64,000 bases of DNA from an uncultured Gemmatimonadales bacterium. Its GTDB lineage: Bacteria > Gemmatimonadota > Gemmatimonadetes > Gemmatimonadales > GWC2-71-9. Under the pieces are notes generated by a model, which saw only the letters and a program-made list of their open reading frames with translations, did no database searches and was not told the DNA's origin. The stretch is from contig CAVZZO010000003.1 of the NCBI GenBank assembly GCA_963779755.1, forward strand, positions 960,001-1,024,000, read 5' to 3'. Below, piece after piece: positions 1-64,000 of this stretch. Each line of letters begins with the position of its first letter. Within the stretch, counting starts at the first letter, position 1. Position numbers and translations under genes: made by a program.

Positions 1-888
1 GGCCTCACGGCCCGGCGGACGGCGCAGGATGAGCGACAACTGCCGGTAGGCGGCGGCCTGCTTGGAGAGGTCGTCGTAGACGCAGAGGGTGGCCTTCCCC
101 TCGGTGTACATGAAATGCTCCGCCATGGCGCAGCCGGCGTAGGGCGCGATGTACTGCAGCGGGGCCGGATCGGAAGCGCTGGCCATCACGACGATGGTGT
201 AGTCCATGGCGCCGTGCTCCTTGAGCCGCTCCACGACCGTCGCTACCGTGCTGCGCTTCTGGCCGATCGCCACATAGACGCAGATAACCCCGTTGTTCTT
301 CTGATTGACGATCGTGTCCACCGCGATCGCCGTCTTGCCGGTGCCGCGGTCGCCGATGATCAGCTCGCGCTGGCCCCGCCCGATCGGGATCATGGAATCG
401 ATGGCCTTGATGCCGGTCTGCAGCGGCTCCTTCACCGGCTGCCGCACGATGATCCCGGGGGCAACCATCTCCACCGGGCGCGCGCCCTCGGCCTTGATGG
501 GGCCCCGGCCGTCCACCGGCCGGCCCAGCGCATCGACCACGCGGCCCAGCAGGGCGCTGCCCACCGGCACCTCCAGCAGCCGGCCCGTGGTGCGGACCTC
601 GTCGCCTTCCTTCAGCTTGAGGTAGTCGCCCATGATGGCGGCGCCGACGTTGTCTTCTTCGAGATTGAGCACCAGGCCGGTGACGGTCTCGCCCGTCTCC
701 GAGCTGGTGAACTCGAGCATCTCGCTGGCTATGGCCGACTTGAGACCGTAGATCCGGGCGATGCCGTCGCGCACCTCGAGCACGGTGCCGACCTCTTTGA
801 CGTCCACCGAGCCGAGCTCGGCGGCCTCGATTTCCCGGAGCAGGACTTCCTTGAGCTCACCGGGCCGGAGAATGGATTCTGTCGCCAT
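1..888 (-). CDS. atpA: F1F0 ATP synthase subunit alpha, 5' part (runs off window start)
   Basis: Manual translation from ATG at 888: [21 protein letters not shown]...[18 protein letters not shown]; later [18 protein letters not shown] (Walker A) and [16 protein letters not shown]. Absent from the ORF track because it is truncated. Confidence 0.97.
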
Positions 889-932
889 GGGCTGTACGCG
901 AATGGTGGCTGGAAACCTGTTTCGGGTTTAGC

Positions 933-950
933 TTGTGAAAAATATCACAA
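933..950. promoter_or_regulatory. Rex-type (or CRP/FNR-family) palindromic operator upstream of atpA
   Basis: TTGTGAAAAATATCACAA has one mismatch to the Rex consensus TTGTGAAnnnnTTCACAA and lies 45 bp upstream of the atpA start in an AT-rich patch. Confidence 0.7.
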
Positions 951-996
951 TCCCTTCATCGCCGCCACCCCTGCCCCCCCCTCAACCGCTTCCCCG

Positions 997-1117
997 GGAT
1001 GAGGAATCAGGAATCAGGGACAACGGGCGGTCTAATGTAGCGAGTCGGCAGGGATTTCGGGTGGTAGGAACCAGAGACCACGCGCACATTGCCCTTCATT
1101 CCCGATTCCCGATTCCT
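997..1117. repeat. Facing heptamer arrays (GGAATCA)n ... (GATTCCC)n
   Basis: gaggaatcaggaatcaggga at ~1001-1020 and cattcccgattcccgattcc at ~1097-1116. Confidence 0.6.
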
Positions 1118-1145
1118 CCATCCCTGATTATATACCACCGGCTCA

Positions 1146-2918
1146 ATGAACCGGATCGATTTCAGAACGGCGGCGCGCGCCGTCCCACTCACCGTCAACC
1201 GCATGAGCGACCGGCTGGTCCAGTTGCTCATCCGTCTGGGCATCGGCGAGCACACCCTCCTGCTCGCCATCGCGGCCCTGGTCGGGGTTCTTGCCGGCTT
1301 CGCCATCGTCGGGTTCTACCGGCTGATCGATCTGGGTACGGCGCTGGTCCAGCATATCGCGGTATGGCTCAGCCTGCCCGAGGCCCTGGTGACCGGCGTG
1401 ATGATCGCCGCCGGGCTGGCCATTGTCCGGGTCATCATCCGCTACGGCACTCATGACAGCCCGGGCGAAAACATCCCGGACGTCATGCACGCGGTGGCCC
1501 GCCGGGGCGGCATCCTCAAACCCTGGCCGGTGGCCCTCAAGATCATTGCGGCCGCCATCACCATCGCCAGCGGCGGCTCGGTCGGGGCGGAAGGCCCGGT
1601 CGCGGTACTGGGCGCCGGCATGGGCAGCGCCACCGGGCAATGGTTCAACTTCCGCACCAACCGGCTCCGGCTCCTGGTAGGCTGCGGCGCGGCGGCCGGC
1701 ATCTCCGGCGCATTCGGCGCCCCGATCGGGGGCGTTTTCTTTGCCATCGAGAAGATCCTGGGCGGCTACCGGACCACCTCCCTTGCCGCCATCGTGGTCT
1801 CCAGCGTTTCCGCCGCCGCGGTGACCCGCAACCTGCTCGGCGCCGACCAGGTCATCCGCATCCCGGTAGCGTACGTCGTCCGCACCAACAGCGACCTGGC
1901 GATCTACGCGCTGGTGGGCCTCCTGGGCGGCATCGTATCGGTGCTCTACAACCGCGGCGTCTGGCGGCTGGGCGACCTGCTGGGCAAGCTGCCCGAGTGG
2001 TGGCGGCTCCTGCTGGCGGCGGCCCTGGTGGGGCTGCTCAGCGCCCAGTTCGATCCCGCCCTCTGGGGCCGGGGCCACCAGAGCCTCGACCTCGGCGCCG
2101 TGCTGGGCAACTCGGCCGGCGTGCTCTTCGCGCTGTCCATGGCCAAGATCGCCGCCACGGCACTCACCCTGGGCGGCGGCGGCGTGGGCGGGGTATTCAC
2201 GCCGGCGCTGGTGGTGGGCGGCACCTTCGGCAGCGCCATCGGTGTCGCCCTCGCCACCCTGTTCCCCCAGGCCGGCATTCAGCCGGTCGCGTTCGGCCTG
2301 GTGGGCATGGCCGCGGTGGTGGCGGGCTCGGCCCATGCGCCGCTCACGGCGATTTTCATCGTTCTGGAGATCACCAACGATTACGGGCTGATCCTGCCCC
2401 TGCTGCTGGCGGGAAGCCTGGCGTATGTGGTGGCGCGGCGAATATACCCGGAATCCATTTACTCCGAATGGCTGGCGCGTCGCGGCGAGTATATCAGCCA
2501 CGGCGCCGACGAAGCCGTGTTGCGCCAGCTTACGGTGGCCGACGCTTACCGCAGCGACCCGATCATCGCCCATGCCGATGAAACGGTGGAACGCTCGCTG
2601 TCGGTGCTGCGGCACAGCGGCCAGCTGGAATTCCCGGTGGTGGATTCCGAGAACGTCCTCATCGGCGTGCTCACCTGGACCGACATCAAGAAGATGCTGG
2701 CCGACTATACCAAGCAGGCCAACGTCCGGATCCGCGACCTGGCCAGCCCGACCATCGAAGGCGTCACCCTGGACGATTCGCTCCTCACCGCCCTGCGCCG
2801 GTTGGGCGCCCGCGACGCCCAGCTGCTTCCGGTGGTGGACGCGCACGCGCCCAACCACCTCCGGGGCGTCATCGGCCGGGGCGAGATCTTCGCGGCCTAC
2901 GAGCGCGAGCTGGGGTAG
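1146..2918 (+). CDS. ClC-family chloride/anion channel or transporter with C-terminal CBS pair
   Basis: Multi-TM protein with GGSVGAEGP, GAAAGISGAFGAPIGG, GGVFTP and ESIY motifs plus two CBS domains. Confidence 0.93.
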   Translation: MNRIDFRTAARAVPLTVNRMSDRLVQLLIRLGIGEHTLLLAIAALVGVLAGFAIVGFYRLIDLGTALVQHIAVWLSLPEALVTGVMIAAGLAIVRVIIRYGTHDSPGENIPDVMHAVARRGGILKPWPVALKIIAAAITIASGGSVGAEGPVAVLGAGMGSATGQWFNFRTNRLRLLVGCGAAAGISGAFGAPIGGVFFAIEKILGGYRTTSLAAIVVSSVSAAAVTRNLLGADQVIRIPVAYVVRTNSDLAIYALVGLLGGIVSVLYNRGVWRLGDLLGKLPEWWRLLLAAALVGLLSAQFDPALWGRGHQSLDLGAVLGNSAGVLFALSMAKIAATALTLGGGGVGGVFTPALVVGGTFGSAIGVALATLFPQAGIQPVAFGLVGMAAVVAGSAHAPLTAIFIVLEITNDYGLILPLLLAGSLAYVVARRIYPESIYSEWLARRGEYISHGADEAVLRQLTVADAYRSDPIIAHADETVERSLSVLRHSGQLEFPVVDSENVLIGVLTWTDIKKMLADYTKQANVRIRDLASPTIEGVTLDDSLLTALRRLGARDAQLLPVVDAHAPNHLRGVIGRGEIFAAYERELG

Positions 2919-2920
2919 GG

Positions 2921-3012
2921 GCCGTTCCTCGACGACCTCGACCCCTTCGACCCCTTCGACCCCCACAGGCAGGTGGAGAGGGTCGAGACGGTCAAGGGGG
3001 TCGAGGAACGGC
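2921..3012. repeat. Nonamer-based inverted repeat between convergent genes (possible bidirectional terminator)
   Basis: ccgttcc(TCGACnnCy)x4 faces (GGTCrAGrn)x3-gaacgg; the outer arms ccgttcctcgac/gtcgaggaacgg are perfect complements. Confidence 0.75.
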
Positions 3013-3014
3013 TC

Positions 3015-3776
3015 CTATCTGCTTCGCATCTTCCCTTTCACAAATCCCGCCAGCACTCCCGCGGGCCCCAGGGCGCCCAGGCGGCTCGCGGCCCGGCCGC
3101 ACACGCGCCGGGCGGTGGCGCTGAGATGGCTGGCCGAAGTGAAATGCAGCAACCGGGCGACATCGGCCGCGCTATAGGCAAGACTGGCCAGAAGCTGCGC
3201 GGCACAGACCACCCGGGTGAGATCGATCACCCGCTTGAGATGCGGGGCGCCGCCGGCGGCGAACTGGCGGGAGAGGTGCTCGCGGGAGACCCTCAGCGTG
3301 CGCGCCACTTCCCGGGTGCGCAGCGGCCGCTCGACCCTGGTGACCAGCAGCTCCCAGACGGACTGCTGCAGCGGCTCGGTGAGCCGAAGCATCCGCGGCG
3401 CCGCCGCCAGTGCCCGCCGGCGCAGGCCGGTGAGGGCGATCCGCTGCACCAGATGGGGGAGCACGGCGTCGTCCACACCGGCCACCGCCACCCCGGCAAT
3501 CTCCCGCCACGAGGCGAAAAGCTGCGCGCCGTCATCCGGCCGGAAGGCCCCATAGAGCACCACCGGCAGATGGCCCCAGCGCCGGCGCAGGTCCCGCAGC
3601 GCTGCCGGTGGCAGGGTGTGCGGACTGGCAATGAGCGCTTCCACGATCCCATCGGCCAGCCGCCGTTCCAGCGCCGCCGCCGAGCGGCAGGCGGAGACGC
3701 GCAGCCCCGTCTTGCGTAGCGCCAGCCGAAGCTCGGGAGGGGCGGGAGTGTCGAGGAGGGTGGCGTAGAGGGGCAT
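3015..3776 (-). CDS. AraC-family HTH transcriptional regulator
   Basis: C-terminal double HTH (VARTLRVSREHLSRQF...VARLLHFTSASHLS) and a receiver-like N-terminus. Confidence 0.8.
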   Translation of the reverse strand: MPLYATLLDTPAPPELRLALRKTGLRVSACRSAAALERRLADGIVEALIASPHTLPPAALRDLRRRWGHLPVVLYGAFRPDDGAQLFASWREIAGVAVAGVDDAVLPHLVQRIALTGLRRRALAAAPRMLRLTEPLQQSVWELLVTRVERPLRTREVARTLRVSREHLSRQFAAGGAPHLKRVIDLTRVVCAAQLLASLAYSAADVARLLHFTSASHLSATARRVCGRAASRLGALGPAGVLAGFVKGKMRSR

Positions 3777-3843
3777 GGCCCCTACCGGCAGGATCGTGCA
3801 GGGGTCGAAGACCGAAGGTCGAAGGTCGGCTCTTGACCCGGAA

Positions 3844-4332
3844 TCATTCCGTCCGCGGGGCGGCGACCGGCTGCCGGGGACGGCCCGCCCCGACGGCCAC
3901 CAGCGTCCGGCACATCTCGCCGGCGCGGCGGAGCACGCCCCGGGCGTTGTCGTAGCTCAGCAGTTCCTGCGCCGCCTCGAAGCTGCACCAGCGGCAGGCG
4001 GTGATCCCTTCCTCCGCCTGTGGCGCCGGCTCGCCCCGGGGGCTCTCCAGCAGAAAGAAATGGCAGTACTTGTGGATCAGGCGGCCGCGGAAGCGGAAGT
4101 ACCAGTCGATGATCCGGATGGGGCCGTGGAGGGTAAGCTCGATCAGGCCGGTTTCCTCGGTGGTTTCGCGCACCGCGGCCACGGCCGGCGACTCGCCGTC
4201 TTCCAGGTGGCCCTTGGGGAAGCCCCAGTTGTCGTAGGCATCGCGAATGAGGAGCACGCGGAACTCGCGCCCCTCCCGGCGGAACACGATGCCGCCGGCG
4301 CTGACCTCGCGTTGCGCATGCCGCTTGCCCAT
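3844..4332 (-). CDS. NUDIX hydrolase (Ap4A-hydrolase-like)
   Basis: Nudix box WGFPKGHLEDGESPAVAAVRETTEETG. Confidence 0.93.
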   Translation of the reverse strand: MGKRHAQREVSAGGIVFRREGREFRVLLIRDAYDNWGFPKGHLEDGESPAVAAVRETTEETGLIELTLHGPIRIIDWYFRFRGRLIHKYCHFFLLESPRGEPAPQAEEGITACRWCSFEAAQELLSYDNARGVLRRAGEMCRTLVAVGAGRPRQPVAAPRTE

Positions 4333-5339
4333 CAGAAGACCGAGAACTTGAAGTACTTGCGGGGATTGGCCTGGATGTCGGCGATGAGCTTCCGCAGCTC
4401 CACCACTGCGAGCGTGGTCTGCTGGTAGAGCGCCGAGTCGGCCGAGAGCATGCCGAGGGTCCCCTGCCCGGCCTCAATCCGGGAGAAGGTGGAATCGGCC
4501 GCGGCGAGCACCCGGACCACGCTCACGTCGTTGGCTCGAAGCGTCGCCGCCAGCGCCCGGAGATCGGCCGCGGTCTGCCGCAGGTTGACGGCGATGTCCC
4601 GGGTGGAGTTCATGATTTCGCCCAGTTGCCCCTCCTCGGTGGCGGAATCGACTCGAGCCAGGGTCCGGTCGAGGCTGCGGGAGGCGCCCTGAAAGGAGTG
4701 GGCGCTGGCGGTCACCTGCTGGGTCAACTGGTCCATGCTGCCGGACTGGCGCTGCACGAACGCCCGCAACTCCTCCGCGATCCCGGAAAAGTCCTTGAGG
4801 GTGCCGCGCAGGTCGGCCACCGCACTGGAATCGAAGGTGTTCTCCACCCGGTCGGCCAGGGCGGCGATGTCGCTGGCGATCCGGCTGGCCTGGGCGGTCA
4901 GCTGGCCCACATCGGGGAGGGTGGCGCCGGGCCATTCCGGGCCGCCCGGCCGCGCCGCCTCCAGCAACATGTAGCGCACGGTGGGGTCCTGCTGGGTCTG
5001 GTCGGCGGAGATAATCTCCGCGGCCCACTCGCCAAACAGGCTGGACGAGGCCGCGATCACCGCGGGGCGCGCGGGTAGCTCCACATCGGTGTGGACCTTG
5101 AAATCGGCCTCCACCCAGCCGTCGTCGGTCAGCCGGATGGCCTGCACCCGGCCCACGGTGACGCCGCGCAGGGTGACCGGCGCGCCGACATTGAGCCCGC
5201 CCACCGTCTGGAAGCGCGCGGTGTAGATCCGGTCCTTCTTGCCGATGTTGGTCTGGCTGAGCCAGAGGGCCGCGGCGATCACCAGGATGATCGCCGCCAC
5301 CGCCGACACGCCGACCAGGAATTCGTTGCTCCGCTTCAT
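4332..5339 (-). CDS. mlaD: MlaD/MCE-family periplasmic protein
   Basis: N-terminal TM, MCE motif GGLNVGAPVTLRGVTVGRV, helical tail ending NPRKYFKFSVF; follows mlaE/mlaF. Confidence 0.9.
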   Translation of the reverse strand: MKRSNEFLVGVSAVAAIILVIAAALWLSQTNIGKKDRIYTARFQTVGGLNVGAPVTLRGVTVGRVQAIRLTDDGWVEADFKVHTDVELPARPAVIAASSSLFGEWAAEIISADQTQQDPTVRYMLLEAARPGGPEWPGATLPDVGQLTAQASRIASDIAALADRVENTFDSSAVADLRGTLKDFSGIAEELRAFVQRQSGSMDQLTQQVTASAHSFQGASRSLDRTLARVDSATEEGQLGEIMNSTRDIAVNLRQTAADLRALAATLRANDVSVVRVLAAADSTFSRIEAGQGTLGMLSADSALYQQTTLAVVELRKLIADIQANPRKYFKFSVF

Positions 5340-6103
5340 GCCCCCCTCGCCGGCAGAACCGTCTCGGACTCGCTGGGGGGCGTGGGCCGCCCCTCCAGAA
5401 ACTGCCGCACCGCCGGGTCCGTGCTCGCGCGCATCTCCTCCACCGTACCGACCTGCCGGATGGAGCCCTGGTACAGCAGGGCGAGGCGGTCGCCGACGGT
5501 GAAAGCGCTGCGGAGGTCGTGAGTCACCACCAGGCTGGTGATCGCCAGCTCCCGCCGCGTCGTCACCATGAGCTGGTCGATGACCGCCGCGGTCACGGGA
5601 TCGAGGCCGGTGGTCGGCTCGTCGTACAGAATGTAGCGCGGCCGGAGCGCGATCGCGCGGGCGATGCCCACCCGCTTGCGCATCCCGCCCGACAGCTCGG
5701 CCGGGTAGCGGTCGTCGGCCCCGGCCAGATCCACCCGTGCCAGGCTTTCGCGGATGCGCTCCCGTATGGTCTCATCGTCCAGGCCGCGCCGGGCGAGGCC
5801 CAGACGGATGTTCTCCGCCACGGTCATGGAATCGAAGAGGGCGGCAAACTGGAACACCACCCCGATCTCCCCCCGGAGCGCGGACAGGTCGTCCCGCCCC
5901 AGCTCGTGCACCACGCGGTCGTCCACCAGCACCCGGCCCGCATCCGGGGTGAGCAACCCGCAGGCCAGCTTGAGGGCGACGCTCTTGCCGGTACCGGAAT
6001 AGCCCAGCAGCACCAGCGCCTCGCCGTCCCGCACCGTGAGGTCGAAGCCGTCGAGCACCACCTTGGGGCCGAAGGCCTTGGCGACGCGGTCGAAGACGAT
6101 CAC
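5336..6103 (-). CDS. mlaF: MlaF-type ABC transporter ATP-binding protein
   Basis: GTG start overlaps the mlaE stop; Walker A GYSGTGKS, LSGGMRKRVGIARA, YDEPTTGLDP. Confidence 0.92.
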   Translation of the reverse strand: MIVFDRVAKAFGPKVVLDGFDLTVRDGEALVLLGYSGTGKSVALKLACGLLTPDAGRVLVDDRVVHELGRDDLSALRGEIGVVFQFAALFDSMTVAENIRLGLARRGLDDETIRERIRESLARVDLAGADDRYPAELSGGMRKRVGIARAIALRPRYILYDEPTTGLDPVTAAVIDQLMVTTRRELAITSLVVTHDLRSAFTVGDRLALLYQGSIRQVGTVEEMRASTDPAVRQFLEGRPTPPSESETVLPARGA

Positions 6104-6861
6104 AACAGCACCAGCGCCCAGAATGCGTCCAGCACCAGGATCGCCTCGCAGGCGATCACCACCGCCCGGGTGGTGGAGCGGCCCACCCCCTCCGCACCGC
6201 CGCGGGTGGCCAGGCCCATGAAGCAGCCCGCGAGGGTGACGGCCGCGCCGAAGCTCGCGCTCTTCAGCAGCCCGAACCACACGTCCTTGAACTGGTAGAA
6301 GATGCGAAGCCCCTTGACGAACTCGGGCGTGGAGAGGTCGAGCAGATTGACCGCCGTAACCCAGCCGGCCGCGACCCCCACGGCCATGGCGAAGGCCGTA
6401 ATCACCGGGAACATGAGCGTGCCGGCCAGGACACGGGGGACGACGAGGTAGGCAATGGGATCGTAGGCCAGGGTTTCCAGCGCATCCACCTGCTCGGTGA
6501 CGCGCATGGTGCCCACCTCGGCGGCGATGTTGGCCCCCACCCGGCCGGCCAGCGCGAGGCCGGTCAGGACCGGCCCCAGCTCCATCATGATGGTCTTGCC
6601 CACCAGGGCCCCGACAAAGTAGAGGGGGACCGCCCCGGTGAAGATGTAGGAGGAGAGCAGGGCCAGCACGATGCCGGTAAAGACCGCGATGAAAAGCGCG
6701 ATCGGCACCGAGTCCACTCCCAACCGCCGCATTTGCGCGATGAGGAGAGGAGCCCACGTAGTGATATCGCTGAGAGCGCGGACCGCGTCGATGATCCCCG
6801 CACCCAAGCGGGTGAGGACACCGCGCGGCCCGCCCGGGCGTGCGGCCAGAGCCGTGGTCAC
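6100..6861 (-). CDS. mlaE: MlaE-type ABC transporter permease
   Basis: ELGPVLTGLALAGRVGANIAAEVGTMRVTEQVDALETL and GGAEGVGRSTTRAVV motifs. Confidence 0.93.
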   Translation of the reverse strand: MTTALAARPGGPRGVLTRLGAGIIDAVRALSDITTWAPLLIAQMRRLGVDSVPIALFIAVFTGIVLALLSSYIFTGAVPLYFVGALVGKTIMMELGPVLTGLALAGRVGANIAAEVGTMRVTEQVDALETLAYDPIAYLVVPRVLAGTLMFPVITAFAMAVGVAAGWVTAVNLLDLSTPEFVKGLRIFYQFKDVWFGLLKSASFGAAVTLAGCFMGLATRGGAEGVGRSTTRAVVIACEAILVLDAFWALVLL

Positions 6862-6937
6862 CCGGGGAAGTTACGGGATCGCCGGAAGGGTGTAAAGAAC
6901 GGGAAGAGGGAAAGGGGAAGAGGGGAACGGGCAAGGC

Positions 6938-8023
6938 TCAGGCCGCGAAGCTGGCCAGCGCCCTCCCCACGTCGCCCTCGCGCAGCCGCTTGAGCGCCCG
7001 GTCGCGCAGCTGGCGCACGCGCTCGCGGGTGACGCCCAGCATGCCGCCGATCTCTTCCAGGGTGTGTTCCCGCCCGCCGTCGAGGCCGAAGTAGAGCCGC
7101 AGGACCCTGGCATCGCGCGGCGGCAGGGTGGCCAGGGCGGTTTCGATCTCTTCGGAGAGGAACCGATCCATGGCTTCTTCTTCGGCATCGCCCTGGTCCT
7201 CGGCGATGAAGCGGTCGATCAGGGAGCGGTCGCCCTCGGGATCGAGGGGCGCGTCGAGCCGGACGTCGGCGGTATTGAGCGCCGCCAGCGACTGCACCAC
7301 GTCCAGCGACAGCCCGGTGCTGTGCGCGATCTCCTCGGGCGTGGGCTCGCGGCGCAGCTCCTGGCGCAACGCCTCGGAGGTGCGGATGATGCGCGAGAGG
7401 TCGGCCGTGCGGTTGAGCGGGACGCGCACCGTGCGCCCCTGCCGGGCCAGGGAGGCGAGAATCGCCTGGCGGATCCACCACACCGCATAGCTGATGAACT
7501 TGACTCCCTGATCAGGATCGAACTTCCGTGCCGCCGTCATCAGGCCGACGTTGCCCTCCCCGATCAGATCGGTGAGGGCCAGGCCGCGGTTCTGGTACTT
7601 CTTGGCCACGGAAATGACGAAGCGGAGATTGCGCTTGACCAGTTCCTGCATCGCCTCCTGGTCGCCCGACTGCACCCGTCGGGCGATGGCGATCTCCTGC
7701 GGCTGGGTCAGCAGGGGCGTCTTGCTGACTTCGTAGAGATACTGGTCGAGGATGTCGCGATCGGCATCGTAGACGCCCAGGCTCCTGGCCGTCTCCCGCT
7801 TGGCCTTGCGCTTGCGGGGCGAGGGGATGTCGCGCAGGATATCCGCCAGCGAGGTGCCGTCGGGGAAGCGCACCGCGGATTCCTCGATCGGGGTCATTCC
7901 GCCACCGCCGGGCGTGCCCGCGCCCGAGGCGGGGACCGGCTCCGGCGCGGGCGGCTGCTCTGCGCGGTGGGAGCCGGCGCGACCCGCACCGGACTTGGCA
8001 TCCCTGGAGGACTTCTTTTTCAT
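6938..8023 (-). CDS. RNA polymerase sigma-70 factor, RpoD/SigA/RpoS group (start uncertain)
   Basis: Region 1.2 (LDQYLYEV), region 2 (NLRFVISVAKKY...KFISYAVWWIRQAI), region 3 and region 4 (TLEEIG...VTRERVRQL). Confidence 0.93.
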   Translation of the reverse strand: MKKKSSRDAKSGAGRAGSHRAEQPPAPEPVPASGAGTPGGGGMTPIEESAVRFPDGTSLADILRDIPSPRKRKAKRETARSLGVYDADRDILDQYLYEVSKTPLLTQPQEIAIARRVQSGDQEAMQELVKRNLRFVISVAKKYQNRGLALTDLIGEGNVGLMTAARKFDPDQGVKFISYAVWWIRQAILASLARQGRTVRVPLNRTADLSRIIRTSEALRQELRREPTPEEIAHSTGLSLDVVQSLAALNTADVRLDAPLDPEGDRSLIDRFIAEDQGDAEEEAMDRFLSEEIETALATLPPRDARVLRLYFGLDGGREHTLEEIGGMLGVTRERVRQLRDRALKRLREGDVGRALASFAA

Positions 8024-8070
8024 CAAAGGCGTTCCTACTGCGAAACGGATGCCAGAGGGTGCATCCGTGC

Positions 8071-8099
8071 TTGACACTCGTTCAGCCGGAAACTAGCTT
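8071..8099 (+). promoter_or_regulatory. Sigma-70 promoter for tRNA-Ala
   Basis: TTGACA-N17-TAGCTT. Confidence 0.7.
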
Positions 8100-8143
8100 C
8101 TCGTGCTCGCCCGACTCCGCTTTCTCGGGCGCGCTAATATAAT

Positions 8144-8216
8144 GGGGGCGTAGCTCAGTTGGGAGAGCGCGTGAATGGCATTCACGAGGTCAGGGGTTCG
8201 ACCCCCCTCGCCTCCA
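8144..8216 (+). tRNA. tRNA-Ala(GGC)
   Basis: Cloverleaf with anticodon GGC, G3:U70 identity pair and TTCGA T-loop. Confidence 0.96.
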
Positions 8217-8264
8217 CTGAGGGCGGATGGGTGGTCAGCCGGTCGGGCAGTCGGTGGATAGCAA

Positions 8265-8293
8265 TTGCATGCCTCAGGCGTGCACGCTAGAAT
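8265..8293 (+). promoter_or_regulatory. Sigma-70 promoter for the tRNA-Gly/fMet/Val/Arg cluster
   Basis: TTGCAT-N17-TAGAAT, 12 bp before tRNA-Gly. Confidence 0.7.
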
Positions 8294-8305
8294 CCCGGTG
8301 GCCAC

Positions 8306-8378
8306 GCGGGAATAGCTCAGTTGGTAGAGCACAACCTTGCCAAGGTTGGGGTCGCGGGTTCGAGTCCCGTTTCCCGCT
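8306..8378 (+). tRNA. tRNA-Gly(GCC)
   Basis: GCGGGAA/TTCCCGC acceptor stem, anticodon GCC. Confidence 0.97.
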
Positions 8379-8416
8379 CTCGCAAGACGGCAGGACGGCA
8401 GGATGGCAGGTAACGG

Positions 8417-8490
8417 CGCGGGGTGGAGCAGTCTGGTAGCTCGCCGGGCTCATAACCCGGAGGTCGTGGGTTCAAATCCCACCCCCGCTA
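8417..8490 (+). tRNA. Initiator tRNA-fMet(CAT)
   Basis: Anticodon CAT, three G-C pairs in the anticodon stem, unpaired C1:U72. Confidence 0.96.
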
Positions 8491-8492
8491 TT

Positions 8493-8580
8493 GGCGGTAA
8501 GGGCGGTACCGGCGGTAAGGGCGGTAGGGAACTCGTTGCGCTGCGACGACGTCTCTACCGCCCTTCCCGCCCCTACCGCC
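8493..8580. repeat. Nonamer inverted array (GGCGGTAnn)x4 ... (nnTACCGCC)x3 in the tRNA spacer
   Basis: ggcggtaag ggcggtacc ggcggtaag ggcggtagg faces ctaccgccc ttcccgccc ctaccgcc. Confidence 0.75.
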
Positions 8581-8591
8581 GCGCCCCGCTT

Positions 8592-8665
8592 GGGCGGTTA
8601 GCTCAGTTGGTTAGAGCGCCACGTTGACATCGTGGAGGCCACAAGTTCGAGTCTTGTACCGCCCA
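8592..8665 (+). tRNA. tRNA-Val(GAC)
   Basis: GGGCGGT/ACCGCCC acceptor stem, anticodon GAC. Confidence 0.96.
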
Positions 8666-8666
8666 T

Positions 8667-8740
8667 GCGCTCTTAGCTCAATTGGATAGAGCATCTGACT
8701 ACGGATCAGAAGGTTGGGGGTTCGAGTCCCTCAGAGCGCG
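8667..8740 (+). tRNA. tRNA-Arg(ACG)
   Basis: GCGCTCT/AGAGCGC acceptor stem, anticodon ACG; 1 nt after tRNA-Val. Confidence 0.96.
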
Positions 8741-9052
8741 CTTGACGCGGCACTCGTGTAACTGACGCCCCGGGGCCACAGCGGAAGCCACGGCCCCGGG
8801 GGTGCGTGGCTTCCGGACAGCGCGACGGACGGCTACCGGCCGCGCTCATCGGATGACGAACGCAGCCGGCCAGGGGGTTATCCCCCAACCGGGGGCCCCA
8901 CCGCGCTTCGCGTTTTCCTGTCCCGCTGTTTTCCCGAAGCTTCTTATCCCCTCCCCTGAGACCCTGCAGGCCCGCTACGCCGACCCCCGGTTGATTTCCT
9001 CCCTGAGGCACCGCAGTTTCCGCCCCCGTCAACTCACCCCGGGGCGCCCTCC

Positions 9053-9571
9053 GTGAGCCACACCGTCATCATCATCCTGCGTATCCTGCACATCGGGGCC
9101 GGCGTGTTCTGGGCCGGCGCCGTCTTCTTCCTGGCACGATTCCTGGGGCCCACCGCGGACAAGCTGGGTATCGCCGCGGCCCCGGTGATGCGGGAACTGG
9201 TCGAGGTGCGCCGGCTCAACGCCGCCCTCGCCGGCTCGGCCGTCATCACGGTAGTCGCCGGGACATTACTCTACTGGAACAACGTTGCGGCCTCCCATGG
9301 CGCCTGGGCTCGTTCGAGACCGGGCCAGGTCTTCGGCCTCGGGGCCGCGTGCGCGGTCGTAGCGCTGGTGATCGGCGCAACGGTCAACTCGCCCACCGCT
9401 GCGCGGATGACGAAACTCGTCGCCTCGGTGCAAAGCGCGGGCGACCCACCGTCGGCCGGGCAGCAGGCGGAGATGCAGCGCCTGCAGCGCCGGCTGGCGG
9501 GCGCGACAGGGATCGTGGCGGTCCTGCTTGCGGTGACCGTCCTCGCCATGGCGAGCGCCCGCTACCTGTAA
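9053..9571 (+). CDS. Four-TM membrane protein of unknown function
   Basis: [14 protein letters not shown] start typical of DUF2269/CopD-like membrane proteins; four hydrophobic segments. Confidence 0.75.
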
Positions 9572-9594
9572 CAGCGGATCGAAAGGCAGGGATC

Positions 9595-10341
9595 ATGAAA
9601 CGGCTCGTATTGCTGCGGCACGGCGAGAGCGTCTGGAACCGGGAAAACCGCTTCACCGGCTGGACCGACGTCGGCCTGTCGGAAAAGGGCATCGCCGAGG
9701 CGATCCAGGCCGGCGTGACGCTCCGCGACGCGGGCTACCTCTTTGATGTCGCCTACACCTCGGTCCTGAAGCGCGCCATCAAGACCCTCTGGCTCGCGCT
9801 GGAAGAGATGGACCTCATGTGGATCCCGGTGCGCCGCAGCTGGCGACTCAACGAGCGCCACTACGGGGCGCTCCAGGGCCTCAACAAGGCCGAGACGGCG
9901 GAGCAGCACGGCGAAGCCCAGGTGAAGATCTGGCGCCGGAGCTACGACATCCGCCCGCCGGCTCTCACGCCGGACGACCCGCGCTTCCCGGGCAACGATC
10001 CCCGCTACGCGAAGCTGCGGCCCGGCGAGCTGCCGCTCACCGAATGCCTGAAGGACACGGTGGAGCGCTTCCTCCCCTACTGGCACCAGGAGATCGCCCC
10101 GGCGATCGAACGGGGCGACCGGGTGCTGATCGCCGCCCACGGCAACAGCCTCCGGGCACTGATCAAGTACCTGGACAATATCTCGGATGAGGAGATCGTC
10201 GGGCTCAACGTACCCACCGGCATTCCACTGGTCTACGAGCTGAACGACGATCTGACCCCGATCCGGAGCTACTACCTGGGCGACCAGGAGGCGGTGCAGG
10301 CCGCCCAGCAGGCGGTGGCGGCGCAGGGGAAGAAGGCCTAG
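9595..10341 (+). CDS. gpmA: 2,3-bisphosphoglycerate-dependent phosphoglycerate mutase
   Basis: [26 protein letters not shown] and [10 protein letters not shown] motifs. Confidence 0.97.
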
Positions 10342-10348
10342 CAACGGG

Positions 10349-10377
10349 TGGCAATAGGCTGGTGCGCCGGTTACATT
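10349..10377 (+). promoter_or_regulatory. Putative sigma-70 promoter reading into the repeat array and tRNA-Pro
   Basis: TGGCAA-N17-TACATT, followed by a GC-rich discriminator. Confidence 0.55.
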
Positions 10378-10386
10378 CCGCGCCCG

Positions 10387-10797
10387 CGCAGGACGGCCCT
10401 AAAGGACTTCCTCGCGGCTCTTATTGGAGGCCGCTCGGTCGCAGGACGGCAGGACGGCCCTAAAGGACTTCCTCGCGGCTCTTATTGGAGGCCGCTCGGT
10501 CGCAGGACGGCCCTAAAGGACTTCCTCGCGGCTCTTATTGGAGGCCGCTCGGTCGCAGGACGGCCCTAAAGGACTTCCTCGCGGCTCTTATTGGAGGCCG
10601 CTCGGTCGCAGGACGGCCCTAAAGGACTTCCTCGCGGCTCTTATTGGAGGCCGCTCGGTCGCAGGACGGCCCTAAAGGACTTCCTCGCGGCTCTTATTGG
10701 AGGCCGCTCGGTCGCAGGACGGCAGGACGGCAGGACGGCAGGACGGCAGGACGGCAGGACGGCAGGACGGCAGGACGGCAGGACGGCAGGACGGCAG
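10387..10797 (+). repeat. Composite tandem array: six 53-bp units then (GCAGGACG)x10
   Basis: Units start at 10387, 10440 (carries one extra octamer), 10501, 10554, 10607 and 10660; pure octamer run 10714-10793. Confidence 0.95.
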
Positions 10798-10843
10798 CCA
10801 GAAAATACCAGGCTGATGGCTAATAGCCTGCAGCTTCGGTCCA

Positions 10844-10918
10844 CGGGGCGTAGCGCAGTCCGGTCAGCGCGCCTGCTTCGGGAGCAGGAGGTCCCCGGTT
10901 CAAATCCGGGCGCCCCGA
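10844..10918 (+). tRNA. tRNA-Pro(CGG)
   Basis: CGGGGCG/CGCCCCG acceptor stem, anticodon CGG. Confidence 0.96.
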
Positions 10919-10924
10919 TAGGAA

Positions 10925-10967
10925 GACGGGAGCAGGACGGGAGGGCCGTCCTGCTCCCGTCATTTTT
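10925..10967 (+). terminator. Intrinsic terminator after tRNA-Pro
   Basis: 16-bp perfect stem GACGGGAGCAGGACGG/CCGTCCTGCTCCCGTC followed by ATTTTT. Confidence 0.8.
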
Positions 10968-11523
10968 CCATCCTGTTCGCGCCAGCTTCCTCGCTCTGCC
11001 GTCCTGCTCCCGGCAGCACGATATCCTCCAGAAAGAACGCCGCGAGCTCCGCCCGGCCCTGCAGGCGCGATTTCTGATAGACCGCCACGGCGTGCTGCCG
11101 CACGGTGCGCTCGCTGCGCCCGGTGGCGGCGGCGATCTGCTTGTGGCCGTGCCCCTTGAGCAGCATGAGCGCCACCTCCCGCTCCGCCGGCGTGAGCTGC
11201 CACGCCGTGAACTGGTCGTTCACCGCCCGGCCCAGCCCTTCCAGCGCCCGTTCCGCCCGTTCCCGCCAGGCGTCCCGTTCCGCCTGGCGCTCGGTCAGAC
11301 TGCGCCGCAGCGAAGCGGCCGACCGCTCCGCCCGCCCCCATCCCCGCCACAACCAGGCTGTGGTTGCCAGCCCGGCGGCGATCAGGGCCAGCTCATAGAG
11401 CACATGGATCGAGAGCCAGGAGTCCGGCGCATCCAGGGCCAGGTCCAGCATCCCACCGCCTGCGATGGCCAGCAGCAGCACGGTGAGCGGTACGCGGACC
11501 TGTTTCGGCGTGAGTTCGGTCAT
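10960..11523 (-). CDS. Membrane-anchored LuxR-family HTH regulator
   Basis: Two N-terminal TM helices, a coiled coil, and LTPAEREVALMLLKGHGHKQIAA...SERTVRQH. Confidence 0.88.
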   Translation of the reverse strand: MTELTPKQVRVPLTVLLLAIAGGGMLDLALDAPDSWLSIHVLYELALIAAGLATTAWLWRGWGRAERSAASLRRSLTERQAERDAWRERAERALEGLGRAVNDQFTAWQLTPAEREVALMLLKGHGHKQIAAATGRSERTVRQHAVAVYQKSRLQGRAELAAFFLEDIVLPGAGRQSEEAGANRMEK

Positions 11524-11659
11524 CAGGGGCTCCGGAGCACTCCGTCATCTGCCGGGTACGGGGGGAAAATACGCCGGGTGGCCGGGATGCGTCGAATGTC
11601 GGATAGCGACGGCGGCGCCAGGCTGCCATGATCGGGCAACCTTCAACCGGAGCCGTACC

Positions 11660-12193
11660 ATGTTGCCTGATCCTCTGCACCCGGCGATCGTCCACTTCCC
11701 CGTGGTGCTGATGTTCCTTCTGCCCCTCGTGGCCCTGGCCACACTCTGGCGCATCCGCCGCGGTGCCTCCCCACTCCGCGCCTGGGCGATTACCGTCGCG
11801 GTCGCCGCAGCGCTCGCGCTCAGCGCCTGGGCCGCGGTACAGACAGGCGAGACCCAGATGGAGCGGGTCGAGGACGCCATGGCCGAGGCGCCCCTGGAGA
11901 ACCACGAAGAGATGGCCGAACGATTCCTCGCCCTTTCGGTTGGACTGCTGATCCTGAGCGGGGCGGGACTGTTCCGCGGCCGGGTGGGATCGGTGGCGCG
12001 GGGCGTGGCCGCGGTCGGCACCTTCGGCCTGCTGGCGGCCGGCGTCCCGGTGGGCCACTCGGGCGGCCAGCTGGTGTACCGCTACGGCGCGGCCTCGGCG
12101 TACATCGCCAGCACCGGAAGCGGCGCGCCCGGCACAGCCGGGAGCCCGAATGCGGAGCAGGGCGCTCGCGGGCGGGACAGGGACGGGGACTAA
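11660..12193 (+). CDS. DUF2231-like membrane protein
   Basis: PLHPAIVHFP start, TGE...HEE and GHSGGQLVYRYG motifs. Confidence 0.82.
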   Translation: MLPDPLHPAIVHFPVVLMFLLPLVALATLWRIRRGASPLRAWAITVAVAAALALSAWAAVQTGETQMERVEDAMAEAPLENHEEMAERFLALSVGLLILSGAGLFRGRVGSVARGVAAVGTFGLLAAGVPVGHSGGQLVYRYGAASAYIASTGSGAPGTAGSPNAEQGARGRDRDGD

Positions 12194-12990
12194 CGCTCCC
12201 GCTCCGGCTCACCCCCGAGCGGCATCTCGAACCGGCTCTTGAGGGCAAAGCGATCGCCCTCGGACCCGAGCCCAACGCCGACGCCCAGGTTGAACGCGAA
12301 GTCATCTCCCAGGCGGAGAGTAACCCCCGGATAGACCTGATGCGCCTGTTCGCCGCGAGGGAACAGGCGCGACAGGTGGCCGGCCGAGCCCAGGTATTCC
12401 AGTTGCAGTGTGACGCTGGGGCTCACATCCACCGCAATCCGGGCCCCGGGTTCCAGTTCCCAACCGTCCTTCGACTCCGGACCGTTCAGGTCCCGCTCCA
12501 GGGAGGGGGTGAATCCCAGCAGCAAACTTCCCCAGCGCCGCTCCAGAATCGGGGTGACTTCCAGGGTGGCGGAGCTCTCACTGAACGCGGGTCGCGCAAA
12601 CTCCATTTCCACCGACAGACCCAGGTCCACAGGGAGGTGCCAGGCTCCGGGAGCTCGCACGCGGGTACGACCCCGCCAGCCCGCAAACTCCACCCCGCCC
12701 CCGGCCCGGGTGGCGCCGAGCAGGTAGCCGGAGACCTCCCAGAAATCGCTCAGCCCGCGTGTCACCTCGAGCGCGAGGCGACCCTGGTGCTCGCTGGGCG
12801 CCACCCGGGCGTCAAAGTCGCGGGTGCCCCGCGTCGTGTAGGTGAGATGGGTCTCCAGTTCCCAGGCGCCGGCGGGCACCGTCGCATAACCGTAGACCTC
12901 CGGCTCGAACCGGTCCTGGGCGGCAAGGGGGGCCCAAACAGGAAGAATGGCGGACGCGATGGCAGGTATAGCCCACAGGCGCAAGGGCAT
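12190..12990 (-). CDS. Secreted, probable outer-membrane beta-barrel protein of unknown function
   Basis: Signal peptide, alternating amphipathic beta pattern, terminal strand FALKSRFEMP. Confidence 0.7.
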   Translation of the reverse strand: MPLRLWAIPAIASAILPVWAPLAAQDRFEPEVYGYATVPAGAWELETHLTYTTRGTRDFDARVAPSEHQGRLALEVTRGLSDFWEVSGYLLGATRAGGGVEFAGWRGRTRVRAPGAWHLPVDLGLSVEMEFARPAFSESSATLEVTPILERRWGSLLLGFTPSLERDLNGPESKDGWELEPGARIAVDVSPSVTLQLEYLGSAGHLSRLFPRGEQAHQVYPGVTLRLGDDFAFNLGVGVGLGSEGDRFALKSRFEMPLGGEPERER

Positions 12991-13068
12991 GCTTGGCTCT
13001 CCATAGTCTTATGCCGGAACGAAATGGAAAGCCGAATATATCGGTCGGAAATTTTGACGCAATAACTA

Positions 13069-13087
13069 GATGAGAATCGTTATCATC
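13069..13087. promoter_or_regulatory. Fur-box-like operator
   Basis: GATGAGAATCGTTATCATC; the core TGAGAAT-C-GTTATCA resembles the 7-1-7 Fur box TGATAAT-N-ATTATCA. It adjoins a minus-strand TTGCGT-N16-TATATT promoter. Confidence 0.7.
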
Positions 13088-13124
13088 GCCCAGACTTTGT
13101 TACGAAAGCCCGGATTGCCGCAGC

Positions 13125-13526
13125 TTACATCTTCCCGTTCGCCACCGCCCGGACGATGTCGCTCTGGGAAATCACGCCCACCAGCTGGCCTTCGTCCTCC
13201 ACGAAGAGCCGGTGCACGCCCAGGTACAGCATCTGCTGCGCGGCCTGCTTGGCATCGGTCTCGGGCGCCACGGAGGCGGGCCGCGGGGTCATGATATCGC
13301 GGACGGCCGTGTCCTCGAGATAGGTCTCCGGGCGCTTGGCCCGGCCATCTTCCGCCAGGGCACTCAGCACATCGGTGGTGGACAACACCCCGACGAGCCG
13401 GTGATGCGCATCGATGACGGGCACACCGGAGACGTGTTCATCCGCCAGGGTGACGATCGCCTCAGCCAGGCTGGTGTCGCTGGCCACGCTGACCACCTTC
13501 GGTTGCATCAGATCGGCGACTTTCAT
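13125..13526 (-). CDS. Stand-alone CBS-pair protein
   Basis: MKVADLM...HVSGVPVID...VRDIMT...GVISQSDIV; GGAGG RBS. Confidence 0.9.
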   Translation of the reverse strand: MKVADLMQPKVVSVASDTSLAEAIVTLADEHVSGVPVIDAHHRLVGVLSTTDVLSALAEDGRAKRPETYLEDTAVRDIMTPRPASVAPETDAKQAAQQMLYLGVHRLFVEDEGQLVGVISQSDIVRAVANGKM

Positions 13527-13567
13527 ACCCGCCTCCTGGACCGTGCCTGTCATCATGCCCTCCTGCC

Positions 13568-13611
13568 AGAATACGCCCTGGAGTTTGAGGAATTTCTGAA
13601 GAACCCGGGAA
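13568..13611 (-). promoter_or_regulatory. 11-bp-phased direct-repeat promoter of the CBS gene
   Basis: Minus strand TTCCC-N6-TTCAG-N6-CTCAA-N11-TATTCT. Confidence 0.6.
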
Positions 13612-13618
13612 GGACCGA

Positions 13619-14461
13619 TCAGTGAGGCCCCAGCAGGCGCGCGCGCCATGCCAGGCTGAGCGAGAACGCCGGGGCGGTTTCGGTGAGGCCGGCCGCGGCA
13701 CTCAGCACCCATGACGGCGTGCCGGTGCGGAGGAGCGAGAGTGTCGCGCTGACCGGCGGATCGTAGCCGTCCAGGACGGTCGTGCTGCCCGAGAGTGACA
13801 GCGAGGCACCCCAGCCGCTGGGCCGGAGCACGGCCAGGCTGAGGGACCCCTGAAAGGGGTCCCGGAGGTTCAGATCGGGAAGGTCACCCAGGTGCCACCA
13901 GGCAAGGTCGGCACCGACCAGCGTGGTCGTTCCAATGATATGCGAGAGCGAGACGCCGGCGCCGGCATCCCACTGGCCGGTGCCGTAGGTCGCCGTATCG
14001 GCCAGGGGAGCCTTGGCCAGCGCCGAAATTCCCAGTGCGGTGCGGCCGCCGAGCAGCTGCAGCGAGCCCTGCAGCAGCGGGTCGCCTACGGCCAGGTTGT
14101 ACCCGGTATAGGCGGACGACGGCACCACGACCGGCCCCCGCGCCATCCCCATGCCTCCCCCGCCCGAGCCCTGCCGGCCGGAGTCGGCCACGACGCCGCT
14201 GTTGGACCCGCCGGAAGGCACGCTCCCCATCCCGCTGGCGGTGAGGAGGGTGCTGTTCTGCAGAATCAGCGGCAGCGATGCGCGCAGGGTCAGGCGCCCG
14301 GCGGAGAGGGCGAGCCCGCTCTGCAGGGACCAGGTGGTGATCGGGTCGGCAAAGATGTACGACCCCCGGCTCAACCCCAGGCTGCCTTCGTAGTGCAGCC
14401 CCTGCGCCGCAAGCGGCGCAGGGGCAAGGACGAGCAGCACTGCCGTCAGAACGTGCTTCAT
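13619..14461 (-). CDS. Secreted, probable beta-barrel protein
   Basis: Signal peptide (LAAQ), beta-strand pattern, Gly/Met loop (GGGGMGM), DTATYGTGQWD. Confidence 0.7.
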   Translation of the reverse strand: MKHVLTAVLLVLAPAPLAAQGLHYEGSLGLSRGSYIFADPITTWSLQSGLALSAGRLTLRASLPLILQNSTLLTASGMGSVPSGGSNSGVVADSGRQGSGGGGMGMARGPVVVPSSAYTGYNLAVGDPLLQGSLQLLGGRTALGISALAKAPLADTATYGTGQWDAGAGVSLSHIIGTTTLVGADLAWWHLGDLPDLNLRDPFQGSLSLAVLRPSGWGASLSLSGSTTVLDGYDPPVSATLSLLRTGTPSWVLSAAAGLTETAPAFSLSLAWRARLLGPH

Positions 14462-14913
14462 GGAGCGGTCTGCCCGATCACCTTCTGCAGGGCAAGATGA
14501 GCCTGCTCCATCTCCTGCTCCATATGGCGCAGCCGCTGCTGCAGCTCATCGGCCTGGCGGAGCCGGTCGCGATCCTTCTGCAGCGTGGGATCCTGATGGA
14601 TCCGGTCCATGTCGCGGATCATCAGGTGGAGCTGGTCGCCGGCCTTCTCCATGGCCTGGCCCATGTCCCGATATTGCTGCTGAGCCTGGTTCTGTTCCAT
14701 CCATTGATTGGTGGCGCGGACCCGTTCCACCAGCTTGTCCATCTGCTGCTGCATCTGCTGCATCTGCTGCATGCGCTGCTGGTGCTCCAGCTGCTGCTGC
14801 TGCTGGGTCGGCTGCGCCATGGGCCGATCCGGCGCCCTGGTGGGCTGCTGGGCCACGGCGGCGGCCGGAAGGGCCAGCGCCAGAGCACAGGCAGCGGCAA
14901 GCATACGTTTCAT
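14458..14913 (-). CDS. Secreted Gln/Met-rich helical protein (Spy/CpxP-like character)
   Basis: Signal peptide MKRMLAAACALALALPAAAVA, then Q/M-rich helical repeats. Confidence 0.75.
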   Translation of the reverse strand: MKRMLAAACALALALPAAAVAQQPTRAPDRPMAQPTQQQQQLEHQQRMQQMQQMQQQMDKLVERVRATNQWMEQNQAQQQYRDMGQAMEKAGDQLHLMIRDMDRIHQDPTLQKDRDRLRQADELQQRLRHMEQEMEQAHLALQKVIGQTAP

Positions 14914-14960
14914 GACCCACCTCGCTTCCAGAGAAAACACCACAACTGCTTCGTAGCGGC

Positions 14961-15015
14961 AACCTAGAGGAGAGGCCATGAACCAGCAGTGAACCGGAGG
15001 TGAAAGAACCGCGAA
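14961..15015 (-). promoter_or_regulatory. 11-bp-phased direct-repeat promoter of the Gln/Met-protein operon
   Basis: Minus strand TTCGC-N6-TTCAC-N6-TTCAC-N6-TTCAT-N11-TAGGTT. Confidence 0.7.
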
Positions 15016-15269
15016 AGAACCGGCGCATGCCGGGCTCGTCGCGGATCAGGTTGGGGGGCTACGGATTGGGGGTGGGTGTGACCTGGATCACACACTCGAC
15101 GGCGGGATAGCTGAACCCGTTATTCGCCTGGGCAATGGGACGAACCGTGGCTCCTCGTCCGGGACGGGATCGGGAGCGCTCTGCCGCGGCGCCTGGTTGG
15201 CGCCGATGCCCGGCATCCGCCGGGCCTTGATCCCTATCACCAATCGGGCGACATTCCCTGCCCGCAAAC

Positions 15270-15343
15270 GGGTCCGTAGCTCAGTTGGATAGAGCGCTTG
15301 CCTCCGGAGCAAGAGGTCGCGCGTTCGAATCGCGCCGGGCCCA
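15270..15343 (+). tRNA. tRNA-Arg(CCG)
   Basis: Cloverleaf with anticodon CCG; upstream TTGATC-N17-GACATT. Confidence 0.95.
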
Positions 15344-15627
15344 TGCACTTACGCCTCGGTCGCCGTTCCCGGTCGCCCTTGCGCTGCATCGCCATCCCGT
15401 ACGTCGCAACGCCCCGGCCCACGGCCGGGGCGTTCTGCATGGCGGGTCACCACCGGCCAGCGAGTCGCGCGCGACCGCGCCAGCACCGCGCGGCGGATCG
15501 GGAAGAGGCAGCGCTGAAGCCACGCCGTTCGGTCAGCCCGCGGGATGAACGGCCTCTTCTCTCGCCTTTCACAGTCGTTTCAGAGCCGGGATGGAAACCT
15601 ACTCCTGACCCTGAGCAGGAGTACATC

Positions 15628-16551
15628 ATGAGTGACTGGACGGCAATCCTCGCCGGTGTGGATGCCCACGAAGAAGGCGCCTGGGCCGCCACGACAGCCT
15701 GGCGCCTTGCGCAGCGTTCCGGGGCGGCATGTTATCTGGTGCATGCCATCCCCCCCGTGTGGCCGGTGGGCGCCGCGGGGCCGGCCGACACGGTGGACGT
15801 GGGCGGCCTGCGGGATGAGGTCTTCCAGAAGGTGCGGGAGCGGCTGGAGCAAGCCCTGGCCGCGCGGGTGCCGGCGGAGGCGCTGGAGCATCTTCAGCTG
15901 CAGACCGGGCGGCCTGCCCGGGTGCTTCACGACACTGCGCTGAAGGTACGCGCGGACCTGGTGGTCCTGGGGGCCAGGTACCATAGTGCCCTGGCCCGAT
16001 GGTTGGGAGGCAGCACCCTGCTGGCGGCGGCGCGCACGCTTGACGTGCCGCTCCTTGCCGCCACCCCATCCTCTGCCAGGATCGAGCGCATCCTCGCCGC
16101 GGTGGATCTCTCCGAGGCCGCGGGGCCGACCATCGCCGTCGCCGAACGATACGCCCGGCTGTTTGGAGCGGCGCTCCGGGTGGTGCACGTAGTCGAGACG
16201 CTCGTCTTCTCCTCGGATATGACCTACCCGACCAGGTTGGAACCGGCAGCGGCCGCCGTGCTCGAGAGGGAGGTCTGGCCGCTCCTGACCCTGCCGACCG
16301 CGGAGCACGTCATCCGGCACGGAACGGCACGCGAGGCGCTCGCCACCGAGGCCGCCGAATGGGGCGCCGACCTGCTGGTGGTCGGCTCCCATGGACGAGG
16401 GTGGATTGACCGCACCCTCCTGGGGAGTGTCACTGCAGCTCTGCTCAAGGACCTGCCCGTCTCAGTGCTCGTGGTGCCGGCAGGCCAGCCGAAGGCCCTG
16501 GGTGGCGACGTCGCGGTGGTGGAGGAGGCTGAGTTCGTCGCGAAGGCGTGA
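15628..16551 (+). CDS. Tandem-domain universal stress protein
   Basis: Two USP domains (ILAGVD...ADLVVLG; ILAAVDLS...ADLLVVGSHGRG...LLGSV); AGGAG RBS. Confidence 0.92.
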   Translation: MSDWTAILAGVDAHEEGAWAATTAWRLAQRSGAACYLVHAIPPVWPVGAAGPADTVDVGGLRDEVFQKVRERLEQALAARVPAEALEHLQLQTGRPARVLHDTALKVRADLVVLGARYHSALARWLGGSTLLAAARTLDVPLLAATPSSARIERILAAVDLSEAAGPTIAVAERYARLFGAALRVVHVVETLVFSSDMTYPTRLEPAAAAVLEREVWPLLTLPTAEHVIRHGTAREALATEAAEWGADLLVVGSHGRGWIDRTLLGSVTAALLKDLPVSVLVVPAGQPKALGGDVAVVEEAEFVAKA

Positions 16552-16605
16552 GCCGGCGCGAGGGTGCGACGCGGGAATCACCCCGGCCGACCTCATGGGC
16601 CGGGG

Positions 16606-16653
16606 GATCAGGAATCAGGAATCAGGAATCAGGAATCAGGAATCAGGAGTCAG
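16606..16653. repeat. (GGAATCA)n heptamer array
   Basis: About five perfect plus flanking degenerate copies between convergent genes. Confidence 0.9.
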
Positions 16654-16692
16654 CGCTTCCTCCGGACCCGGACGACTCCGCTCTTTTCCGCC

Positions 16693-18379
16693 TCACGGCG
16701 CGGCCAGATCGGCGGTGGGCAGGAATTGCGGCGCCTTGCGCATCCCCCTGGCCTGCTCATAGGCGTATCCCAGCCGCAGCAGCAGCGCCTCGGTCCAGGG
16801 CTTGCCCATGAAGGTGAGGCCGACCGGCAGGCCGAAGATGTAGCCCATCGGCACCGTCAGCGCGGGGTAGCCGGAGACCGCGGCGGGGGTGGAGTTCCCG
16901 CCGGTGAAATGGTCACCATTCACCAGGTCGGTGGTCCAGGCCGGGCCGCCGGTGGGCGCCACCAGCGCGTCCAGCCGCTGCTTCGCGAAGGCGACATCCA
17001 GCCCCTTCTTGCGCGACAGCTCCCCGCATTTCTTCAGGGCGTCGCGGTACTCCCTGCTGTCGAGGCCGCCCTTCTTCTGTGACTGGATCAACAGCTCCTG
17101 GCCAAAGTAGGGCAGCTCCTCTTTCGCATGCGCCTCGTTGAAGGCGATCAGCTCCTCCAGCGAGTGTACCGGCACCCCCGGCCCGCGGGTGGCGAAATAG
17201 GCATTGAGCCCAGCCTTGAACTCGTAGCGCAGCACCAGGCCCTCGGCGCGACCGTACTTGTCCTCGTCGGGAATCTCCACCGGGTCCACGATCACCGCTC
17301 CGGCCTGGCGCATGAGGTCAAGCGCCTCTTCCATCAATCGATCCACCCGCGCGTCGAAACCGGCGTCGGCCCGCACCACCCCGATGCGGGCGCCCTTGAG
17401 CGCCGCCGGATCGAGCCCGGCGGCATAGTCGTTCCGGATCTGCCCGCGCGCCGCCCGGGTGGCCGCATCGGCGGCATCCACGCCGGCCATGGCGCCCAGA
17501 AGGATGGCGGCGTCGGTCACCGTCCGGGCCATGGGGCCGGCGGTGTCCTGCGAGGCCGAAATGGGAATGATCCCGGTCCGGCTCACCAGCCCCACCGTGG
17601 GCTTGAGTCCCACCACCCCGTTAGCCGAGCTGGGACAGACCACCGAGCCGTCGGTTTCGGTCCCCACCGCCACGGCACAGAAGTTGGCGGAGACGCCGGC
17701 GCCCGAGCCGCTGCTGGAGCCGCAGGGATTGCGGTTGAGCGCGTAGGGATTGTGGCACTGCCGGCCGCGCCCGCTCCAGCCGCTGGTGGAATGGGAGCTC
17801 CGGAAATTGGCCCACTCACTCAGATTCGCCTTGCCCAGGATCACGGCACCCGCCGCGCGCAGCCGCGCCGCCACGAAGGCATCGTGCGGCGCCGGCTCCC
17901 CGTCCAGCGCGTAGGAGCCGGCGGTGGTCATCATCCGGTCGCCGGTGTCGATATTGTCCTTGAGCAGCACGGGAATGCCGTGCAGCGGGCCCCGCAGGTG
18001 TCCCGCCTTGCGCTCGGCGTCCAGCGCGGCGGCGATGGCCGGCGCCTCCGGATTGGTCTCGATCACCGCCCCCAGCGCGGGGCCCTGATCGTCCAGCGCA
18101 GCGATCCGCTCCAGGTAGAGCCGGGTAATGCCGGCGGACGACAGCTCTCCCGCGGCCATGCGCTGCTGCAGGCCGGCAACGGTGGCCTCTTCCAGTTCGA
18201 AGGGCGGCAGCGTGCGGCGGGCGCGGCGCGGGCGTACCCGACGGTGTCGCGGCGTGGACAACGGCGGGTCCGGCTGCCAGGGCCAGCCCCCCGGCGAGGG
18301 CCGCCTGGAGAAAATCACGACGGGCGAGGGACGGGTCGTTCGGCCCGGGCTCCGGGCTTTCCTTCCAGCGGATTGTCAT
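16693..18379 (-). CDS. Amidase-signature family enzyme with Tat signal, apparent frameshift near 18215-18260
   Basis: GPLHGIPVLLKDN, GSSSGSG and GTETDGS catalytic motifs; the RRDFLQAALAGGLALAA Tat peptide is in a different frame upstream. Start is uncertain. Confidence 0.85.
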
Positions 18380-19262
18380 AGTAGCGCACCGTGGGATAGG
18401 CGAAATCGATGGTGTCCACCTCACCAAACGCGGTGAGAATATCCTCCCAGACCGCCTGCAGCGTTTCCCGGCGGTGGTGGGGGTTGCACAGATAGCGCAC
18501 CGTCAGCAACACCCCGCTGTCGGCCACGCTGGTGAAGACCTCGGCGCCGAGCGAGGGATTCATGATCATGAACCGGCTGGCGGCGCGTTCGAACTGCAAC
18601 CCCGCCTCGCGGGCGGCGGACTCGCCGTGGCGGGCGGCGATTTCCCGCAGCAGCGTCTTGGCCCGGCGCCAGTCGCTCTCGAAGGTGACCAGCACCGGCA
18701 CTTCATCCCAGATGAAATGGAAGCCCTTGGTGTAGTTGGCCAGCACGTTGTTGAAGATCATGCCGTTGGGAATATGGATGATCCGTCCGGTGGCCTGATC
18801 GGCCTCTACCCAGTTGCCGATCTCCATGAGCGAGAACTGGAACAGCCGCAGGTCGATGACGTCGCCGGCATGGTCGCCCAGGGCAATCCGGTCGCCCACG
18901 CCGAAGGGCCGGCGCCAGAGGATGAACAGCCACCCCGCCATATCGGAGACCATGTCCTTGAGGGCGATGGCGAGGCCGGCGGAGACCAGGCCCAGGAAGG
19001 TGGCCAGCTGCTGCACCCCGGCGAACCAGACGCGGCCCACCAGCAGCACGCCGACCACGACGGTGGCGTAGGTGATGCCCTTGCGCCAGCGGTAGCGCAG
19101 CAGGATGTCGCTGGTACGGCGCCGCAGGGTATAGAGCGCCAACTGGCGCAGCAGGATGAGCACCAGCACGACCAGCAGGGTCTCCAGCAGCTTGGCCTGG
19201 AGATTCTCGCTCAGCCCCACGTTCTGGTCGAGCCACTGGCGCAGTTGATCGGAAGGGTTCAT
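18315..19262 (-). CDS. Small-conductance mechanosensitive channel (MscS family)
   Basis: GLAIALKD...RPFGVGDRI...IHIPN motifs. Confidence 0.92.
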   Translation of the reverse strand: MNPSDQLRQWLDQNVGLSENLQAKLLETLLVVLVLILLRQLALYTLRRRTSDILLRYRWRKGITYATVVVGVLLVGRVWFAGVQQLATFLGLVSAGLAIALKDMVSDMAGWLFILWRRPFGVGDRIALGDHAGDVIDLRLFQFSLMEIGNWVEADQATGRIIHIPNGMIFNNVLANYTKGFHFIWDEVPVLVTFESDWRRAKTLLREIAARHGESAAREAGLQFERAASRFMIMNPSLGAEVFTSVADSGVLLTVRYLCNPHHRRETLQAVWEDILTAFGEVDTIDFAYPTVRYYDNPLEGKPGARAERPVPRPS

Positions 19263-19392
19263 CGGTGGCCGCATGGAAGAGACTGGATCGTACGGCGGGG
19301 CCGGGCCGGGCGCAACCTGCCGCCGCCGCAGGGGCCGATTAGATTGGGATCAGCGACGTCTCTGCCCACCCCCGCGTCCCCTGGAGGGTATC

Positions 19393-19926
19393 ATGGCCGC
19401 GCATACGCCCATCAACATCACCGCCTGGGTCAACGAACATCGCGACCTGCTGAAGCCGCCGGTCGGCAACAAGATGATCTGGCAGGATTCGGAGTTCATG
19501 GTCATGGTGGTCGGCGGCCCCAACCAGCGGAAGGACTTCCACATCGAAGAGGGCGACGAGTTCTTCTACCAGATCGAAGGCGACATCACCCTGCGCATCA
19601 TCGAGGACGGCAAGCGGCGCGATATCCCCATTCGCCAGGGCGAGATGTTCCTGCTGCCGGCGGGCATCCCCCATTCGCCGCAGCGCCCGGCGGGCACCGT
19701 GGGCCTGGTGATCGAGCGCCAGCGCGCCGAGGGCGAGCTGGACCACCTGCGCTGGTACTGCGAAAAGTGCGGCGAGGTGCTGCACGACAACCAGTTCCAG
19801 CTGGAGGACCTGGGCAAGCAGCTCAAACCCATCATCCAGGATTTCTACGCCGACGCCTCGCTGCGAACCTGCGGCAAGTGCGGCACCGTAATGGAAGTTC
19901 CCCAGGCGGCCGCCGCCGGCAAGTAG
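19393..19926 (+). CDS. nbaC: 3-hydroxyanthranilate 3,4-dioxygenase
   Basis: LLKPPVGNK, VGGPNQRKDFH, PHSPQR and two CxxC rubredoxin-like motifs. Confidence 0.96.
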   Translation: MAAHTPINITAWVNEHRDLLKPPVGNKMIWQDSEFMVMVVGGPNQRKDFHIEEGDEFFYQIEGDITLRIIEDGKRRDIPIRQGEMFLLPAGIPHSPQRPAGTVGLVIERQRAEGELDHLRWYCEKCGEVLHDNQFQLEDLGKQLKPIIQDFYADASLRTCGKCGTVMEVPQAAAAGK

Positions 19927-19950
19927 CCCACCTCACGCCGCGCGGACCGC

Positions 19951-20970
19951 ATGGCCGACCTCACGATCGACCTGCACACCCATGTGCTGCCGCGGTCCTG
20001 GCCGGACCTCGACACGCGGTTCGGGTACGGCGGCTTCGTGTCGCTGCAGCACCACGAGCCCTGCCGCGCGCGGATGGTCATTCACGGGAAGTCGTTCCGC
20101 GAAATCGACGACGCCTGCTGGGACCCTGCGCGCCGCCTGGCCGACTGCGATCGGACCGGCGTGCGGGTCCAGGTGCTGTCCACCGTCCCCGTCATGTTCA
20201 GCTACTGGGCCCGCCCCGCGCACGCCGTTGAGCTGGCCCGCCTGCTCAACGACCACCTGGCCGAGACCATCGCGGCGCACCCGGCGCGATTTACCGGACT
20301 CGGCACCCTGCCGATGCAGGACCCGGCCCTGGCCGTTCGCGAGCTGGAGCGCTGCATTCAGGATCTGGGCCTGCCCGGCGTGCAGATCGGTACCCACATC
20401 AACGACTGGAACCTGGATGAGCCGGCGCTCTTCCCCGTGTTCCAGCGGGCGGAAGAGCTGGGCGCGGCCGTCTTCATTCATCCCTGGGACATGCTGGGCC
20501 AGGACCGGATGGACCGCTACTGGCTGCCCTGGCTGGTGGGGATGCCGGCGGAGTCCGCCATCGCCGCGGGCTCGCTCATCTTCGGGGGCGTGCTGGAGCG
20601 GCTGCCCCGGCTCCGGGTCTGCCTGGCCCATGGGGGCGGCGCCTTCCCTGCCCTGATCGGCCGGATGGCCCGCGGCTTCGAGGCCCGGCCCGATCTGGTC
20701 GCCTCGGCCAACCCGGTGGAGCCCCGCCGCTATCTCCAGCGGCTCTACCTCGACTCGCTGGTGCACGACCCCGATGTCCTGCGCCTGCTGCTCCGCCTGG
20801 TCGGCGCCGGCCGGATCGCCCTGGGATCGGACTATCCCTTCCCGCTGGGCGAAGCGGAGCCGGGCGCCCTCATCCGCTCACTGCCCGACCTGTCGGAGAC
20901 GGAGCGCTGCCGGATACTGGGCGGGACGGCGCTGGAATTTCTCGGCATTCCGAAGGAGCGGTTCCTGTGA
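19951..20970 (+). CDS. nbaD: 2-amino-3-carboxymuconate-6-semialdehyde decarboxylase (ACMSD)
   Basis: IDLHTH, VLSTVPVMFSYWA, FIHPWDM, WLPWLVGMPAE, LGSDYPFPLGE. Confidence 0.94.
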   Translation: MADLTIDLHTHVLPRSWPDLDTRFGYGGFVSLQHHEPCRARMVIHGKSFREIDDACWDPARRLADCDRTGVRVQVLSTVPVMFSYWARPAHAVELARLLNDHLAETIAAHPARFTGLGTLPMQDPALAVRELERCIQDLGLPGVQIGTHINDWNLDEPALFPVFQRAEELGAAVFIHPWDMLGQDRMDRYWLPWLVGMPAESAIAAGSLIFGGVLERLPRLRVCLAHGGGAFPALIGRMARGFEARPDLVASANPVEPRRYLQRLYLDSLVHDPDVLRLLLRLVGAGRIALGSDYPFPLGEAEPGALIRSLPDLSETERCRILGGTALEFLGIPKERFL

Positions 20971-21063
20971 GGGCAAATCACGTGGAGGTGAGGCGTAAGG
21001 CGTAAGGGGTCTCCCATGACGTCTCACGCCTTACGTCCTACCTCTCACCTGCATACGGAGCGC

Positions 21064-22339
21064 ATGACACCCCAGGCACTGGCCGACGCCCAGCGAATGG
21101 ACCGTGAGGATCCCCTCGCGCCCTTCCGCCGCCGCTTCGAGTTCCCCCGGCGCCCCGGCGGCGAGCCGCAACTGTACTTCTGCGGCAATTCCCTGGGCCT
21201 GATGCCGCGTGCGGCTCGCGAGCTGGTGGACCGCGAGCTGGAGGACTGGGGGCGCATGGCGGTAGCGGGGCACTTCCGGCGCCAGGCGCCCTGGTTCAGC
21301 TACCACGAAACGGTACGCGATGCGCTGGCCCGGATAGTGGGCGCGGGCGCTGATGAAGTGGTCGCCATGAACAGCCTGACGGTGAACCTGCACCTCATGC
21401 TGGCGACGTTTTATCAGCCCTCGGCCGCGCGCCGGAAGATCCTGGTGGATGGGCCGCTCTTTCCCTCCGATCTCTACGCCGTCCGTTCGCATCTCGCGCT
21501 GCGGACCGGAGACGACCCCGCCGGGCTGCTGCTCCAGGCGCGGCCCCGGAGCGGCGAGGATACGCTGCGGGAGGAAGACATCGAGGCGGAACTGGCGCGG
21601 AGCGGGCGGGAGATCGCGCTGGTCCTGCTGGCGGGAGTGAACTACCACACCGGCCAGGCGCTGGATCTGGGACGGCTGGTGACGGCGGCGCACCGGGCCG
21701 GCTGCCGCATCGGGTTCGATCTGGCGCATGCCGCCGGCAACATCCCCCTGGCCCTGCACGACTGGGACGCGGATTTCGCCGTCTGGTGCTCCTACAAGTA
21801 CCTCAATGCCGGCCCCGGCGCGGTGGCCGGCTGCTTCGTGCACCGGAAGCACGGCCGCAACCGGGATCTCCCCCGGCTGGCCGGCTGGTGGGGGCACGAT
21901 GCCGAAACCCGTTTCCAGATGGACCGCGCCCGTGAATTCGTCCCCCAGCAGGGCGCCGAGGGGTGGCAGCTCAGCAATCCGCCCATTCTGGCGCTGGCGC
22001 CGCTGCGGGCTTCGCTTGCCCTGTTCGACGAGGCCGGCATGGCGGCGCTCCGGCGCAAGTCCGAGGGCTCTGACCGGCTTCCTCGCGTCGCTGCTCGAGC
22101 CGCTGGCCGGCCGCGGCTGCGAGATCATCACGCCGGCCGATCCCGCCAGGCGCGGCTGCCAGCTCTCCCTGCGGCTGGGCGCGCGGGCGGAAGCGATCCA
22201 CGGAGAGCTGGAGGCGCAGGGCATTGTGGGCGACTTCCGGCCGCCCGACGTGCTCCGGGTGGCCCCGGTGCCGCTCTACAACTCCTTCGAAGATGTCTGG
22301 GGCCTGGTGCAGGGGCTGCGGCAGCAGATGGGCGCGTGA
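21064..22339 (+). CDS. kynU: Kynureninase, with +1 frameshift at about 22065-22067
   Basis: YFCGNSLGLMP, MNSLTVNLHL, FDLAHAAGN, WCSYKYLNAGPG; the C-terminus (RGCQLSL, DFRPPDVLRVAPVPLYNSFED) is in the other frame. Confidence 0.92.
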
Positions 22340-23652
22340 GCTCCGAACCGTTCACGGTTGTGGGCGCCGGGCTGGGCGGCGCGCTGATGGCCCTGCTGCT
22401 GGCGCAGGACGGCCACCGCGTCACCGTCTACGAGCGACGCCCGGACCCGCGGCGCGCCGGGGCCGACACCGGCCGGTCGATCAACCTGGCGATCTCGGCC
22501 CGGGGCCTCCATGCCATGGACCAGGCGGGCCTGACGGACCAGGTCCGCGCCATGGCCGTTCCCATGCGCGGGCGGATGATGCACGATGAGGCCGGCCGCC
22601 TGACCTTCCAGGCCTACGGGGCCCGGGGCCAGGCGATCAACTCCGTCAGCCGCGGCGATCTCAACCTGCTGCTGCTGGAGGCGGCCGAGCGGGCGGGCGC
22701 CAGGCTGGTGTTCGAGCATCGCTGTCTGGATCTGGATTTCGAGGCCGGCACGCTGGACCTGCTGGACAGCGCCGGCGGCCGGGAAGTCCGGGTGGAGGCC
22801 CCGGTGGTGATCGGCGCCGATGGAGCGTTCTCCGCGGTACGCGCGCGGATGCAGCGGCAGGACCGCTTCGACTACAGCCAGTCGTACCTGGAGCACGGTT
22901 ACAAGGAGCTGTCCATTCCGCCCGCTGGCGGCGGCGGCTTCCGGCTGGAGCCCCACGCGCTGCACATCTGGCCCCGGGGCGGATACATGATGATTGCCCT
23001 GCCCAACCGGGACGGCTCGTTCACCTGTACGCTGTTCTGGCCCTTCCGCGGCCGGAACAGCTTCGAGGCGATCCGGACGCCCGCCGACCTGGAGGCATTC
23101 TTCCGGCGTACCTATCCCGACGCCCTGCCGCTGATGCCGGCCCTGATGGAGGACTTCTTCGCCAACCCGACCGGCTCGCTGGTGACCGTCCGCTGCGCTC
23201 CCTGGCAGGTGGACGGCCGGGCCGTGCTGCTGGGCGACGCGGCGCATGCCGTGGTGCCCTTCTACGGCCAGGGGGCGAATGCCTCCTTCGAGGACTGCGT
23301 CATCCTGCGGGACTGCCTGCGGGCGCACCCCGACGACCGCGCCCGGGCCTTCGCCCGGTTCTCCCGGAGCCGCCGGCCCCACGCCGATGCCCTGGCGGAC
23401 CTGGCGATCGACAATTTCGTGGAAATGCGGGACCGGGTGGCCCACCCGGCCTTCCTGCTCAAGAAGAAGGGTGAGCACCTCCTGGCCCGGCTGTTTCCCC
23501 GCTGGTATCTCCCGCTCTATACCATGGTATCCTTCAGCCGGATACCCTATGCTGATGCGGTGGCACGCGCCAGGCGGCAGCAACGGTGGGTCGCCGCCGG
23601 GCTGGCCGTCCTGGCTGTGGCCGCCGCCCTCGCCCTGTGGTGGTGGAGCTGA
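22336..23652 (+). CDS. kmo: Kynurenine 3-monooxygenase
   Basis: GTG overlaps the kynU stop; GAGLGG, GRSINLAISARG, HALHIWPRG, GDAAHAVVPFYGQGAN. Confidence 0.94.
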   Translation: MSSEPFTVVGAGLGGALMALLLAQDGHRVTVYERRPDPRRAGADTGRSINLAISARGLHAMDQAGLTDQVRAMAVPMRGRMMHDEAGRLTFQAYGARGQAINSVSRGDLNLLLLEAAERAGARLVFEHRCLDLDFEAGTLDLLDSAGGREVRVEAPVVIGADGAFSAVRARMQRQDRFDYSQSYLEHGYKELSIPPAGGGGFRLEPHALHIWPRGGYMMIALPNRDGSFTCTLFWPFRGRNSFEAIRTPADLEAFFRRTYPDALPLMPALMEDFFANPTGSLVTVRCAPWQVDGRAVLLGDAAHAVVPFYGQGANASFEDCVILRDCLRAHPDDRARAFARFSRSRRPHADALADLAIDNFVEMRDRVAHPAFLLKKKGEHLLARLFPRWYLPLYTMVSFSRIPYADAVARARRQQRWVAAGLAVLAVAAALALWWWS

Positions 23653-23738
23653 GACGCAGGGCGTAACAGGCGGGGAGTGAAGGCAATCGAAGGCCTTGCT
23701 TCCCGATTTCCGATTCCCGATTCCCGATCCCCCGGCGT

Positions 23739-24521
23739 ATGGCGCTCACCTATCCGACGTATCTGAAGCTGCCGCAGCTCCTCGACCTGCAGGAGGCGCG
23801 CTCCGATCCCGAGGAGCACGACGAGCTGCTGTTCATCGTGATCCACCAGGTCTACGAGCTCTGGTTCAAGCTGATGCTGCACGAGCTGGAGAAGGTGAAA
23901 CGCGACTTCATCTCCAACGATCTCTACGGCGCCATCGCCACGCTGAAGCGGCTCCGCACCGTCATGAAGACGCTGGTCGGGCAGCTCGACATTCTGGAGA
24001 CCATGACACCGCTCTCATTCTCCTCCTTCCGGGACCGGCTGGACACCGCCTCCGGGTTCCAGTCCTATCAGTTCCGCCAGGTCGAGTTCGTGCTGGGCCA
24101 GAAGCGCGCCCGGCTGGTGAAGGCCCTTCCGGCGGAGGCGCCCGAGCGGCCGCTGCTGGAGCGGAGCCTGCGGGAGCCCTCCGTCGTGGACGCGCTCTAC
24201 CGTCTGCTGCGGCATCGCGGGCTCAAGGTGCCGGCCGAGCTGCTGGACCGCGACCCGACTGAACCGACGGCGGCCAGCGAAGCCCTGCAGGACGAGCTGC
24301 TCCGCGCCTACCGGGAGCAGCCCGACCTGGTCATCCTGCTCGAGCTGCTGACGGATCTGGATGAAGGCTTCATGGAATGGCGCTACCGGCACGTGAAGCT
24401 GGTGGAGCGCACCATCGGCGCCAAGCGGGGAACCGGCGGCAGCGCCGGGGTGGAGTTCCTGAAGCAGTCGCTCTTCCACCCCTTCTTCCCCGACCTCTGG
24501 GCCGTACGGCACCGGATGTGA
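23739..24521 (+). CDS. kynA: Tryptophan 2,3-dioxygenase
   Basis: HDELLFIVIHQVYELWFK, ASGFQSYQFR, RHVKLVERTIG, GTGGS. Confidence 0.96.
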   Translation: MALTYPTYLKLPQLLDLQEARSDPEEHDELLFIVIHQVYELWFKLMLHELEKVKRDFISNDLYGAIATLKRLRTVMKTLVGQLDILETMTPLSFSSFRDRLDTASGFQSYQFRQVEFVLGQKRARLVKALPAEAPERPLLERSLREPSVVDALYRLLRHRGLKVPAELLDRDPTEPTAASEALQDELLRAYREQPDLVILLELLTDLDEGFMEWRYRHVKLVERTIGAKRGTGGSAGVEFLKQSLFHPFFPDLWAVRHRM

Positions 24522-24706
24522 GACGTGAGGCGTGAAGACGGGAAACGGGAAACGGGAAACGGGAAGACGGGGAACGGGGAACGGGGAACGGGGAACGGGG
24601 AACGGGGAACGGGGAACGGGGAACGGGGAACGAACCGAGGACGTGCGCAATCTGCGGCTAACAGTCCAGAGGCCAACGACTAGCGACCAGCGAACAGCGA
24701 CTAGCT
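24519..24706. repeat. Drifting heptamer arrays: (GTGAGRC)n, (ACGGGAA)x4, (ACGGGGA)x~8, (AGCGACY)n
   Basis: Visible tandem heptamers fill most of the kynA-kynB spacer. Confidence 0.9.
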
Positions 24707-24717
24707 ACTGGCGACCC

Positions 24718-25347
24718 ATGCCTATCATCGACATCTCCCCCCTCATCACCCCCTCCCTCGCAGTCTGGCCGGGGGATACCCCGCCGTCGCGGGAGGTCCT
24801 GCTCGACCTGGCGGAAGGGGCGACTGTGACGCTCTCCACCCTGCGGGCGACGGCGCATCTGGGGTCGCATGCCGACGCACCGAATCACTACTCCCAGACC
24901 GGAGCGGATATCGCATCGGTGCCGCTGCAGCGATACCTCGGCCCCTGCCAGGTGATCCGGGTGGAGTCGGCGCGAGGCGCGGTCCTGAGGCCCGGGGACG
25001 TGGCGGTGGAGATCGGCCAGGAACGGGTACTCTTCGCCACCGGCACATTCCCCGATCCCCAGTCCTTCAATCCCGATTTTGCGGCGCTCAGCGCCGACCT
25101 GATCGAGTGGCTGGCCGCACGTGGGGTACGCCTGGTGGGCATCGACACGCCCAGCGTGGACCCCTGCGAATCGAAGGACCTGCCGGCCCATCACGCGTGC
25201 CTGCGGCATGGAGTGGCGATCCTGGAAGGATTGGTACTGCAGGAGGTGCCGGCAGGAGACTATGAGCTGATTGCCCTGCCGCTCCGCCTCGCGGGGTTCG
25301 ACGCCAGCCCGGTGCGGGCGGTGCTGCGCAGCGCGGACGGTCGCTGA
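24718..25347 (+). CDS. kynB: Kynurenine formamidase (cyclase family)
   Basis: VWPGDTP, HLGSHADAP, LVGIDTPSVDP, LIALPLRL...DASPVRAVL. Confidence 0.93.
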   Translation: MPIIDISPLITPSLAVWPGDTPPSREVLLDLAEGATVTLSTLRATAHLGSHADAPNHYSQTGADIASVPLQRYLGPCQVIRVESARGAVLRPGDVAVEIGQERVLFATGTFPDPQSFNPDFAALSADLIEWLAARGVRLVGIDTPSVDPCESKDLPAHHACLRHGVAILEGLVLQEVPAGDYELIALPLRLAGFDASPVRAVLRSADGR

Positions 25348-25386
25348 AGCACTCTCCGGTCCCCCACGGTCAGCCAGCGAGCGATC

Positions 25387-25926
25387 ATGCCTTTCGATGC
25401 CCAGCCATTCCTGCGGGGTTTGCTGCTCGAGCTCCGGCCCCTGCAAGCGGGGGATTTCGAGGCCTTGTATGCCGTGGCCTCGGACCCGCTCATCTGGGAA
25501 CAGCACCCGGACAACGACCGGTGGAAGCCGGAGGTCTTCCGGGCCTTCTTCGACCAGGCCATGGCCTCCGGCGGGGCGCTGCTGGCGCTGGACGCGGCGA
25601 CGGGGGAGGTCATCGGGTCCTCCCGCTTCCACGGCTACAATGAGGCGCGGCGGGAGGTGGAAATCGGGTGGACCTTCCTGGCGCGGCGTTGCTGGGGCGG
25701 CCGATATAATGGAGAGATGAAGGACCTGATGCTGCGGCATGCCTTCCGGATCGTCGACCGGGTGCTGTTCCTGGTCGGGCCCACGAACATCCGGTCGCAG
25801 CAGGCGGTGCTGAAGATCGGCGGGGTCCGCGCCGGCACGCGGAAGAACGGAGCCGGCCGCGAGAGTTACGTCTACCAGATCGCAGCCGATCGCTACCTCC
25901 AGGGACAACCGGGGAACCCGGCATGA
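25387..25926 (+). CDS. GNAT (RimJ/RimL-like) acetyltransferase
   Basis: VASDPLIWEQHP, EIGWTFLAR, NIRSQQAVLKIG. Confidence 0.88.
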   Translation: MPFDAQPFLRGLLLELRPLQAGDFEALYAVASDPLIWEQHPDNDRWKPEVFRAFFDQAMASGGALLALDAATGEVIGSSRFHGYNEARREVEIGWTFLARRCWGGRYNGEMKDLMLRHAFRIVDRVLFLVGPTNIRSQQAVLKIGGVRAGTRKNGAGRESYVYQIAADRYLQGQPGNPA

Positions 25927-26324
25927 ATACAGCCCCGCGCGTGGCCCTGACGGCGCTGGCCTCGGTCGCCACCTTCTACCTGGCCGAACTGATCCCGTTC
26001 GCCCTGATCCCGCTCCCGGGCCCCCTGGCCTGGCTCGCCTCCCTGCTTTGCGCCGTCCCGGTCGGCCGATATGTCTGGCGGCAGACGGAGGCTCCGTCGG
26101 CGGGGCTCGCCGGTTCGATGCTGCTAGGCGCGGCTGTGACCGGGGGTGTCGGGTTCGTGGCGGGGTTCTTCGGCTCGATGCTTCTGGCGCCGGGCGCGAA
26201 CCAGGGCCCGCTGCTGGGGATCTTCATTACCGGGCCGCTGGGCGTGGTCCTGGGCGCGCTGGGAGGCGGGATCTACTGGCGCGTGCGCGGGGAGCGCGGC
26301 CTCCGCCGGCGGGCACCGGGCTGA
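25923..26324 (+). CDS. Small membrane protein of unknown function
   Basis: Four hydrophobic segments; PGANQGPLLGIFITGPLG motif. Confidence 0.75.
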   Translation: MNTAPRVALTALASVATFYLAELIPFALIPLPGPLAWLASLLCAVPVGRYVWRQTEAPSAGLAGSMLLGAAVTGGVGFVAGFFGSMLLAPGANQGPLLGIFITGPLGVVLGALGGGIYWRVRGERGLRRRAPG

Positions 26325-26346
26325 GGAATAGGGAGGGCCGGCGCAA

Positions 26347-26793
26347 CTAGTCGCCCGTCCCGGTCCTCTTTCCTCCCCCCCACGCCACCACCTTCAGCTC
26401 GATGGCGATCGGTGTCGGCAGCCGGGTGACCTCGACCGTGGTTCGGGCCGGCGGATTCGACGGGAAATACTCCGCCCAGAGCCGGTTCCAGGTGGGAAAA
26501 TCGTCCCGCATGTTGGTGAGAAACGCCGTCACATCCACCACCTCATTCCAGTTCACCCCGGCGTCTTCCAGAATCGCCCGCACATTGGCGAACACCGCGC
26601 GGCACTGGACTTCGAAATCATAGGATGTCACCACGCCATCCGGGCCGACCGTCGTGCCCGGAACGGCACTGGCGCCCCGCTCCCGCGGGCCGATACCGGA
26701 GAGGAAGAGCAGATCCCCCGCTCGGCGCGCGTGAGGGAACGCGCCGACGGGCGCAGCGGCGCGATGGCTGTGGATCGAGTCAGAATCGGGCAT
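26347..26793 (-). CDS. RidA/YjgF family protein, probable 2-aminomuconate deaminase
   Basis: PVGAFPHARRAGDLLFLSGIGPR, PARTTVEV..LPTPIAIELK; pathway context. Confidence 0.88.
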   Translation of the reverse strand: MPDSDSIHSHRAAAPVGAFPHARRAGDLLFLSGIGPRERGASAVPGTTVGPDGVVTSYDFEVQCRAVFANVRAILEDAGVNWNEVVDVTAFLTNMRDDFPTWNRLWAEYFPSNPPARTTVEVTRLPTPIAIELKVVAWGGGKRTGTGD

Positions 26794-26800
26794 GGGGCAA

Positions 26801-26899
26801 GGAATCAGGAATCAGGAATCAGGAATCAGGGAACAGGGAACAGGGAACGGAGTGAAAGCAGCACACCCGCTCACCGCTCACCGCTTACCACTTACCACT
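26801..26899. repeat. Heptamer arrays (GGAATCA)x4, (GGGAACA)x3, (CCRCTYA)x5
   Basis: Tandem heptamers fill the ALDH-RidA spacer. Confidence 0.88.
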
Positions 26900-28344
26900 T
26901 ACATCTTCACACACACATTCTTCGCCTCGGTAAAGAAGCGCAACGCTTCCTCGCCACCCTCCCGGCCTACACCGCTCTGGCCCATGCCCCCGAAGGGGAC
27001 ACGCAGATCCCGGAAGAGCCAGCAGTTCACCCAGATGGTGCCGCAATTGACGGCCTCGGCCACGCGGTGCGCCCGGCGCAGGTCGTTGGTCCAGAGCGAT
27101 GCCGCCAGCCCGTAGGCGGTGCTGTTGGCCAGCGCGATCGCCTCGGCTTCGTCCTCGAACGGCAGGATGGTCACCACCGGACCGAAGATCTCTTCCTGGT
27201 TGACCCGGCAGGCCGCATCGAGTCCGGTAATGACCGTCGGCTCGACGAAGAACCCGTTCCGGCAGCGGTCCGGCAGTTCCGCCGGCGCGCCGCCGCCGGT
27301 CTCGATGCGGCCACCGAGCTCGCGCGCCAGGGCGATATAGCCCAGGACTTTGTCCCGGTGGGCGGCGGAAATGAGCGCGCCCTGGTCCGTGTCCGGATCC
27401 AGGGGATCGCCCTGGCGCAGGGCCTGGGCCTGCTCCACGAAACGCCGGACGAAGTCCTCATAGGCGCTCGCCTCGACCAGAATGCGGGAGCCGCAGAGGC
27501 AGATCTGGCCCTGATTCAGGAATGCCGAGCGTACCGTGGCCGCCACCGTCTCGTCGTTGGCGGCATCGGCGAAGACGATAGCCGGGTTCTTTCCGCCCAA
27601 CTCCAGGGTGAGCTTCTTGAACCGCGGCGCCGCGACGCGCGCGATCTCGGCGCCAGTCACGGTGCCGCCGGTAAAGGAGATAGTCCGGACCTGGTCGTGC
27701 GACACCAGTGCCGCGCCGGCCTTCGCCCCCAGCCCGTGGACGATATTGAGCACGCCCGAGGGCAGCCCGGCGTCGCCGCAGATCTCGGCCAGCAGCGCCG
27801 CGGTAAGGGGCGCCAATTCCGACGGCTTGGCCACCGCCGTGTTCCCGGTGGCGATAGCGGGGGCCACCTTCCAGCTGAAGAGGTAGAGCGGGAGGTTCCA
27901 GGGCGAGATGAGTCCCGCAATCCCCCGGGGGCGGCGCAGGGTGTAGTTCAGCGCCGAATAGTCGCTGCTGTGCGCCTGCGACTCGGTGTGCAGAATGGCG
28001 GTGGCGAAGAAGCGGAAGTTGCTCGCCGCGCGGGGAATATCCAGCGATCGGGCCAGGCTGACCGGCTTCCCCGCGTCGGTGGCCTCGGCGTGCGCCAGAT
28101 CGTCCAGCCGCCCGTCGATCAGGTCCGCGACGCGAAGCAGAATCCGGGAGCGCTCCGCCGCCGGGGTATGGCTCCATGAGTCGAACGCCTGCTGTGCGGC
28201 GGCCACCGCGCGCTCCACATCGGGAGCGCCGCTGTCGGGCACCTTGGCGAAGACGCGGCCCGTGGCCGGCTCGACGTCTTCCAGGTATTTCCCGCCTTCC
28301 GGCGGCACCGGTTCCCCGTTGATGTAGTTCGTGAGGACCCGCAT
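26899..28344 (-). CDS. 2-aminomuconate-6-semialdehyde dehydrogenase (ALDH8A1/AmnC-like)
   Basis: ISPWNLPLYL, SFTGG, LELGGKNP, NQGQICLCGSR, EEIFGPV; pathway context. Confidence 0.9.
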   Translation of the reverse strand: MRVLTNYINGEPVPPEGGKYLEDVEPATGRVFAKVPDSGAPDVERAVAAAQQAFDSWSHTPAAERSRILLRVADLIDGRLDDLAHAEATDAGKPVSLARSLDIPRAASNFRFFATAILHTESQAHSSDYSALNYTLRRPRGIAGLISPWNLPLYLFSWKVAPAIATGNTAVAKPSELAPLTAALLAEICGDAGLPSGVLNIVHGLGAKAGAALVSHDQVRTISFTGGTVTGAEIARVAAPRFKKLTLELGGKNPAIVFADAANDETVAATVRSAFLNQGQICLCGSRILVEASAYEDFVRRFVEQAQALRQGDPLDPDTDQGALISAAHRDKVLGYIALARELGGRIETGGGAPAELPDRCRNGFFVEPTVITGLDAACRVNQEEIFGPVVTILPFEDEAEAIALANSTAYGLAASLWTNDLRRAHRVAEAVNCGTIWVNCWLFRDLRVPFGGMGQSGVGREGGEEALRFFTEAKNVCVKM

Positions 28345-29135
28345 CAGAGGCTCCCGGTGCGCCCGCCGTCCACCGGCAGATTGATGCCGCTGATGTAGCC
28401 GGCCGCCGGCGAGGCGAGGAACGCCACCGCTGCGGCGGTCTCCTCCGGATGGGCGAAGCGCCCCAGCGGAATGGCGCGCAGCATTTCCTGCTCGATGTCC
28501 GAGCGATCCCGCCCCTGTTTCTCCGCCCGGGCATCGATCAGGTCGTCGTGCCGGCCGGTCAGCGTGGCGCCCGGCAGGATGTTATTGACCGTAATACCCC
28601 ACTGCCCCACCTCGTTGGCCAGCGTCTTGGCCCAGCCGGCCACCGCCCAGCGCGTGGTGTTGGATACGCCGAGTCCGTGAATCGGCTGCTTCACCGAGGT
28701 CGAGATGATGTTGATGATCCGGCCATAGCCCAGCTCCCGCATCCCGGGCACCAGCAACTGGGCCAGATAATGATTGCAGACCAGGTGGGCGCGGAAGGCG
28801 CCAAGAAAGTCGTCGGCGGTGGCCTGGAGCAGCGGGCCGCCGGGGGGGCCGCCGGTGTTATTGACCAGAATGTGAAGGCCGGCATGCTCCCCGAGATGCG
28901 CCCGCACCGTCTGGCGCACTGTCTCGGGATCTGTGAAGTCTGCCACCAGAAATGTGTGAGGGCCGGCCTGATCGGGGAGCACCGGCAGGGCCTCGCGCGT
29001 CTGCAGCAGATGTTCCCGGTTGCGGGCGAGCAGGACGATCTGGGCGCCCTGCCGCGCCAGCTCCATGGCGCAGGCCCGGCCAATCCCCTGCGTGCTGCCG
29101 CAGACCAGGGCCCGCTTGCCTGTCAAAGTATTCAT
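28344..29135 (-). CDS. SDR-family oxidoreductase
   Basis: CGSTQGIG, NNTGGP, GVSNTTR, YISGINLPVDGG. Confidence 0.92.
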   Translation of the reverse strand: MNTLTGKRALVCGSTQGIGRACAMELARQGAQIVLLARNREHLLQTREALPVLPDQAGPHTFLVADFTDPETVRQTVRAHLGEHAGLHILVNNTGGPPGGPLLQATADDFLGAFRAHLVCNHYLAQLLVPGMRELGYGRIINIISTSVKQPIHGLGVSNTTRWAVAGWAKTLANEVGQWGITVNNILPGATLTGRHDDLIDARAEKQGRDRSDIEQEMLRAIPLGRFAHPEETAAAVAFLASPAAGYISGINLPVDGGRTGSL

Positions 29136-29195
29136 GGTCGAGGAAGCTAGGCGTGAAGACTGGCCGGTGCCAGCGCCGGCGTTTTTCACGCCGGA

Positions 29196-29283
29196 ATGAA
29201 GGCCGGCTACGGTTTGCATGTAAAAGCGATTAGCGCTCTCTAACACCGCATTCACCGGGATCTCAGGCCGCCGCCTCTAGGTT
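29196..29283 (+). promoter_or_regulatory. 11-bp-phased direct-repeat promoter of Ig lipoprotein 1
   Basis: ATTAG-N6-CTAAC-N6-TTCAC-N6-CTCAG-N11-TAGGTT; motifs align with 31326-31413 at a constant offset. Confidence 0.7.
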
Positions 29284-29327
29284 CGTTTCTGCACATAGTA
29301 GTCGGACCACACCCATAGGAGGGCCTC

Positions 29328-31220
29328 ATGAGAAGGAATACGGTCCTCACCGGATTGGCACTGGCGGGTTTCGCATCTCTGGTGACGATCTCGTGCGGGG
29401 ACAATACCAAAGCAACGAAAGTCCTGGACCCGATCGGCTCGGTCAGTATTGCGGCGCCCACGGCACCGCCGGTCGTGCTCCAGATCGGAGAAACCCACCA
29501 GTTCACCGCGGAGGTCCGCTACGCCACCGGCGAGTTGGTCGAACGCCAGTTTACCCTCACCTACGGCTCCAGTGACCTGGCCATCGTCACCATCAACAGT
29601 TCGGGGCTGGCCACCGCGCTCTCCCCCGGCAACGTGACGATCACGGCCGAGGTGGAAGGGGTCCAGGGCACGGCCGTCGTCATGGTACCGGTGCCCGGCG
29701 CGCAGCTGGCGCTCGATCCCGATAGTGTGGAGATGGACCGCGGTGCCACGCTGCAGCTCACCGCGACCGTGTACGACGCCGACCATAACATCGTGAGCCT
29801 TCCGGTGGGGTACACCAGCGCCGATCCGGCGGTCGCCACGGTGAGTGGCTCCGGCCTGGTGAGCGCGCTGGCGGCGGGCCACACGTCGGTCACGGCGGCC
29901 AGCGGCAGCCTGAGCGACGTGGTCCAGATCGTGGTGACGGAACCCGTCGCCACGGTGGACCTCCAGCCGGCCACCGCGCTCATCGCGGTGGACGACACCA
30001 TCCTGTTCACGGCGACCCCGAAGGACGCCTCGGGCCAGGCGCTCAACCGTACGGTGACCTGGACCAGCAGCGATCCGGCGGTGGCGACGGTGGATGAGAC
30101 GGGCCGGGTCATCGGGACCGGCGTGGGCGACGCGACCATCACCGCCAGCGCCGGCACCAGGCACGGCGGCGGCAGCGTCACCGTGCAGGCCAAGGTGGAT
30201 TCGGTGGCCATCACCAGCGGCGCGTCGGGCGGCGGCCCGATGGAGCCCGGTGAGACCCTGCAGCTCACCGCCACGGCCTATGACGAAGACGGCAACGTGC
30301 TGACGAACCGTACCGTCACGTGGGCGAGCAACAACGAGGCCGCCGCGACCGTCGATCAGGCCGGGCTGGTGACCGCGGTCAACACCGGGGATGCGACGAT
30401 CACCGCCACGGTGCAGCGCGTCTCGGCAACTTACGATGTGCGCGTCGTGGGCGAAACGACGACCACGGGCAACAACGCGTCGGTCCCGATCATCTTCGCC
30501 GAAGGAATCGGCATCACCCAGTTGCCGGTGAGCGACGATCCCGGCATCCGGCCGACCACGACCGAAGGGTTCACGGTGGACACGCTGCCGTTCTGGGCCA
30601 GCAGCAACACGCCGGACTGCGGAACCACGTACTACTGCCAGGGAGGCGCCAATACCTGGCGTCCGGAATTCCTGGACGGCAGCACCCTGGGCATGCAGTC
30701 GGCCCAGGTGGACTGGGGTGACAACCTGAAGAGCCACACCTTCAGTGCCGGCTCGTCGCTGCGGATCGAGATCCGGCTGTCGGCATACAATACCACTCTC
30801 CTGGGCTTCAACATGCCCTATGTGTCCGGCTCCGGTACGACCGAGATGCAGGGCACGGATGGGAGTACGGCGGCCATGGTGCCGTACATCTATGCCGTCA
30901 CTCCGCGACTCATGATCGAAAAGCTGGACGGAGAAGGCGGCAGCCCGGTGGCGACCATCTTCGACGGAGCCATCTGGGACGGCAGCTTCACCGCGGAGGT
31001 CAACGTGGGGGGCGCCGTTGCCTACGGCTACAACCTCAAGGGGGTAGACGCCGGCTGGTACCGGATCACCTTCTCGCTGGATAATTCCGCCACGGTTGGC
31101 GGAGCCACCATTCAGCGCAACGTGTCGCTCGACCAGCTGGAGCCTCCCACCGGCGAAGAGCTGTATACGCCGCAACTGAGCGGCCAGACGTCCTGGCTTG
31201 ATATCGAGCTCACTCCATAA
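29328..31220 (+). CDS. Lipoprotein with four bacterial Ig-like (Big_2) repeats and an uncharacterised C-terminal domain
   Basis: Lipobox-like TISC, four repeats of the (W/Y)xSSdpAVATVdxxGLV..G.ATITA type, C-terminal domain beginning GNNASVPIIFAEG. Confidence 0.88.
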   Translation: MRRNTVLTGLALAGFASLVTISCGDNTKATKVLDPIGSVSIAAPTAPPVVLQIGETHQFTAEVRYATGELVERQFTLTYGSSDLAIVTINSSGLATALSPGNVTITAEVEGVQGTAVVMVPVPGAQLALDPDSVEMDRGATLQLTATVYDADHNIVSLPVGYTSADPAVATVSGSGLVSALAAGHTSVTAASGSLSDVVQIVVTEPVATVDLQPATALIAVDDTILFTATPKDASGQALNRTVTWTSSDPAVATVDETGRVIGTGVGDATITASAGTRHGGGSVTVQAKVDSVAITSGASGGGPMEPGETLQLTATAYDEDGNVLTNRTVTWASNNEAAATVDQAGLVTAVNTGDATITATVQRVSATYDVRVVGETTTTGNNASVPIIFAEGIGITQLPVSDDPGIRPTTTEGFTVDTLPFWASSNTPDCGTTYYCQGGANTWRPEFLDGSTLGMQSAQVDWGDNLKSHTFSAGSSLRIEIRLSAYNTTLLGFNMPYVSGSGTTEMQGTDGSTAAMVPYIYAVTPRLMIEKLDGEGGSPVATIFDGAIWDGSFTAEVNVGGAVAYGYNLKGVDAGWYRITFSLDNSATVGGATIQRNVSLDQLEPPTGEELYTPQLSGQTSWLDIELTP

Positions 31221-31242
31221 CGGCCGGATAACCGGCTGCAGG

Positions 31243-31284
31243 CGGAGAAGGCCCCGGGCTCGCAAGAGCCCGGGGCCTTCTCCG
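31243..31284 (+). terminator. Long hairpin with GCAA tetraloop between the Ig genes
   Basis: CGGAGAAGGCCCCGGGCTC-GCAA-GAGCCCGGGGCCTTCTCCG followed by TATT. Confidence 0.8.
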
Positions 31285-31325
31285 TATTCCGGGGCAGCGG
31301 CCGCTGCGGCTTTCATGATGCCCGG

Positions 31326-31413
31326 ATGAAGCCAGCCGTCAGGATCCACGAGGCTAGCGTTAGCGCCTTCTAACGGCACATTCACGGGCCCATCACCCGC
31401 CGGTTCTTAGCTT
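31326..31413 (+). promoter_or_regulatory. 11-bp-phased direct-repeat promoter of Ig lipoprotein 2
   Basis: GTTAG-N6-CTAAC-N6-TTCAC-N6-ATCAC-N11-TAGCTT. Confidence 0.7.
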
Positions 31414-31455
31414 GGGATCGCATCCTGGCAGTGGTACACCCGCAAGGAGGGCCTC

Positions 31456-33435
31456 ATGTCAAACAACCGGGTTCTGACGGGACTGGCGCTGGCGGCACTG
31501 GCGACGGTCTCGTGCAAGGCCGACAAGAAAGTTTCAGCGGTGTGGGAACCGATCGGCTCAGTCAGCATCGCGGCTCCTACCGCGCCCCCTCTGGTACTCA
31601 AGATCGGGCAGACACATCAGTTCACGGCAGAGGTCCGGCTCGCCTCAGGCGAACTGGTCGACCGCGCCTTCACGGTGATCTACGGCTCCAGCAATGCGGC
31701 CGTGGCATCGGTGACCGGCAGTGGCCTCGCCACCGCCATGGGCCCGGGAACGGCGACGATCACCGCAACGGTTGAAGGCGTGAAGGGCACCGCCGAGATC
31801 ATGGTACCGGTACCGGTGGCGGAAGTGCTCCTCACACCGGATACCGCCACGCTGGATCGGGGCGCTACGCTCCAGCTGGCCGCGGTGGTGTACGATGCCG
31901 GCGGCAATGTGCTCGCCGATCCGGTGACATTCACCAGCGGGAGTCCGGCGGTGGCGACCGTGAGCGCCGCCGGCCTGGTGACGGCAGTGAGCGTCGGTGA
32001 GGCGATCATTACCGCCCAGAGCGGCGGCTTCTCGGGCATCTCGACGATCACGGTCCTTGAACCGGTGGTGGTGGTGGAACTCCAGGCGAGTACGCTCCTG
32101 ATCGATGTGGGCGACACGGTGCAGTTCTCCGCCACGCCCAAGGACGGCAACGGCCGCGCCCTCAACCGGCCGGTGACCTGGGGCAGCAGCAACACCTCCG
32201 TGGCGACGGTGGACGAGAGCGGCCGCATCATCGGCAGCGGGGTCGGAAGCACGACCATTTCGGCCTCGGCCGGCGGGATGCACGGCTCAGTGAATCTCGA
32301 CGTGCAGGCCGCCGCGGCCTCGATCATCATCACCAGCAATGCCTCGGGCAACGGGCCGCTGCTGATTGATTCCACGCTGCAGCTCACCGCCACGGTGAAG
32401 GACGGGGCGGGCAACACCCTGAACCGGAACGTGAGCTGGGCGAGCGGGAACGAGGGCATCGCCGCGGTCGATAACAACGGGCTGGTGACGGGCGTCGCGA
32501 GCGGCAACGCCACCATTACGGCGACCTCCGGCCGCACCGCGGGCACCTTCGACGTGCGCGTGGTGGGTGAAGGCGGCGAAACGTCGGTGGGCAACAACCT
32601 GTCGGTGCCGGTGGTGTTCGCCGAGGGTATCGGCGTCACCGGGCTCGCGGTGGCGACCGATCACGGCCTCCGGCCCACCGCGGAAGAGGGGATCGTCGTG
32701 GACGCCCTGCCGTTCTTCTACAGCGGCAACACGCCTGACTGCGACAGCTACTATTGCCAGCAGGGAACCAACACGTGGCAGGCGGAGTGGCTGGATGGCT
32801 CCACGGGCGGGGCGCGCCGCGCCGAAGTGGCGTGGGGGGACAATCTGACGCACCACCAGTGGAACACCCACAACCAGATCCGGGTGGAGGTGGTGCTCAC
32901 CGATCTGGACGCGCAGCTCCAGGGCTTCAACATGCCGTACGTGGTCGGCTCAGGCAGCACCGAAATGCAGGGCACCGACGGAACGAACGCCGCGATGTCC
33001 GCGACCATCTACTCCTCAACCCCGCGGCTGATCATCGAGAAGCTCGACGACGTCACCCGGCAGCCGATCTTCACCGCCTTTAACGCATCGGTGTGGGAAG
33101 CCTACGGCCAGGACGGCCCCGGGTTCTACGGCGCCGAGGTCAACGTCGCCGGCAAGATCATCTACGGCTTCAACTTCACCATCCGCGACGTGGCGGTGCC
33201 CTCGGACATCCATAAGTTCGGGTGGTGGAGGCTCACCTTCACCCTCGATCCCGAGAGCCAGGTCGGCGGGGCCAGCATTCCGCGCAATGTTCAGTTGATC
33301 CAGCTTGCCAGCCCCGAAGAGAGCGAAGACAGCGAGCCGCTTCTGTTCACTCCGGAGCTTTCGACAGACGGAATCACGAGCTGGCTGGACATCGAGGTCA
33401 AGTCCGCCAGCGGTGGGGGCGGCGGCGGCCATTGA
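31456..33435 (+). CDS. Paralogous Big_2-repeat lipoprotein with the same C-terminal domain
   Basis: TVSC lipobox-like motif, four Ig repeats, GNNLSVPVVFAEG...WGDNL...GFNMPYV.GSG.TEMQGTDG. Confidence 0.88.
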   Translation: MSNNRVLTGLALAALATVSCKADKKVSAVWEPIGSVSIAAPTAPPLVLKIGQTHQFTAEVRLASGELVDRAFTVIYGSSNAAVASVTGSGLATAMGPGTATITATVEGVKGTAEIMVPVPVAEVLLTPDTATLDRGATLQLAAVVYDAGGNVLADPVTFTSGSPAVATVSAAGLVTAVSVGEAIITAQSGGFSGISTITVLEPVVVVELQASTLLIDVGDTVQFSATPKDGNGRALNRPVTWGSSNTSVATVDESGRIIGSGVGSTTISASAGGMHGSVNLDVQAAAASIIITSNASGNGPLLIDSTLQLTATVKDGAGNTLNRNVSWASGNEGIAAVDNNGLVTGVASGNATITATSGRTAGTFDVRVVGEGGETSVGNNLSVPVVFAEGIGVTGLAVATDHGLRPTAEEGIVVDALPFFYSGNTPDCDSYYCQQGTNTWQAEWLDGSTGGARRAEVAWGDNLTHHQWNTHNQIRVEVVLTDLDAQLQGFNMPYVVGSGSTEMQGTDGTNAAMSATIYSSTPRLIIEKLDDVTRQPIFTAFNASVWEAYGQDGPGFYGAEVNVAGKIIYGFNFTIRDVAVPSDIHKFGWWRLTFTLDPESQVGGASIPRNVQLIQLASPEESEDSEPLLFTPELSTDGITSWLDIEVKSASGGGGGGH

Positions 33436-33496
33436 GGCCCGGCAACCCCGCTCTCGGACGGCGCCCAGCAGTCAGGGGCGCCGTCCCCTTTGCCGG

Positions 33497-34147
33497 TCAG
33501 TCCAGCCCCGGGAACCAGCGGATCATGACCTGGCTGCTGGTTTCCAGCATGCTGCCGCCGATCCTGGGATTCTCCGCCGGGACGGGTGGAGGGGGGGAAG
33601 TGACGCTGTGCACGTCTCCCCGGAAGGTATAGACCAGCTCGATTTCCGCGCCCAGACTGAACTGGGGGACAAAGTAGTATTCCCCGCCGGTTGCGATGCC
33701 CAGGAAGGTGTCGGTGGAACTGGCACTATTGCTGCTCTGGCTGCCGTTCAGGGTCGAGCGGAGGCTGGCCGACCGATGCCGGACCCCCAACTGGGGACCG
33801 GCGTAGGCGGTAAAGGACCGCGAGGCGGGAAACAGGTAGTAGATCCCCAGACTGAGCCGAAGCAGGGAGGCGTGTTGGGAGGTGGTGCTGGTGCTGGTGG
33901 TTTCGTCGTCCGTTTCACGGACGTATCCTATTCGGGGCTCGACCCGGAGGCGCCGTGTCACCCTGACCGGCACCATGATATTCCCGGGCCGGCCGCTGAA
34001 ATCGAGCCCGCCCAGCAGGCTGAAGCCGTCGGTCGGCGTCAGGTCCAGTCCGGCCCCGAATCCCACGCTGGGATAGGTATCCTGGGCCGGGCAGGGCGTC
34101 GTACCAAGCGACAGGGCCGTCAGCGCAAGCAGCAGCGGGAGCTTCAC
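33497..34147 (-). CDS. Outer-membrane beta-barrel (OmpA-like transmembrane) protein
   Basis: Signal peptide, amphipathic strands (YAGPQLG, GGEYYFVPQFSLGAE), terminal IRWF. Confidence 0.75.
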   Translation of the reverse strand: MKLPLLLALTALSLGTTPCPAQDTYPSVGFGAGLDLTPTDGFSLLGGLDFSGRPGNIMVPVRVTRRLRVEPRIGYVRETDDETTSTSTTSQHASLLRLSLGIYYLFPASRSFTAYAGPQLGVRHRSASLRSTLNGSQSSNSASSTDTFLGIATGGEYYFVPQFSLGAEIELVYTFRGDVHSVTSPPPPVPAENPRIGGSMLETSSQVMIRWFPGLD

Positions 34148-34249
34148 GAAGGATCTCCGGGTTCAGGGGAAGGCCAGGGCGGGCGGCGTCAACATTCCGG
34201 ACAGCCCCATCGTAATGATGAGAGGAATGCGGGAGAGTAGATTTCAGAC

Positions 34250-35161
34250 GTGAAACGTCTCGATACGGGCTTTCGCCTGCGGCGCGCCGACTGGTCGGTG
34301 GATCCGCTGCTTGCCCCGCACCGCCGCCCCTGGGTCGGTCTGCTCGCGAGCGTGCTGGCGCACAGCCTGCTGGTGCTGCTGTTGCTGGGACTGCTGACAA
34401 AGCACCAGGACACATCGGCCCCGGACCAGCCGGCGTCGGCCTCTGCCCTGCCGCAGGTGGCGATGGTCTACCTGCCGCCGCCACCCCGCGCGGCACCGGC
34501 GCCGCGGCCTGCGCCTCCGCGGCAGGTCCAGCCGGTAAGCCCCGACGCCGTGCACGCGCCGACCGCGGCACCCAGTCGCGGCCCGCAACCCCGCACCGAT
34601 GACGTCTCCGGCCGCGAGTCTCCCGGCCGCACTCCCCCGCAGCCCGAGGAGCCCCCGGCGCAACCCGCCACCGAGTCTCCGAAGACTGCACCGGCGCCGA
34701 CGCCTCCGTCTGTGACCCTCAGCACGGCTCCCCTGGCGCCGGATACGGCCACGATGATCTCGGAGGCACAGCGGATCTTCGGGCGCCCGCGACGCCTGGC
34801 GCAGAACGACGCCGCCGGCCTCGGTGCTCCCACCCTCCCCGGCGAGCACTATTCCGCCGAGCGCACCAGCTGCCTGCCGCCGCCACCCGCACCGGGCGAG
34901 AAGCCCGAGCTGGCGGAAGTATCCGGCGTCATTTTCCAGCCCAACCACCGGCCGCTGGGAGGCGCGCTGCTGCAGATCGTCGGCACGCAATATTCAGCGT
35001 TCAGTGACGACCGGGGCTATTACAAGCTGGTGTTCGACGCGGCACTGGTAACCCAGTGCCGGACCCAGTATGTCCGGGTGACCGCCCAGGGCTTCCGGGC
35101 CCGCGACCTGATCCTCGGCCTGGGGCCCGGGGTCAACGACGTGACCCTGCAGCGCTTCTGA
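34250..35161 (+). CDS. Membrane-anchored Pro-rich protein with carboxypeptidase-regulatory-like C-terminal domain
   Basis: TonB-like TM (SVLAHSLL), Pro-rich linker, VSGVIF...PLGGA...FSDDRGYY...VTAQGF. Confidence 0.7.
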   Translation: MKRLDTGFRLRRADWSVDPLLAPHRRPWVGLLASVLAHSLLVLLLLGLLTKHQDTSAPDQPASASALPQVAMVYLPPPPRAAPAPRPAPPRQVQPVSPDAVHAPTAAPSRGPQPRTDDVSGRESPGRTPPQPEEPPAQPATESPKTAPAPTPPSVTLSTAPLAPDTATMISEAQRIFGRPRRLAQNDAAGLGAPTLPGEHYSAERTSCLPPPPAPGEKPELAEVSGVIFQPNHRPLGGALLQIVGTQYSAFSDDRGYYKLVFDAALVTQCRTQYVRVTAQGFRARDLILGLGPGVNDVTLQRF

Positions 35162-36281
35162 GGACGCTCACCGCGGCAAACCGCTCGCGGTCGACGAGCG
35201 AACCTGCCGACGTGCCGGGCACCGCCATCCGTCCCTTCTCGTTCATCGTCATCTCCACCACATCCCGGCCTTGGCCGAACCAGCGGGCGCTGGGCTCGAG
35301 GTCGGACACGTGGGTACAGAGCGGGAGCGATGCGACCGCCAGGGCCGCCTGTGAGCCGATCCCGCTTTCGGGCATGGTACCGGCCCAGAGCTTCGCGCCG
35401 CACTCGGCCGCCAGCCGGTAGATCCGCAGCACCTCGCTCAGGCCGCCGACGCGGTGCACCTTGATGTTCCAGATCAGGGGCCCCGAGAGCTCCACCACCT
35501 GGCGCGCGGCACCGGCATCCCGCAGGGTCTCGTCCAGGCAGAGCGGCGTCCGCAGCTCGGCCGCTAGGCGCGCATGCCCGACCAGCTCGCCCGGCGACAG
35601 CGGCTGCTCGATATAGAGCAACCCGGCATCGTCCAGGTCGAGCAGGCTCGACTCTGCGGCGGGCCAGGCGTAGGCCCCATTGGCATCGGCCGTCAGCGGC
35701 AGCCCGCTGCCGCGCAGCGCCCGCTGCACCTCGCGCACCGGCACGACATCCCATCCGGGTGCGATCTTGATCTTGACCCGCCGGTAACCGTGCCCCACGG
35801 CTTCTTCCACCCAGCGGCACAGGGTCTCCGGCGTCCGGTCTTCGGGGATCCCCAGGGCGACGCCGCAGGGAATGCTGGCGGCGGGCTGTGTCCCCAGCCG
35901 CCCGGCCAGGAGCTGCGCCAGGCCGGTCTTGTTGCGGGCGGCCTCGAGATCCCAGGCGGCGGTCTCCAGCGCGGCGCGAGCAAAGGGGTTCCCACGAATG
36001 CCCCGGCGCAGCTCGGCATCCAGCTCTTCGGGTGAATCGAAGCTGGCACCCGCGAGCCGGGGAATGAGGACCCGGGTAAGGAGATCCTCCGCCCCGGGGA
36101 GCGTTTCCTCGGAATAGAACGGCAACTCGAAGGGCGGGCATTCCCCCCAGCCCTCGTGACCTTCGTCGTCCAGCAGCCGGACAATGAGCGACCGCCGGCC
36201 GGGAATGGAGCCACCCGAAATGATGAAGGGGTGGAGGAAGGGGATATTGAGCCCGTAGAGCTCGATGCGTTCTATCTTCAT
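35133..36281 (-). CDS. o-succinylbenzoate synthase / N-acylamino-acid racemase-type enolase-superfamily enzyme
   Basis: GWGE..PFELPFYSEET, KIKI, DANG, YIEQP, LDE, IKVHRVGGL, WAGTMPESGIG. Confidence 0.88.
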   Translation of the reverse strand: MKIERIELYGLNIPFLHPFIISGGSIPGRRSLIVRLLDDEGHEGWGECPPFELPFYSEETLPGAEDLLTRVLIPRLAGASFDSPEELDAELRRGIRGNPFARAALETAAWDLEAARNKTGLAQLLAGRLGTQPAASIPCGVALGIPEDRTPETLCRWVEEAVGHGYRRVKIKIAPGWDVVPVREVQRALRGSGLPLTADANGAYAWPAAESSLLDLDDAGLLYIEQPLSPGELVGHARLAAELRTPLCLDETLRDAGAARQVVELSGPLIWNIKVHRVGGLSEVLRIYRLAAECGAKLWAGTMPESGIGSQAALAVASLPLCTHVSDLEPSARWFGQGRDVVEMTMNEKGRMAVPGTSAGSLVDRERFAAVSVLRSAAGSRR

Positions 36282-36299
36282 GATTGTTCCGGCCGGAAA

Positions 36300-36368
36300 T
36301 GAACCGCGAAGACGCCAAGTACGCGAAGCTACGCCTTCCCTTCGCGCTCTTCGCGTCTTTGCGGTTCA
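36300..36368. repeat. Nonamer-based palindromic element
   Basis: TGAACCGCGAAGACGCCAAG...CTTCGCGTCTTTGCGGTTCA; near-perfect long hairpin within an operon spacer. Confidence 0.8.
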
Positions 36369-37505
36369 ACCCTTACCAATCAGGTCCAGGAACCGCAGCT
36401 CGCCGTCATGGCGCGCGAGCACCCCGGCGCCCTCCAGCTCCAGCATCACCGCTACCAGCCCGTCCACCGGATGAAACAGCAGCGCGTGCAGCGCGCGCGA
36501 CTGGCGGCTGCCGCCGGAGGCGGGATAGCACGACAAGGGCACCTGGAACCAGGTATGCAGCTGGACGCTTTCGCAGCCCCGGCGGGCATATTCCGCGACC
36601 ATGCGCCCGGAGACGATATTGCCCGTCCCCGAGAGCGGCGGCAGGCTCTCGCCCCGAGCCAGGTCCAGCACCCGGAGATTCCGATCGCTCAGGTCCCACC
36701 CGCCGTAGGCCACGCCGCGGCCGGGATCGAACAGGCGGTTGAACACCACCAGCTGATCGGCGCCGGCGGCGGCGGCGGCCCGCATCATCTCCAACTGGAA
36801 TCGATCGTCGAAGCGGGCATTCATCAGCTTCATCGCCACCCGCACGCCGTCCGGCGCCGATTCCCGGATCAGGCCCGGCACCTCGCGCAGCCAGCGGAGA
36901 ATCTGCTCCCGCAGGCCGGAGAGGCTGTCGCCCGCCAGCGTGGGTGAGAAGTCCTTCTCCAGCAGGAGCGGCGGCTCCCGCCATGCCTCGGCCAACCGGC
37001 GCGTGGTATAGCGATACTCCGCCAGGCGGAACGGCTCTTCCAGAGACGGCAGGTGATACTTGACGGATGGAACGGCGAGCAGCCGGCCGGCGCGGGCGAG
37101 ATCGCGCCCGGCGCGCACCAGGGCGAGATACTCCTCCAGGCTGCGGTCCCAGCCGCGCCCCTTCCAGGTCACGGTCCAGCCCTCCCGTCCGCTGACCGAG
37201 GATCGTCGCTCCACCTTCATCCGGGACTCGGGCACGGCCCAGGCCGCCATGGCCTGTTCACCCGATTCATCGCAGGCGATCACGGTCTTGAGCACGGTAA
37301 AGGCCAGGCCTGCTTCGGCGTCGGCCTCCAGCTGCTCCGGCTTGAGCGAGAGCTGGCCGCTGGCCTTGCCGATGGGATGCGGCAGCTCGCAACCCTGGTA
37401 GCGGGCGCTCAGGTTGATCCGGTAGGCCTCGCGGACATACCCCGCCGGATCGGGCGGCATGGCGCGCCCGAACCGCTCGAAATCACGCGCCAGGATTGCA
37501 GGCAT
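36366..37505 (-). CDS. Hypothetical protein, possibly dihydroorotate-dehydrogenase-like FMN TIM barrel
   Basis: PHPIGKASG, VLKTVI, VVFNR, LSGTGNI and SVQLHT resemble DHOD/DPD motifs. Confidence 0.65.
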   Translation of the reverse strand: MPAILARDFERFGRAMPPDPAGYVREAYRINLSARYQGCELPHPIGKASGQLSLKPEQLEADAEAGLAFTVLKTVIACDESGEQAMAAWAVPESRMKVERRSSVSGREGWTVTWKGRGWDRSLEEYLALVRAGRDLARAGRLLAVPSVKYHLPSLEEPFRLAEYRYTTRRLAEAWREPPLLLEKDFSPTLAGDSLSGLREQILRWLREVPGLIRESAPDGVRVAMKLMNARFDDRFQLEMMRAAAAAGADQLVVFNRLFDPGRGVAYGGWDLSDRNLRVLDLARGESLPPLSGTGNIVSGRMVAEYARRGCESVQLHTWFQVPLSCYPASGGSRQSRALHALLFHPVDGLVAVMLELEGAGVLARHDGELRFLDLIGKG

Positions 37506-38370
37506 GACGTACGGCCCGGACGACCGCCGCCCGTTCGCCGGGAGCGGGCGCCGGTCCCCAGGGATCGTCGCAGGCGTCGTCGGGAATGACGCCGCCGGCG
37601 GCCAGCGCCCAGAGCATCCGGCGGATGTAACCCTCCATGGGAGGCACGAATGTCGCCTGCGCCAGCGCGTCACAGGCCGATGAGAGCCGGTGGAACTCCG
37701 CCAGTGCGCCGGTGCGCCACGTCTCCAGGAGCTTTGCCTGCAGCGCGGTACAGGCCGCGCCCATCCCGATGAGCGCCCCCCGGGCGCCCAGCATGAGCGA
37801 GTAGCCCAGAAACCGGTCCTCTCCAGTGAGCAGCACCTTGTCGGGATGCGCAGACATGACCGTGGCCAGGTGCTGGAAGGTCATGACGGAATCGAGCGTG
37901 GCCACCTTGAGCCCGACCACGGCGGGAAGATCGAGAACGGCATGCAGAGTCGCGTCGTCGTAGGCTACCCCGCCTGCCGCCTGGTAGAGGTAGAAGGCGA
38001 TGACCGGCAGCTCCCCGGAGAGGCGGCGATGGTATTCGACCGGCTGCGAGGCGACCGGAAACGCCAGCAGCGCGTCGGCCCCGCCCTGCTTCGCCTCCGC
38101 GGCCCTGGCCGGAGTAGAAGCGCCGGCAACCAGCAGCCGGCCGGGGAGCGCGGCGCGCCAGGTTTCGATTACTTCCCGGCGCTGGCCGGCATCCAGATGC
38201 GGCCCCCGGCCGGTATGGGCCCAAACGGCCACCCCGGCCACCGGCTGCTCCGCCATCCAGCGGGCATAGTCCCGCTGGGCGGCGCCCGCGATGGCGGCCC
38301 CCCTGAACGGCACCGGCACCGCGGGGATCAGGCCTCCGTCCAGCCGAGCGGCGATCTCCGCCGGCGTCAC
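37483..38370 (-). CDS. Dihydrodipicolinate synthase / N-acetylneuraminate lyase family aldolase
   Basis: GLIPAVPVPF, AVWAHTGRG, AFYLY, VVGLKVA (Schiff-base Lys), TGED. Confidence 0.85.
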   Translation of the reverse strand: MTPAEIAARLDGGLIPAVPVPFRGAAIAGAAQRDYARWMAEQPVAGVAVWAHTGRGPHLDAGQRREVIETWRAALPGRLLVAGASTPARAAEAKQGGADALLAFPVASQPVEYHRRLSGELPVIAFYLYQAAGGVAYDDATLHAVLDLPAVVGLKVATLDSVMTFQHLATVMSAHPDKVLLTGEDRFLGYSLMLGARGALIGMGAACTALQAKLLETWRTGALAEFHRLSSACDALAQATFVPPMEGYIRRMLWALAAGGVIPDDACDDPWGPAPAPGERAAVVRAVRHACNPGA

Positions 38371-39140
38371 CGGTGCGCTATCCGATCTGCGTTGCCGTGC
38401 TCGATCCGCTCCCGATCGTCTGCCGGCAGATCGAGCAGGTCGAGGCGGGCCACCGGCGTCTCCGGCAGCCGGAGCGGCATCCCGCTGCCGAAGACCAACC
38501 GCGCGGGCCCCAGGGTATCGAGCAGCGTGGCCAGATGCTCCTCGGGCGGCCCCCAGATCCAGCTGATGTCCCACCAGAGACGCGACGCCTCCTCCGCCGT
38601 AGAGCCGAAATGCACCTCTTCGATGAACGGACGGTCCGCATGGGTAACCAGCAGCTTCAGGCCGGGAACCCGGCGAATGAGCGCGCGGACCGCCGACGGC
38701 GGGAGGTCGCCCGCGGTGTCGAGCGGGTGCCGCTGGCGCATGTCCTCGAGCCGCACCGCCAGCATCATGGGCAGCCCGCGCTCCGCCGCGGCCGCCGCCA
38801 GGTCGAGGTAGGGCGGGGCCTCGGCGGTGATCCCCATCCAGGGTGGATCGCAGCGAACCGCCGCCGCGCCCCGGTCCACCGCCTCGCTCAGAACGTCCCG
38901 CCAGTCGGCAAAGTCGGGATGCACAAAGGGCACCGCCCGGAACCGTGGCTCGGAGGCGGCGAGGTGATACAACCAGCCGTTCCCCTCGGTCGGATCGCGC
39001 CACCAGAAACCGGGGAGATGGGTGAGCCAGCTCCGGGTGATCCCGGCGCGGTCCATCGCCGCCAGCAGCGACGCCGGGTCGGTGCCCGGCAGCTTCCGCC
39101 AGGGATAGGCTCCGACATAGCAGGTGGTATCGATAATCAT
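38367..39140 (-). CDS. Amidohydrolase-fold protein with degenerate metal motif
   Basis: MIIDTTCYVG lacks the HxH motif; RLVFGSGMP; paired with the upstream amidohydrolase. Confidence 0.78.
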   Translation of the reverse strand: MIIDTTCYVGAYPWRKLPGTDPASLLAAMDRAGITRSWLTHLPGFWWRDPTEGNGWLYHLAASEPRFRAVPFVHPDFADWRDVLSEAVDRGAAAVRCDPPWMGITAEAPPYLDLAAAAAERGLPMMLAVRLEDMRQRHPLDTAGDLPPSAVRALIRRVPGLKLLVTHADRPFIEEVHFGSTAEEASRLWWDISWIWGPPEEHLATLLDTLGPARLVFGSGMPLRLPETPVARLDLLDLPADDRERIEHGNADRIAHR

Positions 39141-39955
39141 CGCGGCTCGCCGGGAATGGCCGCATCGAAGGCGCCGGCCGGGAAGATGGCCGCCGCGTTG
39201 CGCCAGGCGATCTGTTCCAGCTCCGCCGGCGGCAACAGCCGCTCCAGATAGCGCAGCTTGGCCCAGCCGGTGCCAATGGTGAGATCACACCCCCAGAGCA
39301 GCCGGCCCGCACCGACGGAGTCGAGACAGGCTTCGAGCATCCCGCCGTCGACCCCGCTGCCGGAGAGATCGACGAAGACATTCGCCGCGCCGCGTACCGC
39401 GTGCAGGGAGTGGAGCCAGTCGCCTCCGCCTCCGATGTGCGCCAGGATGAAGCGCACACCGGGGTGCCGCAATGCCAGGGTCACCAACTCGGCTGCGTCC
39501 GAGGCTTCCTGCCCGGGCCAGTCGCGGCGCCGGTGCTGCCAGACATGGTGGAGCACCGGGACCCCGTGTTCCTCCGCCTTGCGGCAGACGGGATCGAGCA
39601 GGGGATCGGTCGCACGGCGGCTGGCGGCCAGCTTGACCCCGACCATCCCTGCGTGAACACAGCGGTCGATCTCCGCCAGCGCATGTTCGGGGAAGTTGGG
39701 GTTCACCGCGACATATCCCCGGATGCGATCGGGATGCTCCCGTTGCAGGGCCAGCATGCGGTCGTTACCGAAGGTGAGATCGGCCGGCGAGGGGAAGTAC
39801 ACGGGCGATGTCAGCCCCCAGCTCCCGAGAATGGAAGCAACGTGCCAGGTGATGCCCACCCGCTCGCCGGCCCGGAGCCGGCTCGCGTTCCGCTCCCGCC
39901 AGTCGGCGCGGGGCGTGCGTTCGTGGTAGAAATGGGCGTGGACGTCTATGAGCAT
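39137..39955 (-). CDS. Amidohydrolase family protein
   Basis: IDVHAH, VLHH, LAHIGGGG, LLWGCD. Confidence 0.88.
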   Translation of the reverse strand: MLIDVHAHFYHERTPRADWRERNASRLRAGERVGITWHVASILGSWGLTSPVYFPSPADLTFGNDRMLALQREHPDRIRGYVAVNPNFPEHALAEIDRCVHAGMVGVKLAASRRATDPLLDPVCRKAEEHGVPVLHHVWQHRRRDWPGQEASDAAELVTLALRHPGVRFILAHIGGGGDWLHSLHAVRGAANVFVDLSGSGVDGGMLEACLDSVGAGRLLWGCDLTIGTGWAKLRYLERLLPPAELEQIAWRNAAAIFPAGAFDAAIPGEPR

Positions 39956-39975
39956 GGTCAAGTCGCCTCAGCGTG

Positions 39976-41157
39976 TCATCCTTCCCGCTCCATCTCTTCC
40001 AGCACCTCAGCCAGCACTTCCAGCGCCGAATCTATTTCGCTCTCGCCGTGCGCCAGGGAGACGAAGTTGTACGCCGAGCGCTTGAAAAGCAGCCCCCGCC
40101 GGGCGGCACCGCGTGCCAGCGCCGCGGAGAAGCGCTCGTCGGTGAACTCCAGGTGGCACATCTCCGGAATGCCCGCCGCGCGGCAGCGCAGCGCCGGATG
40201 GGCGGCGGCCAGCCGGTGGAGCCCCTGCAGCAGCCGGCCGCCGATCCGCTGAAGATGCCCCGGCACGTCGCGGTCGGCGGTGAGCCGGATGGCCGCCCGC
40301 GCCGCCGCCAGCGAGACCGTCTCCGCCGCCAGGGTGGAAGAAATCCAGGTCCGGCCGGCCTGGTCCATGATCTCCGAGCGGCCGCCGACCGCCGCCAGCG
40401 GAAACCCGTTCGCCAGCGCCTTCCCCAGCACCACCAGGTCGGGCCGGATACCATATCGCTCCACCGCTCCGCCCACCGCGATTCTGAACCCGGTCTTGAT
40501 TTCGTCGAACACCAGGACGGCGCCGCAGCGTCGGGTTTCGTCCCGCAGCGTCTGCAGCCAGCCGACGTCGGGCTCGGCCAGGATCACCGGCTCAATCACC
40601 ACCGCGGCGATCCGATCGCCCTGGTCGCGCAAGGCTGCGCGCGCCGCGCCGGAATCGTTGAACGGCAGCGTGCCGAAGAGGGCGGCAGTGGCTGCCGGAA
40701 CACCGGCGGTCTCCACCTGGCACCAGTCCAGCCACCCGTGATAGCCGCACCCCAGCACCCGGTCGCGTCTGGTGGCCGTTCGCGCCAGCCGGACCGCCGC
40801 GGCCACCGCTTCGGCGCCGGTCTTGAGAAAGCGGACCCGTTCCATCCAGGGCAGGTGCCGGGCCAGCAGCGCCGCGACCTCTTCTTCCAGCACCGGCGGC
40901 AGCGGACCGGCGACGCCGGCCGGGAGTATCTCCCGCACGGCTTGCAGGACCTCGGCGCGTCCGTAGCCCAGCGAGACGGCGCCCAGCGCCATGATGAAGT
41001 CCAGGAACTCGCGGCCATCCTCGTCCTGCACCAGGCAGCCTGATGCGGCCGTCATACGGAGCGGCAGGTCGTCCCATGGCGGCGGACCATAGAGCGCTTC
41101 CGGCCGCTTGCTGCCGGTGGAGGTGAAGCCCGGGATGCGCCGGTTCGAGTCCGTCAT
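39976..41157 (-). CDS. Class III PLP aminotransferase (GSA-aminomutase-like)
   Basis: FLKTGAEA, GYHGW, VFDEIKTGFR, PDLVVLGKALANG. Confidence 0.9.
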   Translation of the reverse strand: MTDSNRRIPGFTSTGSKRPEALYGPPPWDDLPLRMTAASGCLVQDEDGREFLDFIMALGAVSLGYGRAEVLQAVREILPAGVAGPLPPVLEEEVAALLARHLPWMERVRFLKTGAEAVAAAVRLARTATRRDRVLGCGYHGWLDWCQVETAGVPAATAALFGTLPFNDSGAARAALRDQGDRIAAVVIEPVILAEPDVGWLQTLRDETRRCGAVLVFDEIKTGFRIAVGGAVERYGIRPDLVVLGKALANGFPLAAVGGRSEIMDQAGRTWISSTLAAETVSLAAARAAIRLTADRDVPGHLQRIGGRLLQGLHRLAAAHPALRCRAAGIPEMCHLEFTDERFSAALARGAARRGLLFKRSAYNFVSLAHGESEIDSALEVLAEVLEEMEREG

Positions 41158-43865
41158 ACCAGACTGAGCGTGCCGAACCGGTCCGGATCCTGGCGGTCGC
41201 CGATCAGGTAGACCCAGCCATTTCCGCCGCTCCAGACCAGCTGTCCCGACCGGCGCACCCGGCCCGGCGTGATAACGTTCACCAGCAGGTCGAATCCGAT
41301 TTCGCCGCCGTGGTGCAGGTCCCAGTCCGGGGGCTCGATCGCCAGGGTGACGCGATAGCCGTCCTCCGTTCGGGACCAGGCGCCCCGCACCGCGGAAGGC
41401 TCGCCGCTGGTGCCGCCGGCACGGTGGACCCGGAGTCTCCCACCCTCTTCCGGTACGATGAGAAAGCCGTCCACCCGTTCGCCCCGTCGCAGGTACACCT
41501 GCAGCCCGTCGCTGTGGATATCGTCGGGGTCGTTGTCGAGCAGCAGGGGCGGCGCCTCGGGCGGCCGGAGCACCACCTCGGGCGTAGTCACGTCCGCCAG
41601 CACATACAGCCCCTGCTCATTCCAGTTCACCGCCGCTTCGGCCCGCAGCAACTCCGGGCCGGGCCAGGGCTCCTCGCTCCGGCGGTACTGGTCTTCCGTG
41701 TCGCACAGCAGCGGCTCGGAACGGTCGAAGCCCGCACCGGTCCCGTCGAGCGCGGGGGCGGCGTCGATCCAGGGCGCGACGGCCTCGACCGGCAGCCGGC
41801 GGACCGCGGTCACCACGGCTTCCACCTCGGGCGGCGGCGGAATGCGGCCGGTCAGGCGTGCCGAGCCGCCGGGGCCGTCAATCTCCCAGGCTTCGAGCAG
41901 CAGGCTGTGCCGGTCGGTGCCGCCGGCATGATCGACCTCGATCTGCTCGCCCATTGAGCGCAGGGCACGGACCTGCGGCTCCGCACCGAACTCCAGCAGC
42001 GCCAGGCAGCGGGCCACGCGGCCCCGGTGCCGGACCAGGTAGAACGTCTGGCGGCCCTCCCCGTTCGGCAGGCCGGGGCCTTGCGCGCGCAGCAGGTCGC
42101 CCTCGAACAACAGGTGAAGGTGGCAGTGGGCCTCTTCGTGTTCCGCGTGCAGCGTCACCGTCCCGGCGTGGTGCCGGAGGCGGGCGACCTCGGAGACGAA
42201 GTCGTTCTCCAGCCGGTCGGGAACCCATTCGCCGCCGCCCTCGAGGGTGACTTGCCCCTGCAGGTGCCAGGGCAGCTCGACCAGTTGCTCGTCCTGGTCG
42301 GCGAACTCGAGCAGGTCGAGAGCATAGTCGGGCCCGTCCACCACCGTGCGGGTGAAACCGGTGAAGGAGCCCCGGATCCACTGCCAGTCGCCGTGGTGAT
42401 CGAACATCTGCGGCCGGGCCCGCTCCAGCGGCTGCGAGTGTCCGCCGGCCCGGGGGGCGTTGTGCGCCAGGGTGGAGCGATACCAGAACAGATCGCGGGA
42501 CACGTAGGACCCGGCGCCGGGATCGGGCAGCCACAGCATGCCGGCGGCCCAGCAGGTCAGGTGCAGCCGGTCGGCGTGGCCGTGGCCACCGCCCACCGTG
42601 CCGCATTCCAGGCTCAGGTAGCGGTCCGGGCGCCGCAGCACGCTCAGCCCATGGGAGGTGAGGATGGAATCCTCCGGAGGCCGTTCTCCCGGCCGCGCAT
42701 CGAGCGCCGGGTCCATCTCCAGCAGCGACCACCAGGAGAGATCCTGCCGTCCCCGGTGCGCAGGCGCCGGCTCGCCGACCTCATGAAGGTAGGAATCGAA
42801 CGGTGGTGCTGCCGGCGCGGGCGCGGCGTAGAGATCGGCCAGCCACTGGCCCAGCGGATCGCCCTCCGCCTGCAGCCAGGCGCGCCCGATCTCCCACTCC
42901 TCCTCGTACATCGGCTGCGCCAGCGACACGCCGAACCGGGCGTCCTTACGGGCGGGAAAGGTGAAATCTGGCAGGGCAGTCCGGATGGGGGCGCGCAGCG
43001 CGGCCAGCAGCATGGCGGCCAGCTCCGGATCTTCCAGCACCTCCGCGCCGACGTATCGCGCCCAGGACAGTCCGGTCAGCATGCCGCGCAGCGCGAAGAG
43101 ATGGTAGTTCTCTCCCTCGTACCACATGCCGTCTTCGCCGTAGCCTTCGGCCAGATGGCCGATCAGGCCGGTGCGCTCCTCGATCGCCGTGCGGGCCAGC
43201 TCCTCATCGCCGAACCAGGCGCCGATGGCGGTGAGCGCCGCGGCGTTCCAGGTCTGCCGGTTGGAATAGCCCTCGTTGAAGTCGCCGATCACGCCGGCCG
43301 CCAGATCGGCGACCGTGTCGACGCGGGCGGCGTCCTCGCTGCTCAGCTGTCCCGCCTCGCGCAGCAGGGTGGCGCCGGCGAGGTAGTTCAGGATCCAGAT
43401 CGATTCCAGGTAAGTGGAGAAAAAAAGCCGGCTGGGCCCCAGCACATTGTCCCGGTTGGGCAGTGAGGGATAGAGATCGGCGTAGGCGCCGAGCAGCGAG
43501 CGGGCCTGTTCCGCGGCAGGCTGGTGGTCGGCCAGAACCGCCACCGTCCCCAGGTGGGCGATGCGTTCCGACAGCCAGAGGTGCTGGAAACGGGCCCACC
43601 AGCGGTCGTGCCGGTCGCCGCGCCAGCCGCGGCCGCAGCGGGGGCAGCGATGCTCCGACGGCTGCCAGGGATCGAACCGCAGGGGGCTGCCGTCCTCGGG
43701 ACAGACACCGCCATCGGTGGAGAGCAGCGCCTTCACGCCGGGCAGCACCGGCCGCTGGCGCAGAACCGGGCCGGCCCGCTCCACCAACCGGGTCTGCAGT
43801 GCCTGCAGATCGGGCGCCGCGGCGATGAGCTCCCGCCGTTCTTCGATATCTCCCGCCGTCAGCAT
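41154..43865 (-). CDS. Heparinase II/III (oligoalginate-lyase-like) protein with C-terminal sugar-binding domain
   Basis: SNRQTW, DGMWYEGENYHLF, GGGHGHADRL, STLAHN; CBM9-like tail (LDG..GF...DGLQVY...GFDLLVN). Confidence 0.82.
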   Translation of the reverse strand: MLTAGDIEERRELIAAAPDLQALQTRLVERAGPVLRQRPVLPGVKALLSTDGGVCPEDGSPLRFDPWQPSEHRCPRCGRGWRGDRHDRWWARFQHLWLSERIAHLGTVAVLADHQPAAEQARSLLGAYADLYPSLPNRDNVLGPSRLFFSTYLESIWILNYLAGATLLREAGQLSSEDAARVDTVADLAAGVIGDFNEGYSNRQTWNAAALTAIGAWFGDEELARTAIEERTGLIGHLAEGYGEDGMWYEGENYHLFALRGMLTGLSWARYVGAEVLEDPELAAMLLAALRAPIRTALPDFTFPARKDARFGVSLAQPMYEEEWEIGRAWLQAEGDPLGQWLADLYAAPAPAAPPFDSYLHEVGEPAPAHRGRQDLSWWSLLEMDPALDARPGERPPEDSILTSHGLSVLRRPDRYLSLECGTVGGGHGHADRLHLTCWAAGMLWLPDPGAGSYVSRDLFWYRSTLAHNAPRAGGHSQPLERARPQMFDHHGDWQWIRGSFTGFTRTVVDGPDYALDLLEFADQDEQLVELPWHLQGQVTLEGGGEWVPDRLENDFVSEVARLRHHAGTVTLHAEHEEAHCHLHLLFEGDLLRAQGPGLPNGEGRQTFYLVRHRGRVARCLALLEFGAEPQVRALRSMGEQIEVDHAGGTDRHSLLLEAWEIDGPGGSARLTGRIPPPPEVEAVVTAVRRLPVEAVAPWIDAAPALDGTGAGFDRSEPLLCDTEDQYRRSEEPWPGPELLRAEAAVNWNEQGLYVLADVTTPEVVLRPPEAPPLLLDNDPDDIHSDGLQVYLRRGERVDGFLIVPEEGGRLRVHRAGGTSGEPSAVRGAWSRTEDGYRVTLAIEPPDWDLHHGGEIGFDLLVNVITPGRVRRSGQLVWSGGNGWVYLIGDRQDPDRFGTLSLV

Positions 43866-44860
43866 AGCCGTACCCCCTCGAAATCCCACGCCACAGGAAG
43901 AATCGTGGCTCCCGCCGCTCGCGCCGCGGTCTCCACCTCGCCCCGGCTCGTCCGCGCCAGGAAGAACATGCAGCCCCCGGCGCCCGCGCCGGCGGCCTTC
44001 CCGCCCAGAATACCGGCACCCGCCACCGCGTGTTCCAGCCGCGCCATCGCCTCGGTGCGCATACCGGAATCGAGGACGCACTGCAGCGACCAGTTCTCCG
44101 CCAGCAGGCGGCCGACCGCTGCAAGATCCGCGGATCGCAGCGCTTCGTCCATGCCGCGGGCGGCATCCAGCATGGCCCGCAACGCGCCGGTCACCCGCGG
44201 CTCGCCCGACTCATAGGCCTGCATCACCCGGGAAATCATGGCACCCGAGAGCCGCGAGGTGCCGGTGTAACAGAGTACCATGCGCTGCGCCAGCTCCTCG
44301 GCAAACGCCGCATTGAGCGCGATCACGGCAGGCCGAACCTCCGCACCCCGGAATTCCAGCCGCTGGACCCCGCCGCAGGCGGCGGCCCACTGGTCCTGCC
44401 GTCCGCCGGGGATCCCCGCTTCTTCGACCTCCAGGCGCCAGGCGAGCCGGGCGATCTCCTCCGGGGCAAGGCGCTCCCGGCGGGCCTCGGCCAGCGCGGC
44501 GACCACCGCCACATCGAGCGCTCCTGAGCTGCCCAGGCCCGACCCCGGCGGCGCCTCCGAGCGGGTGGTTACGGCGGCGGGGCTCACCGGCAGCAGGCGC
44601 AATCCCGCCCGGAGCAACGGCAGCCGCCCTTCACCTGCCAGCCCGTCGGAGCGGTCGATCCGCTCGGCGATCCCCAGATCCTGGGAGACCAGCCGCAACC
44701 CCTCACCACCGGTCTCCACGGTGGCGGACGCGTACAGCGCAATAGCCGCGTTCACCACCACGCCGCCCTCCCGGTCGGAAAAGGGCGGGACGTCGGTCCA
44801 GCCGCCTGCGAAATCAAGGCGCATCGGCGCCCGTGCGCAGGACTCCCGAGACACGCTCAC
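43859..44860 (-). CDS. GHMP-family sugar kinase (HddA/fucokinase-like)
   Basis: APMRLDFAGGWTDVP, PPGSGLGSSGA, GGRQDQWAA, GGKAAGAGAGG. Confidence 0.9.
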   Translation of the reverse strand: MSVSRESCARAPMRLDFAGGWTDVPPFSDREGGVVVNAAIALYASATVETGGEGLRLVSQDLGIAERIDRSDGLAGEGRLPLLRAGLRLLPVSPAAVTTRSEAPPGSGLGSSGALDVAVVAALAEARRERLAPEEIARLAWRLEVEEAGIPGGRQDQWAAACGGVQRLEFRGAEVRPAVIALNAAFAEELAQRMVLCYTGTSRLSGAMISRVMQAYESGEPRVTGALRAMLDAARGMDEALRSADLAAVGRLLAENWSLQCVLDSGMRTEAMARLEHAVAGAGILGGKAAGAGAGGCMFFLARTSRGEVETAARAAGATILPVAWDFEGVRLC

Positions 44861-44880
44861 CCGGTTTCCGCCATCATGTC

Positions 44881-46341
44881 TCAGTTCTCATTCCCCGGCC
44901 CTCCGGCTCCTCCGATCCACCACCTGGCGACTGTGGGCATCTCTCCCCGGAGATCCATCTCGACCCCGTGCACCCGCCGGTTCATCCCCTGCACCCCGCG
45001 GGCATGGTACAGCCACGCCACCGGGTCGAGCTCGGCAAACTGCCGCTGGGCGACGGCCGGAGCGGGGGAGACGGGGATACCAGCCAGGTCGGCGGTGCGC
45101 CGGAGCTCGCCCATGTCCGGGTCGCCGGTAATACCCATGACGGCGGCGGTAAAATCGTGGGTCCGCGGATTGACCCGATCGAGATAGGCGGAGAGCTCGA
45201 GCTGCCGGATGGAGACACGGAACCCGGCGCGGGCCAGCTGGGCCTGAATCATCTGCTCCAGCGCGGCTTCTCCACTCCCAACCGTCAGCAGCTCGAAGGC
45301 GATCTGCCGCCCGCCGAGCAGGATGCGGGCGGAATCGGGCGAAGCAGGCGTAACCGGTGGAGGCAGGTACCCGGGCAGATTCGGCACGACCGGGCCGTAC
45401 GCCGTGGTGCCGAAGCCGTAGAGATAGCCCTGGACGATCTCGCGCCGGTCCAGCGCCAGCGCGATCGCCCGGCGCACGACCGGATCGCTGAAGGGCGGGC
45501 GCCGGGTATTGAAGACCAGCCCGTACGTAAGCAGCAGCGGGTAGGACACCACCTGAAGCCGGGGGTCGCGGCGGACGAAGCTGGCATGAGCGGGGTTGAT
45601 CCCCGCGAAGTCCAGCTCGCCGGCAGTGAGCGCGGCGAGTTTGGTGGTGGGATCGTCCACGATCGCGACCACCAGCCGCTCGAGCCGGGGAGGCCCGCCG
45701 AGTTCCGCCGGGAACTCCGGATTCCGGGCGAACACCCAGCGCCGGTTGGGCTCGTGGGACACGAACCGGAACGGCCCGTTGCCCACCGGGTGCCGGTTCC
45801 AGGCCGCCTCGCGGAGGCGCGCGTGCGGAACGGTATCGAGCAGGTGGGCGGGGAGGATGGCCAGATCGGTCAGCACATCGGGAAAGGTAGACGGCGCGGG
45901 CGCGAACCGGAGGAGGACGGTGGAGTCATCCGGCGCCTCGACCTGCCGCAGCGCGGCCAGATCGCTCAGGCGCGGATACCCGGTGGCCGGATCGCGTGCC
46001 GCCGTGAGGGTCCAGGCCACATCGCGCGCGGTGGTGGGAACGCCATCGCTCCAGCGGGCAGGTGTCGCCAGATGGAGCGTCAGCAGGCGGTGGCCGGAGC
46101 TCCATTCCCAGCGGCGGGCCAGATAGGGACGGGGCGTGAGCGTCGAATCGTAGCGGGCGAGCGTGGTGAACAGCACATAGCGCTGCACCTGCTTCGCCAG
46201 CGGGTGCACGGTCAGGAGGGGATTGATGCTCTGCAGATCGGCGCCGGAAGCGTAGAGCACCGTATCGCCGCGCCGGGCGGACGCGGGCCCGCAGGCAGCG
46301 AGCGCGACCCCCATGATCGTGGCCCAGAGGAAGCTCCGCAC
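44881..46341 (-). CDS. ABC transporter substrate-binding lipoprotein (family 5, OppA/DppA-like)
   Basis: LAAC lipobox, WSDGVPTTARDVAWT, PVGNGPF, VRRAIALALDR. Confidence 0.9.
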   Translation of the reverse strand: MRSFLWATIMGVALAACGPASARRGDTVLYASGADLQSINPLLTVHPLAKQVQRYVLFTTLARYDSTLTPRPYLARRWEWSSGHRLLTLHLATPARWSDGVPTTARDVAWTLTAARDPATGYPRLSDLAALRQVEAPDDSTVLLRFAPAPSTFPDVLTDLAILPAHLLDTVPHARLREAAWNRHPVGNGPFRFVSHEPNRRWVFARNPEFPAELGGPPRLERLVVAIVDDPTTKLAALTAGELDFAGINPAHASFVRRDPRLQVVSYPLLLTYGLVFNTRRPPFSDPVVRRAIALALDRREIVQGYLYGFGTTAYGPVVPNLPGYLPPPVTPASPDSARILLGGRQIAFELLTVGSGEAALEQMIQAQLARAGFRVSIRQLELSAYLDRVNPRTHDFTAAVMGITGDPDMGELRRTADLAGIPVSPAPAVAQRQFAELDPVAWLYHARGVQGMNRRVHGVEMDLRGEMPTVARWWIGGAGGPGNEN

Positions 46342-46416
46342 GGCTGGGAAAGGTAATTCCCTCTTCTCCGCTTCCCGGCTCTCTGGCGCCCTGCCCCGTC
46401 CCCGCCATCTTTGGGC

Positions 46417-47388
46417 ATGCTCCGTTCCCTTCTCCGGCGGCTGGCGACCGGCGTCCTGGTGGTGTTGGGCGTCGTCACCCTCACCTTCTTCCTGCTGCGT
46501 CTCGCGCCGGGCGACCCGGTGCGGCGTCTCCTGGGCCCCGCCGCCACCGAAGTCCAGGTCACCCTGGCGCGGCACACCCTGGGGTTCGACCGGCCGCTAC
46601 CGGTGCAGTATCTCACCTGGCTCGCCAACTTCGTGCGGGGAGACTGGGGCCTCAGCATTGCCACGGGCCGGCCGGTCGGCCGGATCCTGAGGGAGGCGTG
46701 GCCCGCCACCGTGGTGCTGGTCGTCTCGTCGCTCATCGTGAGCTACCTGCTCGGCATTGCCGTCGGAGCGGTACAGGCTACCACCCGCAAACGGAGCCTC
46801 GATACCACGCTCTCGGTGGCCACAGTGACCCTCTTCGCCCTGCCGGGGTACTGGCTGGGCCTCATGCTGGTGATGATCTTCACCTACGTGCTGGGCTGGC
46901 TCCCGGCCTTCGGCGCCAGCGGGCTCGATGCCGATTTCCTGCCCTGGAGCGCGCGGGTCGCCGACCGGCTGCGCCATCTGGCTCTGCCCTTCGCGACGCT
47001 CACGCTCATAGGAATCGGCGGGATGGCGCGCTTCGTCCGCGGCGCCATGCTCGACATCCGCTCGGAGCCGCACGTGATGGTGGCGCGGGCCAAGGGTCTT
47101 CCCGCCCGGCAGGTGCAGATCCGCCACATCCTGCGGAACGCACTCATCCCGGTGGTCACGCTGCTGGGGCTTTCCCTGCCGGTGCTCTTCTCCGGCGCCG
47201 TGTTCGTGGAGGCCATCTTCGCCTGGCCCGGCGTCGGCCGGGTGCTGGTGCTCGCGGTCCAAGGACGGGATTATCCCGTGGTCATGGCCGCCACGGCGGT
47301 CAGCGCGATGCTGGTCGTCCTGGGGAACCTGCTGGCCGACCTGCTGGTGGCGTGGGTCGATCCTCGCCTGCGGGAGCAGCATGGCTGA
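46417..47388 (+). CDS. ABC transporter permease (DppB/OppB-like)
   Basis: LAPGDPV, FDRPLPVQY, ARAKGL...HILRNAL, FAWPGVG, RDYPVV. Confidence 0.92.
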   Translation: MLRSLLRRLATGVLVVLGVVTLTFFLLRLAPGDPVRRLLGPAATEVQVTLARHTLGFDRPLPVQYLTWLANFVRGDWGLSIATGRPVGRILREAWPATVVLVVSSLIVSYLLGIAVGAVQATTRKRSLDTTLSVATVTLFALPGYWLGLMLVMIFTYVLGWLPAFGASGLDADFLPWSARVADRLRHLALPFATLTLIGIGGMARFVRGAMLDIRSEPHVMVARAKGLPARQVQIRHILRNALIPVVTLLGLSLPVLFSGAVFVEAIFAWPGVGRVLVLAVQGRDYPVVMAATAVSAMLVVLGNLLADLLVAWVDPRLREQHG

Positions 47389-48250
47389 GCGGGGCGGGCT
47401 GCTGCGTGGCCTGGTCCGTGACGGGCGCGCGCGTTTCGCGCTCGCCGTCCTGAGCGCCGCCATCCTGACTGCCGCCCTGGCTCCACTGCTGACCACCGGC
47501 GCGCCCGACCTGCAGCGGGACGTTGTCGCCACCCGCTTCCTCCCACCCTTCGCGACCGATCCCTTTGGTGTCTTCCATCTGCTCGGCACCGACCGATTCG
47601 GTCGCGATCTGTGGACCCGGCTGGTCTACGGCGCGCGCATCTCCCTCGGCGTCGGCCTGCTGGCCATGGTGATCTCCGCGGCGATCGGGGTGAGCATCGG
47701 CGCGGTCGCGGGGCTGTGGCAACGCGCCACCGGCCGGCTGCTCATGGGGCTTACCGACTTCGCGCTGGCGCTGCCCCGCGTCGTCCTTCTGCTGCTGCTG
47801 GCCTCCCTGTGGCGGCCCAGTACTGCGCTGGTCGTCATCGTGCTCGGCGTCACCGGCTGGATGAGCATCGCGCGGCTGGCTTATGGCGAGGCACGCGCGG
47901 TGACCGGCCGGCCTTTCGTAGAGAGCGCCCGCGCGCTCGGCGCCCGGCGCAGCCGGGTGCTGCGACGGCATGTGCTTCCCAACATCCTGACGCCGGTCAT
48001 CGCCGCGTCCGCGCTGGGGGTGGGAAACGCCATCATGCTGGAAGCCGGCCTGTCGTTTCTCGGCCTCGGGGTACAACCGCCCGCGCCCTCCTGGGGCAAC
48101 ATGATCGCCTCTGGGCGGGATACGCTGGTCAACGCGCCCTGGGTCGCGGCCGCGCCGGGGGTCGCGCTGGCGCTGATCGTGGTCGCGTGCACCCTTCTGG
48201 GCGACGCGGTACGCGATGCGATGGACCCGGGGGAGAGGCTGGCGGAGTGA
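47381..48250 (+). CDS. ABC transporter permease (DppC/OppC-like)
   Basis: LGTDRFGRDL...YGARISL, FVESARALGA, SFLGLGVQPPAPSWG. Confidence 0.92.
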   Translation: MAERGGLLRGLVRDGRARFALAVLSAAILTAALAPLLTTGAPDLQRDVVATRFLPPFATDPFGVFHLLGTDRFGRDLWTRLVYGARISLGVGLLAMVISAAIGVSIGAVAGLWQRATGRLLMGLTDFALALPRVVLLLLLASLWRPSTALVVIVLGVTGWMSIARLAYGEARAVTGRPFVESARALGARRSRVLRRHVLPNILTPVIAASALGVGNAIMLEAGLSFLGLGVQPPAPSWGNMIASGRDTLVNAPWVAAAPGVALALIVVACTLLGDAVRDAMDPGERLAE

Positions 48251-48820
48251 GACATCCGCCGACTGGGAGCCGGCTGGGGTATGGTGGAGCCATCTATTCA
48301 TATCCTCGAACAGCAACGGCGCGCTCACGGTCGCGAGCGACCGTTTCGCGGATCTTCTCTTCGCCTGAAGGCGAGGGATACTGGCCACACCCGGGATGGA
48401 GACTGAGGACCAGGGGTTGAAAGAACCGGGTGGGTTGCGCCTCTCGGGCACACGGAGATGACGGCCGCAGTCTCGGGATGGGTGACTGGCTGAGGGTGCG
48501 AAAAAACGCGGAGAGAGGGTGGCGCCCCCCGCTCATGGGATAGTGCAGCCAAGGGAACAGGACAGCATCGCTTTTACGCCTTGCTGGCCGGAAAAACTCG
48601 ATCGGCTGCGATTTCGCTGGCAGGCGGCCCTCAGCCCTGGAGTACCGAACACCCGATCCCATCTCGCATCAGCGGCGCACGAAAACGCGGATCGGCAGGC
48701 GGCACCCCCCGTTCAAGGGATAGTACAGCACGGCCGAGAGAACACCATCACGCCCGCGCGTCACTGACCGGATAAGCCCGCGGGTCCCCCCACCCCCGCC
48801 CTCTACACTTGGCGGGGTCT

Positions 48821-51463
48821 TCAGTCCACAACGATCGTCACGACCTCTCCCGCCGCCGCCCGGAAGCTCACCCGCCGCCCCCCCTCCTCGAGACGCAGCT
48901 CCGTGCGCCCGCCCTCATCCGCCCGGCTACGCCAGGCGCGCCCAGCCGGCCGTTCCAGGAGCCAACTCCCCTGCACCGCGGCGGAGCCGGGATTGAAACA
49001 GCGCAACAAGACCCCCCGCGCAGACTCCGCCGGCTTGAAGCAGGAGCAGACCAGACCATCGCCCTCCAGCACCACCCCGGCCTCCCGGAGAGGCTCCGCC
49101 GGCAGCATCTCCCGCAACCAGACGGCACTTCGGGGTAGAAAGGCATCCTCCCAGAGCCGGAATAGCCGGGCGGGGTCGCCCAGGTCTTCCGCGGCCACCG
49201 GCGCCAGCGCCAGGTCCATCCGGTCGGTACCCAGGCACTGGGCCGCCGGAATGGCGGTGGGCCAGCCGGCATGGCCGGGACGGGTGCCCAGATCATTCCG
49301 GCTCAGCTCACCCACGGCCCGCAGGAGGGTCAGGTAGAGATACCCCGCCGCGGTCCATTCATATTCGAACGACGCCGGCCCGAACAGGGCCAGGGCCGCG
49401 TGCTCCCCCCCGGCGGCGACAAACCGGTGAGCGGGCGCCGTGGCGGCCGGCGTCTCCATGGGATAGGTCGCCGGGTCCACCGAGACCGGATCCCGCCGGA
49501 CCACCCCGAACTGGCTCCCCGCAACCAGGCCCCCCGGTCCCACCGGCAGTCGGGCGCGGAGCCGGTGGTTCCCGGCCTGGTTGGTGATCTCCAGGGAACA
49601 ACGCACCAGAGGATCGCCGGCGTGCAGCAGCACCAGCAGCCGGATTCCGATGCGGCCAGGGCCTTCTCCGGCAGGACGGCGGCCGCCGCGCAGTTCCCAC
49701 CGCGCTTCCAGCGCGCTCACCAGAGGACCATCCAGGAGGATCCGCGCGGCCGCCGGCCCGCTCGCGCGCGCCGGCCAGTCTCCCGGCACCGGGCACCAGG
49801 TGTAGGCGTCCCCCGCGTCCAGTTCGTCCTCCAGCGCGAGGAGGTGACCCCATTCCCTGCCCCGGAGCCGGTCCAGCAGGGTGAGGGACCCGTCCCCGTC
49901 GACCCGGACCTCGACCAGATCATTGCCCATGGCCAGGCCCCGGGCCCAGGCATCGCCCCGCGCCGGCTTCGCTCCGGCCGCCACGCCCACGACATCGACC
50001 CCGAGCCCGGATGCCGGCGCTGGGCGGAACGCGATGCGTATCCGGTCTACTTCGTCCTGATCGGGGTAGTGGCGCGCGGCATCACGCCGCTCCAGCCCCA
50101 CCCGGCTCTCCAGCACCTGCACCGGGATGGCCCGGCCGGCCGCGTCCACCAGGTGAAAGGGACGATACCCGGGACCGCTCCTCGCCCGCCGCCCACCCGG
50201 CGGACCCACCAGCACGTCCCGGCGGAAGAATGTGGCGTCGGCCACCACCAGTCCGTCGCGTACCCTCGGCACCGGATTCCACAGCACGGCGCCGGCCGCC
50301 AGGGGCCCGGGATGATCTCTGATCCGGTCGGCATCCTGCCCGGTGCAGTCCTCCAGCGATGACCGGAAGATCTCTCGAGCCATCGCCCCGACTTCGTCCA
50401 GGCGCACCGCCTGCCGCTCCGCGACGGGGTCGGCGCAGGTGCCGCAGAGTGTGTCGTGAAACTGGGAGCGGATCAGCACTCGCCAGGCGGCGGCAAGCAG
50501 CGGACGCCGGTCGGCACCGCCTGCCAGGCCGGCCAGCGTAGCCAGCGGCTCGGCGTGACGCGAGAGCAGCAGCTCGGTGGCGCCATGCCGTCGCTTGAGC
50601 GGCGCGCGCGTGGAGAGCGTCCCCTGCAGCGTCCAGGCATAGCCGTAGCTCCAGCGAAGCTCGCCGGCCAGTACCGGCAACCGGGGCGCCTCCCCGGCGG
50701 CGGCGTGGAAAAAGTCCTCCAGCCGGGAGATGCGCACCTCCGCCGCCGGCTCGAGCTCCGCCAGCGCGGCGCGCAGGCGCGGCAGGTCGTGCCGCGGGGC
50801 GTGGTGGTCCGCTCCGACGAAGACCGCGATGTGGCGGGTCGCGGCCCGGGCACTCAGGCCCTGGCGCAGTGCAGGCCAGACGCGGGCCAGCGCCTCGGTA
50901 TCCGCGGGCAGCGCGGAACCGATTTCGTAGCCGTCGGGGGGCAGGTGATACAGCAGGACGTCGCGCCCGTCGGGGGAACGCCAGTGGGCGAGATCGGAGC
51001 CACCCGCCTGATCGCCCAGCCCGCGCCAGACCACGGCATAGGGGAGATCGCACTCCGCCGCGAGTAGCGGCAGGACCGCCGGGTGGCCGAATGCGTCGGG
51101 GGAATAGAGCACCGGGAGGCGATGTCCCAATCCAGCGGCGTCGCGGCCGCCCAGCAGGAGGTTCCGGATCAGCGACTCGCCCGAAGGAATCTGCTCGTCG
51201 GCCAGGACGTACCAGGGTCCCGTTTCGATCCGCCCGGCGGCCGCCAGCGCCGCGATCGCCTCCCGGCGCTCCGGCCGGATGCGCAGGTAGTCCTCCACCA
51301 GGACGGTCTGGCCATCGAGCAGGAACGTGAGATCCGGCTGATCCCGCAGGAGGAGGAGCAGATCGTCCATCGCGGCCGCCAGCCGCGCGCGAAAGGCGCC
51401 GCGCGGCAGATACCACTCGCGGTCCCAGTGCGTATGGTGAATGAGGTGATAGACCCGCGGCAA
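48821..51463 (-). CDS. GH38 alpha-mannosidase / mannosylglycerate-hydrolase-like enzyme (start uncertain)
   Basis: HHTHWDREWY, FLLDGQ, GPWYVLADE..PSGESLIRNL, YSPDAFGH, QFHDTLCG. Confidence 0.88.
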   Translation of the reverse strand: MPRVYHLIHHTHWDREWYLPRGAFRARLAAAMDDLLLLLRDQPDLTFLLDGQTVLVEDYLRIRPERREAIAALAAAGRIETGPWYVLADEQIPSGESLIRNLLLGGRDAAGLGHRLPVLYSPDAFGHPAVLPLLAAECDLPYAVVWRGLGDQAGGSDLAHWRSPDGRDVLLYHLPPDGYEIGSALPADTEALARVWPALRQGLSARAATRHIAVFVGADHHAPRHDLPRLRAALAELEPAAEVRISRLEDFFHAAAGEAPRLPVLAGELRWSYGYAWTLQGTLSTRAPLKRRHGATELLLSRHAEPLATLAGLAGGADRRPLLAAAWRVLIRSQFHDTLCGTCADPVAERQAVRLDEVGAMAREIFRSSLEDCTGQDADRIRDHPGPLAAGAVLWNPVPRVRDGLVVADATFFRRDVLVGPPGGRRARSGPGYRPFHLVDAAGRAIPVQVLESRVGLERRDAARHYPDQDEVDRIRIAFRPAPASGLGVDVVGVAAGAKPARGDAWARGLAMGNDLVEVRVDGDGSLTLLDRLRGREWGHLLALEDELDAGDAYTWCPVPGDWPARASGPAAARILLDGPLVSALEARWELRGGRRPAGEGPGRIGIRLLVLLHAGDPLVRCSLEITNQAGNHRLRARLPVGPGGLVAGSQFGVVRRDPVSVDPATYPMETPAATAPAHRFVAAGGEHAALALFGPASFEYEWTAAGYLYLTLLRAVGELSRNDLGTRPGHAGWPTAIPAAQCLGTDRMDLALAPVAAEDLGDPARLFRLWEDAFLPRSAVWLREMLPAEPLREAGVVLEGDGLVCSCFKPAESARGVLLRCFNPGSAAVQGSWLLERPAGRAWRSRADEGGRTELRLEEGGRRVSFRAAAGEVVTIVVD

Positions 51464-51572
51464 GGACTGGGGGCGATCCGCTCGGCTCCCTCCACCTTCC
51501 CGGCCCTCTCGACCGATTGAAGAAGTCAAGAAGGTCGAGAGGGTCGAGAGAGTCGAGGGCCGCGCAACGCTT

Positions 51573-53105
51573 TCACTTCCGGTGATACACCCAGCCGCTG
51601 AGATTGCTTCCTTCCGCCTCGAAGTTGAAGTCCCAGCTCTTTCCCGGCGACAGCGCCGGAATCTCCAGATCGTGCGTGGCGACGACCTTGCCCGAGCCGT
51701 CCACAAACTGGAATGTGACGGTGACCGGTGCGGGAGCGAGCGCCTTGCCGTTCCTCTTGGGCGCGCGGCCCAGCGCCTTGCCCGCAACGTGGGCGCCGCC
51801 CGCGTTCGGCACGAAGGTGCTGACATCCAGGTCCACCGGCATCGCATCCAGCCGGTCGACCGCCGGCGCCCCATGCACTTTGTCCTTGATATCGATATAC
51901 CCCTGGATCTGCAGCCGCTGGGCCGTCTCGCTCAGCGGCTCCAGCGCCACCAGCCGGGTGGCGGCATCCAGCAGCTTCGCGCCGTCCTTCAGGGTGTTGT
52001 AGGTCAACGCCAGGTTCCGCAGCGCGATGTGATTAAGCGTGTCGACTTCGGCGGCCCGGGCGAAGGACCCGGCGGCCTTCTGGAATTCCTTGGCCTGGTA
52101 GTAATTGGCCCCGCGATTCACCAGGTATTCCGCCGAGCTGGTATCGGGCCCCCGCGTGCCGCTGCTCAGGCCCAGCTCCCGCAGCAACGCCTCGGCGCTG
52201 TCCGGCTGGTTGTTGCCCTGGAAGGCAGCCGCCAGATAGCGCTTGGCGTTGGCGTCCTCCGGCCGCCAGGCCAGATACTGCCGGAATCCGGCGATCGCCT
52301 GGGGATACTGCTTGGCATTCTGCAAGGCGATCGCGCGCGAGAGCGCCGCCGCATTCCGGCTGGTGGTGTCGTTGGCCGCCGTGGCGGCAGCGATCATCTT
52401 GTCGTAATACGCAATGGCGCTGTCCGCGTCGCCCCGGGCGCTGTAGATCCCTGCCAGCTGGCGCAGGGCCAGGGAGGCGTAGCGGTCGGACGGGTCGCGC
52501 GCCACCTCCACGGCCTTGCGATAATAGACCAGGGCGCTGTCCGGCTTACCCGTGGTTTCGAAAATCGTGCCGATCAGGTAATGGGTCTGCGGCTCGCTGG
52601 GGTCCACCGACGCGGCCAGACGATAGACCATCAGGGCCGAGTCGGTCTGCTGGTTCTGGTACATGGTGCCTGCGATGCCCGCCAGCGCCCGCCAGGCCGA
52701 TTCCCGGAAGCCCCGGATTTCATCCGCGCACTCCGGCGCGAGCGCCGCGGCATGGGTGAACGCGGTATCCGCCCCGACCACGTCGCCCTGATAGAGGTAC
52801 ACCCGGCCGAGATAGTACCAGGCCCCGGGGTTCTTGCCCTGGTCGTTTTCCGCAATGGCCTGTTTGATGGCATCCTCGGCCTGCTTGAGCAGGCGCTCAC
52901 GATTGGCCTCGTTCCCGATGGCCGTCTTCAGGTAGGTCGCAGCCCCGCTGACGCGGAAATGGCCCGCCTTGATGCCGCACTCGGGCTGCTCGTACTGGGT
53001 CGGCTGGGAGGCGGCCACCGCCGACCGGACGGATTCGGGGACCTGCGCCTGCAGCGGCAGGGCGAGGAGGGGCAGCAGGGCGAGCAGACGGAAGCGAACA
53101 GGCAT
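51573..53105 (-). CDS. Secreted tetratricopeptide-repeat protein
   Basis: Signal peptide, multiple TPRs (AWYYLGRVYLYQG...), beta-rich C-terminal domain. Confidence 0.85.
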   Translation of the reverse strand: MPVRFRLLALLPLLALPLQAQVPESVRSAVAASQPTQYEQPECGIKAGHFRVSGAATYLKTAIGNEANRERLLKQAEDAIKQAIAENDQGKNPGAWYYLGRVYLYQGDVVGADTAFTHAAALAPECADEIRGFRESAWRALAGIAGTMYQNQQTDSALMVYRLAASVDPSEPQTHYLIGTIFETTGKPDSALVYYRKAVEVARDPSDRYASLALRQLAGIYSARGDADSAIAYYDKMIAAATAANDTTSRNAAALSRAIALQNAKQYPQAIAGFRQYLAWRPEDANAKRYLAAAFQGNNQPDSAEALLRELGLSSGTRGPDTSSAEYLVNRGANYYQAKEFQKAAGSFARAAEVDTLNHIALRNLALTYNTLKDGAKLLDAATRLVALEPLSETAQRLQIQGYIDIKDKVHGAPAVDRLDAMPVDLDVSTFVPNAGGAHVAGKALGRAPKRNGKALAPAPVTVTFQFVDGSGKVVATHDLEIPALSPGKSWDFNFEAEGSNLSGWVYHRK

Positions 53106-53212
53106 GGAAGATCCTCCACAGGAAAACCGCGAGGAACATCTCCAGGCAGAGCCGGCGGGAACAGGCAGTATCCGTACGGTATCCCGGTCGTGCCGGCCGC
53201 GCCAGATACCCT

Positions 53213-54526
53213 TCAGAGCAGGCCGCGCCGCTTGAGGCGATCGTACTGGTGTACCACCGCCTCGGCCGCGCGCGCCGGCGGCACGTCCAGCACCAGCACC
53301 CCCCGGCGGCGCATGTCCGCCAGGGCCTCCTCCCGGGCCGCCAGCAGCTCCTCCGCCGCAGCCCGGTCGTAGGCCTCCGGCACGGTGGCGGGACGGCGCG
53401 TCCCCAGGCGTTCCAGGGCGGGATCGCGCAGGGTCACGGCCAGCGGCAGGTGCCGGGGGCGCAGCGTGCCCAGCTGCGCCACCAGGGCTTCACTCGCGGT
53501 CCGGTCGATCACGTCGGTGAACAGCACCGTCAGCGCCCGCTTGCGATTCCGGGCCGCGAGGTAGGAGAATGCCGCCGGGTAATCCGGCTCGACCATGCGT
53601 CCCTCCGTGGCGGCCAGCCCCTCGAGAACGGCGCGCAGGGCGCGGCGTCCCCGCATGGGAGGGACATACACCTGCACCCGGTCGGCAAAGACCATGAGCC
53701 CGACGTTGTCGTCGTGCTCCACCGCGGCGTAGGCCAGCCGCAGCGCCGCTTCCACCGCCGACTCCAGGCGTTCCCCGCCGCCGATCTCCGCCGTCATCAT
53801 CCGCCCGGCATCGAGCACTATCATCACATGCTGGCGGCGCTCGTCTTCGTACTGCCGGGCCATGATCTTGCCGCGGCGCGCCGTCGCCTTCCAGTCGATG
53901 GTGCGGGTATCCTCGCCCGGCACCCATTCCCTGAGCGTCTCGAAGACCCGGCCTTCGCCCAGGCGGCGCACATTGCGCAGTCCCGCCTCGCGCCGGCGCT
54001 GGCTCTGGGTCGGCAGCGCCCGCAGGGAAACGCCGCTCAGGCTGGGATAGACCGTCGCCGTCCACGGGCGGTCGATGACCGCCTGGCGCCAGACCAGCCC
54101 CAGCGGGCCGGACACCCTCAGCCAGAGACGGCCACCCTCGCCCCGGCCCCGCCGGGCCGGCAGAATTTCCAGAACCTCGATCGCCTCCCCACCCGGCGGG
54201 ACGGTGAACCGCCGGAGCGGCGTCTCCCGGCCCAGCGGGGCCGGCAGCGATTCCCGCACCTGGACCGCCAGCTCGCGCCGGGTGGACTGGCGCCAGCGGT
54301 AGCGCACGGGAAGGACACGGCCCACCGAGAACGCGGGCGGCACGTCGCGGGTCACGACCAGCTCCCGGGGCGAGACGGCCAGGATCGCATCGGCAACCAG
54401 CAGCAGGAGCCAGAGCCCGTCGGCCAGCAGGAGCCAACCCAGCCCGTCGGGGCGCAGCAGCCCGATCAGCGCCAGTAACGACAGCGCGGCCGCGCCCCAC
54501 AGCCAGCGCGGGGTGGGAAGCGGCAT
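53213..54526 (-). CDS. DUF58 (VWA-like) protein
   Basis: FETLREWVPGEDTRTIDWKATARR and LDAGRMM motifs. Confidence 0.9.
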   Translation of the reverse strand: MPLPTPRWLWGAAALSLLALIGLLRPDGLGWLLLADGLWLLLLVADAILAVSPRELVVTRDVPPAFSVGRVLPVRYRWRQSTRRELAVQVRESLPAPLGRETPLRRFTVPPGGEAIEVLEILPARRGRGEGGRLWLRVSGPLGLVWRQAVIDRPWTATVYPSLSGVSLRALPTQSQRRREAGLRNVRRLGEGRVFETLREWVPGEDTRTIDWKATARRGKIMARQYEDERRQHVMIVLDAGRMMTAEIGGGERLESAVEAALRLAYAAVEHDDNVGLMVFADRVQVYVPPMRGRRALRAVLEGLAATEGRMVEPDYPAAFSYLAARNRKRALTVLFTDVIDRTASEALVAQLGTLRPRHLPLAVTLRDPALERLGTRRPATVPEAYDRAAAEELLAAREEALADMRRRGVLVLDVPPARAAEAVVHQYDRLKRRGLL

Positions 54527-55506
54527 CAGTGCGGCGCCTCGACCTTCTCGAGGATGGTGCGCAACGCCTGATCGGCGCTGACGCCCTCCAACTCCAGCTC
54601 GGCCGCCACCGTTACCCGGTGACGGAGCACCGGCGCCGCGAGTCCCTTGATGTCGTCGGGAATGACGAAGTCGCGCCCGTCGAGCAAGGCCGCCGCGCGC
54701 GCGGTCTTGAGCAGCGCGACCGCCGCCCGGGGGGACGCGCCCAGGGTGAGGGCGGGCGCGGAGCGCGTGGCCCGAACCAGCTCCGTCACGTAGGTGAGCA
54801 GCCGCGGCTCCACCCGGACGGTGCGGGCCGCCTGGCGCAGCGCCGCCAGCCCTTCGCCTTCCACCACGCGCTCGACGCCATAGGTCCCCGGCTCGTCCGC
54901 CTCGAACCCCTCCACTACCCGCACCAGGATATCCCGCTCCGTGGCCGCATCGGGGTACTCCAGCAGCACCTTCACCAGGAAGCGGTCCAGCTCGGCCTCG
55001 GGCAGCGGATAGGTCCCCTCGAATTCGATCGGGTTCTGGGTGGCGAAAACCGTGAAGTGTGGAGAGAGCACATGGCTCACCCCGTCAATGGTGACGGTGC
55101 GCTCCTGCATCGCCTCCAGCAGGGCCGCCTGGGTCTTGGCCGGCGCCCGGTTGATCTCGTCGCCCAGAATCAGGTCACCGAAAATGGGGCCCGGACGGAA
55201 GCGGAACTGCCCCTGGGAGCTCAGCAGGTTGACCCCTGTGATGTCCGAGGGCATCAGGTCGGGAGTGAACTGGATGCGGCGGAACTCCAGCCCCAGAGCC
55301 AGGCTCAGCGTGCGAACCAGCAGCGTCTTGGCGGTGCCCGGAACACCCTCCAGCAGCACATGTCCCCGGGCGATCAGCGCGATCAGCGCCTCCCGCACGG
55401 CCGGCCCCTGCCCCAGCACCACCCGCTCGACCTGCGTCAGGATGGCGCGGGCGTGGGCACTCTGCTGCTGGATGGATTCGGTCTCGATGGCGTCAGGTCC
55501 TCCCAC
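54526..55506 (-). CDS. MoxR-family AAA+ ATPase
   Basis: LLEGVPGTAKT, RIQFTPDLMPSD, DEINRAPAKTQAALLEAM, GTYPLPEAELDRF. Confidence 0.95.
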   Translation of the reverse strand: MGGPDAIETESIQQQSAHARAILTQVERVVLGQGPAVREALIALIARGHVLLEGVPGTAKTLLVRTLSLALGLEFRRIQFTPDLMPSDITGVNLLSSQGQFRFRPGPIFGDLILGDEINRAPAKTQAALLEAMQERTVTIDGVSHVLSPHFTVFATQNPIEFEGTYPLPEAELDRFLVKVLLEYPDAATERDILVRVVEGFEADEPGTYGVERVVEGEGLAALRQAARTVRVEPRLLTYVTELVRATRSAPALTLGASPRAAVALLKTARAAALLDGRDFVIPDDIKGLAAPVLRHRVTVAAELELEGVSADQALRTILEKVEAPH

Positions 55507-56708
55507 ACATCCTCCACGGCATTGGCGGCCGCCAGAACGTCAGAGCCGTCCGGCCGGCCGCGGGTCAGGGTCAGCAGGCGATCTACCGCCGCACGCGCGC
55601 GCGGGGTCCGCGCATGCTCCCGCACGCGGCCCAGCCATTCCCGGGGCGGCGACGCCGGGGCGCTCCCGCCCGCCGCCAGGCGGCGCCGCAGGCCGCGCAC
55701 CATCAGCGCTACCGCCACATCGCCGCCCCGGGCCGCCGCCAGGGCGGCGGCCAGCGCGTGCACGTGTTCCGACGCGGCACGGCGCCCGGGCTCGATGCGC
55801 GCCTGTACCGGGCCGAAGCGCACCGCCGCCACCGCCAGGGCCACCAGTCCTACCAGGATAAGCTGCCACAGGACCCATCCGGCCGGAGCGTGCCGGCTCC
55901 AGGCCACCACGGCGCCGAGGAGATTGCCGCCCGCGGCGAAGCCCTGATTGTACTCGTCCACCCAGACGACATCATAATCGTCCGCCAGCAGGCGCAGCGG
56001 CGCCACGCCGTCACTGCCGGCGCGGAGCCGGGCATTGCTGAACAGATCGCCGGGCGCCACCAGCGTGATATGCGTGGCCCCGGAATCGTAGGCCAGGCGC
56101 AGCGCCGCCACCCGGCCACCCGGCGCCAGCAGCAAGGTGTCCACCGCCTCGGGAGGGAGAACCTCGCACCTCGAGGTCACGCCGGCGTGCGTGTCGGAGG
56201 AATCCACCACCACGGTATCGGTGCGGGAAGCAAGCACCACATCGGTCGCGTGCGTGGCCGGCGCGTCCGGGCTGCCGCCGGGCCGGAACAGCGGGATGGT
56301 GTCGCCGCTGCGGCGCTCGATACCGTAGCCGTAGCAGGCCATGGCCGCGGCACTGCCCCTTCCCGCCAGCAGCAGATCGCCGCTGCCCGCCGCAAACTCC
56401 ACCAGGCTCTCCGCTTCGACCAGGTCCAGCGGATGGTAGGGATCCAGCTCGGCGAACACCAGCTTGCGGCCCGCCACCGAGGTGTCACCCGCCAGGCGCT
56501 CCAGCCGCTGGCGCCAGGGAATGACCCGCGTCCCCAGACGCCGCAGCGCGTCCGCCAGGCCCCGCGTTCCCGCCGGTCCCGCCAGGAAAATGGAATGCCG
56601 CGGGTCCCTGCCGGGGGCGCGGTTCTGCCGCTGGCCCAGCGCCGCCGCCACGATGCCGACGGCGGCCAGCGCGGTCACCGCCACCAGGACCTCAGTCCGC
56701 GGTCGCAG
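55437..56708 (-). CDS. DUF4350 domain membrane protein (start uncertain, possibly CTG)
   Basis: N-terminal TM, GPAGTRGLADAL, LFSNARL, VDEY, C-terminal TM with RFGP; MoxR context. Confidence 0.78.
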   Translation of the reverse strand: MRPRTEVLVAVTALAAVGIVAAALGQRQNRAPGRDPRHSIFLAGPAGTRGLADALRRLGTRVIPWRQRLERLAGDTSVAGRKLVFAELDPYHPLDLVEAESLVEFAAGSGDLLLAGRGSAAAMACYGYGIERRSGDTIPLFRPGGSPDAPATHATDVVLASRTDTVVVDSSDTHAGVTSRCEVLPPEAVDTLLLAPGGRVAALRLAYDSGATHITLVAPGDLFSNARLRAGSDGVAPLRLLADDYDVVWVDEYNQGFAAGGNLLGAVVAWSRHAPAGWVLWQLILVGLVALAVAAVRFGPVQARIEPGRRAASEHVHALAAALAAARGGDVAVALMVRGLRRRLAAGGSAPASPPREWLGRVREHARTPRARAAVDRLLTLTRGRPDGSDVLAAANAVEDVWEDLTPSRPNPSSSRVPTPAPS

Positions 56709-57327
56709 TCGGCCCTCCCATGAGCCCTGCAAACCAGGCATCGTAGCGCTCGGCGTCACAGGGTTCGCCGGCGTAGACACAGGCGTAAAGCGCCCGGACC
56801 AGACCGGTCAGCCGGCGGCGGTCGCTTTCCGGCAGCGCCGGGCTCGCGGCGTACTCGGCCGGGGTCCAGCCAGGGTGGAAATGGAGGAGATGGCGGCGAT
56901 CCCCCCGGAGCACGAATGCCTGAAAAGCCGCCAGCATGGCTTCGGCATAGCGGCCTTCCGCACGGCGGCGTCGGGCGAGATCGAGATACCAGCCCTCGCC
57001 CCGCGCCGGCTGAGCCGTGGCGCGGACCGCTCCCTCGCCGCCCCCATGAGCGCCACGGACCGTGTGCGCCAGGAGCCAGCCGCCGTGCACCAGGATCACA
57101 ACGAGGATGAGGATGAGGCCCCAGAACAGCAGTTCAAAGGCCCGGGGATTCCCCTGTTGCAGCGATGCCAGCGTTTCGAGGAGCGCGTGCCACCAGCGGC
57201 GCAGGAAACCGAGCGGATCGGGTGGTATGGTCCAGTCGTAGGCGCGAGCCCGGAAGACGGTGTTCAGCACCGCGCGGAGCGAATCGTCCGCAATGGGGCC
57301 GGCCGCGACCGTCAGGGGAGCCGGCAC
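56692..57327 (-). CDS. DUF4129 domain protein
   Basis: TM, then AEGRYAEA...TPAEY...YACVYAG; MoxR context. Confidence 0.78.
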   Translation of the reverse strand: MPAPLTVAAGPIADDSLRAVLNTVFRARAYDWTIPPDPLGFLRRWWHALLETLASLQQGNPRAFELLFWGLILILVVILVHGGWLLAHTVRGAHGGGEGAVRATAQPARGEGWYLDLARRRRAEGRYAEAMLAAFQAFVLRGDRRHLLHFHPGWTPAEYAASPALPESDRRRLTGLVRALYACVYAGEPCDAERYDAWFAGLMGGPTATAD

Positions 57328-57330
57328 GGC

Positions 57331-58098
57331 TCAGGCCGGCTGCAAGCCACTTTCCAGCAGCTCGAGGTCAAACCCCTCCTTGCGGACCCGCAGGTCGTAG
57401 TAGGCCACCGTCAGGGTGCAGTAGATGATGGGGTAGACCAGAATCCGCACCAGACCGCTTGCTACCGTCGCGCCGATCACCGCCGCGGACACATCGCCCG
57501 GCCCGGGAGTCCCCCGGCTGAACAGCAGCGCGATCATGGTGACGCCCATCGACGGAATGATGATAATGATGCCTAACACCAGGAACAGCAGGAACATCTT
57601 GCCCCGGAATCCCCGGGTAAGGCTCCAGGAGCGTCCCAGGGCCTTCATGGCGTCGTGCGACTCCAGGACCAGGGCGGGCGTCGCCACCCCCAGCCCGCAG
57701 GCAATGATGATACCGGGGACAATTAACAGCACGAGTCCCAGACCGGCCAGGAAGGTTGACACGAAGGACAGCACGATCACCTGGCCCAGGAGCGGCAGCG
57801 CCCGGCGCAGGGCGTCGCCCGTACCGAGCGGGCGGCCCAGATAGGCCTCCGAAACCACGTAGGTTGTCGCCGCCGTGGCCAGGGCCGTCATCACGACGGT
57901 GAGGATCATGGTTGCCACCCAGGCCGCGGGGGCCGCCACCAGACCGCCGCGGCTTGCGACGTAGATGTCGAGCACCAGCGGCACCGATGTGGTTGCCAGC
58001 GCGATGAAGAACAGCGTCCGGAAGTCGCGGCGATAGATCGTAAACGACAGGTCGATGATCTCGCCGATGCTGAGCTGCCGGATGGCCAGTTGGGTCAT
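57331..58098 (-). CDS. Integral membrane protein (GDPD-membrane-domain/YciC-like)
   Basis: IRQLSIGEIIDLSFTIYR, ALGRSWSLTRG, YYDLRVRKEGFDLE. Confidence 0.8.
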   Translation of the reverse strand: MTQLAIRQLSIGEIIDLSFTIYRRDFRTLFFIALATTSVPLVLDIYVASRGGLVAAPAAWVATMILTVVMTALATAATTYVVSEAYLGRPLGTGDALRRALPLLGQVIVLSFVSTFLAGLGLVLLIVPGIIIACGLGVATPALVLESHDAMKALGRSWSLTRGFRGKMFLLFLVLGIIIIIPSMGVTMIALLFSRGTPGPGDVSAAVIGATVASGLVRILVYPIIYCTLTVAYYDLRVRKEGFDLELLESGLQPA

Positions 58099-58228
58099 GG
58101 CGCGGCCTCGCAGAAGAGTGGCGGCCAGGAACGCCTGAAGCTGCGGCCCCGGACAGGGGGGCGCAAGGGGCTGAAAATGCTGGCGAATACTCATGGCCGG
58201 CAGCTCAGCGCCACACTAGAATACCTTC

Positions 58229-60139
58229 ATGTCCTCCGACCCCGCTTCCCTCGACGGGTATGCGCAGCGGCTGGCCGTCGAAACCCCCGAGCACGTGGTG
58301 CTCGAGTACGAGATCGGCGGACTCGGCTCTCGCGTGCTGGCCGCGCTGGTCGACGGCTTCCTGCTTGGCTTGTGGCTGATCGCCCTGGCCCTGGTGCTGA
58401 AGCTCTTCGGCACCGCCATTCTCTGGACCGAAATCACGCTGGTGGTCGGGAGCTTCCTGTCGTTCTGGGGATACTTCTTCTTCTTCGAAGCCTTCCGCCA
58501 GGGGCAGACGCCGGGCAAGCGCTTCGCCGGCATTCGGGTCGTGGCCGATACCGGTCACCCCGCACGCGTCGGACCGGCGCTTATCCGCGGGCTGCTGCGC
58601 ATGCTGGATCTCTTCCCCCCCGTCCTGCTGCTCGATGCGGCCCTCATGGTGTTGCACCCGCGGGCCAAGCGGCTGGGCGACATGGTGGCGGGAACGATCG
58701 TGGTACGCGACCGGCCCGAAGCGGTACGTCCGGCTCCCACCACCCCGGAGGAGACGGCGGAAGCCGGCGCCCCCGAACTTCCGGAAGACGAGTTCCGGCT
58801 TCTCAGGGAGTTCACCCAGCGCGCCGCCACGCTGAATCCCGAGGCGCGGCAGCGCCTGGCCACCCGGCTGGAGGCCCGGTTCGCCGAGCGCTATCCGGCG
58901 CGGCCGCCCGACGCGCTGCAGTTTCTCGCCGAGCTCTATCAGGCGGAGCTGACTCGCCGCCGCGGACGCTTCGGCTTCGCCCAGCGAGGCGGCGGGCGAG
59001 CCGAGCGCTTCGTGGCACGGAAACAGGTGCGCTGGGACGAGTTTCAGCAGCAGGCAACCCGGGCCGCCAGCGAAGGGCTCGACAGCTTCAGCGCCGACGC
59101 GTTGCCTGAGTTCGCTGCCCGCTACCGGGAAATCACCGCCGACCTGGCACGCGCCCGTACCTACGGCGCCCCGGTCCCCGTGGTCCAGCGGCTCGAGCGA
59201 CTCGCCGCCGCGGGGCACAACGCGCTCTACCGGGACGAGCGGACGACCGCAAGACGGATCTGGCGGGTACTCATGCGCGAATGTCCTGCCGCCGTGGTCC
59301 AGGCGCGCCGCGCCGTGCTGGTGGCCGCTCTCGCGTTCGGCGGGCCCATGTTGGCCGGCTATTTGCTGATACGCGACCGACCCGGGCTCGCTGGGGAAGT
59401 CCTCCCGGACGGCCTGCTGCGCCGCGCCGAGGCCGGGCGTACCCGGCGCGCGCAGGGACTGGGGTATTACGAAGCCAGCAGGGGGGAGCGCCCGCTAGCG
59501 GCAGCGTTCATCATCACCAACAACGTGAAAGTGGCCTTCGTCTGCTTTGCCGGAGGGGTCTTCGCGGGGGTAGGCTCGCTCTTCCTGCTGTTCTGGAACG
59601 GGCTCTCCATCGGCACCACCTTCGGCCATTTCGCCAACATGGGCCTCTTTTCCTATATCGGTCTCTTCACCCTGGCCCATGGCGCGCTCGAACTCTTTGC
59701 CATCACCGTGGCGGGCGCCGCCGGCCTGTTACTCGGGCTGGCGGTCGTGGCGCCGGGGCGCTGGCGCCGCGGCGACGCGCTGGTCATTCAGGGGCGGGTC
59801 GCGGTGCGCATGGTGGGCGCCGTGGTCGTGATGCTGGCGGTGGCGGGCACGATCGAGGGGTTCGTCTCCACCGGCGGGGGCGGCGTGGCCTACCGGGCCG
59901 CCATGAGTCTCTCGAGTCTGGCGTTTCTCGCGCTCTATCTTGCGAACGGATGGCGCTATCTGCGCCAGCACCGGAGGAGGGTCGCCGCAGGGCCTCAGCG
60001 GAGCCGGCCTGGCCTGAACCCCGCCAGGGCGCGCCGCCCGGGCCAGATCCAGCCGGGGGTGCACCCGGCCCCGCGCGCGGCCCGCCCGCGGGCGGGCCGC
60101 CGGAACCGGCAGAGACGGTGCCGCCGCCGCACTCCCTAG
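58229..60139 (+). CDS. RDD-domain / SpoIIM-domain fusion membrane protein
   Basis: ETPEHV...GSRVLAALVD...GQTPGKR...KRLGDMVAGT (RDD), then YREITADLARART, ITNNVKVAF and HGALEL (SpoIIM). Confidence 0.88.
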   Translation: MSSDPASLDGYAQRLAVETPEHVVLEYEIGGLGSRVLAALVDGFLLGLWLIALALVLKLFGTAILWTEITLVVGSFLSFWGYFFFFEAFRQGQTPGKRFAGIRVVADTGHPARVGPALIRGLLRMLDLFPPVLLLDAALMVLHPRAKRLGDMVAGTIVVRDRPEAVRPAPTTPEETAEAGAPELPEDEFRLLREFTQRAATLNPEARQRLATRLEARFAERYPARPPDALQFLAELYQAELTRRRGRFGFAQRGGGRAERFVARKQVRWDEFQQQATRAASEGLDSFSADALPEFAARYREITADLARARTYGAPVPVVQRLERLAAAGHNALYRDERTTARRIWRVLMRECPAAVVQARRAVLVAALAFGGPMLAGYLLIRDRPGLAGEVLPDGLLRRAEAGRTRRAQGLGYYEASRGERPLAAAFIITNNVKVAFVCFAGGVFAGVGSLFLLFWNGLSIGTTFGHFANMGLFSYIGLFTLAHGALELFAITVAGAAGLLLGLAVVAPGRWRRGDALVIQGRVAVRMVGAVVVMLAVAGTIEGFVSTGGGGVAYRAAMSLSSLAFLALYLANGWRYLRQHRRRVAAGPQRSRPGLNPARARRPGQIQPGVHPAPRAARPRAGRRNRQRRCRRRTP

Positions 60140-60318
60140 TTGTCCCGAAGGATGGTGCGCATTCGCACCGCGAGCGCTTCGATCTCCCGGAGGCTGGCGA
60201 CGGTTTCGGCGTCGAGCTGCGCCTCGTTCAGGAGCAGAAGCTGGGTTTCGGCCAGCAGGGCCGATAAGGGGTTGGCGAGGTCGTGCCGAAGCTTGCTGAG
60301 GCGTTCGCCCTCGGTCAT
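60136..60318 (-). CDS. 60-aa stand-alone histidine-kinase dimerisation/phospho-acceptor (HisKA) domain protein
   Basis: MTEGERLSKLRHDLANPLSALLAETQLLL is an H-box helix with no HATPase domain. Confidence 0.75.
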   Translation of the reverse strand: MTEGERLSKLRHDLANPLSALLAETQLLLLNEAQLDAETVASLREIEALAVRMRTILRDN

Positions 60319-60328
60319 ACGCCCCCGG

Positions 60329-60613
60329 CTAGAGAAGGGATCGGTAGAGATCGCGCAGGTGATGCTCGCGCAGATCGTGCACCGCCTGCCAGAGATCCTG
60401 CTGGGAGGCTCCCCGGAGGATCTCGGCCGTCTCGCGCTCCGGCGCGTCGTCCGAGGCGGCGAACAGCAGCCGGCCACGCCACATGCCATCGTCCGTCTGG
60501 CGCAGGCTCAGACGGGTCAGGATGGTCATGCCTTCGTAGCGAATGGGGGAAAGCTCGTGAATGACAGGTTCGCGAGGATCGTGCGGATGGTGCCGGAGCG
60601 TCTGAACCGTCAT
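60329..60613 (-). CDS. Hypothetical 94-aa protein
   Basis: GAGGA RBS, protein-like composition (DDGMWRGRLLF...RETAEIL...HLRDLYRSL). Confidence 0.7.
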   Translation of the reverse strand: MTVQTLRHHPHDPREPVIHELSPIRYEGMTILTRLSLRQTDDGMWRGRLLFAASDDAPERETAEILRGASQQDLWQAVHDLREHHLRDLYRSLL

Positions 60614-60697
60614 GCGCTTCCTCGGTGACGGGATTCGGGCGGATCGCCCCTGAATCGGCTGAAGATAAGATACAACACAGAGTTAGGAGCGCAATAC

Positions 60698-60861
60698 TAG
60701 TCGTTAGTCGTTAGTCGTTAGTCGTTAGTCGTTAGTCGCTGGTCGCTGGTCGCTGGTCGCTGGTCGCTGGTCGCTGCGACGGTGCGTGGCACGAAGCCCC
60801 GGTCAAAGCCCGGGAGGTATGGTCGAGTGACAAGTGACTAGCGACTAATGACTAACGACTA
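60698..60861. repeat. Facing heptamer arrays (TAGTCGT)x5 grading to (TGGTCGC)x5 ... (GACTARY)n
   Basis: The unit changes gradually along the array; a shorter complementary array lies at ~60826-60861. Confidence 0.9.
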
Positions 60862-61988
60862 AATCACAAACGGCACCGGCACAAACGTCAGCACGAACAC
60901 CGCGATGCAGAGCCAGCCGACCAGGAACCGGCTCCGGGGGACCGTGCGCGCGGGAGCCATCACGGAGGGATGGGTCCAGCGTCCGCCACCCACCAGCAGC
61001 GCCAGCACCACCCAGACGTACCAGCTCCACTGCAGCTGGGCCAGGAGAATCAGCGCCACGATGGTGAGGAAGCCCACGGCGGACTGCCGGCGCCCCAGCA
61101 AACCATAGAGCACATGGCCGCCGTCCAGCTGGCTCAGCGGCAGCAGATTGAGCCCGGTGACGAACATCCCCACCCAGCCGGCGAAGGCCGGCAGACTGAG
61201 ATGCACCGCCTCGGCCCCGGGAAAGAAATGGTCCCGGAAGAGGGAGGTCAGCAGCGAATCGCCCAGCGCCAGCGGATGCCCGGCGAACATGACGAAGGTC
61301 CGGGAGGTCGTCACATCGAGAGGCACGCTGCGGGAGACGGCATAGCCCCAGACCATCACCAGCAGCGCGACGACGAAGCCGGCCAGCGGCCCCGCGGCCC
61401 CCACGTCGAGCAGCTGGCGCCGGTCGAGCACCGGGGAGCGCAGTCGGATGAACGCCCCCAGGCTGCCGATAGGCGACAGCGTCGGCGGGAAGGGCAGGAA
61501 CCAGGGGGGGAGACGTCGATGGCATAGCGCCGGGCCGCGAAATAGTGGCCCAGCTCGTGAATCAGCAGGATACCCAGCAGCGGGGCGGCGAACGACCAGC
61601 CGGGAATGAGATTGCGCCAGCCGCCATGCCAGGACGTGATGAAAAACTGGACGGCCGGGTGCAGGACGTCATAGGGGCCAAAGCCGCTGGCGGGGGCCCA
61701 GGTGCCGCCCAGGGCGGCCCCGGCGCCCAGGGTGCAGAGGACCGTCAGGGCCATGAGGACCAGGTGCAGCAGCCAGCGCTCGGTCCGGGGCGTGCCGGTC
61801 TGGCGGATGAGAATCAGGTGCCCGTGGGCCGGGTCGGGCCAGTAGTACTTGCCCCGCCAGCGGCCCAGCGCCGCCCGCAGCTCCGGTGACGGACCCCGGT
61901 GCTCAGGCGCCACAATCGCGTCAATGATTTCACGGGAGCCGGCGGGGACGATACGCCAGGCGGAGAAGGCGGATATGAGTTCGTTCAC
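60859..61988 (-). CDS. Site-2 protease (M50 family), frameshifted at a 7-nt homopolymer (61504-61510)
   Basis: HELGH is in the upstream frame and NLLPLSQLDGGH in the downstream frame; adding one C restores SPPWFLPFP...IGSLGAFIR. Confidence 0.88.
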
Positions 61989-61996
61989 GCTGGCCC

Positions 61997-62025
61997 TTGA
62001 CGGGGTTCCGGGGAAAATCTATGAT
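61997..62025 (+). promoter_or_regulatory. Sigma-70 promoter of rho
   Basis: TTGACG-N17-TATGAT. Confidence 0.75.
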
Positions 62026-62187
62026 TGAGCGCTTCCTCAGACCTTGGCATCTCCCCGACACTATCGCCCCGGCCCAACCCGACCCCGGGCAAACGAATAT
62101 CCGGCCCTCTCCAGATCATTCTCTTCCTGTCGCGGGACGCCCATACGGGCGCGACCGTTGGCCCCTCCTCGATGGAGCCTGTTCTCC

Positions 62188-63435
62188 GTGGATATCGCTG
62201 AACTGAAGCAGAAATCCGTAGCGGAACTGCACGCCCTGGCCGAGCAGTTGAACATCACCAACTACAGCGGCCTTCGCAAGCAGGATCTCATCTTCCGCAT
62301 CGAGCAGTCCCTGCTCGATGCCGACACCGTCATTCGGGGGGAGGGGGTGCTGGAAATCCTCCCCGAAGGCTACGGTTTCCTCCGCAGCCAGGACTGGAAC
62401 TACCTCTACGGTCCCGACGACATCTACGTCAGCCCCAGCCAGATCAAGCGGTTCGATCTGCGCACCGGCGACACCGTGAGCGGGCAGGTCCGCCCCCCCA
62501 AGGAGGGCGAGCGCTACCTGGCCCTGCTCAAGGTCGAGAGCGTCAACTTCGAGGAGCCGGAGAAGACCAAGCACCGGATCGCCTTCGACAACCTCAAGCC
62601 CCGCTACCCCGATCAGCGCATCCGCCTGGAGCGCAAGACGGGCGACCTCTCCATGCGGGTGGTGGACCTGCTCTCGCCCATCGGCAAGGGACAGCGCGGG
62701 CTCATCGTGGCCCCGCCCAAGGCCGGCAAGACCATCCTGCTGCAGAAGCTGGCCAACGCCATCAGCGAGAACCATCCCGAGATCGTCCTCATCGTGCTGC
62801 TGATCGACGAACGGCCCGAAGAGGTCACCGACATGCAGGAGAACGTAGAGGCCGAAGTCATCGCCTCGACCTTCGACGAGCCGGCCGACCGCCACGTGCA
62901 GGTGGCCGACATGGTCATCGAGAAATCCAAGCGGCTGGTGGAGCACGGCCGGGATGTCGTCATCCTGCTGGACTCCATCACCCGGCTGGCCCGGGCCCAC
63001 AACGTCGTGGTCCCCCATTCGGGCAAGATCCTCTCCGGCGGCGTGGACGCCAACGCGCTGCAGAAGCCCAAGCGCTTCTTCGGGGCCGCCCGCAATATCG
63101 ACGGCGGCGGCAGCCTCACCATCATCGCCACCGCCCTCATCGACACCGGCAGCCGCATGGACGAGGTGATCTTCGAGGAGTTCAAGGGTACCGGCAACAT
63201 GGAGCTGGTGCTGGACCGGCGCCTGGCCGACCGCCGCATCTACCCCGCCATCGATATTCAGCGGACCAGCACCCGGAAGGAAGAGCTCCTCATGGACAAG
63301 GACGAGCTCAACCGGGTCTACCTCCTGCGCAACTTCCTGGCCGACATGCCGCCGGTCGAGGCGCTCGAATTCCTGCTGGAGCGGATGAAGCGCACCAAGA
63401 ACAACAAGGAGTTCTTCGCGACGATGGCGCAGTGA
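62188..63435 (+). CDS. rho: Transcription termination factor Rho
   Basis: [55 protein letters not shown]. Confidence 0.98.
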
Positions 63436-63515
63436 CGGCGAGCGGTAAGCGGTGAACGGGCCCTCCCGGATGCCCCCTCACGCGCCCGCTCACCGCTCAC
63501 TGCTCACCGCTTACC
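63436..63515. repeat. Facing heptamer arrays (GGTRAGC)n ... (GCTCACC)n
   Basis: cggcgagcggtaagcggtgaacggg faces cccgctcaccgctcactgctcaccgcttacc. Confidence 0.8.
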
Positions 63516-63523
63516 TTCCAGGA

Positions 63524-63982
63524 ATGTCGGATCTCCTCCCGCCCACCGGCCGGCTCATCGCCCTCGACTGGGGCGAACGGCGCATCGGCATCGCCCTCTC
63601 CGATGAATCACAGCTCCTGGCCCGGCCGCTCGATACCCTGGTGCGCCGCGCCGGTAAGCGGTTTCCGCTGCGCCGGTTCCTGGAACTGGTGGAAGAGCAC
63701 CAGCCGGTGGGGGTGGTCGTAGGGCTCCCCCTGACGCCCGAGGGCGGCGAGGGCACCAGCGCGGGCGCCGCGCGGGAATTGGCCCGCCAGGTGGAAGGGG
63801 CCACCAGGCTCCCGCTCCTGCTCTGGGACGAACGCCTGAGCACCGTCCGCGCCCTGAAGACGGTGCGGGAACAGGGCGGCAGCACCCGCGGCCGCCGGGA
63901 AGAGGTCGACGCGCTGGCCGCCTCGATCCTGCTGCAGCACGTGCTCGACGCGCGCCGCCACGGCATTACCTCCAGTCTCTGA
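63524..63982 (+). CDS. ruvX: YqgF/RuvX nuclease (pre-16S rRNA processing)
   Basis: IALDWGERRIGIALSD, VVGLP, WDERLST, VDALAASILLQ. Confidence 0.93.
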   Translation: MSDLLPPTGRLIALDWGERRIGIALSDESQLLARPLDTLVRRAGKRFPLRRFLELVEEHQPVGVVVGLPLTPEGGEGTSAGAARELARQVEGATRLPLLLWDERLSTVRALKTVREQGGSTRGRREEVDALAASILLQHVLDARRHGITSSL

Positions 63983-64000
63983 TGCGACGCCTCCGAACGG

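Follow-up and report, generated by a model that had tools for sequence, protein, structure and literature searches.

The six identical 45-nt cassettes that interrupt an octamer microsatellite upstream of tRNA-Pro in the window (the whole stretch of DNA analysed, 64,000 nt) behave like tiny mobile DNA, and not like a tRNA-specific RNA. They are a local accumulation of a small hairpin element that is dispersed over this genome and those of some relatives, always occupies the same junction, has filled and empty sites, was caught once nested within its own kind, and has an inner hairpin (P3) with compensatory base changes. The family is apparently restricted to this lineage and undescribed; a search of open-access text found no published description. 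We lean towards reading the cassette as a miniature, non-autonomous insertion element, REP- or PATE-like, that uses microsatellite junctions as targets. The interpretation given in a preliminary description of the locus is thus partly supported.

The array between gpmA and tRNA-Pro

Exact matching and TRF reproduced the described layout, namely an octamer array with six identical 45-mers in phase, a single junction that lacks a cassette, and a tail of ten bare octamers. The (CAGGACGG)n array covers positions 10389-10797 of the + strand, in a single phase. Its first octamer (10389..10396) ends in CGG, which is the 5' half of the outer stem P1, and is followed by cassette copy 1 (10397..10441; 74.3 bits with covariance model R1). 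Two adjoining octamers without a cassette (10442..10457) constitute the empty junction. Copies 2 to 6 lie at 10458..10502, 10511..10555, 10564..10608, 10617..10661, and 10670..10714, before the ten bare octamers (10715-10794) and a closing CAG, the whole bare tract being 10715..10797. These six start positions were the only exact matches to the 45-mer, all on the + strand, and the covariance model recovered every copy; none of 100 shuffled sequences produced a match. TRF reported a period of 53 for 10449-10723 (5.2 copies) and a period of 8 for 10714-10797 (10.5 copies), both with 100% matches.

On the 5' side, the array follows a gpmA-like ORF for a putative phosphoglycerate mutase (9349..10341, + strand), which was taken from the ORF list and a home-made coding-potential caller and keeps the gene name of the preliminary description. 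The final 199 amino acids of this ORF are 79-82% identical to proteins of two relatives, and its TAG stop codon (10339-10341) lies 47 nt from the array. The putative promoter TGGCAA-N17-TACATT is present on the + strand at 10349..10377, 11 nt before the array; however, it matches the consensus at 7 of 12 positions, and a scan of 10200-11100 returned no promoter-like site. On the 3' side, ARAGORN placed tRNA-Pro (CGG) at 10844..10918 of the + strand (68.2 bits with the Rfam tRNA model), which confirms the claimed distance of 46 nt. With Rfam 15 at E <= 1, the region 8000-12000 of the window gave only tRNAs above threshold, and no family covered the cassettes.

The octamer also occurs without the cassette near the array, as had been noticed earlier. 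A short bare array of 3-4 octamer-like units (8382..8410, + strand; 90% matches in TRF) separates tRNA-Gly from tRNA-Met. A terminator-like hairpin (10925..10961, + strand; 16 pairs, including 12 G-C) with a T run behind it carries one CAGGACGG in one arm (10933-10940) and its complement in the other (10946-10953). A second CCGTCCTG, the octamer complement, is located at 10999..11006 of the + strand, still 3' of tRNA-Pro; TRF described 10946-11012 as a repeat of period 11 with 58% matches.

None of the 24 public sequencing runs returned by a search contained the locus; the best shared 0.05 of the sampled words, probably from the conserved tRNA. This gpmA was found in 2 of 24 relatives, and neither kept the tRNA-Pro neighbor. 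A simpler reading than a tRNA leader is that the array trails gpmA at its 3' side, in the manner of the other arrays of this genome.

Structure, copies and gene context of the cassette

Cassettes are bounded by conserved ends, CCCTRAAGGACTYCCTCGC at the 5' side and GCTCGGTCG(C) at the 3' side, and the unit ranges from 26 to 99 nt, as P3 between these ends varies from absent (0 nt) to about 60 nt. The RNAalifold consensus contains an outer CGGCC/GGUCG stem, a 3-pair AGG-ACUU-CCU hairpin and a GCGGC...GCCGC hairpin. The outer stem and the GCGGC hairpin of the fold first proposed were therefore retained, whereas its 4-pair AGGA-CT-TCCT stem with a 2-nt loop was not. Among 57 distinct sequences, 36 cells were changed on both sides of a pair, versus 11.2 +/- 2.6 in shuffled data (0 of 500 shuffles reached 36). 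Six of the eight P3 pairs covary, and the same tests found no covariation in P1 and P2. Taken individually, a unit shows no folding advantage over shuffled sequence (z = +0.14 for the sense and -1.06 for the antisense strand). The P1 pair read on the + strand is GU in 37 cases, AU in 15 and GC in 3; because the G-U pairs occur on this strand, they point to the + strand as the one that folds. The most conserved part is the unpaired 5' segment. P3 is adjoined by CCTC/TCGG on the + strand, that is, CCGA/GAGG on the - strand.

In this genome (G000), which comes from a soil bacterium, nhmmer detected 50 copies, of which 48 are full and 2 truncated; they occupy 34 loci distributed over both large contigs. 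CARGRCGG-like units, that is, CAGGACGG-like units, flank all 34 loci on both sides in cassette orientation and the same phase. The octamer family accounts for about 108 of the 926 arrays of period 6-11. At 8 loci, the cassette plus 1-3 octamers is repeated 2-6 times, always in direct tandem. Copies within a locus are close to each other (21 of 26 pairs identical; mean edit distance 0.42), and those of different loci are more distant (54 of 1009 pairs identical; mean edit distance 4.38), a pattern of local amplification. The locus at C1:1394708 carries two very different variants, which implies that they arrived separately. Cassettes showed no asymmetry in their position within arrays (Wilcoxon p = 0.65). 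The 19-nt 5' core and its complement, searched with up to 2 mismatches, had no match outside cassettes in this genome, so that neither a trans partner nor an autonomous master copy was found.

The gene context brings in the first alternative, in which the cassette is chiefly a cis-acting 3'-UTR module, REP-like, that was selected for mRNA 3'-end protection, termination or translation-termination coupling, and the spread is secondary. We consider this possible but rather improbable as the main explanation. Thirteen of 31 cassette arrays start within 15 nt after the stop codon of a co-oriented gene, none of the 31 adjoins a convergent gene, and copies in metagenomes and relatives lie 0-25 nt past stop codons. 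The P3 covariation, the G-U pairs that favor the sense strand and the strong conservation of the unpaired 5' segment agree with an RNA role, and PMC4692102 reports that sense-strand G-rich repeats by stop codons of Xanthomonas are transcribed. However, the upstream gene is co-oriented at 19 of 31 cassette-bearing arrays and at 35 of 58 bare arrays, and the cassette adds no orientation signal because both kinds of array share the same gene orientation; at the other 12 cassette loci, the upstream gene is not co-oriented. The gene calls behind these counts come from the home-made caller, which is error-prone: it placed 38 of the 96 bare arrays within genes, an outcome that the lack of stop codons in the T-free octamer probably explains. 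The folding of single units and the lack of covariation in P1 and P2 also speak against this alternative, and an RNA function leaves the filled and empty pairs and the nested copy unexplained. Under the insertion reading, the hairpin, once in place, would probably also work in 3' UTRs in a REP-like way.

Junction, dispersal and proposed insertion mechanism

We searched other genomes with the covariance model, which found related cassettes in 12 of the 150 other genomes examined from the same Gemmatimonadales family. In a phylum sample, 6 of the 71 genomes from this family were positive, and none of the 79 from eleven other families; additionally, 19 metagenome contigs carried related cassettes. 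A pattern for the 5' core occurred in 21 of the 150 family genomes, and control hits numbered 8 across all 151 genomes. These figures are lower bounds because MAGs under-assemble repeats. BLAST over 40 relatives matched G007 alone, and the covariance model was needed for the rest; a 17-mer scan of genome contigs was unspecific, with a full cassette in just 2 of 117 stretches. The viral contig and plasmid collections searched contained no cassette match.

The host repeats differ among relatives. In genus g8, cassettes occur in phase in (CAGGCGGA)n, (CAGACGGG)n, (CAGGCGGG)n and (CAGCCGGG)n arrays, and those of G081, G142, G116 and metagenome locus L224 lie within a hairpin-plus-G-tail repeat, at GGGGGA^CAGGGGGTTAGG, where longer inserts of 32 nt are also present. 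The junction on the G-rich strand is always GGR^CNG (more exactly, GGR^C(A/G/C)G), in a single orientation. Among the 46 copies from genomes other than G000, a purine stands at position -1 in every copy, G at -2 in 33 copies and at -3 in 32, C at +1 in 42, and G at +3 in 40. The upstream conservation could reflect structure instead of target choice, as GGR also forms P1.

Empty counterparts were also recovered. A pattern search for the hairpin-plus-G-tail repeat gave 54 matches in G000, all empty (one match spans two copies), 8 empty repeats in G142, and 10 empty repeats plus one filled in G081, the latter carrying an insert of 26 nt unaccompanied by a duplication. Apart from one ambiguous C, the insert is the sole difference between filled and empty host repeats, and no target-site duplication was found. 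In an orthologous gene trailer of three g8 species, G007 has the cassette and G151 and G097 have just G-rich octamer-like repeats, a difference that could equally be an insertion or a loss. The comparison of G081 with G142 allows no filled/empty call because synteny breaks directly at the cassette. Finally, a minimal cassette lies within P3 of another cassette in G116 (L175). The earlier proposal of a non-autonomous element aimed at short tandem repeats is in line with the dispersal, the single phase and orientation, the constant junction and these filled and empty sites.

A second alternative dispenses with dedicated insertion machinery. The cassette would have arisen once in an octamer array and then been copied by octamer-homology recombination or gene conversion, together with slippage, which we judge unlikely as a general account. 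All 50 copies of G000 belong to arrays of a single octamer family and share its register, tandem spacing is always 1, 2 or 3 whole octamers, exactly identical variants are common to 6, 4 and 2 loci, and no enzyme is tied to the cassette. Within G000 alone, gene conversion between octamer arrays could explain the spread. However, many copies have just 1-2 octamer-like units per side (median 2 upstream and 2 downstream), which would leave 8-16 bp of homology for copying. Copying by recombination also does not predict that cassettes of relatives lie in different octamers and in an unrelated repeat with the same short junction. The copy nested within the hairpin of another cassette is a further point against it.

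The two readings confined to the window locus fare much worse. A structured RNA multiplied in tandem within the leader of tRNA-Pro, transcribed together with it from TGGCAA/TACATT and released by pre-tRNA processing, accords with the array's place 5' of tRNA-Pro on the same strand and with the terminator-like hairpin behind the gene, but is very improbable, as a tRNA gene comes within 150 nt at only 3 of the 34 cassette loci, the array is 3' of the tRNA in two of these three, most cassettes follow protein genes, and the promoter did not pass the scan. A plain VNTR or an assembly artefact without wider meaning, which the complete identity of the six assembled copies might suggest, is likewise highly improbable, since the cassette occurs at 33 other loci of this genome, in at least 12 other genomes and on the 19 metagenome contigs, and seven other loci hold multi-copy arrays with other spacings than the window array.

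For the insertion reading, we propose that the unit, which has no terminal inverted repeats, enters GGR^C(A/G/C)G in a single orientation and leaves no target duplication. Behind the genes of this lineage, G-rich octamer microsatellites would offer such a junction once per octamer, and therefore cassettes would land in phase. In the window, the cassette and one octamer (53 bp) would then have been multiplied to six tandem copies by slipped-strand events or unequal exchange between flanking octamers. The insertion itself would be enzymatic and act on single-stranded DNA, with an HUH/Y1 transposase working in trans as the candidate.

Three Y1 genes were found in G000, including a single RAYT-like gene at C1:953122-953562. 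The cassette model detected nothing at these three genes and at five Y1 loci of relatives (best 16.7 bits, E 0.082), and the flanks of the RAYT-like gene hold a different two-hairpin module without the cassette. A Y1 homologue is present in 10 of 12 cassette-positive genomes versus 66 of 138 others, a weak co-occurrence among related genomes, with totals that include the unpublished G149.

A stronger version of the insertion reading, which we put forward tentatively, holds that the cassette is a self-sufficient substrate for single-stranded DNA transposition that homes to microsatellite junctions, with a minimal active form of ~26-37 nt and the G-rich arrays as landing pads. Such arrays may expose single strands or two-tetrad quadruplexes. 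If true, the cassette would be smaller than any unit of mobile DNA described so far, and it would join long simple-sequence repeats with REP-like hairpins, which have so far been separate phenomena.

Relation to known repeat systems

Bacterial intergenic repeats such as REP, BIME, MITE and long simple-sequence repeats are usually handled as separate classes, and for most of them we know of no established route of spread. The cassette, a very small structured unit with a clean insertion signature at gene-trailing microsatellite junctions, offers a tractable system for the movement of hairpin repeats, for microsatellites as landing pads, and for the effects of inserts on message 3' ends.

REP and BIME sequences are short extragenic imperfect palindromes with tens of dispersed copies, often just past stop codons, and the BIME-2 of enterobacteria form tandem arrays with short linker motifs, tandem mosaics and lineage-specific variants. 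The cassette is likewise a short, dispersed extragenic hairpin, often after stop codons and with lineage-specific variants; it has the 20-40-bp imperfect palindrome in many extragenic copies that is typical of REP. The tandem mosaics with 1-3 octamer linkers resemble BIME in architecture only, as the linkers of the cassette are a true microsatellite and the unit keeps a fixed phase. Two further features are unlike REP and BIME: a long conserved unpaired 5' arm (CCCTRAAGGACTYCC) and an inner hairpin of very variable length. PMC3733652 defines REP as GTAG- or CGTC-tagged palindromic repeats with the unpaired tetranucleotide at one palindrome end, and mentions REPIN/RAYT systems. The cassette lacks either tag at the foot of its hairpin, and CGTC was seen only within the complement of the flanking octamer.

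REPIN/RAYT systems comprise non-autonomous hairpin units whose movement is attributed to a single-copy Y1 (HUH) transposase acting in trans, without target duplication. The cassette is similar in its hairpin and its clean junctions, and in the single RAYT-like Y1 gene of its genome; however, that gene is flanked by other hairpins, and cassettes are single units in direct tandem instead of inverted doublets. IS200/IS605 elements and their PATEs have no inverted ends, make no duplication, insert in one orientation by a short fixed sequence, carry subterminal hairpins and show a lagging-strand bias. The cassette also lacks inverted ends and has a subterminal hairpin; in its orientation, its fixed GGR^CNG site and the lack of duplication, it follows this scheme at all G000 loci and in the 46 other copies. 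It differs in having one hairpin or none instead of two, in a length far below that of known PATEs, and in the absence of a replication-strand bias (14 + and 7 - on C1; 7 + and 6 - on C3). A resident 550-bp IS200-like element was considered as the parent and rejected, as neither its left nor its right end is related to the cassette, which is a further difference from PATEs. Unlike classical MITEs, the cassette has neither target-site duplication nor terminal inverted repeats, its 5' end CCCTAAAGGAC being unrelated to the complement of its 3' end, CGACCGAGCGG.

Landing in repeated sequence, and hence at a fixed position of a repeat, has precedents. Among animals, Dong, Waldo and Mino are non-LTR retrotransposons specific to microsatellites. 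Some insertion sequences use REPs as their targets (PMC1525189). Both kinds are autonomous, protein-coding and at least a kilobase long, whereas the cassette is a bacterial, non-coding unit of 26-99 nt. G-rich heptamer repeats are known from Xanthomonas and Nostoc (Rehm et al. 2015, PMC4692102), and the passages of that paper that we consulted describe no embedded hairpin cassette for them; the paper uses the word 'hairpin' once, among its references. For annotation, the cassette serves as a warning that a 'VNTR' of a Gemmatimonadales spacer can combine two repeat systems.

Cassette family in the source genome

The preliminary description had asked whether dispersed copies of the hairpin-bearing 45-mer, here called the cassette, sit at a fixed phase in repeat arrays, and they do. 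In the source genome (4.23 Mb, 68.5% G+C, four contigs), a profile search (E < 0.001) returned 50 copies (48 full, two truncated), distributed over 34 loci on the two large contigs, C1 and C3; the window is C3:960001-1024000. All 34 loci have CARGRCGG-like units in the cassette's own orientation on both sides. The 50 copies comprise 37 distinct sequences with nearly invariant ends (GGCCCTRAAGGACTTCCTCGCGGC and GCCGCTCGGTCGCAGGACGG) and two classes of centre. Tandem arrays with a period of 6-11 number about 926 in this genome and are built from 315 different units; most frequent among them is the CAGGACGG family (71 arrays, and 37 more of close variants), which alone carries cassettes. Neither the 5' core nor its complement was found elsewhere in the genome, so the genome has no autonomous master, nor is an antisense partner evident.

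Some minor features were recorded around these loci. One of the only two truncated copies (C3:1424213-1424238; 5' 22 nt only) adjoins, on the opposite strand, the apparent stop codon of a convergent gene. The hairpin-plus-G-tail repeat GGAAGGGGGACAGGGGGTTAGG has 54 matches in the source genome, most of them on one strand within about 40 kb outside the window (C3:1425890-1464011), often spaced 80-210 bp apart there; the cassette loci C3:1424213, 1442586, and 1461388 lie in or beside this dense region. A second dispersed repeat, TGCTGTCACCCTGAGCG.AGCGAAGGGGCCGAAGC, stands about 10-60 nt 3' of several cassette arrays (downstream flanks of C1:540532, C1:1315535, C1:2021446, C3:581113, and C3:1461388), and a relative of it starts TGCTGTCATTGCGAG.

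Insertion signature and distribution

Within one genus of the same Gemmatimonadales family (g8), arrays of four distinct octamers (CAGGCGGA, CAGACGGG, CAGGCGGG, and CAGCCGGG) carry the cassette, each time in phase. In three other relatives (G081, G142, and G116) and one metagenome contig, the unrelated hairpin-plus-G-tail repeat hosts it at GGGGGA^CAGGGGGTTAGG. A pattern search recovered this repeat empty 54 times in the source genome (one match spans two copies), 8 times in G142, and 10 times in G081, and filled once, in G081, by a 26-nt insert; filled and empty matches revealed no duplication apart from one ambiguous C. At an orthologous gene trailer in three g8 species, the cassette is present in G007, within a (CAGGCGGA)n array, and only G-rich octamer-like repeats follow the same stop codon in G151 and G097. 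In 46 copies outside the source genome, the flanking bases are a purine at -1 (46/46), G at -2 (33) and -3 (32), C at +1 (42), and G at +3 (40). For a minority class, the upstream flank reads CCGAG, which can pair with CTCGG of the cassette 3' end. The cassette has no terminal inverted repeats. Taken together, these features match a small insertion whose target is short and strand-specific; an octamer array would offer such a target once per unit, hence the fixed phase of the cassettes.

The cassette is a small non-autonomous palindromic intergenic element of a known kind, whose unusual habit is to lie in phase in microsatellites, and we lean towards a mobile insertion element with local amplification. 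It resembles REP/BIME mosaics in architecture and placement and IS200/IS605-type miniature elements in insertion signature; it lacks defining marks of each. Unlike REP, it bears no GTAG or CGTC tag, and unlike REPIN/RAYT systems, it does not flank the RAYT (REP-associated Y1 transposase) and forms no inverted doublets. In contrast to MITEs, it has neither inverted ends nor target duplication, and its ends do not derive from the resident IS200-like element, as would those of an IS200/IS605 derivative. Literature searches, confined to open-access full text, on Gemmatimonadetes repeats, RAYT, heptamer repeats, and repeat-targeting miniature elements yielded no description of it.

BLAST found the cassette in one of 40 relatives. 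With 23 sequences as input, a covariance model matched 12 of the 150 other family genomes, spread over eight other genera; in a phylum-wide sample, it matched 6 of 71 family genomes and none of the 79 genomes belonging to eleven other families. The 19-nt 5' core pattern occurred in 21 of the 150 family genomes, with two or more copies in 14 of the 21, and its reversed control gave 8 hits across all 151 genomes. The best-assembled relative (G081, six contigs) has 12 core matches versus 41 in the source genome. Searches with a gapped exact pattern returned 19 metagenome contigs and zero viral contigs, and BLAST gave no match on plasmids. The relatives being mostly fragmented MAGs, all these counts are lower bounds. 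Two database records with the cassette are labelled Gemmatimonadota MAGs.

Cassette structure and candidate enzyme

Across genomes, the conserved parts of the cassette are GGR-CCCTRAAGGACTYCCTCGC and GCTCGGTCG-CNG, separated by a hairpin of nothing to about 60 nt. Forms of the cassette include 37 nt (G081, G142, and G116), 29 nt (G142), the 26-nt insert (G081), and a 99-nt copy whose hairpin encloses another, minimal cassette (CCCTAAAGGGATTCCCTTCGGTC; L175:1501-1599; G116:C473:3151-3249). Among 57 distinct sequences, in an alignment fitted to the model and so biased toward structure, 91.9% of cells were paired, 36 cells were changed on both sides (11.2 +/- 2.6 in shuffles; 0/500 as high), and six of eight pairs in the inner hairpin, P3, covaried. 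Stem P1 (GRCC/GGUC) changed on one side only (GU 37, AU 15, GC 3), and covariation was never seen in P2 among the 57 sequences. G-U pairs make up ~7% of cells and would be mismatches if the other strand folded; therefore, the folding strand is the + strand. That the cassette is primarily an RNA module is an unlikely reading. A single unit folds no better than shuffles, and Rfam has no family matching the cassette.

The most economical mechanism for a mobile insertion would be movement in trans by a Y1/HUH enzyme that works on single-stranded DNA, because inverted ends and duplication are absent, the cassette has a fixed orientation beside a short target, and one strand is foldable. The source genome has three genes of this transposase type (Y1, PF01797). 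A 550-bp IS200-like element, present in two copies and with ends unrelated to the cassette, accounts for two of them; the third, a single RAYT-like gene, has direct copies of a different two-hairpin module on its flanks. The cassette model found nothing at these three loci or at five Y1 loci of relatives (best E 0.082). Homologues of the RAYT-like protein are present in 10 of the 12 cassette-positive genomes versus 66 of 138 others (76/150 in total, unpublished genome G149 included), a co-occurrence that is only a weak hint because the genomes are related. Cassette orientation has no replication-strand bias in the source genome.

At the RAYT-like gene (L150:1363-1977; C1:952990-953604), the ~48-nt module on both sides has hairpins GGCTGAAGCC and CTTCACTGAAGTGAAG in direct orientation. 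Y1 genes of relatives have similar TGAA- or TAAA-loop hairpins, which also adjoin cassettes in some relatives.

Local amplification, gene context, and the window array

Cassette pairs from the same locus were identical in 21 of 26 cases (mean edit distance 0.42), versus 54 of 1009 between loci (mean 4.38), as counted on 46 of the 48 full copies, two being missed by the regular expression. Tandem cassettes are spaced by 1, 2, or 3 whole octamers. Given this identity and spacing, the six window copies are best read as a probable in-situ amplification of a 53-bp unit. Separate arrivals also occur, since two highly divergent variants lie together at locus C1:1394708. Exactly identical variants are common to 6, 4, and 2 loci, and that of the window recurs at C3:1632762. 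Gene conversion between arrays could explain much of the spread inside the source genome; spread by recombination only is improbable, since in relatives the cassette sits in other host sequences and copies exist with just one or two flanking octamers (median 2 and 2), neither of which it explains well.

Gene context was counted at 31 cassette loci and 58 bare arrays using a home-made, imperfect coding-potential caller; 3 cassette loci and 38 bare arrays called inside genes were excluded. The upstream gene is co-oriented at 19/31 cassette loci versus 35/58 bare arrays, and the array starts at most 15 nt from that gene's stop codon at 13/31 and 19/58, respectively. A convergent gene's stop adjoins 0/31 and 5/58. 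Cassette-bearing and bare arrays are alike in orientation; the cassette thus goes with the array and contributes no separate signal. Because the octamer is free of T, it cannot provide a stop codon on its own strand; TAGGACGG differs from the octamer unit by one change. The cassette is not tRNA-specific. Only 3 of 34 cassette loci have a tRNA gene within 150 nt, and the array trails the tRNA in two of the three, which makes the tRNA-leader placement suggested earlier atypical of the family and a tRNA-leader RNA very unlikely.

The window array is as first described. A perfect (CAGGACGG)n array (10389-10797) holds the identical 45-mer at six junctions (10397, 10458, 10511, 10564, 10617, and 10670; exact matching, copy number as assembled), with 6 exact matches versus 0 in 100 shuffles. 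TRF reported period 53 (5.2 copies, 100% matches), then period 8 (10.5 copies, 100%). The junction at 10442-10457 has no cassette, and ten bare octamers come after the last copy. The placement 46 nt before tRNA-Pro(CGG) (10844-10918) was likewise confirmed, as was the octamer within the terminator-like hairpin after this gene (16 pairs, one octamer and its complement). A gpmA-like ORF ends at 10341, 47 nt upstream of the array. The sequence TGGCAA-N17-TACATT exists at 10349-10377, but its proposed promoter role was not supported: only 7/12 consensus positions matched, and a promoter scan around it reported zero promoter-like sites. Public sequencing runs were searched for the locus and none held it (best run, 0.05 of sampled words). 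The finding is real and more than a VNTR: an artefact or plain VNTR is hardly credible, and a VNTR unique to this locus is ruled out by the dispersed family (34 loci in the source genome, relatives, and metagenome contigs).

The gpmA type at window 9742-10338 occurs in only 2 of 24 relatives (this query, E <= 1e-30), and in both no tRNA-Pro follows the gene. Between tRNA-Met and tRNA-Val, a repeat-armed hairpin (8493-8580) pairs (GGCGGTAAG)n (8493-8526) with an approximate complement, (CTACCGCCC)n (8555-8580); Rfam gave it weak microRNA-precursor matches, all under threshold. The tRNA-Pro gene is itself bracketed (10389-11006), with the CAGGACGG array upstream and, on the downstream side, copies of the array's complement CCGTCCTG (10946-10953 and 10999-11006).
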